36,640 bases of DNA from Candidatus Dadabacteria bacterium. GTDB lineage: Bacteria; Desulfobacterota_D; UBA1144; Nemesobacterales; UBA2774. Positions 1 through 36,640 of the stretch are shown in pieces. Every line of letters starts with the position of its first letter. The first letter of the stretch is position 1. The notes beneath the pieces are model-generated. The model ran no database searches, was not told the DNA's origin, and saw only the letters and a program-made list of their open reading frames with translations. Made by a program: the position numbers and the translations under genes. The DNA lies in NCBI GenBank assembly GCA_050247635.1, contig JBFWTW010000003.1:1-36640 (forward strand), read 5' to 3'.

Positions 1-93
1 GACAAGCGCTACTTCCCCGCATCGTATAGCTACGAATACGTGATACCCGGGGATCCGTTCATGATACGGGGAGAGGTCGGATTTACGTTCTGA
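1..93 (+). CDS. 3' end of a TonB-dependent outer-membrane receptor (partial, 5' truncated)
   Basis: Frame 1 reads DKRYFPASYSYEYVIPGDPFMIRGEVGFTF*. It has the DKxY...PGxP pattern, an alternating terminal beta-strand and a C-terminal Phe. Not in the ORF track. Confidence 0.8.
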   Translation, partial: DKRYFPASYSYEYVIPGDPFMIRGEVGFTF

Positions 94-122
94 AGCCAGT
101 CGAATTTCACCTGATGCAGGTG

Positions 123-150
123 GAGGCGAGGCCGAATAGTGCCTCGCTTT
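123..150 (+). terminator. Hairpin, probable intrinsic terminator of the upstream receptor gene
   Basis: gaggcgaggc-cgaatagt-gcctcgcttt stem-loop about 30 nt after the stop; only a short T run. Confidence 0.6.
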
Positions 151-154
151 AACC

Positions 155-183
155 TTGACACACGTTATCAGGAGAGTTATCCT
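155..183 (+). promoter_or_regulatory. Sigma70-type promoter
   Basis: TTGACA (155-160), 17 bp spacer, TATCCT (178-183). Confidence 0.65.
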
Positions 184-197
184 CCTGGTTCTATTAT

Positions 198-216
198 GAT
201 AATGATAATCAGTATC
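198..216. promoter_or_regulatory. Fur box
   Basis: GATAATGATAATCAGTATC matches the classical consensus GATAATGATAATCATTATC at 18/19 positions; lies upstream of a siderophore receptor. Confidence 0.92.
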
Positions 217-384
217 GTAATATGCTTAAGCTTGTACATAAAGATTTAATCGATTTAGAAATTATGAATTGTAAAAGATGGTTGAATGCAATTCTTACAA
301 TAAAAGATTAAATATATCGATGCCCTGACTCAACTATTCAGAGACAAGCGTCGATAAACTCCCCAAAGAGAAGAGGTTCAAGGA

Positions 385-2583
385 ATGGAGCAGGTTAAAA
401 CAATAAGTTTATGTATTTTCGCAATTTTAGTTTTGGTTGCCCCGGAAGTGGTTCCGGCCCAGGATAAGGACGAGAAAGGCTCTCCGGAAGCTGTTTCGGA
501 GCCCCCGCAGCCGGAGGCCGGCCAGGGGACGGACGGGTTCAGCCTTCCCGAGGTTAAGGTCGAGGGGCAGCAGCAGGCCGCAGAGGACGAGTTCGTGGAC
601 GAAGAGGCCACTAGCGCCACGAAGACGGATACGCCGCTTATCGAGATACCCCAATCGATCTCTGTCGTGACGGAGGAGCAGATAAAACAGCAGCAGGCTC
701 AGACTATGTCTGAGGCGCTCCGTTATACACCAGGCTTCTTTGCGGCTTACGAGAGCGACGTCCGTTACGATAACGCCCCCATAGTCAGGGGGTTTATCCC
801 GACGCTATATCTGGACGGATTACTCCTTCCGGACAGCCGGGGATTCGGAGCCCCCCGAATAGAGCCTTACGGACTCGAACGCATAGAGGTGCTGAAGGGG
901 CCGTCCTCGGGGCTTTACGGGCAGGTTCCTCCCGGGGGCCTCATAGACATGGTGAGCAAGCGCCCGAAGCCCTATGCGATTCACGAAGTGTTGCTTCAGT
1001 ACGGGAGCTATGACAGGTACCAGGGCGCGTTCGATTTCGGGGGACGTGTAGACGACGGCGGCCGCATACTGTACCGGCTGACCGGTCTTCTCAGAAAGAG
1101 CGACACGCAGACGAAATACGCCGAGGACAACCGTATATTCCTTGCCCCGAGCGTCACCGTGCGTCCGTTCGAAAATACGTCCATTACGATAAGCGCATAT
1201 TTCCAGAAAGACGACAACAAGGGTATCTCGCCCCAGACTCTTCCGGCACAGGGCACTCTTTTCTCGAATCCGAACGGGAAAATACCTGTAGGCAGGTACG
1301 TCGGTGAGCCCGGATTCGACCGTGTGGACAAGACGACGTTTTTCGTGGGATATAGCCTCGAGCACGCCTTCAACGAGATTTTCGCGTTCCGGCAGAACCT
1401 GCGTTACAGCACCGTCAACCTGGACGTTCACGACGGCGTTCGGGGAGAAGGTCTCCAGCCCGACCTCAGGACGCTGAACAGGTCCGTCAACGATATTTCG
1501 GATTTCGCGGATAACTTCCAGGTCGATAACCAGGGCCTGGCGGTCTTTAACGCGGGCCCGGTTCGGAACGAGGTGCTGGTCGGTTTCGATTACCTGTGGG
1601 CGAAGAACAAATTCAGCATGGATTTCGGCCTCGCGCCGCCGATAGACATATACGACCCCGTGTACGGACAGCCGTTCGATACGCCGGCGCCGTTTGTGGA
1701 TACGCTGCAGAAGCAGAACCAGTTCGGCCTATACGCACAGGACCAGATATTCTTCAAGGGATTCGTGCTCACGCTCACGGGGCGGCAGGACTGGGTGGAC
1801 ACATCCAGCCGCGACTTGTTGAGCGATACGAAGTCCAGCCAGGACGACAGCGCATTTTCGTACCGCACGGGTCTCAACTATGTTTTCGATTTCGGCGTCG
1901 CTCCATATATAGCGTACTCGCGCTCTTTTCAGCCGACTTTGGGCACGTACTTCGACGGCAAGCCGTTCAAGCCGACGCGCGGCGAGCAGTACGAAGCCGG
2001 TATAAAGTATCAGCCCGAGTGGTTCCCGGGGATCGTGACTGCGGCGGTTTACAACCTCGAGCAGAAGAACGCTCTCACGGCCGATCCGGTAAACGAATTC
2101 TTCCAGGTGCAGACGGGGAAAGTGCGGGTGCGCGGGTTCGAGCTCGACGCCACGCTTAGCCCGCTGCCGGGACTCAATATGGTCGGCGGGTATGCCTATA
2201 CGGACTCCAAGATTTTAAAGAGCAATATTCTGGGAGAGGTGGGGAACGAGATGTCGAACGTGCCGAAGAACCAGGCGTCGTGGTGGACGGACTATACGCT
2301 CCAGACTTCGGTGCTGAAGGGGTTCGGCCTCGGGGCGGGCGTTCGTTACGTCGGCGATTTTTTCGGGAACACCGACAATGCGATAAAGATGCCCGCGGTC
2401 ACTCTGGTGGATGCGGCTGCGTATTACGATTTCGGCGGACTCTGCCAGAGGTTCGAGGGGCTTAAACTTGCTGTGAACGCCGCCAACCTTCTGGATAAAA
2501 CGTACGTGACCTGTTTTAACGAGAACTATTGTTCTTATGGTAACAAGCTGAATGTATTCGGGACTTTGAGCTACAACTGGTAA
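385..2583 (+). CDS. TonB-dependent siderophore receptor (FhuA-like)
   Basis: Signal peptide; plug motifs SATKTDTPLIEIPQSISVV and ERIEVLKGPSSGLYG; barrel motifs GEQYEAGIKYQ and NLLDKTY; C-terminal aromatic residue (SYNW). Confidence 0.95.
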   Translation: MEQVKTISLCIFAILVLVAPEVVPAQDKDEKGSPEAVSEPPQPEAGQGTDGFSLPEVKVEGQQQAAEDEFVDEEATSATKTDTPLIEIPQSISVVTEEQIKQQQAQTMSEALRYTPGFFAAYESDVRYDNAPIVRGFIPTLYLDGLLLPDSRGFGAPRIEPYGLERIEVLKGPSSGLYGQVPPGGLIDMVSKRPKPYAIHEVLLQYGSYDRYQGAFDFGGRVDDGGRILYRLTGLLRKSDTQTKYAEDNRIFLAPSVTVRPFENTSITISAYFQKDDNKGISPQTLPAQGTLFSNPNGKIPVGRYVGEPGFDRVDKTTFFVGYSLEHAFNEIFAFRQNLRYSTVNLDVHDGVRGEGLQPDLRTLNRSVNDISDFADNFQVDNQGLAVFNAGPVRNEVLVGFDYLWAKNKFSMDFGLAPPIDIYDPVYGQPFDTPAPFVDTLQKQNQFGLYAQDQIFFKGFVLTLTGRQDWVDTSSRDLLSDTKSSQDDSAFSYRTGLNYVFDFGVAPYIAYSRSFQPTLGTYFDGKPFKPTRGEQYEAGIKYQPEWFPGIVTAAVYNLEQKNALTADPVNEFFQVQTGKVRVRGFELDATLSPLPGLNMVGGYAYTDSKILKSNILGEVGNEMSNVPKNQASWWTDYTLQTSVLKGFGLGAGVRYVGDFFGNTDNAIKMPAVTLVDAAAYYDFGGLCQRFEGLKLAVNAANLLDKTYVTCFNENYCSYGNKLNVFGTLSYNW

Positions 2584-2617
2584 CACAAAACCAAAGTTTA
2601 AAGTGTGGTGTAGGGAC

Positions 2618-3769
2618 ATGCTTAGCGCTAAAACGATAAAAATCTGGTACGCCGTGCATAAATGGACGAGCCTCGTCTGCACGGTGTTCCTTTTACTTCT
2701 GTGCCTGACGGGGCTGCCGCTTATATTCATGCACGAGCTGTCGCACCTTCTGGACGGCGAGGTTGAAACGGCCGCCGTTGCGGCAGGGACTCCCAAGAAG
2801 AGCGTCGACGAGATGGTAAGGAGCGCCCGTGAAAAGTATCCGGACGAGTACGTGAGGTTCCTGGCGTGGGACGACCACGAGCCCGACCTGCTTTTCGTGA
2901 CATTCGTACCTTCGCGGTACGATATGTCGGGCGAGTTCAGGAGCGTCGCCGTAGACGTGAATACGGGGGACGTTCACGATTTCTCGCTGAACAAGTTCCT
3001 GGATATTATGTTTCACCTGCATGTCGATCTCTTTGCGGGTTTTTACGGAACGCTCTTCCTCGGACTCATGGGGCTTCTGTTTGTTGCCTCCCTGGTTTCG
3101 GGCGTGGTGCTGTACGGCCCGTTCATGAGGAAGCTCGATTTCGGCGTCGTGAGAAATGGCGGGGTCACGCGCATTAAGTGGCTCGACCTTCATAACCTCC
3201 TCGGAATCGTGACGCTGACCTGGGCGTTCGTCGTCGGAGGCACGGGTGTTATAAACACGCTGGCCGAGGTCGTGATCAACGTGTGGCAGAGCGGGCAGCT
3301 CGCCGAGATGGTGGAGCCTTATAAGGATAAGCCGCCGGTTGTAGAGTTTTCGTCCATAGACGCGGCCATCGAAACCGCGCATGAAGCCGCGCCCGGAATG
3401 ACGCCTTCGTTCATGGCTTTACCGGGCCCGTCGTTCACGAGCGACCATCATTACGCCGTATTCATGCGCGGCGAGACGCCGCTTACTTCGAGGCTCTTGC
3501 GGCCTGTGCTCGTCGATGCGGAGACGTCGGAGTTCACCGATTCGCGGAGCCTGCCGTGGTGGGTGACCGCGCTTCTCGTGTCGCAGCCGCTTCACTTTGG
3601 GGATTACGGCGGCATGCCGATGAAGATAATCTGGGCGGTGCTCGACGTGATTACGATAGTCGTCCTCGGAAGCGGCCTTTATCTATGGCTGTCGCACAGG
3701 AAGCGGCCGATAGAGGAGCGCATATCGGAGCTCGAAAGGAGCGAGGCGCTGGGCAGGGGGGCACAATGA
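2618..3769 (+). CDS. PepSY-associated TM helix protein (iron-regulated membrane protein, putative ferric-siderophore reductase)
   Basis: VHKWTSL, LHVDLF, DLHNLLG and PLHFGDYGG His-containing TM motifs; ATG 2618 preferred over GTG 2603. Confidence 0.9.
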   Translation: MLSAKTIKIWYAVHKWTSLVCTVFLLLLCLTGLPLIFMHELSHLLDGEVETAAVAAGTPKKSVDEMVRSAREKYPDEYVRFLAWDDHEPDLLFVTFVPSRYDMSGEFRSVAVDVNTGDVHDFSLNKFLDIMFHLHVDLFAGFYGTLFLGLMGLLFVASLVSGVVLYGPFMRKLDFGVVRNGGVTRIKWLDLHNLLGIVTLTWAFVVGGTGVINTLAEVVINVWQSGQLAEMVEPYKDKPPVVEFSSIDAAIETAHEAAPGMTPSFMALPGPSFTSDHHYAVFMRGETPLTSRLLRPVLVDAETSEFTDSRSLPWWVTALLVSQPLHFGDYGGMPMKIIWAVLDVITIVVLGSGLYLWLSHRKRPIEERISELERSEALGRGAQ

Positions 3770-3984
3770 CGAAACCCGATTCAAATTCGCATAGTTCAGT
3801 CTTTCTTCACGTATTCGGAAAGCCGATAATCCTTGCGCTGGTAAGCATGGCCGGCCTAATAGCGGCGCTCATCGGGGACGGCGTTCTGGACGTCGTTTCG
3901 TGGATAGCGCTCGGATATATAGTGGCCGTCACCGTCTGGTACGTATGGATCGCGAAGCGGCCGCGGCGAAAGCGGCGAGCTTAA
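3766..3984 (+). CDS. Small two-TM membrane protein (72 aa) coupled to the PepSY-TM gene
   Basis: ATGA overlap with the upstream stop; MTKPDS...PIILALVSMAGLIAALIGDGVLDVVSWIALG...KRPRRKRRA. Confidence 0.8.
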   Translation: MTKPDSNSHSSVFLHVFGKPIILALVSMAGLIAALIGDGVLDVVSWIALGYIVAVTVWYVWIAKRPRRKRRA

Positions 3985-4096
3985 TCGAGGACCTGACAAG
4001 AAGTTAGTCCCGCAAATTCCGTCCCCTGGTTCTTATTTGTAGACTGGTGACAACTGGTTGATAAAGGGTAGGGGACTCTAGCCGTCTCAGGGACCG

Positions 4097-5167
4097 CTAA
4101 CGCTTGCCGGAGCGCTTTACTCTCTTTTCGTCTTTGAAGATCAGGGGGTTGTAGTGCGGGTCGAAGGCCGCTTTTACGCGGACGCCGCGAGCCAGCACTT
4201 TATCGTGCGGGCCGTAAGAGTGGACGACGGCCCCGGAATCGAGCTTTACACGGTAGAGGTAATTCGTCCCGCGGAACGTGAGCGCCGAGACCTCGCCGTT
4301 TCCTTCCGAGTAGGATTCCGTTACCGAAATGTCGTCGGGCCTGATAAGGATGTGGAGCGCTTCGCCCTTGGTCTCGCCGTAGTCCGGGCACGGGAGCGGG
4401 CCTATTTCGGTTTCGGCGATATCGCCGCGGAGCGAGCATGGGATGAAGTCTGCCGTCCCCAGAAACTCTGCGACGAATTTCGTTTCCGGGCGGTGGAAGA
4501 GCTCGTACGGTGTGCCCGTCTGCTCGAGCCTGCCGCCGCTCATTACGGACACCCTGTCGCCCATGAAGAAGGCCTCGTCCCTGTCGTGTGTGACGAAAAC
4601 GGCGCTCGCACCGCTTCGTTTCAGGATGTCCCTTATCTCTCCCCGTATCTGGACCCGGAGCATGGTGTCGAGGTTCGAAAACGGCTCGTCGAGGAGCATT
4701 ACGCCCGGGCCGGGTGCTATGGCCCTTGCGAGTGCCAGGCGCTGCTGCTGGCCGCCCGAGAGCTGGTGCGGCATTCGGTGCTCAAGGCCGGCGAGCCCGA
4801 CGAGCGAGAGCACTTCGCCGACGCGCGCCTTTTTTCTCTCCTCGTTTCCGGAGATCCCGAAGGCTGTGTTCTTGTAGACATTGAGATGCGGGAATAGAGC
4901 ATAGTCCTGGAATACCATTCCGGCACGCCGCTTTTCCGGGGGCAGGTTAACGCCCGGGCCGAAGACCGTGAGGCCGTCGATTTCTATCGTCCCCTCATCC
5001 GGCGTCTCGAAGCCCGCTATCAGGCGGAGGACCGTCGTTTTCCCGCAGCCACTCGACCCCAGGAGCGAAAGTATCGCGCCTTTTTCGAGGGAGAGGTCGA
5101 GCTTTTCAGCGGCCGTCACCGACCCGAACCTCTTCGACACCCCGCTTAGCACGAGGGCTTTACTCAT
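4097..5167 (-). CDS. fbpC: Fe3+ ABC transporter ATP-binding protein
   Basis: Walker A GSSGCGKT, signature LSGGQQQR, LLDEPF and C-terminal TOBE-like region; start MSKALVL at 5167 overlaps the permease stop. Confidence 0.88.
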   Translation of the reverse strand: MSKALVLSGVSKRFGSVTAAEKLDLSLEKGAILSLLGSSGCGKTTVLRLIAGFETPDEGTIEIDGLTVFGPGVNLPPEKRRAGMVFQDYALFPHLNVYKNTAFGISGNEERKKARVGEVLSLVGLAGLEHRMPHQLSGGQQQRLALARAIAPGPGVMLLDEPFSNLDTMLRVQIRGEIRDILKRSGASAVFVTHDRDEAFFMGDRVSVMSGGRLEQTGTPYELFHRPETKFVAEFLGTADFIPCSLRGDIAETEIGPLPCPDYGETKGEALHILIRPDDISVTESYSEGNGEVSALTFRGTNYLYRVKLDSGAVVHSYGPHDKVLARGVRVKAAFDPHYNPLIFKDEKRVKRSGKR

Positions 5168-6795
5168 GCGTATCCCCCGTTCTTTTGTTTTAGTATGAGT
5201 ATGGCCATCGGCACCGAAGAGATGGTTATGAGTATGAGCGAGTAGAGAGCGGCCTGTGCGAAGAAGGCCTCGGAGGATGCAGACCACGTGGCGGTCGCGA
5301 GCGTCCTGAATCCGATAGGCGATAAAATCAATGTCGCGGGAAGCTCCCTCATGGTAACGAGAAACGTAAGCAATGCACCGGTAACTATACCCGGCACGGA
5401 GAGCGGTATGGTTATCCGGGCCAGTACGCCGGACTGGGATTTCCCGAGCGAGCGAGCCGCCTCGCCGAGGCGGGGGCTGAGCTGGAGGAACGAAGTCCGG
5501 AGCGGCCCGAGGGCCATGGGGAGGAAGAGTATGACGTATGCGGCGACGAGCATCGTCCGCGTCTGGTATATAGGGGCGAGGTATCTAATGCCGAAGAAAA
5601 CGAGAGCGAGTCCTATGACTATTCCAGGGAGGGCGAAGCCGAGGTACGATATCCTTTCGAGTATGGAGGTGATCCTGCTCCGCTTCGCTACCGCGAGCCA
5701 TGCGACCGGGAATGCCGCCACGAGCGTCGCGAGCGCCCCAAAGGCTGAAATATAGACCGAGTTAAAAAGGGGCTCCGCGAGGCCCGGCATTATCTCGCCC
5801 GAGACTATTCCCCGGACTAGCCACATGCCGAGTATAGAGACCGGGGTCACGATGCTGCCAAAGGCTATGACTGAGCAGAGCGAAAGCGCCGGGGCTTTCC
5901 ACTTGCCGAGGCGTATGGGCTCGAGAGGCGGGCGGTTCCCTCGCGAGGTCGAATACGTCGGGGCCTTTTTTTCGGTGAGCCATTCAAGCATGAGTAGCGA
6001 GAGGGCGAACGCGACGAGGACGAGGGAAAGGGACGCGGCGGCGGACCTGTCGAAGAGGGACTGGTACTGGATGTATATGGCCCACGTGAAGGTCTCGTAG
6101 CGGAGGAGGGATACCGCGCCGAAATCGGCCAGGGCCGTAAGCGCCGTCAGCAGGCAGCCCGCCACGAGCGCGGGCCTCATCTGCGGGAGTATAACTTTGG
6201 TAAATGTTTGGAACGGCGTCTTCCCGAGGCTTCGGGAGCTCTCTTCGAGAGACGGGTCCATCTTCGAAAGGGCGGCCCTTACGGGCAGAAGGACGTAGGG
6301 GTATCTGACGAGGGTGAGCGTCAGGAGCGCCCCCCAGAAACCGTAGATCTCCGGAAGCCTCTCGACGCCGAGGGGCTGGAGAAGCTGCTGCACGAGCCCT
6401 CTCGGACCTAGCGCGGCCACCGTCACGAACCCGGCGACGTATGAAGGTATGACGACAGGCACTGTGGTGAGCACGGTCCAAACCCTCTTGAGCGGCAGGT
6501 CCGTACGTTCGAGTATCCACGCGAGCGGGACGGATATGAGCGCCGAAAGGAACGTTACGGAGAAAGAAAGGAGTATGGACCTCTTAAGGATCTCCCATGT
6601 CCTCGGCCTCGAAATGAGGTCAGTAAACGCGCCCTCTGACCCAGCCGCCCTTACGGCGAGGTAGAGAATGGGGACGAGCACCAGAAGAGCGGTGAAGATC
6701 GCCGCAAGATAGAAGACCGAGTAGAGGTCGGGCAGTCGGAGCGAGAATGCTCCGCCGCCGGAATTTATGTTGTCGGTCCCGGTTCTTTCATTCAT
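5164..6795 (-). CDS. fbpB: Fe3+ ABC transporter permease
   Basis: Two permease repeats with EAA loops (LEESSRSLG, LGEAARSLG); DFGAVSLL and MRELPATLIL motifs. Confidence 0.9.
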   Translation of the reverse strand: MNERTGTDNINSGGGAFSLRLPDLYSVFYLAAIFTALLVLVPILYLAVRAAGSEGAFTDLISRPRTWEILKRSILLSFSVTFLSALISVPLAWILERTDLPLKRVWTVLTTVPVVIPSYVAGFVTVAALGPRGLVQQLLQPLGVERLPEIYGFWGALLTLTLVRYPYVLLPVRAALSKMDPSLEESSRSLGKTPFQTFTKVILPQMRPALVAGCLLTALTALADFGAVSLLRYETFTWAIYIQYQSLFDRSAAASLSLVLVAFALSLLMLEWLTEKKAPTYSTSRGNRPPLEPIRLGKWKAPALSLCSVIAFGSIVTPVSILGMWLVRGIVSGEIMPGLAEPLFNSVYISAFGALATLVAAFPVAWLAVAKRSRITSILERISYLGFALPGIVIGLALVFFGIRYLAPIYQTRTMLVAAYVILFLPMALGPLRTSFLQLSPRLGEAARSLGKSQSGVLARITIPLSVPGIVTGALLTFLVTMRELPATLILSPIGFRTLATATWSASSEAFFAQAALYSLILITISSVPMAILILKQKNGGYA

Positions 6796-7838
6796 CAGGG
6801 GATGATGTTCTGCTCTCTTAAGAGCCTAACGGTGGCCTCCGGGTCTGCGAGCTCTTTCGTGTCCAGGGCAGGTGCGTTGATTTCGGCAAGCGGGACGAGA
6901 AGGCGGTTCGTGACGACTCCTTCGATGACCGGGTACTCGTAGGTCTGGCCGGTGAAGTACTGCTGCGCCACGGGCGAGAGCATGAATTTTATGAACTTCT
7001 CGGCCGCCTCCTTATTTTGAGACGTTTCCGTAATCCCCGCACCGGCCACCATAACAATCGCCCCCGGGCCGCCCGCGCGCGGGTGGTAATTCCTGACAGG
7101 GCTGTTCTCTCCCTTTTCGGCGAGGAGCCTGTAGAGGTAGTAGTGATTGACGAACCCGGCGTCGATTTCGCCGGACTCGGCCGCGAGCACTATGGACGAG
7201 TTGTTGGGGTAGGTTTTGGGGTTGTTCGCCTGTATGCCGGCGAGCCATTCGGCCGTCTTCTCTTCGCCCCAGAGGTCGATCATTGCAGTTATCATAGTCT
7301 GGAACGATGCGTTGGTCGGGGCCCATCCGAGGCGCCCCTTCCATTTGGGGCCGGTGAAGTCCCAGATGTCGTCAGGGAGGTCATTCTCCGAAAGCTTGTC
7401 CGTGTTATATACTATGACGCGCGCGCGCCCCGAAAGCCCGACCCACTTGCCGTCGGCGGACTTGAAACGGGCGGCGACAGGATCCGTTATATCTCCGGGC
7501 AGGGGGGTGAGAAGCGCATCGACCGCACCGAGACCGCCCGGGTCCTGGGCGATGAAAATGTCTGCGGGGGACTTTGCGCCTTCTTCGAGCAGAGTCGCCG
7601 CGACCTCGGGGGTGCTGCCGTATTTGACCTCGGTTTTGATGCCGCTAACTTCGCTGAACTGCTCTATTATGGGACCGATGAGCTTTTCGCTCCGGCCGGA
7701 GTAGATCGTAAGGACTTCATTATTTCCTTTGCCGTCGGAAGAGCCGTCGCCCCCTGTGCATGATGCGGCGACAAAGGAGATGAGAATCATAATCACAAAT
7801 GGTATTGCAGAAAGGTTTGCGCGTGAATGTGCAGGCAT
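6795..7838 (-). CDS. fbpA: Fe3+ ABC transporter substrate-binding lipoprotein (FbpA/FutA family)
   Basis: Lipobox AASC; YSGR, EGAKSPAD, GLSGRARVIVYN and NHYY (Tyr-Tyr iron ligands). Confidence 0.9.
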   Translation of the reverse strand: MPAHSRANLSAIPFVIMILISFVAASCTGGDGSSDGKGNNEVLTIYSGRSEKLIGPIIEQFSEVSGIKTEVKYGSTPEVAATLLEEGAKSPADIFIAQDPGGLGAVDALLTPLPGDITDPVAARFKSADGKWVGLSGRARVIVYNTDKLSENDLPDDIWDFTGPKWKGRLGWAPTNASFQTMITAMIDLWGEEKTAEWLAGIQANNPKTYPNNSSIVLAAESGEIDAGFVNHYYLYRLLAEKGENSPVRNYHPRAGGPGAIVMVAGAGITETSQNKEAAEKFIKFMLSPVAQQYFTGQTYEYPVIEGVVTNRLLVPLAEINAPALDTKELADPEATVRLLREQNIIP

Positions 7839-7873
7839 AATTTTTTCTCCGTATTGCGTGGTTTAATTCGTGA

Positions 7874-8629
7874 TCAGCCGCTCGTAAGATTGAATCTTAC
7901 AGGAACGACCACCCAGCTCGACGCCGGCTTTCCGTTCCTCATACCGGGAACGAACACCCAGCCTTTGACGGCCTTAAGCGCCGAATTGTCGAGGACGTCG
8001 TAACCCGACGATTTTTTAAGCTGTATCTTCCCCACACGGCCGTTCTCGAGGACGTATACGTTGAGGACGACGAGGCCCTCGTAGCCGTATCTCTTCGCTA
8101 TCATGGGGTATTTGGGCTTGGGGTTGATACCGTAATCGGGGTAGCCGACGGAATCCGAACCCTTTCCCTCGCCCGAGGAGCCGAGGCCCGTTCCACCGCT
8201 GCCCGTGGCGGCGTTACTCGAAGGCCGGCTCAGCGCAACCTCGTCGCTATCCCCGGCCTGGCTCGGGTTTACCACATCGGACGCCGACTCGCTCGGCTTT
8301 TCCTCGACAGGGGCGCGGGTTATTACTTCTTTTTGCGGAGCTTTCCTGACCGGCTTTTTCTTGGCTACATTCTTTTCAGGCTTCTTGACCTGCTCGGGTT
8401 TCGGCTTCGGCGGCTCGGCCTTCTTTACGGGCTCGGGCTCTTTTTCCTCAGGCGGGCCGGGGCTGCCTTTCTTTATGCCGGGGTCTTTTTCCAGGGTGAC
8501 GAGCCCGACCTTGAGCGGCTGGGGAGGGACGTCTACCTTTTTCGGGGCGAAGTATATAAGGAGCCCGAGGAGAGCGCCGTGGAAGGCGATGGACAGGAGC
8601 GTGAATAATTTAAGCTGTAAAGAAAACAT
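7874..8629 (-). CDS. tonB: Energy transducer TonB
   Basis: N-terminal TM with SIAFH (SxxxH), Pro/Lys/Glu-rich spacer and C-terminal PKYP...GYEGLV...SSGYDVLD domain. Confidence 0.92.
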   Translation of the reverse strand: MFSLQLKLFTLLSIAFHGALLGLLIYFAPKKVDVPPQPLKVGLVTLEKDPGIKKGSPGPPEEKEPEPVKKAEPPKPKPEQVKKPEKNVAKKKPVRKAPQKEVITRAPVEEKPSESASDVVNPSQAGDSDEVALSRPSSNAATGSGGTGLGSSGEGKGSDSVGYPDYGINPKPKYPMIAKRYGYEGLVVLNVYVLENGRVGKIQLKKSSGYDVLDNSALKAVKGWVFVPGMRNGKPASSWVVVPVRFNLTSG

Positions 8630-8645
8630 CGGCTCTTTTCGTTCC

Positions 8646-9071
8646 TCAGGGGGCTTCGGTTTCTTCCTTGTCGGCGGCGATGGCGACCTCGGACGCCCCG
8701 GCTTCCTTGGACATGGCTATGAGCCTTACCGCGTCGCCGAGCATGGCGCTCTTGTCGCCTTCGAGTATAACGAGCTTGTTGTCCGTTTCGCTGAGCGCCT
8801 TCTTGAGCTCTTCCTCGAAGGTATGCTTGTTCACCATCTTGCCGTTTATATAAATATCACCTATTGTCGTGAGGGTGACCACTACGTTCCTCGAAACCGT
8901 CTCGGTCTTGGCCACCTCGGGAAGATTTATCTCGGCTCCGGATTCTATGAGGGCCGAGCTCGTTATCATGAATATGATGAGGAGAACGAGGAAGATGTCC
9001 GTAAGCGGCGTGATGTTTATTTCAGCTACGATATCTTCGTCGGACTTGTCGTCAAGCCTGCCGAGCGCCAT
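8646..9071 (-). CDS. exbD: Biopolymer transporter ExbD/TolR
   Basis: EINITPLTDIFLVLLIIFMIT motif. Confidence 0.93.
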   Translation of the reverse strand: MALGRLDDKSDEDIVAEINITPLTDIFLVLLIIFMITSSALIESGAEINLPEVAKTETVSRNVVVTLTTIGDIYINGKMVNKHTFEEELKKALSETDNKLVILEGDKSAMLGDAVRLIAMSKEAGASEVAIAADKEETEAP

Positions 9072-9708
9072 CGTTCACTCTCCCCTGTTTTAACGCATGG
9101 AAAAACTTAGCGTGGTTTATCCTGAGCACGGCGTTGATATTAGCCACCCTGACCTGTAGATAATTGTAGGCGATGACCGCGAGTATCGCAACGATAAGGC
9201 CCGCGGCGGTGGCGACGAGGGCTTCGGAAATGCCCCCGGCCACGACGGCGAATCCGCCCGTGCCGGCCATGGCCATGCTGTGGAATGATTTTATGATACC
9301 GATCACCGTGCCGAAGAGACCGATGAACGGCGCGCTGCTTCCGATAGTCCCGAGCATCCATATATGGTTCTTGAGGTCGTGGATTTCCTCGAATCTTTTT
9401 TCGTCCAGGATTTCGAGCATGTCGTCGGGCGCTGTGCCTTGATGCTCCTCGAGAAGCTTTTTATAGACGTCCGACTGGCTTGCTTTCTTCTGTTTATCGC
9501 AGACCTGGACGGCGGAGGGGATGTCGCCCCTCGACAGCGGCGGCACGACCAGGTTCGTGACGGCTTTCGCGGACGAGGCGATTCCGCTCATCGCGAACAG
9601 CCTCTCTCCAAAGACTGCTAACATGATTATCGAGAACAATATGAGGGGGTAGGTGGCGATCCAGCCGTCGTTCAACAGCTGGATTATACCCATGTCGTGC
9701 ATTTCCAT
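9052..9708 (-). CDS. exbB: ExbB/TolQ/MotA proton channel
   Basis: LGTIGSSAPFIGLFGTVIGI and GISEALVATAAGL; start uncertain (9708 follows GGAGG; 9729 and 9702 are possible). Confidence 0.92.
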   Translation of the reverse strand: MEMHDMGIIQLLNDGWIATYPLILFSIIMLAVFGERLFAMSGIASSAKAVTNLVVPPLSRGDIPSAVQVCDKQKKASQSDVYKKLLEEHQGTAPDDMLEILDEKRFEEIHDLKNHIWMLGTIGSSAPFIGLFGTVIGIIKSFHSMAMAGTGGFAVVAGGISEALVATAAGLIVAILAVIAYNYLQVRVANINAVLRINHAKFFHALKQGRVNDGARQA

Positions 9709-9893
9709 TTCTCTTTTGCCTCCGGGCAAATCTGTGTCTGTCTATTGTATTTAATCGATGAAACCATATAGGTTATCTTAAAATTTCTTTAAACCAATAT
9801 CATCTGCGTCGTTGTAGCGGCATACACCGTACACAGAATTTCTCGAACCTTTGTATTCACGATCGAAACACATAAATTCAGGATTTAATTATA

Positions 9894-9913
9894 TGAGAAT
9901 GATTATCAAAATC
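9894..9913. promoter_or_regulatory. Fur box for the exbB-exbD-tonB-fbpABC operon
   Basis: TGAGAATGATTATCA 7-1-7 inverted repeat with one mismatch; minus strand GATTTTGATAATCATTCTC matches the consensus at 16/19. Confidence 0.85.
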
Positions 9914-9922
9914 AGCATAATA

Positions 9923-9950
9923 AATCTACATGAGCGCACAAAAGTGTCAA
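9923..9950 (-). promoter_or_regulatory. Sigma70-type promoter of the exbB operon
   Basis: Minus strand TTGACA, 16 bp spacer, TAGATT; the Fur box lies immediately downstream. Confidence 0.6.
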
Positions 9951-9951
9951 G

Positions 9952-10177
9952 GCGGCTCACAGCCGCAGGAGATCGAAGTAGCGGCTCATTGCTGTGACCA
10001 ACAGCAGCGCTTCAGTCGGCTCCGGCAACTTCAACGCTACGTCGGAAAGACACACATATGTGTGCGGCTCACAGCCGCCGGAAATCGGAATGTCGGCGCA
10101 TTGCAATTACCGCCTGCCGGGCTTCAGGCGGCACCGGGCGACTCCCGCGCTACGTCGGAAAGACACACATACGTGTG
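9952..10177. repeat. Degenerate tandem duplication, two units of 112 and 113 bp with internal palindromes
   Basis: Both units start GCGGCTCACAGCCGC (9952, 10064) and end CGCTACGTCGGAAAGACACACATAYGTGTG (10035, 10148); the middles are alignable but diverged. Confidence 0.9.
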
Positions 10178-10222
10178 GAGGCTATCGGTGAGGATGGCTT
10201 AGCACCAACAGCAGGCTTGCTA

Positions 10223-11338
10223 CTACCTGCCGAGAAATTCCCCGACGGGTTTCAGCGATTCGGTATTGTCGCAGATTATCTTTAGTATCACGACTATGGG
10301 GACAGCTATCAAAGCCCCCGGCACGCCCCAGAGCCATCCCCAGACGAGAAGCGACAGGAATATCACTATAGGATTCATGACAAGCCGCCGCCCGAGTATG
10401 AACGGCGTCACGAAGTTCCCCTCGATGCCGTTTATTATGAAGTAGGCCAGGGGAGGCAGGATTGCGTCGGCGAAGTTATCGAAGCTGGTTATGGCGACGA
10501 GCGCGATTATTGCAATGCCGACCGTGGGTCCGAGGTAGACTATGAAATTCAGGAGCCCCGCGAGGACGCCCCAGAGGAAAGGGTTCGGCATGCCGAGCAG
10601 GTACATCGCCGTTCCGACCAGCGCGCCGAGGCATATGTTGATTATGACTACTGTGTAGAGGTATACCGATATATCGCTCTCGATCCTGCGCGCGAGCTCG
10701 ACCGCCTTCTTTTTGTCTTTCAGCGTCGGGAGTATGTTTATCACCTTTCTTAAAAACATGTCGCCGGAGACGAGAAAGAAGTAAAGCAGTATTATCGACG
10801 TTGCGACGCCGAACACGAGCTCTGACGTTTCATATAAAAGCCTGTTGAAAAAGTCCGTCTCTCCCAGGGCGACTGTTGTTCCCTTGGGCTTTGAGCCGAC
10901 GTCTACTATTTCTTCGACGCTCTTTGTCGCCTCGCCGATCTGCTCCACGGGCTTTTTAATGAATCTCAATTTTATCTCGATAGATCGAAGGCTCTCGGGG
11001 GCGCGATCCATCCAGTCGGTGGCCGGCTGATAGAAGACGGAGAAGGCGCCCACGACCACCAGTATGAGCGCGGTGATGACGAGCGCCGAGCCCAGTACCC
11101 GCGGGAGACGAAGATTCTCGAGTGCATCGACCGCCGGGGAGAGGAGGAGGTTCAAAAGGAGCGCGAAAAAAATCGGTATGAAAATCGCCCGGCCGAAGTA
11201 GAGTGTGTAGATGACGGCCAGGATGAATAAACCCATGAGCGCGATGTTGGATGCCTTCGCCCCGGGCCTGGGGAACCCCACTGGCTTTTCGTCAGCCCCG
11301 TTATTGCCGGGAGCGGCTTTTGTGTTTTCGTCACTCAT
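10223..11338 (-). CDS. AI-2E family transporter
   Basis: Multi-TM protein with LWGVLAGLLNFIVYLGP, IEGNFVTPFILG and WGWLWGVPGALIAVP. Confidence 0.92.
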   Translation of the reverse strand: MSDENTKAAPGNNGADEKPVGFPRPGAKASNIALMGLFILAVIYTLYFGRAIFIPIFFALLLNLLLSPAVDALENLRLPRVLGSALVITALILVVVGAFSVFYQPATDWMDRAPESLRSIEIKLRFIKKPVEQIGEATKSVEEIVDVGSKPKGTTVALGETDFFNRLLYETSELVFGVATSIILLYFFLVSGDMFLRKVINILPTLKDKKKAVELARRIESDISVYLYTVVIINICLGALVGTAMYLLGMPNPFLWGVLAGLLNFIVYLGPTVGIAIIALVAITSFDNFADAILPPLAYFIINGIEGNFVTPFILGRRLVMNPIVIFLSLLVWGWLWGVPGALIAVPIVVILKIICDNTESLKPVGEFLGR

Positions 11339-11559
11339 CTCAGGGTCCTATAATATAAAGTATTTGCCGGAGCGATGAAGAATTAGCCCCTGCCCGGATG
11401 TCTCCATCAATTATTCTTCACGGCGGTTTCGTATTCAACATATATTTGTAGCCGCATGTATTTGCAGCCACAATTTCAGGCGGAATCCGCACTTTAATAT
11501 GTTAACATTCTTGAATGAGTGACTGAGGGATGGGCCGACTTTATTACGGGGAGACAGTC

Positions 11560-11727
11560 ATGACAGAAATACACAATGGAGACCACAGAAGAGGATATCT
11601 TTTCGACCGTCCGAATCCGGACATACCCCCGGAGATACCGCCGCCCGACCCGGAGCCGGGACCGCCTCCGGAGATTCCGCCTCCGGACCCGACGGACATA
11701 AACGAGGGCGACGACAAGAGAGGCTGA
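11560..11727 (+). CDS. Small Pro/Asp/Glu-rich protein (55 aa)
   Basis: GGGGAG RBS; PPEIPPPDP occurs twice with synonymous codon differences between the copies. Confidence 0.6.
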   Translation: MTEIHNGDHRRGYLFDRPNPDIPPEIPPPDPEPGPPPEIPPPDPTDINEGDDKRG

Positions 11728-11888
11728 AGGCTTACTGTAAATTCAGGGGGTCCGGCGGTTTCCAGGCCGGTGAGCAATCCTAGAATCATACGGTTTATCC
11801 AGTGAGAGAATAGCCGCATCCATACATATACTGGATGCAGCCGGCTTGACTGTAGGGAATCCCGGGAAACTCCGGGGAGGAGAGCGAT

Positions 11889-13466
11889 ATGAGCTGGAAA
11901 GAAATCATAGCGGGAAAAATAGAGGACTTTGAAGAAAACGGCCTTAAGACCGTCGAGGTCGACGGCGCGAAAGTGCTTATAGCGAGGGTGGGGGACGAGT
12001 TTCATGCGCTGAGCGCTTTCTGTACGCATTACGGCGCGCCTCTCGAAAAGGGTGTGCTCAGCGACGGGAGGATCGTGTGCCCGTGGCACCACGCCTGTTT
12101 TAACGTCAAGAACGGGGACATCCTGAATCCCCCGGCGATGAATGCGCTCGTTTCTTACGAAGCGTGGAAGGACGGGGAGAATCTCAAGGTCAGAATTCCG
12201 GAGGATCTGCCTAAAAGGCGGCTGCCGGAAATGACACGGAGGGACCCGAAAGCGGACGACAGAACGTTCGTCATAATCGGCGGCGGCGCGGCGGGGTATT
12301 ACGCTGCACAGAGTTTCAGGGAGAACGGGTTTAAGGGCAGGGTTATCATGATAACGAGAGAGAAAAGACTCCCGTACGACCGCCCGAATTTGAGTAAGGA
12401 TTATCTTCACGGGAAGGCCAAGGACGAGTGGATGCCGCTCAGGGAAGATGCTTTCTACGCCGACCACGACATAGAGATACTAGGGGGGAAGGAGGTGGTG
12501 TCTCTCGAATCGGACACGGGAAAGATTGTCCTGGACGACGGCGGGACGATGGAGCCGGACGGGGTTATCGTCGCGACGGGGGGACGGCCGAGAAAGCCGG
12601 GGATGCAGGGCTCGGACCTCGGGAACATCTTTACGCTCAGGAGCTTCGATGACGCAGACGCCATCATCGCCGCCGCGAAGAATGCGTCGAAGGCTGTCGT
12701 CATAGGCTCGAGCTTTATCGGCATGGAGGCCGCTCACAGCCTGACCGAGCTCGGCATCAAGGTAACTGTGGTCGGCAAGGATGCGATACCCTTCGAGCAT
12801 GTTTTGGGCAAGGAGATAGGGCTTCTACTCAAGCGCGAGCACGAGGGGCGCGGCGTCGTTTTCGAGCTGGAAAAGAACGTTTCCAGGTTTTTCGGCGAGG
12901 GCAATGTGGAGAGGGTTCTACTAAACGACGGGACCGAGATCGAAACCGATATGGTGCTGGTCGGCATCGGGGTCGTCCCGGAGACGGGGTTCGTAAAGGG
13001 TATCGAGCTTCTCCCTGACGGAAGCATCCCGGTGGACGGTTATCTCCACGCTGCGGGCAACGTCTTCGCCGCTGGAGACATTGCTTCGTATCCCGACCTG
13101 AGGTCGGGGACCCGTTCGCGGATAGAGCACTGGCGGGTCGCCATGCAGCAGGGGAGGACGGCAGCGATGAATATGCTGGGTATGGAGGTACGATATGGAG
13201 GGGTGCCGTTTTTCTGGACGGACCAGGCGGGTCTTAACCTCCAGTACGTGGGCCATGCGCCGTCGTGGGACAGCCTCATTACATGGGGGAGCGTCGAGGA
13301 AAAGGAATTTATCACGTTCTATGTATCGAAAGGGGTAGTTCTGGCTGCGTGCGGGAACTGGAGGGACACGGAAATGGCCGCTATAGAGGAACTCCTCAGG
13401 CTGAAGAAAATGCCCTGGCCCGAAGAGCTCGCATCCGGACCGATCGACCTGAAGGCCCTTCTATAA
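11889..13466 (+). CDS. Rieske [2Fe-2S] domain fused to an FAD/NAD(P)H ferredoxin-reductase (AIF-like)
   Basis: CTHYG...CPWHH Rieske ligands; GGGAAG, PYDRPNLSK, GSSFIGME, AAGDIA, RIEHW and VPFFWT. Confidence 0.93.
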   Translation: MSWKEIIAGKIEDFEENGLKTVEVDGAKVLIARVGDEFHALSAFCTHYGAPLEKGVLSDGRIVCPWHHACFNVKNGDILNPPAMNALVSYEAWKDGENLKVRIPEDLPKRRLPEMTRRDPKADDRTFVIIGGGAAGYYAAQSFRENGFKGRVIMITREKRLPYDRPNLSKDYLHGKAKDEWMPLREDAFYADHDIEILGGKEVVSLESDTGKIVLDDGGTMEPDGVIVATGGRPRKPGMQGSDLGNIFTLRSFDDADAIIAAAKNASKAVVIGSSFIGMEAAHSLTELGIKVTVVGKDAIPFEHVLGKEIGLLLKREHEGRGVVFELEKNVSRFFGEGNVERVLLNDGTEIETDMVLVGIGVVPETGFVKGIELLPDGSIPVDGYLHAAGNVFAAGDIASYPDLRSGTRSRIEHWRVAMQQGRTAAMNMLGMEVRYGGVPFFWTDQAGLNLQYVGHAPSWDSLITWGSVEEKEFITFYVSKGVVLAACGNWRDTEMAAIEELLRLKKMPWPEELASGPIDLKALL

Positions 13467-13955
13467 CGGAGGGGCCGGCAGCCGCTGGAGTCGCCGTCTG
13501 GGCGTTTTATCGCTATGCTCCGAGGGAATTTCTGTGCGCTCCGGCAGGGGCATTGATCGCCGGTATTTTCCAGGGTCGGCGATAATTTGCGTTTTACCCG
13601 GCGGTTACCTATACTTTGTTTTGGAGCCCGTTGATTCTCGTCGCCGGGCGCCAGGGACGAAAGGACGGCTTGTCCTTTTCATTTTCCGGTTGCAGCAACC
13701 GGAAATCCGCGTACGCTGCGGGCATGTGTTTTCCCCACCGTGACGTGCGGTCCTCCGAAGCCGGGCGGTCATATGCGTCCGGTGATATTTCCGGGTGCAA
13801 ATATATCACAAGCGATTATTCGTATTCGTTCTGCACTCGCAGTAGTACCGGGAGTTGTCTCGTCTTGTCTCGGACCGAAGGGGGGAGCCGAAGCCATCGA
13901 GAGACTTTTGACCATGAGTTAAGCAGCCTGATTCTTTTGTCAGGAAGGACTGCCG

Positions 13956-15704
13956 ATGCATGACATATCTCTCATAACGACCATAGCGCTCAGCCTGGCG
14001 GCGGCGCTCGTCTTCGGCCTTCTTGCAAAGCGTCTCGGTCTATCCCCGATAATAGGTTATTTGATAGCCGGCGTGGTCGTCGGCCCCTATACGCCGGGCA
14101 TCTCCGGCGACCCCGTTATAGCCTCGCAGCTCGCCGAAATAGGCGTAATCCTGCTTATGTTCGGGGTCGGGCTTCATTTCCGGCTGAAGGACCTTCTGGC
14201 GGTGAAATCCATAGCCATACCCGGCGCCGTCGGGCAGAGCTTCGCGGCTACCGTGGCCTGCACGGCCATTGTGGTGGTCGCCGGATGGTCGTGGCAGGAG
14301 GGAGTCGTTTTCGGCATTGCGGTTTCGGTGGCGAGCACGGTCGTGCTGCTGAGGTCGCTTCTGGACATGGGGCTCCTCGATACGCCTGAAGGTCACGCAG
14401 CCGTTGGGTGGCTTGTCGTGGAGGACATAATCACCGTGCTCGTTCTGGTCCTCCTGCCGCCGCTTGCGGTGAGTGCGGGAGGCGAAGCCGGGATCCTCAA
14501 GACCGTGGGCATCGCGCTCGTAAAGCTCGTAGTGCTTACGGTGATAATGATGATCGCGGGCGTGCGGTTCGTGCCGCATCTATTGCTCAGGGTGGCGCGC
14601 CTGAGATCGCGCGAGCTTTTCACGCTGACAGTTCTCGTGATGGCGATCTCCGTGGCCACGGTATCTTACCTCGCCTTCGGGGCGTCCATGGCGCTGGGGG
14701 CGTTCCTGGCCGGAATGGTAGTCGGCCAGTCGAAGGTTAGCCACCAGGCCGCGGCGGATGCTCTTCCATTAAGGGACGCGTTCGCGGTTCTATTTTTCGT
14801 CGCGGTCGGCATGTTGTTCGATTACAGGACTGTGCTCGATTCGCCTTTTCTCATGATGGGCATCGTGGCCGTCATAATAATCGTAAAGCCTTTGGCCGCA
14901 CTCATAATCACGCTCGTTTCGGGCTATTCCCTGAGGACCGGGCTTACGGTCGCCGGGGGGCTCGCGCAGATAGGTGAATTCTCGTTCATACTCGCCGAGC
15001 TCGCGAAGTCTCTTAACCTTATACCCGGGGAGTCGCACAATATCCTCGTCGCTGGTGCTATCGTTTCGATAAGCCTTAACCCGTGGATATTCCGGTCGTT
15101 CCTGGCGCTGGAGCCGCGCCTTAGCCGCATAAGGTGGCTTAACTCCTTCATCGAGATGAGGGGAGGCAAATCGGGCGCGAAGGCCAATTTAAAGGCTATC
15201 GAACAGGAGCCCAAGCATGAGGGCGTGCGCTCGATAGTCGTTGGCTACGGCCCGGTAGGCCAGAACGTGACGAAGATACTGTACGAATTCGGGATAGAGC
15301 CTACTGTAATCGAGCTCAACATAGACACTGTGCTTCAAATCCAGGCGGAGGGGCATCATGCCATATACGGCGACGCGTCGAGGAGCGAGATACTTGAGGT
15401 TGCAGGTATAACCACGGCGAAATACCTCGTCATAACGATGCCGCATTCGGAGATGAGCCTCGGAATCGTACATACGGCCCGGGAGGAGAATCCGGAGGTC
15501 CGCATACTTGCAAGGGCGAGGTTCCTTCATCAGATAAAAGGGCTCGAGTACGCCGGGACGACCATAATACGCTGCGACGAGGCGGAGGCCGCGAACGCCC
15601 TCGCGGAGGCGCTGCTACAGGATATAAAAGCCCCGCAGACACAAATAGAGGCGGTGATCGCGGCGGCGGTGGAAGGGGACGACCCGAAGGTGAAGCTCGA
15701 CTAG
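13956..15704 (+). CDS. ybaL: CPA2 cation:proton antiporter with C-terminal TrkA-N/RCK domain (YbaL/Kef-like)
   Basis: LAEIGVILLMFGVGLHF, GWLVVED, PLRDAFAVLFFV and LAQIGEFSFIL; VGYGPVG Rossmann motif. Confidence 0.9.
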   Translation: MHDISLITTIALSLAAALVFGLLAKRLGLSPIIGYLIAGVVVGPYTPGISGDPVIASQLAEIGVILLMFGVGLHFRLKDLLAVKSIAIPGAVGQSFAATVACTAIVVVAGWSWQEGVVFGIAVSVASTVVLLRSLLDMGLLDTPEGHAAVGWLVVEDIITVLVLVLLPPLAVSAGGEAGILKTVGIALVKLVVLTVIMMIAGVRFVPHLLLRVARLRSRELFTLTVLVMAISVATVSYLAFGASMALGAFLAGMVVGQSKVSHQAAADALPLRDAFAVLFFVAVGMLFDYRTVLDSPFLMMGIVAVIIIVKPLAALIITLVSGYSLRTGLTVAGGLAQIGEFSFILAELAKSLNLIPGESHNILVAGAIVSISLNPWIFRSFLALEPRLSRIRWLNSFIEMRGGKSGAKANLKAIEQEPKHEGVRSIVVGYGPVGQNVTKILYEFGIEPTVIELNIDTVLQIQAEGHHAIYGDASRSEILEVAGITTAKYLVITMPHSEMSLGIVHTAREENPEVRILARARFLHQIKGLEYAGTTIIRCDEAEAANALAEALLQDIKAPQTQIEAVIAAAVEGDDPKVKLD

Positions 15705-15735
15705 GGCCTCTCGCACAGTCAGGCTGGATTATGTT

Positions 15736-17112
15736 TTAGCTGAGGAGGCCCATTTTCTTCATCCTGTACCGGAGATTCTGCCTGTTCATTTTGAGCGCTC
15801 CGGCGGCGCGCGTCTGATTCCAGTTGTTCTGCTCGAGCGTCTTTCTAATTATCCTCTGCTCGATGTCCTCGAGCGAGGAATCGTCGAGGTCGACTTCGAG
15901 CTTCATTTTCCCGTCCTGCTCGTCGAGGTTTACGTTGCCCCCATCCAGATCGAGAGAAATGTAACGCGGGTTAAGCTCCTCTCCTTCGCTGAGTATCATC
16001 GCCCGCTCGACAGTGCTCCTGAGCTCGCGCACGTTGCCCGGCCAGTTGTAGGCGTGGAAGGCGCGCCTCACTTCCTCGGGGACAATCTGTATGGTCTTGT
16101 TAATGTCGTTATTGAAGAACCGGATGAAATGGTCCGTAAGTAGCGGTATGTCTTCCTTTCTTTCCCTGAGACACGGCATTTCGAAGCTGATAACGTTGAG
16201 CCTGTGGTAGAGATCCTGTCTGAATTTGCCGTTTTTCACCTCGTCCCTGAGGTCTTTGTTGGTGGCGGCGATTACCTGCAAATCGACCTTGATATCTTTT
16301 TTCCCCCCGAGCCTCCTGAACTTTCTTTCCTCGACGACCTTGACGAGCTTGGCCTGGAGATTAAGGCTCATGTCCCCTATTTCGTCGAGGAGGATCGTCC
16401 CGCCGTCCGCGTCCTCGAAAATCCCGGACTTCGATTTCTTGGCGTCGGTGAACGAGCCGGCCTCGTATCCGAAGAGCTCGCTTTCGAGGAGGTTCTCGGG
16501 TATCGCGGCGCAGTTCATTTCGAGAAACGGCTTTTCGGCCCTCCGCCCGCTGTAATGCAGCACTTTCGCGGCCAGGCCCTTTCCCGTCCCGGTCTCGCCC
16601 GTGATAAGCACCATGCGCGGATCCTCGGCGGCGAGTTTCGTGAGAAGCTCAGTCAGGTTTTTAATTACCGGGCTCACGCCGATGAGCGCCCCGATGCCGT
16701 GCTTCTGTTTTTCGTGCTTTGTCGCCACGGCCACCGTCTTTTTGAGGTTCGCTGAGTTAAGCGCGTTCTGGAGTATGATCTTTATCTTGTCTACTGGGAA
16801 GGGCTTCTCGACGAAGTCGTACGCGCCGAGCCGCATGGCCGATACGGCCGCTTCGATGTAGCCGTGCGCTGTGATCATTATCGTTATCGGCGGCTGATCG
16901 AGCTCGTTGAGGCTCTTTATGACGTCGAGGCCGTTTATGTCGGGGAGCTTAAGATCGATAATCGCGACCCTGGGCGTCAGCTCGCGGGCGATCTCTATGC
17001 CATCCCTACCGTTGAATGCTGTGAAAACGTCGTACCCGGAATCCGAGAGGTTCTTGGCGAGCTTCTTCGTGAAGAACACCTCGTCGTCTACAAGCAATAT
17101 TGTTTTAGGCAT
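15736..17112 (-). CDS. NtrC-family sigma54-dependent response regulator (receiver, AAA+, Fis-HTH)
   Basis: LVDDE and IIDLKLPD receiver; GETGTGKG; ESELFGYEAGSFTDA; LLDEIG; WPGNVREL; C-terminal HTH NQTRAA...LRYRMKK. Confidence 0.95.
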   Translation of the reverse strand: MPKTILLVDDEVFFTKKLAKNLSDSGYDVFTAFNGRDGIEIARELTPRVAIIDLKLPDINGLDVIKSLNELDQPPITIMITAHGYIEAAVSAMRLGAYDFVEKPFPVDKIKIILQNALNSANLKKTVAVATKHEKQKHGIGALIGVSPVIKNLTELLTKLAAEDPRMVLITGETGTGKGLAAKVLHYSGRRAEKPFLEMNCAAIPENLLESELFGYEAGSFTDAKKSKSGIFEDADGGTILLDEIGDMSLNLQAKLVKVVEERKFRRLGGKKDIKVDLQVIAATNKDLRDEVKNGKFRQDLYHRLNVISFEMPCLRERKEDIPLLTDHFIRFFNNDINKTIQIVPEEVRRAFHAYNWPGNVRELRSTVERAMILSEGEELNPRYISLDLDGGNVNLDEQDGKMKLEVDLDDSSLEDIEQRIIRKTLEQNNWNQTRAAGALKMNRQNLRYRMKKMGLLS

Positions 17113-18440
17113 TATATTACCTCCGTTGTGGTTATTTCCCCTTCGCTGAGGTTAGTGGGCAGAGTGAGCGTAAACCGGCTGCCTTTCTCCTCACGGCTTT
17201 CCACCGTTATCTTTCCTTTGTGGACTTCGATTATGCGTTTTGAAATTGCGAGCCCGAGCCCGGTGCCGGTCTTCTTGGTAGAGAAGAACGGCTCGAATAT
17301 TCTTTCCATATCCATTTGCGTGATGCCCGAGCCCGAATCCGAGACCTCTATGTTGAACGTATCGCCGGAATTGTAGGACCTTATGGTGATCTTCCCGTCC
17401 GGGCCTTCTATGGAATCTATGGCGTTTAAGACGAGATTCATCAGCACCTGCTCCATGAGCTCGAAATCGAGGACTATTTCGCGATCGTCCGGAGCGGGGA
17501 TGACCTCGATGTCTATGGACTTTAGTCTCGCGTTGGAAGATGTGAGGCTGACGACCCTCTCGACGAGCTCGTTCGGGTCGCCGCTTACGAGGCTGACCTC
17601 GCGCGGCTTTGCGAGCTGGAAGAGCTCTTTTATTATATTGTCGAGCCTGCTGACCTCGTTTATTATCTCCTGGATTCGCCCGTCCCTCTCGCCGTACATG
17701 TTCCCCGACTTCAGGTTTTCGAGCGCGACCGCTATGCCCGAGAGCGGGTTTCGGATTTCGTGGGCTATCCTGGTGGCTATCTCTCCGATAGTGGCCAGCT
17801 TCTCGGTCCTGAGAAGCTCTGCATGCTTTTCTTCGAGGTCGGCCTTAACCTCGCTGACCTTATCTTCGAGCACCCGGTTGAACTTCCTCGTCTCCTCGAG
17901 GAGCGTATTGTTGAGCGCGTCCTTGTCCTTGAGCTCGGCGTTTTTACTCTCGAGCTCGTCGTGCTCTCTTTCTATGCTCGAAAGCATCCTGTTGAACGAC
18001 GAGACCAGCTTCGCTATCTCGTCCGTGCCGTTTATGTCCTTCACCCTGTAGGAGTAATCTCCGTCTCTCACGTTTTCGGTAGCCTCGACGAGGCTGAGCA
18101 CGGGCTTTGTGATTCTCCTGGGGAACATCACGGTTACGATGCCGCCGAAGAGTATCGCCAGCGTGGCAACGGAAATGATGTTCATGTATGCAATCGCGAT
18201 CTGTTGGTTGGCCGCTTTTATGGCCCCGAACAGGTTCTCTTTCTCGAAAATATTCCGGGACGCCTCGTTCTCGTCCGTTATGCCGGTGATTATTTCCGTC
18301 AGGGTATATTGCTTGTCGCCGACCATGGATTTGGTGTTCTTGAGACCGTCGATGCTGAACATGCAAAATAAGCTCACGGCGATGATTATCAAAAGCATGA
18401 TGAGATATCCAATCCTTATTTGTTTATCGAGAGTCATCAA
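17112..18440 (-). CDS. Membrane sensor histidine kinase (2 TM, HAMP, coiled coil, HisKA, HATPase)
   Basis: H-box AHEIRNPL, N-box NLVLNAID, DSGSGI, FEPFFSTK and GTGLGL. Confidence 0.95.
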   Translation of the reverse strand: MMTLDKQIRIGYLIMLLIIIAVSLFCMFSIDGLKNTKSMVGDKQYTLTEIITGITDENEASRNIFEKENLFGAIKAANQQIAIAYMNIISVATLAILFGGIVTVMFPRRITKPVLSLVEATENVRDGDYSYRVKDINGTDEIAKLVSSFNRMLSSIEREHDELESKNAELKDKDALNNTLLEETRKFNRVLEDKVSEVKADLEEKHAELLRTEKLATIGEIATRIAHEIRNPLSGIAVALENLKSGNMYGERDGRIQEIINEVSRLDNIIKELFQLAKPREVSLVSGDPNELVERVVSLTSSNARLKSIDIEVIPAPDDREIVLDFELMEQVLMNLVLNAIDSIEGPDGKITIRSYNSGDTFNIEVSDSGSGITQMDMERIFEPFFSTKKTGTGLGLAISKRIIEVHKGKITVESREEKGSRFTLTLPTNLSEGEITTTEVI

Positions 18441-18481
18441 TATCCCCTGTGTGTATAAAATCTGGCTTACAAACTAAAATG

Positions 18482-18496
18482 GCAAGTTTGATGCCA
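18482..18496 (-). promoter_or_regulatory. Sigma54 -24/-12 promoter driving the kinase-regulator operon
   Basis: Minus strand TGGCAT-CAAAC-TTGC with exact GG-N10-GC spacing, about 42 bp before the kinase start. Confidence 0.8.
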
Positions 18497-18602
18497 CATA
18501 GGGGAAGGGCGTAAATCGGAGAATATAATTAGTAATGACAGGGGATTAAGTGTGAATGCTCACTCATTTTCGAATAAGTAGACTCGGAGGCGTACAGGCC
18601 CA

Positions 18603-18646
18603 ACTGTACAAATTTAAACAGTCGATACTTTATAATTTTAAACAGT
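18603..18646. promoter_or_regulatory. Tandem upstream activator (enhancer) boxes, pair 1
   Basis: acTGT-acaaatttaa-ACAgt (TGT at 18605) and acTTT-ataattttaa-ACAgt (18629); 24-bp offset; lies between divergent sigma54 promoters. Confidence 0.75.
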
Positions 18647-18721
18647 TGGGGCCCGGCAGCGCCCCCCGTGGTCTTTGTAAGCCTCCATCAACAATCGGGA
18701 TTAGGAGTCTTTCGGCCGGAG

Positions 18722-18736
18722 CGGCATGGTTCTTGC
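18722..18736 (+). promoter_or_regulatory. Sigma54 -24/-12 promoter for the cupredoxin-chaB genes
   Basis: CGGCAT-GGTTC-TTGC with GG-N10-GC spacing. Confidence 0.72.
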
Positions 18737-18807
18737 CCGTTTCGGTGTATGGGTGATTTATAGGCGGAAACGGACCGACTACTGCTGATTAAAAAGGAGA
18801 CCTGCAA

Positions 18808-19236
18808 ATGAAAACGGACAAACGACACACGGCTCACATTATGACTTTAGCCCTTTTAGCAGTTCTTCTCGGCGGACTGTTATCTATTTCGTGCAGGGAA
18901 TACACGGGTAAGGAAAAGGAAAATGTCGTGAGGGTAAAGCTCTCGGAGTACGACATGGAGCTTTTAAACGAGAAGCCGATCGGGCCGGGCCTTACTGTCT
19001 TTGAGGTTACGAACGAGGGCGAAAAGGAGCACAGCTTCGTTATCGAGGGGCTGGACGTCATGCAGAGGCTGGAAGAGAACTTAAAACCCGGCGAAACGAG
19101 GACTATCAGCGTTGAGCTCAAGCCCTCGGGATATAACATCTACTGCCCGATAGACAATCACAAGAACATGGGGATGGCGAGCGTTATACGGATAACGGAG
19201 CCCGGCGGGAAGGATGACAAATCCGGATTATACTAG
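18808..19236 (+). CDS. Cupredoxin-domain lipoprotein with a predicted type-1 copper site
   Basis: AGGAG RBS; lipobox SISC; NEGEKEHSF and YCPIDNHKNMGM give a His/Cys/His/Met ligand set. Confidence 0.85.
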   Translation: MKTDKRHTAHIMTLALLAVLLGGLLSISCREYTGKEKENVVRVKLSEYDMELLNEKPIGPGLTVFEVTNEGEKEHSFVIEGLDVMQRLEENLKPGETRTISVELKPSGYNIYCPIDNHKNMGMASVIRITEPGGKDDKSGLY

Positions 19237-19276
19237 CCCGCGCCCTCACAGGGGAGAGCGGGAAGGAGCGAGCAAC

Positions 19277-19504
19277 ATGCCTTACGACAGAACATCGGAA
19301 TTACCGGATTCGGTAAAGGATAATCTCCCCAAACATGCGCAGGAGATTTATAAGGAAGCATATAACAGCGCCTGGGACGAGTATAAGGACCCGGACGACA
19401 GGCGCGGGGACGCTTCGCGCGAGGAGGTCGCGCACAAAGTGGCCTGGGCGGCCGTGAAAAACAAGTATGAGAAGAAAGACGGCAAATGGGTGAAGAAGGG
19501 CTGA
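19277..19504 (+). CDS. chaB: ChaB family protein
   Basis: MPY...LPDSVKDNLPKHAQEIYKEAYNSAW...REEVAHKVAWAAVK; AGGAG RBS before ATG 19277. Confidence 0.93.
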   Translation: MPYDRTSELPDSVKDNLPKHAQEIYKEAYNSAWDEYKDPDDRRGDASREEVAHKVAWAAVKNKYEKKDGKWVKKG

Positions 19505-19779
19505 CCTTCTTTCGTGGAAATCCGGCCGGGTTTTTTCGGGTGCGGCCGTCCGCTGTCTGATCGGGCGGGATCTTTGCGCCTGTTAGGATTTAGACGGATA
19601 GGCCGGTGTGTGACTGTTTCCTCTCCAAAAATTCAATAGAATTCGCATATTAGAACATTCGCTATTTCACCTTGCCGGCTGGCGTCCCGGCCTCGGCCAG
19701 TCCCGCGTTTACGCGGAAAATGACAACCGCCAAAGTTGTGATAACGTTATTTTTACCTTCTACGTAAGCGAGGCGCGCC

Positions 19780-21432
19780 ATGACCGTTATTGAACAAAGA
19801 TCCGAACGGGACCAAGTGGCTTTCCCGGAGCTTTCCGAAACACAGATTGCCATAATCGCCGGCTTTGCCGGAAAAAGGACCTTCGCTGCCGGCGAAACCT
19901 TGTTCGCAGCGGGCGAGTCGGATTTTAAATTTTATGTCGTCATAAGCGGCGAGGTAGAGATTATCGACGATTCGAGCTGCGAGTATAAAACAGTCGTGGT
20001 TCACCAGGCGGGCGAGTTCACGGGCGACATAGACATGCTCACGGGCCGACCGGCCGTTGTCAGCGCCATTGCCCGTACGGACTGCGAGGTGTATGAGATG
20101 TCGGCGGTTGATCTGAGAAAGCTCCTCGGCGAGGTGCCGTTCATAGGCGACGTTCTACTTCGCGGTTTTCTGATGCGCCGCCAGCTGCTGCTCGAATCGG
20201 GCTTCGTCGGGGTTCGGGTGGTAGGCTCGCGCTATTGCAAGGACACACACAGGATACGAGAGTTTTTGTCGAGGAATTTCGTCCCCTTCAAATGGCTCGA
20301 CCTCGAGAACGATCCCCACGTAAACGAGCTTCTGGAGCATTTTAACGTTTCGGTCGATGACACGCCGGTCGTCGTATGCCCCGACTGCTCGATGTTTAAA
20401 AATCCTTCGAACGTGGCGCTCGCCGAATGCCTCGGCATAAGGAGGGCTGTCTCGCAGGAGGTCTTCGACCTGGTCATAGTCGGCGCGGGGCCCGCCGGGC
20501 TCGCAGCCGCGGTTTACGGGGCTTCGGACGGGCTCAGGACGCTTCTCGTGGACAGCCTCGGCCCGGGAGGACAGGCCGGCACGAGCTCCAAGATCGAAAA
20601 TTACGTTGGATTCCCGGACGGCCTTTCGGGGAGCGATCTTGCGCAGAGGGCCCTTATACAGGCACAGAAGTTCGGCGCTGTGCTCTCGATGCCGACGGAG
20701 GTTTCAAGCCTGGTTTGCGATAACGGGTGCCACAAGCTGAATCTATCGGACGGGGCCGAGGTGCAGGCGAAGAGCATACTCATCTCGACGGGCGCCAGAT
20801 ACAAAAAGCTCGGCGTCGAGGGGTGCGAGCGTTTCGAAAGCTCGGGGGTCTACTATGCGGCTACCGTCGTCGAGGCCCAGATGTGCAGCGGATCGCAGGT
20901 CGTGGTCGTCGGCGGGGGCAACTCGGCCGGGCAGGCCGCAGTGTTTCTCTCGGGCTCCACAAGAAAGGTTATAGTAGCCATAAGGGGCGACGACCTCGGA
21001 AAGAGCATGTCCGAATATCTTGTCCGCAGAATCGAGCAGAGCCCGAACATAGAGGTCAGGTACCGGACCGAGGTATCGGGCGTCAGCGGCGACTGGTGGC
21101 TCGAGACGGTCGATCTCACCAACATTGAAACAGGCGAGCGCGAAACCGTGGAATGCCCGGGGCTCTTCGTTTTCATCGGGGCAATCCCCCATACGGGATG
21201 GCTCGACGGATCGGTAGCACTCGACAAAAAGGGGTTCGTCCTTACCGGAGGACTCGCGAACGATTCCGGGAAATGGCATCTTCCGCGAAGGCCGTTCCTT
21301 CTCGAAACGACGCGCCCGGGCATACTCGCGGCAGGGGACGTGAGGCTCGGGTCCGTGAAGAGGGTGGCGTCCGCGGTGGGCGAAGGCGCCATGGCGGTAC
21401 AGTTCGTACACGAAGTTCTAAAATCGGCTTAG
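19780..21432 (+). CDS. Cyclic-nucleotide-binding domain, glutaredoxin-like linker and thioredoxin-reductase-like flavoprotein
   Basis: cNMP domain (GETLF...GEFTGD); GAGPAG, GGQAGTSSKIENYVGFP, GGGNSAGQAA and AAGDVR...KRVASAVGEG. Confidence 0.9.
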   Translation: MTVIEQRSERDQVAFPELSETQIAIIAGFAGKRTFAAGETLFAAGESDFKFYVVISGEVEIIDDSSCEYKTVVVHQAGEFTGDIDMLTGRPAVVSAIARTDCEVYEMSAVDLRKLLGEVPFIGDVLLRGFLMRRQLLLESGFVGVRVVGSRYCKDTHRIREFLSRNFVPFKWLDLENDPHVNELLEHFNVSVDDTPVVVCPDCSMFKNPSNVALAECLGIRRAVSQEVFDLVIVGAGPAGLAAAVYGASDGLRTLLVDSLGPGGQAGTSSKIENYVGFPDGLSGSDLAQRALIQAQKFGAVLSMPTEVSSLVCDNGCHKLNLSDGAEVQAKSILISTGARYKKLGVEGCERFESSGVYYAATVVEAQMCSGSQVVVVGGGNSAGQAAVFLSGSTRKVIVAIRGDDLGKSMSEYLVRRIEQSPNIEVRYRTEVSGVSGDWWLETVDLTNIETGERETVECPGLFVFIGAIPHTGWLDGSVALDKKGFVLTGGLANDSGKWHLPRRPFLLETTRPGILAAGDVRLGSVKRVASAVGEGAMAVQFVHEVLKSA

Positions 21433-21445
21433 ACGGAGGAACGCG

Positions 21446-21706
21446 ATGGCCAAGGAATGCACGCATCTCGATCAGATAATTGAAGTAGTCCCGAGCTCGG
21501 ACGGATGTGAGGAATGTCTTCAGACGGGGGACAGCTGGGTACATCTGAGGCTGTGCCTTTCGTGCGGCCACGTCGGATGCTGCGACGCCTCCAAGAACAA
21601 GCACGCGACCAAGCATTACACGAAAACGAGCCATCCCATAATTCGCTCCTTCGAGCCGGGCGAGTCGTGGCTCTGGTGCTACCCGGACCAGCTTTTCATG
21701 GAATAA
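21446..21706 (+). CDS. Stand-alone UBP-type zinc finger protein
   Basis: CTHL, CEEC, WVHLRLCLSCGHVGCCD, HATKH and WLWCYPD. Confidence 0.93.
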   Translation: MAKECTHLDQIIEVVPSSDGCEECLQTGDSWVHLRLCLSCGHVGCCDASKNKHATKHYTKTSHPIIRSFEPGESWLWCYPDQLFME

Positions 21707-21719
21707 CGCAGCGTTTTAC

Positions 21720-21759
21720 AGTCCACCTTTATACATCGGCCGCTGTCTAATATTAAACA
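21720..21759. promoter_or_regulatory. Tandem upstream activator boxes, pair 2
   Basis: AGT-ccacctttat-ACA (21720) and TGT-ctaatattaa-ACA (21744); 24-bp offset. Confidence 0.72.
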
Positions 21760-21844
21760 TCTCCGTTCCGGGGGCGACTCCCGGGGCCCAGCTCTTCTGC
21801 TCCAACCTCCTGCAATATCGACATATTCGGAAATTCCCTGAAAA

Positions 21845-21859
21845 TGGCATGCATTTTGC
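21845..21859 (+). promoter_or_regulatory. Sigma54 -24/-12 promoter for the csbD operon
   Basis: TGGCAT-GCATT-TTGC. Confidence 0.85.
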
Positions 21860-21945
21860 GATTAATGCTCTCATAATCGCTTTCCTCCGCGGGCGCAGCG
21901 GCGCCGGGACGGGGCGGTAAAAAAAATATTCAGGAGGCTATTTAT

Positions 21946-22143
21946 ATGAATTGGGATCAGATAGAAGGCAACTGGAAACAGGTTAAGGGAAAGGCTAAAG
22001 AACAGTGGGGCAAGCTGACGGACGACGATCTCGACATTATAAGCGGCAAGCGCGATCAGCTGGTCGGCAAGCTGCAGGAGAGATACGGATACTCGAAGGA
22101 ACAGGCCGAAAAGCTCGCTGACGACTGGTCGAGCAGGCACTGA
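21946..22143 (+). CDS. csbD: CsbD/YjbJ family general stress protein
   Basis: MNWDQIEGNWKQVKGKAKEQWGKLTDDDL...GKLQERYG; AGGAGG RBS. Confidence 0.95.
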   Translation: MNWDQIEGNWKQVKGKAKEQWGKLTDDDLDIISGKRDQLVGKLQERYGYSKEQAEKLADDWSSRH

Positions 22144-22178
22144 TTTAAGGCGGGCCTATTTTTACCCCATATCTCACG

Positions 22179-22215
22179 CCGCCCCTTCCCTCAAGCGGGA
22201 TGGGGCGGTCCTTTT
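22179..22215 (+). terminator. GC-rich hairpin after csbD (terminator or mRNA stabiliser)
   Basis: ccgcccc-t-tccc / ggga-t-ggggcgg stem followed by tcctttt. Confidence 0.55.
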
Positions 22216-22252
22216 CCGTAACTTGTTTGATAACGAATAATGGAGGGAAATC

Positions 22253-22405
22253 ATGGGACTGATATTGTTGATAATACTCGTGCTGCTTTTGATTGGGGCG
22301 CTTCCGACGTGGGGTTACAGCAGGGAGTGGGGCTATTTCCCCGGAGGCATACTCGGGACCGTGCTTATAATCGTCCTGATATTGCTGCTTTTGGGATACT
22401 TATAA
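22253..22405 (+). CDS. DUF3309 family small membrane protein (50 aa)
   Basis: Translated by hand: MGLILLIILVLLLIGALPTWGYSREWGYFPGGILGTVLIIVLILLLLGYL; GGAGG RBS; below the ORF track cut-off. Confidence 0.9.
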   Translation: MGLILLIILVLLLIGALPTWGYSREWGYFPGGILGTVLIIVLILLLLGYL

Positions 22406-22420
22406 AAGGAGTGAGCCGAA

Positions 22421-22930
22421 ATGAAAAAGGAAACACTTAGAGAGCTGTTCAAGAGCGACCTCGAATACCTTTACGACGCCGAAAAAGAGCTCATCGATGC
22501 ATTGCCGATGATGTCCGATGCGGCAGCGACGCCGGAGCTCCGAAACATTTTCCTGGAGCATCTCGAAAGGAGTAACCAGCAGCTCGGCAGGCTGGAGGAG
22601 ATCTTCGGCAATCTGGGTATGGATCCTTCGGGCAGGAAGAGCCGCGGAATCGGCGGACTCATAGCCGAGGGGAAGGAGCTCGTCGAAAAGGGCGAAGAAC
22701 TTCCGGCCGGCGTGCTGGACGTGTCGCTTATCGCCGCCGCCCGAAGGGTAGGGCATTACGAGATCGCCGCCTACGGGACCCTGGCCGCTTACGCGAAGCT
22801 CCTCGGCGACAAAAAATCCGCCGAGCTTCTGGATAAGACCCTGAATGAGGAGGAAGAGGCGGACAGGGAATTCATCCGCCTGGCAGTGGAGAGGGCCAAC
22901 CCCGGGGCCTCCGCCGTCGGCAGGGGCTGA
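22421..22930 (+). CDS. yciF: Ferritin-like DUF892 / YciF family protein
   Basis: LYDAEKEL...HLE...RLEEIF...GLIAEG...HYEIAAYGTL...TLNEEEEAD. Confidence 0.9.
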   Translation: MKKETLRELFKSDLEYLYDAEKELIDALPMMSDAAATPELRNIFLEHLERSNQQLGRLEEIFGNLGMDPSGRKSRGIGGLIAEGKELVEKGEELPAGVLDVSLIAAARRVGHYEIAAYGTLAAYAKLLGDKKSAELLDKTLNEEEEADREFIRLAVERANPGASAVGRG

Positions 22931-22956
22931 GCCAAGCGCCCTGGTGGTGGCTGACC

Positions 22957-23382
22957 ATGAAATCCGCATCGGTATTCACCCGCTTCTCGAAGCGGGTCTC
23001 GCAGGCTGTCGCGCATCCCGCGGCGTTTGCAGCGGCGCTGGGCATTGTCGTAATCTGGAGCGCTACGGGGCCGCTCGTCGGATGGAGCGACACGTGGCAG
23101 CTTGTCATAAACACCGGAACGACGATAGTCACCTTCCTGATGGTGTTCCTGATACAGAACACGCAGAACAGGGATACGGCCGCGATGCAGGTTAAGCTCG
23201 ACGAGCTTATCCGTGCGATAGATGGGGCGCACAACGCGCTTTTAGACCTCGAAGAGCTAGACGAAAAGGAGCTCGAAGCCATAAGGGAACAGTATGAAAC
23301 GCTCGCCCGGGAGGCGAGGGAGAGGCTCGATCAGAGGTCACGGAACGGTGTTCCCGGAGCGCCCGAAGGCGTGAAAAATTAA
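22957..23382 (+). CDS. Low-affinity iron permease family protein (Fet4-like)
   Basis: SDTWQLVINTGTTIVTFLMVFLIQNTQNRD...KLDELI. Confidence 0.92.
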   Translation: MKSASVFTRFSKRVSQAVAHPAAFAAALGIVVIWSATGPLVGWSDTWQLVINTGTTIVTFLMVFLIQNTQNRDTAAMQVKLDELIRAIDGAHNALLDLEELDEKELEAIREQYETLAREARERLDQRSRNGVPGAPEGVKN

Positions 23383-23387
23383 GAGGC

Positions 23388-24446
23388 TTATTCCCGGGCT
23401 TCTTCTATTTTTTCGGCGGCTTCTTTTTTGTCATTGCCGTTCGCCTCGTATTTATTATCCGACTGCTCTTCTTTTCTGCCGGGCTCGTAGCTGAGCTCTG
23501 CGTATATGGGATAATGGTCGGAGCCTATGTCCTGCAAGGTTTCGAGCGTGACGAACCTGAAATATTCCGTGACGAATATGTGGTCTAGCGGGAAGCGTAG
23601 AAACGGCCACCTTACGTGAAACGTATTGAAGAACCCCCTTCCTATCCTCGGGTCGAGCATGCCGCTTATCTTGAGGAAGAGTAGGGTCGTATGAGACCAG
23701 GCGACGTCGTTCAGGTCGCCGGCGACGAGGGTCGGTTTCCTGGATTCCTTGACGCGCTTTCCCACTATCAGGAGCTCCGCGTCCCTTTCGGTCGTATCGC
23801 TCGAGTATTTCGGATTAGGCGGATTCGGGTGCAGGCAGTAGAACTCGACCGGCTCCCCGGACCTTAGCTCGAGCACTGCGAAAACGGACGGCACGTAATC
23901 CTCGACGAGAAAGTCGACCCCGATCCCCCTCGGTTTCAGCCTCGTATAGAAAATCATACCGTAGCCTTTGTCGTCCCGATGCCGGGCCGAGTAGGGGTAG
24001 TCCGCTTCGAGGGGGGAGAGCTTTTCATCCCACCACTCGTCGGGCTCGAGTATGCATATGACGTCCGGATCCTTTTCACGGACGAGCCTGAGAAACCTCT
24101 CATAATCCCTGTTATCTCTGTAGATATTGGATACCAGAACGCTGATCTTTCTGTCGGGGCCCTTTTCGCGCGAGCCGAGCACCTGCTTTCTCGCAAGGCG
24201 AGTGTACGGGAACATCCGCGATACCTGGTATGCGACGGACGCCAGCAGCATGAGGAGTACAAGGTTGTCGCCGAGGCCGCGCTCTTTATAGAGAAGGGAG
24301 TAGAAGGCTATTGTCAGCGCCCCGCCGGCCGCTATCTGCGCCCGCGGGAAATCGAATATCCTTATCCACCAGGCTTCGTGTTTGAGAAGGGGCAGCAATG
24401 TGGCGATTATGAAAATGCATGCCAGGGCGAGAAGAGCGATCTGCAT
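23388..24446 (-). CDS. Membrane-anchored endonuclease/exonuclease/phosphatase (EEP) family protein
   Basis: N-terminal TMs with WWIRIFDFPR; AGDLNDVAWS, PLDHIF and GSDHYP. Confidence 0.9.
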   Translation of the reverse strand: MQIALLALACIFIIATLLPLLKHEAWWIRIFDFPRAQIAAGGALTIAFYSLLYKERGLGDNLVLLMLLASVAYQVSRMFPYTRLARKQVLGSREKGPDRKISVLVSNIYRDNRDYERFLRLVREKDPDVICILEPDEWWDEKLSPLEADYPYSARHRDDKGYGMIFYTRLKPRGIGVDFLVEDYVPSVFAVLELRSGEPVEFYCLHPNPPNPKYSSDTTERDAELLIVGKRVKESRKPTLVAGDLNDVAWSHTTLLFLKISGMLDPRIGRGFFNTFHVRWPFLRFPLDHIFVTEYFRFVTLETLQDIGSDHYPIYAELSYEPGRKEEQSDNKYEANGNDKKEAAEKIEEARE

Positions 24447-24570
24447 TCGGCTGGTATCTCCTTTTAGATAATGATGATGTCATGCAAAAGATGTGTATTC
24501 AACAACTTTTCTTCCCCGCTGGATAAATCGCCGCGGCGGTGCGCGAGCGATGCGGCCCGCCGTGGGCAGC

Positions 24571-24610
24571 TGTTCAATATTCAACAATCGGCATTGTCAT
24601 CTTCACTACA
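24571..24610. promoter_or_regulatory. Tandem upstream activator boxes, pair 3
   Basis: TGT-tcaatattca-ACA (24571) and TGT-catcttcact-ACA (24595); 24-bp offset. Confidence 0.78.
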
Positions 24611-24696
24611 ATATCCCTGTCACCGGGATGCCGTGCACCGAAAAAAAGCCTCGTAAGCACCCATTATGCTTATATTATTACCCCATTTTATCTCAG

Positions 24697-24711
24697 TGGT
24701 ACGGATATTGC
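24697..24711 (+). promoter_or_regulatory. Sigma54 -24/-12 promoter for the YHS-BON operon
   Basis: TGGTAC-GGATA-TTGC. Confidence 0.8.
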
Positions 24712-24758
24712 CCCTTAACCAGGCATAAGTAAAATCCGGTTAAACGGAGGTATCGATC

Positions 24759-25118
24759 ATGACTAGATTTAAATCACACTGCGTCGTATGCGGACGCGAA
24801 ATAGAAGATGTAGTAAGGCAATCGTACGAAGGCGAGGAATATCACTTCTGCTGTGAAAAATGCAGAATGGAATTCCTGAGCGATCCTGAAAAATATGCCG
24901 CGAAGATAAGCCGCCCGGAACACGGACAGGAGGCCCATGGGGCCATCAAGTGCTCGGTCTGCGGCGAGAAGGTTTCCGAGGAAGTGGCGGTGCAGCAGGA
25001 ATACCGCGAGGAGCAGTCGGACGAGAAATATTACTTCTGCTGCGAAAAGCACAGGATTGAATTCATCGCAGACCCGATGACGTACAAGGGACTTTCGGGG
25101 AAGCACGTTACCCCCTGA
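24759..25118 (+). CDS. Tandem YHS/TRASH metal-binding domain protein
   Basis: CVVCG...YHFCCEKC...DPEKY and CSVCG...YYFCCEKH...DPMTY; GGAGG RBS. Confidence 0.85.
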   Translation: MTRFKSHCVVCGREIEDVVRQSYEGEEYHFCCEKCRMEFLSDPEKYAAKISRPEHGQEAHGAIKCSVCGEKVSEEVAVQQEYREEQSDEKYYFCCEKHRIEFIADPMTYKGLSGKHVTP

Positions 25119-25151
25119 TTCGAAATAAAATCACGATTAAGGAGGCGCAAC

Positions 25152-25472
25152 ATGTTTAAGAAGAGCCTGATTGCTATGATGGGAATATTCATGCTGATTG
25201 CGGCATATGCCTGCGACGGCGACAAGACGACCGGCGAGGTTATAGACGACACCGTTATAACCTCGACGGTTAAGACGAAGCTCCTGGCCGATTCCGGTGT
25301 CAGCGGTTTTGACATCGACGTCGACACCGACGAGGGAATCGTCGAGCTTAACGGGATTGTGAGCACGGAAGCCGAATCCCAAAAGGCCGAATCGATAGCC
25401 GAGGACGTTGACGGCGTCGTTTCGGTAAAGAACAACCTTACGGTGGACTCATCCACGGCGGACTCTATGTAG
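25152..25472 (+). CDS. Single BON-domain (OsmY-like) lipoprotein
   Basis: Lipobox AYAC; IDDTVITSTVKTKL...IDVDTDEGIVELNG...VDGVVSVKNNL. Confidence 0.92.
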   Translation: MFKKSLIAMMGIFMLIAAYACDGDKTTGEVIDDTVITSTVKTKLLADSGVSGFDIDVDTDEGIVELNGIVSTEAESQKAESIAEDVDGVVSVKNNLTVDSSTADSM

Positions 25473-25498
25473 CCGGGGATTAATAACAGGAGGCGGCA

Positions 25499-25633
25499 AT
25501 GCAGCTCAATCTGGAACTGACACCGGTAGTATCGCTGATTGCGGGAGTTCTGATTCTGATATTCCCACGAATACTCAACTACGTGATAGCGATATACCTG
25601 ATAATCATAGGTATTCTCGGCCTCGTCGGCTGA
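25499..25633 (+). CDS. DUF3096 family small membrane protein (44 aa)
   Basis: Translated by hand: MQLNLELTPVVSLIAGVLILIFPRILNYVIAIYLIIIGILGLVG; AGGAGG RBS. Confidence 0.9.
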   Translation: MQLNLELTPVVSLIAGVLILIFPRILNYVIAIYLIIIGILGLVG

Positions 25634-25667
25634 GAAACGGAAAGATAAACACATGAGGAAACATAAG

Positions 25668-25829
25668 ATGACGAAACTTAGACGATTTCTTTTCCTTGTA
25701 CTCCTCGGGATTTCGGCCGCAGGCATTTATGCATGCCCCGATAACGACGGGCCCGCCGAAAGAGCCGGGGAGCGAATTGATGACGCCGCCGAAGATGTAG
25801 GCGACAAGATGGAAGACGCTGCGGATTAG
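25668..25829 (+). CDS. Small acidic helical lipoprotein (53 aa)
   Basis: Translated by hand: MTKLRRFLFLVLLGISAAGIYAC-PDNDGPAERAGERIDDAAEDVGDKMEDAAD; GAGGA RBS; lipobox IYAC. Confidence 0.82.
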   Translation: MTKLRRFLFLVLLGISAAGIYACPDNDGPAERAGERIDDAAEDVGDKMEDAAD

Positions 25830-26001
25830 GAAAGACAAGCAGTTTATAACAAATGGCTGAATGCAGTAAAAGTGGACGGCTTGGCGTAACAACCGGTTGA
25901 GACGACAGGAGAGAGGGTGGATGGATATGACGAATATCGAACCTGCTCTCTTCGTCTCGCCGGCCGCCTGAAAAAGAAAATAAAGCGAGGAGGTGTTTAA
26001 C

Positions 26002-26163
26002 ATGCTGCACTGGACTCTGGTTTTTCTGGTGATTGCGATAATAGCGGCAGTGCTGGGGTTCTCCGGAATAGCGGGGGCTGCGGCGGGTATAGCCAAGATT
26101 CTGTTTATCGTATTTCTGGTGATATTTATAGTTTCACTGATATTCGGCAGACGCGCAGTTTAG
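26002..26163 (+). CDS. ytjA: DUF1328 / YtjA family small membrane protein (53 aa)
   Basis: Translated by hand: [53 protein letters not shown]; AGGAGGT RBS. Confidence 0.92.
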
Positions 26164-26180
26164 ATTAAGGGAACCGATCG

Positions 26181-26215
26181 AGGCGGGAGCGGGTGACGAA
26201 CAAATCCGCCCGCCT
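26181..26215. terminator. Hairpin between convergent genes
   Basis: aggcgg-ga-gcgg ... ccgc-ccgcct imperfect inverted repeat; no T tract. Confidence 0.4.
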
Positions 26216-27104
26216 ACCGGTTCCCGAGCTTTTCCCTGAAGAGCCCCGCCGCGTTGGCTGCCTGGGAGAGGAACATGAGAAAGGCGAGATACGCTTTATT
26301 GCTCGCCTCCGATTTCCACGGGCGGAGCAGAAGGTCGATATAAAAACGAGGCGGCTCGATTTTTATCTTTTCGCTGGTCCTCTCCGCCCTTATCCTGTGG
26401 AAATTATTCGCACCCCTTCCGTAATTATAATGCTGGCGTATAAACCTCTTGAGCGTAAGCGGATGTGCGTGACGGACGACGGCCTCGGGCGCAAATACCG
26501 TCTTGAGACCGAAATGCACGCACCTGTCGCAAAATTCCCTGTCCTCGGCGGCGGCCAGTGGGAAGCTGGTATCGAACCCCCCGATCCTGGTAAACACTTC
26601 TTTTGAGAGCGCCATGTTGTTTGAGGTCAGGAAGCGCGCGTTCTCTTTATTGTAGTAGGCGTTTAAATAATCGATCAGCATCTGGCTGGCCGTGGAGTAG
26701 GGATTGTCCGTAAGGGTGTTCACGGTGTTGCCGGCGATGACGGAGCCGGGGTCGGCGTCGAGCCTGGACCTTAGCTTCGTAAGCCAGTCGGGAGCCGGCA
26801 TGCAGTCGTCGTCGGTGAAGGCTATGAATGCCCCGGACGCCTCGCTCACGCCCCTGTTCCTCGCGGTCGCCGGCCCGGCGTGGGACTGAATGACGAGCCT
26901 TAAATTATATTGATTCTGAAAGGGCTCGACTATGCCCTCGGGAGAAGAGGGGCTCCCGTCGTCGACCACCACGACCTCGAAATCGTCCCTCGGGTAGTCG
27001 AGGCGGCTTATTGAATGGAGGCATTCCCTGAGCTGGTCGAATCGTCTATAGGTTGGTATTACTATCGTGAAAAAAGGCTTCTGTTTCATTACAGGACCAG
27101 GCAT
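26214..27104 (-). CDS. GT2 family glycosyltransferase
   Basis: IVIPTY, VVVDDGS, GPATARNRG, FTDDD, GGFD and AAEDREF. Confidence 0.93.
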   Translation of the reverse strand: MPGPVMKQKPFFTIVIPTYRRFDQLRECLHSISRLDYPRDDFEVVVVDDGSPSSPEGIVEPFQNQYNLRLVIQSHAGPATARNRGVSEASGAFIAFTDDDCMPAPDWLTKLRSRLDADPGSVIAGNTVNTLTDNPYSTASQMLIDYLNAYYNKENARFLTSNNMALSKEVFTRIGGFDTSFPLAAAEDREFCDRCVHFGLKTVFAPEAVVRHAHPLTLKRFIRQHYNYGRGANNFHRIRAERTSEKIKIEPPRFYIDLLLRPWKSEASNKAYLAFLMFLSQAANAAGLFREKLGNR

Positions 27105-27280
27105 ATCTCATACAGGGTTTTTCGTCCCGAGGCGGCCGGAGATTCAGATGCTGCCATTCTACTCTGCTTGCTCCCGGTTTGTCCGGGCTTCTACCCCGCT
27201 TCCCCAGCCCTAATGACAGAATACGATACCCGAAGACATGGGAAAATGAGAAACATTTATGCGGCGGTTTACAAAGGGGG

Positions 27281-28804
27281 TCAGAGCTCTAAGGGCAGTC
27301 CCTTCATATCATCCGGCACTGGCTCGCCCAGAAGGCTCAAAAGGGTGGGAGCGATGTCGCGAACGCTTATGTCGCCGACCGGCCCCCGCTTTTTAATCGA
27401 CGGTCCCGAGAGTGCGAAGAACCCGTAGCATGAATGGTCGCTCCTTCTGAAGAATTCCGGCCGCTTCATGCTGATTTCCTCACCTTCGTACGTAACCCTG
27501 TCCATAAACCTTCCCGGCTTGAATTCGACGAAGAGGTCGGGGAGGGCAGGGTGGCTGCCTTCTCCGAAGAGCTCGCGGACGCGGCTTACGGAAACTACCG
27601 CCGGCTCGCCGGTTTCGGCGTCCCGGAGCTTCGTGAGCGCCGCCTCTATCTCGTCGAGGAGGGAGGTGTATTCCGCCCCCGGCGAGACTATGCCCTCGGG
27701 CTCGCGGCCTTTTAGATTAACCCTTATGAATCCGGTGTAGGAGACCGGTATTGAAAACGCCCGGGTGCGTTTCCAGTCGGTGCCGCTCGTAAAACCGTCC
27801 GAAAGGAGCTGCTCCCTCTTCTCACGTGAAAGGCCCCTTGTGAGCGCTACCCTTACGCTTTCGGGGAGGAGCCGCCTCGCGATGTCTATCGGGCGGAACG
27901 ACATGCCGCCGGCCTCGGGCGCGGCCTGCCATCCGAGGAGCCTGCAAAGGGCTTCGGAGAGAGCGGCGTTCGGGAAATCGTCTTCCATTCCGACGGAAGA
28001 CACTATGCATATGTTGGCGTCTTTTCTGGTTTCGATGATGCGCCCGATTTCCCTGTCTATAGCTTTGTATACGCTCAGGATGGCGTCGGTGAGCTCGCCG
28101 TCGGAAGCGCCTTTCTCTCTATTTTGCCTGAGATATTTCCAGAACTGGTGATTTGCCGCATGGGACTCGCCGAAGATTATGACGGAGAGGCCGTATGCGT
28201 CCTTCTCCAGAAGATACCGGGACATCTCTCCCTTCTTTTCGACATGGGAGAGGAGCCTGGCGTAGATTTCGAGGTCTTCCTCGAATGTACTTACGTGGTT
28301 TTCCCTCACTACGAGCTTTTCCCCGAACCGTCGTTTTATGTCGTCGAATACGGCCGGGGGCTCGGAAGCAGTTACGAAATGATCGGGGTCCCAATTGTTA
28401 TGGGTAGCCCAGTTTGCCACCTGAACCCCGGGGATTCCGGGATAGAGCTTGGTGTCGGCCGCGTCGATCACGAGCGACTTTACGCCGGTGCCGGCGAGCC
28501 TCGACCAGAAGGGAGGCGCGTCCACCTCGAGCCCTGTTACCGATTTCAGTCCATATGTTCCGGGGACGAGCTGCCTGAAGTAGTAGTAACCGTGCTGTCC
28601 CCTCGAAAGCCCGCTGAATATCGATATCCAGACACCGTGCTCCGTGACGAGCTCGGGCCCTGCGGTCCTTCCGCTGAAGCCGCCTTTCATTATGGAGCTT
28701 ATCGCCGGGAGGTGTCCTTCATCCGCCCACTCCTGTATGAATCTATGATCTCCGGCGTCTATGCCCAGCACTATAAGGGGAGGTTGTTTCTCTCTTGAGG
28801 TCAT
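27281..28804 (-). CDS. Alkaline-phosphatase superfamily protein (type I phosphodiesterase / nucleotide pyrophosphatase-like)
   Basis: LGIDAGD, G-LP, HQFW, INLKGREPxG-like IRVNLKGREPEGIV and DIAPTLLSLLG. Confidence 0.85.
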   Translation of the reverse strand: MTSREKQPPLIVLGIDAGDHRFIQEWADEGHLPAISSIMKGGFSGRTAGPELVTEHGVWISIFSGLSRGQHGYYYFRQLVPGTYGLKSVTGLEVDAPPFWSRLAGTGVKSLVIDAADTKLYPGIPGVQVANWATHNNWDPDHFVTASEPPAVFDDIKRRFGEKLVVRENHVSTFEEDLEIYARLLSHVEKKGEMSRYLLEKDAYGLSVIIFGESHAANHQFWKYLRQNREKGASDGELTDAILSVYKAIDREIGRIIETRKDANICIVSSVGMEDDFPNAALSEALCRLLGWQAAPEAGGMSFRPIDIARRLLPESVRVALTRGLSREKREQLLSDGFTSGTDWKRTRAFSIPVSYTGFIRVNLKGREPEGIVSPGAEYTSLLDEIEAALTKLRDAETGEPAVVSVSRVRELFGEGSHPALPDLFVEFKPGRFMDRVTYEGEEISMKRPEFFRRSDHSCYGFFALSGPSIKKRGPVGDISVRDIAPTLLSLLGEPVPDDMKGLPLEL

Positions 28805-28842
28805 TTATTAAATCTGCCTTATTTTACTGGATATAACCAGGT

Positions 28843-30075
28843 TTAAGTCGAGAGTCCGCTCCGGATTCTTTTTCCCTTGCCTCTATTCTTTGCCAGGAGG
28901 ACGGAATCGTAGATCCTGAATAACTGCCGGAGGAACGCATCCTCGCCGAATCTTTCGGACGCCGCTCTCTTCGCCGCGGCCGACATGCATGCAGCGAGCC
29001 GCTTGTCGGTGAGGAGCGCCGTCAATTTTTCCGAAAGCGCTTCCGCGTCTCCGGGCGGGAGCAGGTATCCATCTGTACCGTCATCGACTATTTCGCTGAG
29101 GCCCCCCGAGCTGCTGGCAATGACGGCTGTACCCCTAGCCATGGCCTCTATCGCTACAATGCCGAACGGCTCGTCCCAGAGCGAGGGAACGACCTGCACC
29201 CATGCGCCTTCGAGTGCGTTGTTCATTTCTTTCTGACTCATGTATCCGATGAATTTGACATTGTGCGTGAGATTCAGCTTTGCGGCCAGGGTCTCGAGGT
29301 TCGCTCTCTCGGCGCCGTCCCCGGCTATAATGAGCCTGGCTTTCGGGACCTTCGCCGACACCTTGGCGAATGCTCGGAGGAGCATGTCCGCTCCCTTTTC
29401 TTTCACGAGCCGCCCTGCGAAAACCGCTGTCGGCTCTTCCGAGAGCCGGGTTTCTTCTCCCATGCTTTCTATGCCGTAACGCAGGACCTCGACCGGCTCG
29501 ATTCCCTGTTCCATAAGGCGTTTCCTCACCCATTCGCTGTTTGCCATGATGGAGCCGAATACATTGTGCCACGACTTGAAGAGCCTCAGCTGTAGCATCA
29601 GCGGAAACCAGTCGCGGGCGGGGAGGCATCCCTCTGTGTAACATGCGGAGCCGGCCTTAAAGGCGCACCTGCTTCCGTCGGGAAGCATCTTCGTCCCCGT
29701 AGGGCAGATGGGCCTGTACCAGGCGACGTGATAGACGCTCGGGATGTCCTTAAGAAGGGGCAGTATTAGCGGAGACATTTGAGTGAGGAACATTTTTACG
29801 TGGACCACGTCGGGCTTAAAATCGCGGATTATATCCTTAAGCCTGAAATATGCCCACGGGTTCGCCGTCTGGAGGAGCAGGCGGAACGACGACTTGGTCC
29901 CGGTACATTTATAGTCCGCCGTGTTATTCACGCCGGGGCTTTCTATGCCGGTTGTGAATAGCCTGGCATCGTGGCCCCTTTCCCGGAGCAGCTGGCGGAG
30001 CCTGTAAATTTGTATCTCGGCCCCTCCGTCCGGGGTGCCATAGTCGTTCACAAGCAGGATTTTCATTATCGTCAT
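28843..30075 (-). CDS. GT4 family glycosyltransferase
   Basis: GGAE, FAGRLVKEKG and PSLWDEPFGIVAIEAMARG (E-x7-E). Confidence 0.93.
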   Translation of the reverse strand: MTIMKILLVNDYGTPDGGAEIQIYRLRQLLRERGHDARLFTTGIESPGVNNTADYKCTGTKSSFRLLLQTANPWAYFRLKDIIRDFKPDVVHVKMFLTQMSPLILPLLKDIPSVYHVAWYRPICPTGTKMLPDGSRCAFKAGSACYTEGCLPARDWFPLMLQLRLFKSWHNVFGSIMANSEWVRKRLMEQGIEPVEVLRYGIESMGEETRLSEEPTAVFAGRLVKEKGADMLLRAFAKVSAKVPKARLIIAGDGAERANLETLAAKLNLTHNVKFIGYMSQKEMNNALEGAWVQVVPSLWDEPFGIVAIEAMARGTAVIASSSGGLSEIVDDGTDGYLLPPGDAEALSEKLTALLTDKRLAACMSAAAKRAASERFGEDAFLRQLFRIYDSVLLAKNRGKGKRIRSGLST

Positions 30076-30084
30076 CCGAGGAAG

Positions 30085-31080
30085 TTATGCGAGCTTTTCA
30101 ATATGCTCAATATCTTCTGCGGTTATATATTTGTACCTGTCGAATTCATATGAATTGATATATCTCTGCGCATTTCCGTTCCCTGCAATATATCCCCAGA
30201 TCTTCCCTGCCATATGTGAGATTAGCCCGGCGGTGATTATGGGGAGGGTCCGGGGGAGGAGCTCCTTTGATTTTCCGGCGCGGCGAATGCTGCCGAGGGT
30301 GCCAAGGAAATGCTTCGCAATTATCGGCGGCTCCATGACGATCCCCTTAAGCCGCTCTAACCGGGAAAGCCCTTTGTAATCGGCGAGTGCCGCAGTGTAG
30401 AGCCATCCGTTGTAAAAAAGGTCGAGGATTATCGATACTGTCTTCGATACGTTAACGTGGTGTATAACGGCTTTGTCTTCCATGTAAAGCCTGTGGCCTT
30501 TCGCCCGGAGGTCCATGTGAAGTATATTCGCCCTTACCAGTATATTCCCCAGCCTGTCCCCGTATTCCAGGAGCGCATCCCGCTTGTAAGTGCCGTTGTG
30601 CCCGTGGAGATCGCCGACTTCGCCGGAGCGTATGGGCTCGGTGTATTGTCCGTAGGTCATGTAGAGCTGTACCCAGCTGTTCCCGGTATAGGGGTTCGCG
30701 TTTTTAAAGACACTTCCCACGGCTGTCCAAGGACCTTTATGCGCCTCTATGACGGCCTCGGCCCATTCGGGCTCGGGGAAGGCGTGGTTTTCTCCGAAGG
30801 CGACTATCGGGGCCCGGGCTTTTTTGATGGCATCCGCCCAGGCGTAGTAGAGCCCGTTGTCGAGGTCTACGTCCATGATTTCGTACCCGTAAAAGCCGGC
30901 GAGATTATCTTCCATGCCGTCAGGCCATGCGCCAGACGGGCCGAGGATTATAATCTCGAGATCGGCGGCGACAGTCTGCTTTTTCAGATGCTCGGTTGCG
31001 ACCCGCATTGAGCCGCCGCCGGAGACCGTCGTGATAATGATGGTCATAAGCGGGGCGTTTTGGGTTTCCCTGTCAGACAT
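30085..31080 (-). CDS. GT2-like glycosyltransferase (divergent)
   Basis: GT-A-like N-terminus; ARAPIVAFGENHAFPEPEW and GHNGTYKRDALL; operon context. Confidence 0.72.
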   Translation of the reverse strand: MSDRETQNAPLMTIIITTVSGGGSMRVATEHLKKQTVAADLEIIILGPSGAWPDGMEDNLAGFYGYEIMDVDLDNGLYYAWADAIKKARAPIVAFGENHAFPEPEWAEAVIEAHKGPWTAVGSVFKNANPYTGNSWVQLYMTYGQYTEPIRSGEVGDLHGHNGTYKRDALLEYGDRLGNILVRANILHMDLRAKGHRLYMEDKAVIHHVNVSKTVSIILDLFYNGWLYTAALADYKGLSRLERLKGIVMEPPIIAKHFLGTLGSIRRAGKSKELLPRTLPIITAGLISHMAGKIWGYIAGNGNAQRYINSYEFDRYKYITAEDIEHIEKLA

Positions 31081-32146
31081 CCGCTTCCCCCCGCCTGGAG
31101 TCAGTGCGTTCCACGGCCGATACGGCTCTTCTGGTCCTGGCCGATTCCTCGGCCGCTTCGATTATCCTGAGCGAAGCGAGCCCGTCGGCAAGGCTGGGGC
31201 CCGGCTGGAAGCCCCCCGAGATCGCTTCGGCGAAATGACCGAGCGCAAGCTCGAACGACGGCTCGCGGCCTGTTCCCAGAAGCCTGTCTTTAAGGACGGG
31301 GCTTCCGGGGATTTGCGAGAGATAATCGGCCAGCTTTCCGAGGCTTCCCCCGCCGGGGCCGGAAGGCGTGAAGAGGACGCCGAACGAGTTATACCTATCG
31401 GCCGTCAGTTTGCCTTTGGTCCCGTAAACCTCTATTTTGTCTTCGTCCGTCGAGTTAAGCGAGAAAAAGGACTGTACATATATTCCGTTTTCCATTTTCA
31501 TTTCCATAAATGCGTTGTCGTCCTCGGATTCCCTCGATTCCATGCTCGCCTTCACCTCTGCAGCTTCGGAGCCGAACATATGCCTCGCCAGGTCCGCGTG
31601 ATGCGAGGCGAGGTCGAGCAGCACACCGCCGCCCGTCGCCCGTTTCCGCTTCCATTCGGGAAGGCCCCTCGAAGAAGAGGTGAATACCGTCCTCACGGAG
31701 TTTATATTGCCTACCTTACCGGAGTCGATTTTCTCCTTCAGCTCCTTATATATCGGGTTGAAGCGGAGATTAAGGCCGGCCATCCCGCACTTTCCGCTTT
31801 TCTTCCATGCATCTATTACCTGTGCCGCCTCCTTTGTGTTCTGTGCAAGCGGCTTTTCGAGGTATACGTGCTTTCCGTGACTGAAAGCCTCCGAAGCCGC
31901 CTCGGCGTGGAGGAAGGTCGGGAGACATATAATCACGGCGTCGATGTCCTCGCTCCTGAGTAGCTCATTATAATCTCCGTAGACCTTGGCGCCGGGCATG
32001 GCTTTGGCGGCGGCGTTCGCACAGCCACTGTCTGTGTCGGAAACGGCTGAGAGGCTTACGCCGCCCAGGTTTTTAATGCTGCTCAGGTGGACGAGCCTCG
32101 CTATACGTCCGCAGCCTATGAGCCCCAGATTTATTCGCATGGTCAT
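31073..32146 (-). CDS. Gfo/Idh/MocA family NAD(P)-dependent oxidoreductase
   Basis: GCGRIA, GKHVYLEKPLA and GGGVLLDLASHHAD. Confidence 0.93.
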   Translation of the reverse strand: MTMRINLGLIGCGRIARLVHLSSIKNLGGVSLSAVSDTDSGCANAAAKAMPGAKVYGDYNELLRSEDIDAVIICLPTFLHAEAASEAFSHGKHVYLEKPLAQNTKEAAQVIDAWKKSGKCGMAGLNLRFNPIYKELKEKIDSGKVGNINSVRTVFTSSSRGLPEWKRKRATGGGVLLDLASHHADLARHMFGSEAAEVKASMESRESEDDNAFMEMKMENGIYVQSFFSLNSTDEDKIEVYGTKGKLTADRYNSFGVLFTPSGPGGGSLGKLADYLSQIPGSPVLKDRLLGTGREPSFELALGHFAEAISGGFQPGPSLADGLASLRIIEAAEESARTRRAVSAVERTDSRRGEADV

Positions 32147-32319
32147 CAGAAGGTGGTTCTATAATAATTTATTTCCGCGCGATTGCTAATAGGTATGGGC
32201 GGATACAGGAATAATAGTCTCGGGTTTTGCCGCGGGAGGGGCATAAAAACGGCCGTGAAGACTTCGGATGTGAAAATTCGTAGCACGGGGGCAAGAGGAG
32301 ATTGCCCCTATGTACCGCG

Positions 32320-33447
32320 TCAGTTACAGTCGAGACATATATCACCGTTCAGGTCCCAGCCGGTCACGTCCGGATAGCTCGTCCAGTCCGTCCGCTCGAC
32401 GCCTTCCCATATCCACATGTCCCCCGCAAGCCGCCACGTGTTGTCGTCGACCGTGTTGTGTGTCGACTGCTCGTCAACCACTATCAGGGCGTTCATGTCC
32501 GGCAGGGTGGAGTCGAACGAGTTCCCGGAAATGACGTTGTTCTCGCTCCCCCATATGCCGAAGAATGTCCAGAAGGTGTCGTTTGTCTCGGGCCTCGAAT
32601 CGGATATGAATACGTTGTTTGTGATCGAAGCGCCCTCGACGTTGTAAAAGAGGGCCATGCCCCAGGAGTTGTCTTCGATGAGGTTGCCTTCGACAATGGT
32701 GCTGCGCATTTTTGTGCCGCAGTCCTGGCCGTTCCATTGTATGGCGCGCCCGCCGTGGCCGGTGATGGTGTTGTTGCTTATCGTTATGTCGCTTGTACCC
32801 ACGCAAGCAAAATCGCTTATATAGATCCCGTGAATGTTTTTCAGGCTGAGGTCGGGGTAGGGGTCTCCCGTATCGGGTTCGAATCCGTTCGATTCAACTA
32901 TATTGTTATCTATGAGGACGTTTGAAATCTCGCTCGTCGTCGCGGCTATGAGTATGCCCGTGAACTTGTTGTTGTGAACGTAATTGTTCCTGACGATGTT
33001 GTTGCTCTTGTAAATTTTTATGCCGTCGTAGCCGCCTTTGATTTCGAATCCCTCGACGATTATGTGTTCGGCGTTGAGCTCGACCCTTTCCGCGAATCCG
33101 GTTCCGGGAATGATAACGGGCATCTCGTCCGGGTAGTTCTTAAGGGTTATGGGGAGCTCCGCGGTCCCGCTACGGCTGAATACTATATTCTCGTTGTACG
33201 TCCCGGCGCGGACTGTAATGACGGAACCAGGAACGGCGTCCCTGACTGCCTGCTGGATTCTGGTGTAGTCGCCGTTTCCGGACTGATCGACTATCACGTC
33301 ACGGGGCTCACCCCCGCCGGAGTTGTCTGTGCCGCTGCCGCTACCGCCGCCGCAGGAAAGGACCATCAGAGTTAGAAAAAATAGAACGGGAAGACATACC
33401 CCGCGCATAGCGCATATAAAATCGGATACCAGGTTTTTTATGAACAT
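32320..33447 (-). CDS. Exported right-handed parallel beta-helix (pectin-lyase/NosD-like) lipoprotein
   Basis: Lipobox VLSC and Gly/Ser linker; GDYTRIQQAV...VRAGTYNE; Asn-ladder PbH1 repeats; start ATG 33447 follows a purine-rich RBS. Confidence 0.85.
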   Translation of the reverse strand: MFIKNLVSDFICAMRGVCLPVLFFLTLMVLSCGGGSGSGTDNSGGGEPRDVIVDQSGNGDYTRIQQAVRDAVPGSVITVRAGTYNENIVFSRSGTAELPITLKNYPDEMPVIIPGTGFAERVELNAEHIIVEGFEIKGGYDGIKIYKSNNIVRNNYVHNNKFTGILIAATTSEISNVLIDNNIVESNGFEPDTGDPYPDLSLKNIHGIYISDFACVGTSDITISNNTITGHGGRAIQWNGQDCGTKMRSTIVEGNLIEDNSWGMALFYNVEGASITNNVFISDSRPETNDTFWTFFGIWGSENNVISGNSFDSTLPDMNALIVVDEQSTHNTVDDNTWRLAGDMWIWEGVERTDWTSYPDVTGWDLNGDICLDCN

Positions 33448-33705
33448 GCTCCGCCCCTTCTCCTCCTCCCTAGTACCGATAAAGAATACACTATCCGTCT
33501 CCACGGGTTAATATCTTATCTTCAGATGATAGCGACAGAAAAATTATCACTAATGACAGTTAATTGCGACGCCGTAGAGCTGTCACCTGCCGTCGGTTCC
33601 GGATTCGGGAATTTCGTACTGCCGATTTTTCGCCGGCATTGTTGTATAATTGGGAATCTTTTTTAATTCTGGAAATAAAGACTGGAAATAAAGAAAGGAG
33701 ATAAA

Positions 33706-34956
33706 ATGAGGAAAGGTTACTTTTTGTTTATTGTATTTGCGGCGCTGATAGCGACCGGCGCGTTTCAGCTCGCGGCCTGCGACAGCACGAAAGGGCAGGG
33801 CGGTGAGCCCGTCGAGACCGGATCGAACCAGTTCACTCCTATAATCGTGTCCCTGCTTACCGAGCCGCATCCCGTGCTCGGATCGGACGGGAAGTATCAC
33901 CTCGTATACGAGCTGCAGCTTACAAATACGACCCCGCTCATTTGGCACATAAATTCCCTCGAAGCCCTGGACAGGGATAACCAGTCCCGGGTGCTGGCGT
34001 CGTTCTCGGGCGACGAGGTTGCCGGGAAGAACCGGGTGATTCCGGGGAATGCGCTGTCCGCCGAAATCGGCGGGGGCGAGACTTCGCTCTTCTTTATAAC
34101 CTTCACCGTGGATTCCGCAGGCGATATACCGTCGGCGATTACCCACCGCATTTCTATTACCGTCCCCGGCGGAATACCCGAGGGGTTCCTTACGTTCCTC
34201 AGCCTTCCGCCGGACGAGACGGAAATCGCATTCATCTATGCAGATACGCTGGTGAGCGGCCAGGAGCCGGTGGTGATAGGCCCGCCGCTCAGGGGCGGTA
34301 GATGGGTAGCTGCAGACGGATGCTGCCTCGCCCACAGGCACGTGCGCGCGGCGCTTCCTATCAACGGCAGATACAACATAGCCCAGCGCTTCGCCATAGA
34401 CTGGGAGAAGCTGAGCGACGACGACCTGATTTTCGTCGGGGATCCGAGTGACGTGCATAGTTACTTTTCGTACGGGGAAGATGTCCTGGCGGTGGCGAGC
34501 GGTCGCGTCGTCACGGCCGTGGATAAATATGAAGACCAGATACCAGGGCAGCTCCCGCCGGGGCTTCCGATTGAAGAGGCCGACGGCAATTATGTGGTTT
34601 TAGATCTCGGAGGTGGGAACTTCGGCTTCTACGCGCACATGATAAAGGGGAGTATCACGGTCAAGGAAGGGGATTTTGTTACCCGTGGACAGGTTATAGG
34701 GCATCTCGGGAATTCGGGCAACACTTCCGCGCCGCATCTTCATTTTCACGTTATAGCAGGGCCGGCCTCGCTCGGGTCGAACGGGCTGCCGTACGTTGCG
34801 GACGGGTACGAGCTGCTCGCGAGGAGCGCCTCGACCGAGGCGTTCGACAACGCGGAGATAAACGGTGTGCCGCTCGAGATGGTCCCTGTGCCGAATCCGG
34901 GCCCGCATACGAATGACCTCTATCTCGACCAGAGTATAGTGAACTTCGCCGAATAA
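33706..34956 (+). CDS. M23 family metallopeptidase-domain lipoprotein
   Basis: AAGGAG RBS; lipobox LAAC; GNYVVL, YAHM and GNSGNTSAPHLHFH. Confidence 0.9.
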   Translation: MRKGYFLFIVFAALIATGAFQLAACDSTKGQGGEPVETGSNQFTPIIVSLLTEPHPVLGSDGKYHLVYELQLTNTTPLIWHINSLEALDRDNQSRVLASFSGDEVAGKNRVIPGNALSAEIGGGETSLFFITFTVDSAGDIPSAITHRISITVPGGIPEGFLTFLSLPPDETEIAFIYADTLVSGQEPVVIGPPLRGGRWVAADGCCLAHRHVRAALPINGRYNIAQRFAIDWEKLSDDDLIFVGDPSDVHSYFSYGEDVLAVASGRVVTAVDKYEDQIPGQLPPGLPIEEADGNYVVLDLGGGNFGFYAHMIKGSITVKEGDFVTRGQVIGHLGNSGNTSAPHLHFHVIAGPASLGSNGLPYVADGYELLARSASTEAFDNAEINGVPLEMVPVPNPGPHTNDLYLDQSIVNFAE

Positions 34957-35019
34957 GAACGGGGCCGTTAGGGCGGCGGGTTCCCGAGTAAAACTCGAGT
35001 AAAACAAAGGAGAGGCAAA

Positions 35020-35526
35020 ATGAACGGGATTAAGATGCGTTGGATTTCGAAAGTAGGTATTTTGGCTTATGCCTTTTTGCTCTTGAGCGCCCAGCTATCT
35101 CATTCGGCTGAGCATGAAAATGAAGTGAAAGCGGCGGCCGGACAATTCTATGCGGCGCTGAATTCCATGTTTATAGGGAAAGTGGACCCGATGCTGGAAT
35201 TATGGTCACATGCGGATGACGTTACTTACATGGGCCCGGCCGGCGGTATGCTGATCGGATGGGAAGATGTCGGAAGCGCGTGGGAGGAGCAGGCCAAACT
35301 AAAATTGGGCGGCAAAATCGAGCCGGAAGATATGCACGTCATCGTAGGCGATAAAATCGGGATAACCGTCAATTACGAGCGGGGGACGAATTATGTAGAC
35401 GGAAAGACGGAGCAGGTCAGCATAAGGGCGACCAACGTTTTCAGGCTCGAGGACGGAAAATGGAAGATGATAGGGCATCACACGGATATTATTCCATGGC
35501 TCGAAAAGGAAGCCGGCTCCAAGTAG
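35020..35526 (+). CDS. Exported SnoaL/NTF2-like (DUF4440-type) protein
   Basis: Signal peptide; FYAALN...LWSHADDVT...RATNVFRLEDGKWKMIGHH. Confidence 0.85.
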   Translation: MNGIKMRWISKVGILAYAFLLLSAQLSHSAEHENEVKAAAGQFYAALNSMFIGKVDPMLELWSHADDVTYMGPAGGMLIGWEDVGSAWEEQAKLKLGGKIEPEDMHVIVGDKIGITVNYERGTNYVDGKTEQVSIRATNVFRLEDGKWKMIGHHTDIIPWLEKEAGSK

Positions 35527-35800
35527 CCGGGCGATAATTCAAGCCGGATTTTTTGATGCAGGAACCCGGACTCAATCCGGATCGGCTTTCGGATCTACGA
35601 AAACGTCCGCCGAGCTCAATCGATCCGAGCAGCCGCATAAGGGAATGAAAACGAAAATTAAAGAATTGCGGGAGAATAGGCTTCTTCTTTTCCGCAATGT
35701 TGCGATGTATTAATGCAGATACAATATATTATTCCCACCATAATTTTGCGCTATTCCAGGATGTTAGAGCTGAATAAATACCTTCTGAAATAACCACATA

Positions 35801-35829
35801 TTGACTTTAAATTCAGGTCCAAATAGAAT
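35801..35829 (+). promoter_or_regulatory. Sigma70-type promoter
   Basis: TTGACT, 17 bp spacer, TAGAAT. Confidence 0.7.
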
Positions 35830-35945
35830 GGCCATATCAGTGACGCGACGGGGGAGGATACAGTCGGGGACAGACGTCAGAAGCAAGGATGCGACGTCGC
35901 TTTACCGCAGGGCAAGAAAAAAGCCCCAATTCGGAGGAAACGAGC

Positions 35946-36640
35946 ATGATAGATCGCAGGGATTTCTTAAAGTTTCTCGCCTTGGGCGGAACAGGGGCAG
36001 CACTTCTCAGGGGGAACCTTGCCTCGGCCGACGTTGACGCCGACACGGACGTTGAGAGACAAGCCACGTCGAATAACACGATAAACATATTGTTCGACAG
36101 CTGGAGCTCGCAGGTTATGTTTCAAAGAGAGCCGTATCGTTATCCCAGCGGCGTCAATCATCCGAAAGTAACCAAGCGCCGGCTGAATACCTTGCTCGGC
36201 GCTATCAAGAGTTACGGACTTTCCACTGGAATGGAATGGAGGGTTCGTTTCACCAAGTCCCGGATAAAGCCGAAGACCCTGGATGGGGTGGACGTGTACG
36301 TCAGCCTCACGCGTTACATCAATGAGCCCAACCCGCCGTCCAGCGGCACCGGCTTTTCCTATAGAGATTCCGAGCTTGCGGCGCTGGAGGATTTCGTCAG
36401 CCAGGGCGGGGCGGTTCTTCTTATGACAGACCACGGCGCGACCGAAAGCATTCCGAACTGGACCCAAAACGATGCCGCCCTTGCAAGCGTGTTCGGAGTT
36501 ACGCTCAGGAATATCTTTGTCACCCATACAGACCCGGATCATCCGGACCTCCGCGAGTACATGGTGATGGAGATGAATCCGGATTTGCCGGAAGATCTCA
36601 AATTTCTATCACACCAGGTCGCGCATATTTCGGCACATGA
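35946..36640 (+). CDS. Tat-exported protein of unknown function (partial, runs off the 3' edge)
   Basis: GGAGG RBS; MIDRRDFLK twin-arginine signal ending ASA; frame open to the window end; ELAALEDFVSQGGAVLLMTDH resembles class-I GATase-like/DUF4350 folds; absent from the ORF track. Confidence 0.85.
   Translation, partial: MIDRRDFLKFLALGGTGAALLRGNLASADVDADTDVERQATSNNTINILFDSWSSQVMFQREPYRYPSGVNHPKVTKRRLNTLLGAIKSYGLSTGMEWRVRFTKSRIKPKTLDGVDVYVSLTRYINEPNPPSSGTGFSYRDSELAALEDFVSQGGAVLLMTDHGATESIPNWTQNDAALASVFGVTLRNIFVTHTDPDHPDLREYMVMEMNPDLPEDLKFLSHQVAHISAH

What the first reader, a model, noticed from the sequence alone, without database searches (positions are those of the whole stretch)
18603..24610. 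Three paired TGT-N10-ACA enhancer sites with an identical 24-bp offset: the probable binding motif of the activator
Seen: pair 1 is TGT-acaaatttaa-ACA (18605) and TTT-ataattttaa-ACA (18629). Pair 2 is AGT-ccacctttat-ACA (21720) and TGT-ctaatattaa-ACA (21744). Pair 3 is TGT-tcaatattca-ACA (24571) and TGT-catcttcact-ACA (24595). All three offsets are exactly 24 bp. Each pair ends about 78-87 bp upstream of a plus-strand sigma54 -24 element. One site per pair fits cTGTnnAAwwTTnAACA. Known: NifA binds TGT-N10-ACA, and enhancer-binding proteins commonly use tandem strong and weak sites. Inference: this is the operator code of the 15736-17112 regulator, which would allow prediction of the whole regulon.
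Basis: partly seen in the sequence, partly recalled or inferred. Interest (0 to 1): 0.85.

Follow-up and report, generated by a model that had tools for sequence, protein, structure and literature searches.

The report
Paired activator sites before three stress operons
Three sigma-54 promoters in front of small stress-protein operons each carry a conserved pair of activator-binding sites 24 bp apart, an ordinary kind of enhancer whose spacing is shared by a whole subfamily of regulators in this lineage.

Summary
Each pair ends 78-87 bp before a -24/-12 element. In dinucleotide shuffles such a pair arose in 6, 0 and 1 of 20000 trials.

The strong sites fit TGTnnAAWWTTnAACA. That pattern occurs three times in the 3.1-Mb genome, only here. 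The sites are conserved in related genomes. In the weak sites only the outer xGT/ACA triplets are kept.

TGT-N10-ACA with a 24-bp offset is not this regulator's private code. Genome-wide, 9 of 10 such pairs lie 73-90 bp before sigma-54-like promoters, and six of them have other inner bases. Specificity must therefore lie in the inner 10 bp.

The neighbouring response regulator (15736-17112) is the likeliest binder:
- Pair 1 lies between divergent sigma-54 promoters, and one of them drives the regulator's own operon.
- This layout recurs in three other genera.

Binding itself is only inferred. Another genus keeps sigma-54 stress operons with like sites but has no ortholog of this regulator, so a paralog remains a real rival.

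The predicted regulon is small: CsbD, DUF892, BON, YHS and DUF1328 operons, plus one remote DUF892 gene. This is a new member of a known kind.

The parts
15736..17112 (-). Response regulator of NtrC type (REC, sigma-54 AAA+ domain, Fis-type HTH). Its loop motif is GSFTDA rather than GAFTGA, and its HTH reads NWNQTRAAGALKMNRQNLRYRMKKMG.
   Evidence: Pfam hits: Response_reg 1.3e-23, Sigma54_activat 6.9e-65, HTH_8 8.3e-13. Sequence. Loop motif. It scores below every NCBIfam equivalog cut-off; the best is AtoC at 415 against 714.
17112..18440 (-). Sensor histidine kinase (HAMP, HisKA, HATPase_c), overlapping the regulator gene by one base.
   Evidence: Pfam; sequence.
18481..18496 (-). Sigma-54 -24/-12 element TGGCATCAAACTTGCC in front of the kinase/regulator operon. 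Pair 1 starts 124 and 148 nt upstream of it.
   Evidence: It is conserved in the four same-genus relatives aligned. A counterpart exists in G010, G016 and G023.
18605..18620 (.). Strong site 1, TGTACAAATTTAAACA.
   Evidence: All 16 columns are invariant in 6 genomes.
18629..18644 (.). Weak site 1, TTTATAATTTTAAACA, 24 bp from strong site 1.
   Evidence: The right half and the outer T.T are conserved.
18722..18737 (+). Sigma-54 -24/-12 element of promoter P1, CGGCATGGTTCTTGCC.
18808..19504 (+). P1 genes: a cupredoxin-like protein (142 aa; Pfam hit just below cut-off) and ChaB (96 aa). The next genes, cNMP-binding thioredoxin-reductase-like (19780-21432) and zf-UBP (21446-21706), may or may not belong to the same transcript.
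   Evidence: Pfam and NCBIfam. A hairpin followed by a T-run lies just after ChaB, and I saw no sigma-54 element in 19504-19780 (read by eye). G010 lacks the two later genes at this place.
21720..21735 (.). Weak site 2, AGTCCACCTTTATACA.
   Evidence: AGTCCAC and TACA are invariant in 5 genomes and the inner bases are free.
21744..21759 (.). Strong site 2, TGTCTAATATTAAACA.
21845..21860 (+). Sigma-54 -24/-12 element of promoter P2, TGGCATGCATTTTGCG.
   Evidence: Almost the same element stands before the DUF1328-CsbD operons of genus g3.
21946..23382 (+). P2 operon: CsbD, DUF3309, DUF892 and a low-affinity iron permease.
   Evidence: Pfam.
24571..24586 (.). Strong site 3, TGTTCAATATTCAACA, a near-perfect palindrome.
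24595..24610 (.). Weak site 3, TGTCATCTTCACTACA.
   Evidence: TGT and ACA are conserved and the inner bases vary.
24697..24712 (+). Sigma-54 -24/-12 element of promoter P3, TGGTACGGATATTGCC.
24759..26163 (+). P3 operon: a YHS-domain protein, a BON-domain protein, DUF3096, a 58-aa protein with no family, and DUF1328.
   Evidence: Pfam. One RNA-library contig from a 90-95% relative spans 24760-26087. That is a weak hint, because a contig across genes does not show a single transcript.

Best explanation
The six sites are three tandem upstream activator sequences of sigma-54 promoters. Each consists of a high-affinity 16-bp palindrome (TGTnnAAWWTTnAACA) and, exactly 24 bp away centre to centre, a low-affinity site that keeps little more than the outer xGT/ACA triplets.

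The likeliest mechanism (inferred, by analogy with NtrC-type activators):
1. A dimer of the neighbouring response regulator (15736-17112) binds the strong site through its Fis-type HTH.
2. After the adjacent kinase phosphorylates it (probably at D53, read by eye), a second dimer is recruited cooperatively to the weak site.
3. The DNA-bound tetramer nucleates the AAA+ ring.
4. The ring loops over about 100 bp to the sigma-54 holoenzyme at -24/-12 and opens the promoter.

Pair 1 serves two divergent promoters, so the kinase/regulator operon is autoregulated. The output is a small regulon of stress-type proteins: CsbD, DUF892, BON, YHS, DUF1328, DUF3309, ChaB and an iron permease.

The TGT/ACA frame and the 24-bp spacing are common to a subfamily of regulators (GxFTDA loop, NWNQT helix). 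The inner 10 bp distinguish this regulator's sites from those of its paralogs.

Shown here: the sites, their non-random occurrence, their geometry, their conservation and the gene content. Inferred: who binds, cooperativity, and phosphorylation control.
For: Sites and geometry:
- The sites and promoters are present as described.
- rpoN is present in the genome.
- The regulator has REC, a sigma-54 AAA+ domain and HTH_8.
- Shuffles give a 24-bp pair in 6, 0 and 1 of 20000 trials.
- Of the 193 exact TGT-N10-ACA sites in the genome, partners with at most one frame mismatch number 11 at offset 24. Every other offset from 10 to 60 gives 0-7.
- 9 of the 10 pairs at offset 24 end 73-90 bp before a sigma-54-like element.

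Conservation in 5-6 same-genus genomes, as invariant columns:
- strong sites 42/48
- promoter elements 41/48
- weak-site outer triplets 17/18
- weak-site inner bases 11/30
- other intergenic columns 147/429

Link to the local regulator:
- Divergent sigma-54 promoters flank a site next to the kinase/regulator genes in G010, G016 and G023, where the regulator is 74, 65 and 63% identical.
- In G010, 3 of 4 enhancers in the syntenic locus keep a TGT at +24.
- The HTH recognition stretch NRQNLRYRMKKMG is unchanged in 7 of 8 orthologs. Paralogs read TREVLRYRMKKWG and TRQILRNRMIKMD.
- A paralog (G005:C3, the C50 type) sits beside pairs of a different core, TGTAC..GTACA, also 24 bp apart. This shows one regulator, one core, same grammar.

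Specificity of the core:
- I trained a matrix of the inner 10 bp only on sites from the other genera. It ranks the three strong sites 1, 2 and 6 of 193.
- Ranks 3 and 5 lie 78 nt before a sigma-54 element of a DUF892 gene.
- The motif followed by a sigma-54 element gave 27 hits in 13 of 41 related genomes, against 1 hit for the reversed control.

Loop variant:
- GAFTDA is listed among loop variants expected to keep activity, and it is the loop of the DVU2106 regulator (passages of PMC4641369).
Against: - No binding or expression experiment exists. The assignment rests on adjacency and co-conservation.
- In genus g3, 4 genomes (G008, G017, G022, G024) of the 6 searched have a CsbD hit. Their DUF1328-CsbD operons have sigma-54 promoters and tandem sites at -126/-102. 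G008 even has TGTCCGATATTAAACA.
- Yet no regulator above the 57-59% paralog level was found in g3. G008's best hit is the ortholog of the other paralog (87% to the C342 type).
- In G023, G013 and G021 the perfect palindrome TGTTGAAAATTCAACA lies between divergent sigma-54 promoters next to a different kinase/regulator pair (40% identity) with porin and antiporter genes.
- The pattern gives no excess at 1 or 2 mismatches over a reversed control: 5 and 77 against 4 and 83. Its predictive reach is therefore short.
- The genome is 92.8% complete in 357 contigs. One activator gene (C97) is cut before its DNA-binding domain.
- 24 bp is about 2.3 helical turns (my arithmetic). The two dimers would therefore not face the same side, which is unlike the textbook NtrC arrangement as I recall it.
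Confidence: 0.62

Rival explanations
1. The sites are real sigma-54 enhancers, but the protein that binds them is, or is also, a paralogous response regulator of the same GxFTDA/NWNQT subfamily. The widely conserved C342 type is the main candidate; no enhancer was found next to its ortholog in G005. On this view the local kinase/regulator operon is merely one more target, or it shares the sites.
For: - Four genus g3 genomes (G008, G017, G022, G024) keep the sigma-54 stress operons and tandem sites, but no ortholog of the local regulator was found there. They do have the C342 and C50 types.
- The three paralogs share R..LR.RM in the recognition stretch.
- No enhancer was found next to the C342-type gene in G005. 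Its targets must therefore lie elsewhere.
- A 40%-identical regulator in G023 sits beside a perfect copy of the consensus.
Against: - Wherever the local type exists (g1, g5, g2), it is adjacent to the cluster, with the strong motif in its own divergent promoter.
- Apart from G008, the proximal sites of the g3 genomes lack the AAWWTT core: TGTCCTTTTCTAAACA, TGTCTGGAATGGAACA and TGTCCGAAACTGAACT. A different binder there would fit this.
- The C50 type is linked to a different core.
Confidence: 0.25
2. Only the three strong palindromes are functional. The weak partners 24 bp away are incidental and one dimer per promoter suffices, as reported for NifA at a single TGT-N10-ACA.
For: - The weak sites match the inner consensus poorly.
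- Some enhancers in G010 and G008 show no recognisable partner, for example TGTCCGATTTTTAACA at -101 in G010.
Against: - The outer triplets of the weak sites are invariant in 17 of 18 columns, while their inner bases drift at the background rate, 11/30 against 147/429.
- Offset 24 is the one enriched offset genome-wide.
- Across 41 genomes, 24 of 145 exact double sites with gaps of 0-30 have a gap of exactly 8. The reversed control gives 8 of 137. In G010 all 7 of 7 do (sums are mine).
Confidence: 0.08
3. The palindromes bind a factor that is not a sigma-54 activator (a repressor or a nucleoid protein that likes AT-rich DNA), or they are chance.
For: The cores are AT-rich (AATATT, AAATTT) and would suit many DNA-bending proteins. 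Nothing here shows who binds.
Against: - The position is fixed, about 100 and 124 nt before the -24 element, at 10 promoters in this genome and in other genera.
- Shuffles almost never give such pairs.
- The reversed-pattern control gave 1 hit against 27.
Confidence: 0.04

Closest known systems
NifA upstream activator sequence (TGT-N10-ACA)
   Same: Same outer frame, TGT-N10-ACA. Same position, roughly 100 bp before a -24/-12 promoter. Action through sigma-54 (frame as quoted in a passage of PMC6296734).
   Different: The regulator here has a receiver domain, not a GAF domain. It scores 319.5 against the nifA model's cut-off of 528.85. The sites come as fixed 24-bp tandems, and an AT-rich inner core is conserved. 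The targets are stress proteins, not nif genes.
NtrC-class response-regulator activators (closest solved chains: 4l4u, 1ny5, 3dzd, deposited as 'Transcriptional regulator (NtrC family)'; also ZraR 1ojl)
   Same: Same REC, AAA+ and Fis-type HTH architecture, with best PDB matches at E 3.5e-96 to 3.3e-85. A two-component partner kinase, tandem dimer sites and an autoregulated operon are also shared.
   Different: It is below every named equivalog cut-off. The loop is GSFTDA rather than GAFTGA. The spacing is 24 bp, about 2.3 turns, whereas I recall about three turns for NtrC at glnAp2; I did not check that figure here.
Sigma-54 activator motifs of Desulfovibrio vulgaris (Kazakov et al. 2015, PMC4641369; Rajeev et al. 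2011, PMC3333781)
   Same: Many paralogous activators in one genome. Several motif groups are built from TGT and ACA half sites. The GAFTDA loop variant is listed there. Regulon inference rests on adjacency and autoregulation (passages seen).
   Different: The separations quoted there are 9, 11 or 12 bp, not 10. The word 'tandem' does not occur in that paper's main text. None of the regulons listed in the passages I saw contains CsbD, BON or DUF892 genes. Its supplements could not be seen.
DVU3303-3305 'general stress' three-component system of D. vulgaris (PMC3333781, passages)
   Same: A sigma-54 response regulator that activates its own operon and a neighbouring divergent operon of small membrane and stress proteins.
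   Different: That system includes a Lon-protease response regulator and UspA-type proteins. No such genes are in this window. I did not test orthology.

Membership tests
Sigma-54 promoter with upstream enhancer (bEBP-dependent transcription) | A -24 GG and a -12 GC element with fixed spacing, correctly placed before a gene. | tested here: met
   Elements start at 18722, 21845 and 24697 on the plus strand and at 18496 on the minus strand. 41 of 48 columns are invariant in relatives.
Sigma-54 promoter with upstream enhancer (bEBP-dependent transcription) | The genome encodes sigma-54 (rpoN). | tested here: met
   One Sigma54_DBD match at E 4.9e-57 on contig C56.
Sigma-54 promoter with upstream enhancer (bEBP-dependent transcription) | Activator sites roughly 80-150 bp upstream, conserved in position. 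| tested here: met
   Sites start 93-126 nt before the three plus-strand elements and 124/148 nt before the minus-strand one. Positions are the same in relatives.
Sigma-54 promoter with upstream enhancer (bEBP-dependent transcription) | Activator binding to the sites, and ATP-dependent open-complex formation. | not testable with these tools
   This needs EMSA or footprinting and in vitro transcription, or reporters.
NtrC-family response-regulator activator | Receiver domain, sigma-54 interaction AAA+ domain and C-terminal Fis-type HTH. | tested here: met
   Pfam Response_reg, Sigma54_activat, AAA_lid_14 and HTH_8. Best solved relatives are NtrC-family chains.
NtrC-family response-regulator activator | A GAFTGA loop for contact with sigma-54. 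| tested here: inconclusive
   The loop reads GSFTDA. F and T are kept and the second G is D. GAFTDA is listed among variants expected to stay active (PMC4641369 passage). GSFTDA itself was found in no relevant paper.
Named equivalogs (AtoC, NtrC, NtrX, ZraR) | Score above the curated NCBIfam cut-off. | tested here: not met
   AtoC 415.4 against 714, NtrC 366.1 against 558.6, NtrX 358.5 against 600, ZraR 332.6 against 760.
NifA | N-terminal GAF domain and a score above the nifA model's cut-off. | tested here: not met
   The N-terminal domain is a receiver domain and no GAF hit was listed. The nifA score is 319.5 against 528.85, and only residues 115-455 match.

The most novel reading that the evidence does not exclude
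A subfamily of NtrC-type response regulators in this lineage (GxFTDA loop, NWNQT helix) uses one rigid enhancer grammar. Two TGT-N10-ACA dimer sites lie exactly 24 bp apart, a non-integral number of helical turns. The pair ends about 75-90 bp before the -24 element. Target choice is written only in the inner 10 bp.

One member, with its own kinase, puts under sigma-54 control a set of proteins that, as I recall, belong to the RpoS, SigB or EcfG general stress regulons in model bacteria: CsbD, BON/OsmY-like, DUF892/YciE-like, DUF1328/YtjA-like and, in G010, an ElaB-like protein and MscS channels.
Probability: 0.45. Interest if true: 0.55.

Novelty: new member of a known kind. Interest (0 to 1): 0.42.

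Why it matters
The result gives a concrete, testable regulatory map for an uncultured lineage. The nearest labelled record is a Candidatus Dadabacteria MAG. A full-text search for Dadabacteria together with 'sigma-54' found no paper.

The map has four promoters, six sites, one kinase/regulator pair and about a dozen small stress proteins of unknown function that would be co-induced.

The wider point is practical. In this family the 24-bp tandem frame marks sigma-54 enhancers with little background, so regulons of several paralogous activators can be sorted by the inner bases alone.

The fixed 24-bp spacing is also a usable handle for studying how two DNA-bound dimers seed an AAA+ ring.

Tried and rejected
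- Relaxed consensus. At 1 or 2 mismatches the pattern shows no excess over a reversed control. Two of the five 1-mismatch hits were looked at closely. C108, before a PII/glnB-like gene, is a TGC..GCA site that I read as NtrC-like, as is the 2-mismatch hit on C135. C1, C32 and C48 have no convincing promoter. None was taken as a regulon member.
- Upstream genes. I found no sigma-54 element before the Rieske oxidoreductase gene at 11889, although its G010 homolog has one with the motif.
- Adjacency of the other enhancers. None of the six other 24-bp enhancers lies on a contig with an activator gene in this fragmented assembly. I used G005 instead.
- Failed scripts. Searches printed nothing because I searched for GAFTGA; one search corrected this. 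The naive DNA-binding-domain comparison with the G023:C11 protein was misaligned, and I do not use it.
- RNA evidence. Three RNA-labelled runs hold parts of the stretch as contigs from 90-95% relatives. Contigs cannot show starts, strands or levels. Stretches without cover, including the enhancers, mean nothing.
- General stress sigma. The idea that sigma-54 replaces one was not pursued. The genome has 24 sigma-70-family matches, and I did not classify them.
- IHF. Conserved blocks between enhancer and promoter (for example GTAA about 50 nt upstream in P1 and P3) did not match my recalled IHF consensus. I left them unexplained.
- DVU3305. This regulator has a different gene context, and I did not pursue it as an ortholog.

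Full report
**The observation**

Searches show the six 16-mers at the stated coordinates, with all three offsets at 24 bp. Each strong site is preceded by C and fits TGTnnAAWWTTnAACA. Site 3 (TGTTCAATATTCAACA) is a near-perfect palindrome.

Plus-strand -24/-12 elements start at 18722, 21845 and 24697. The pairs end 78, 86 and 87 bp before them.

A fourth element on the minus strand (18496-18481, TGGCATCAAACTTGCC) faces the kinase/regulator operon. Pair 1 therefore sits between two divergent sigma-54 promoters.

**Chance**

- The window has 7 exact TGT-N10-ACA sites, and 4 of them are in the three enhancers.
- The fitted pattern occurs 3 times in the 3.12-Mb, 357-contig genome, only here. That count is circular, because the pattern was fitted to these sites.
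- Dinucleotide shuffles of the three -200..-41 regions are not circular. They gave an exact site with a partner of at most one mismatch at +/-24 in 6, 0 and 1 of 20000 trials.
- I also trained a matrix of the inner ten bases only on eleven sites from the syntenic loci of three other genera. It ranks the window's strong sites 1, 2 and 6 among all 193 exact-frame sites of the genome.

**Genes**

The regulator (15736-17112, minus strand) has a receiver domain, a sigma-54 AAA+ domain and a Fis-type HTH. The overlapping upstream gene is a HAMP histidine kinase.

- P1 is followed by a cupredoxin-like protein and ChaB.
- A hairpin with a T-run follows ChaB, and I saw no sigma-54 element before the cNMP-binding thioredoxin-reductase-like gene and the zf-UBP gene. 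Their membership of the P1 transcript is open.
- P2 drives CsbD, DUF3309, DUF892 and a low-affinity iron permease.
- P3 drives a YHS protein, a BON protein, DUF3096, a 58-aa protein with no family, and DUF1328.
- rpoN is present in the genome.

**Conservation**

The regulator has orthologs at 96, 95, 91 and 90% identity in four same-genus genomes. It has orthologs at 74, 65 and 63% in G010, G016 and G023. All of these lie above a plateau of paralogs at 57-59%. Gene order around it is kept.

In alignments of 5-6 same-genus genomes, the invariant columns are:

| Region | Invariant columns |
|---|---|
| Strong sites | 42 of 48 |
| Promoter elements | 41 of 48 |
| Weak sites, all columns | 28 of 48 |
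| Weak sites, outer triplets | 17 of 18 |
| Weak sites, inner bases | 11 of 30 |
| Other intergenic columns | 147 of 429 |

So the weak sites are under selection, but only for the frame. The kin are close, and this is not an independent-sample statistic.

In G010 the syntenic enhancers again show TGT at +24 in 3 of 4 cases. Site starts fall at about -124/-100 or -113/-89 from the promoter element.

**The 24-bp spacing is a family grammar**

- Among the genome's 193 exact sites, partners with at most one frame mismatch number 11 at offset 24. Every other offset from 10 to 60 gives 0-7.
- The 10 pairs at offset 24 include the three in the window and six on other contigs: C53, C82, C110, C132 and two on C145. 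Nine of the 10 end 73-90 bp before a sigma-54-like element.
- The six others have different inner bases, mostly TGTAC..GTACA. They precede genes for proteins whose N-termini look like signal peptides, by eye.
- Across 41 related genomes there are 145 exact double sites with gaps of 0-30, and 24 of them have a gap of exactly 8. The reversed control gives 8 of 137. In G010 all 7 of 7 have that gap (sums are mine).

**Who binds**

The genome has 15 sigma-54 activator matches. Three form a subfamily with a GxFTDA loop and an NWNQT helix: the local gene and the genes on C50 and C342.

For the local regulator:
- In G005 the C50-type paralog lies next to two TGTAC..GTACA pairs, also 24 bp apart. These correspond to C145 in this genome. 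So at least one paralog has its own core next to its own gene.
- The local type always sits beside the stress cluster, with the strong motif in its own divergent promoter.
- Its recognition stretch is unchanged in 7 of 8 orthologs.

Against exclusivity:
- Four genus g3 genomes (G008, G017, G022, G024) have the DUF1328-CsbD operon with nearly the same promoter element and tandem sites at about -126/-102. No local-type regulator was found there. G008's best hit is 87% identical to the C342 type.
- In G023, G013 and G021 the palindrome TGTTGAAAATTCAACA lies between divergent sigma-54 promoters beside a 40%-identical kinase/regulator pair. Its neighbours include a 447-aa protein I read as porin-like, a 226-aa protein I read as cytochrome-like, and a 446-aa membrane protein I read as an antiporter. 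These names were read by eye and not scanned.

**Regulon**

- Motif followed by a promoter element gave 27 hits in 13 of 41 genomes, against 1 control hit. In the same-genus genomes all hits are at this locus.
- In this genome the cross-genus matrix adds one candidate. A DUF892 gene on C37, with a near-identical copy on C303, has a sigma-54 element 78 nt after TGTATAAATTCTTACA.
- The promoter of that gene is conserved in four relatives. Its two sites, again 24 bp apart, are degenerate there.
- G010 has two further enhancers of this kind. One precedes a Rieske oxidoreductase with two MscS-like channels. The other precedes an ElaB-like protein and neighbours. These names were read by eye and not scanned.

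**Comparison with what is known**

- NifA is cited as recognising a single TGT-N10-ACA (passage of PMC6296734).
- Kazakov et al. describe Desulfovibrio activator motifs with TGT and ACA half sites 9, 11 or 12 bp apart. They list GAFTDA among tolerated loops (passages of PMC4641369).
- The regulator here is not NifA and not any named equivalog.
- Its nearest solved relatives are NtrC-family chains 4l4u, 1ny5 and 3dzd.
- A search for Dadabacteria with 'sigma-54' returned no paper.
- Supplementary tables of the two Desulfovibrio papers were not available and might hold a related motif.

**Verdict**

The feature is real and is a normal kind of bacterial enhancer. What is particular to this regulator is the inner core, not the frame or the spacing. 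The regulator assignment is likely but untested, and a credible paralog rival remains.

Noticed in passing
G000 contigs C53:10205, C82:547, C110:8961, C132:691, C145:1052, C145:2755 (also C123:7542): Six further TGT-N10-ACA pairs lie exactly 24 bp apart, each 73-90 bp before a strong sigma-54-like element. Their inner bases differ, mostly TGTAC..GTACA. The first genes downstream encode proteins whose N-termini look like signal peptides, by eye. C123 has a similar pair whose partner has two frame mismatches.
   Followed up: partly
window 15736-17112; G000 C50:561-1931 and C342:4-1314: Three paralogous response regulators carry GSFTDA or GAFTDA instead of GAFTGA, and share an NWNQT helix in the HTH. 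The other activators in which my regular expression found the loop (7 of 15 gene matches) read GAFTGA.
   Followed up: partly
G000 C37:4505-5140 and C303:440-1089: Two near-identical copies exist of a DUF892 gene with its sigma-54 promoter and upstream site. Their downstream neighbours differ. This may be strain heterogeneity in the bin (contamination 8.26%) or a true duplication.
   Followed up: partly
G000 C108:4739-4860 and C135:503-640: TGC-N11-GCA and TGT..GCA palindromes with AT-rich cores lie about 100 nt before sigma-54 elements. On C108 the gene downstream begins like a PII (GlnB) protein. I read these as NtrC-type nitrogen sites, not part of this regulon.
   Followed up: partly
window 18480-18496: The kinase promoter element is itself palindromic (TGGCAAGTTTGATGCCA). 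It scores as a sigma-54 element on both strands. The minus-strand reading matches the consensus better and faces the gene.
   Followed up: no
L059 (G023:C11:43000-54000); also G013:C102 and G021:C1: A second kinase/regulator pair (40% identical, GSFTDA loop) is flanked on both sides by divergent sigma-54 promoter pairs. These share the perfect palindromes TGTTGAAAATTCAACA and TGTTGAAAATACAACA.
   Followed up: partly
L041 / L062 (G006:C18): This close relative's locus has many frameshifts across most genes, the regulator included. That looks like assembly error rather than gene decay.
   Followed up: no
rows (G008, G017, G022, G030, G037, G040): A second class of double site has a 4-bp gap (offset 20), often with an AAAT or AATT spacer. 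By my hand count it appears 7 times among the rows listed; 140 rows were not listed.
   Followed up: no
window 19504-19540: A GC hairpin followed by a T-run lies directly after ChaB. It may end the P1 transcript before the cNMP-binding oxidoreductase gene.
   Followed up: no
window 18865-19472, 21911-22092, 22466-22865, 24760-26087: One metatranscriptome-labelled run (X20) has contigs from a 90-95% relative over parts of all three operons. One is a 1341-nt contig that begins at the YHS start codon and runs into DUF1328.
   Followed up: partly
record titles: Records of the same genus carry three different labels: Candidatus Dadabacteria, uncultured Spirochaetia and Thermodesulfobacteriota. The taxonomic name of this genome is therefore not settled by these titles.
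   Followed up: no
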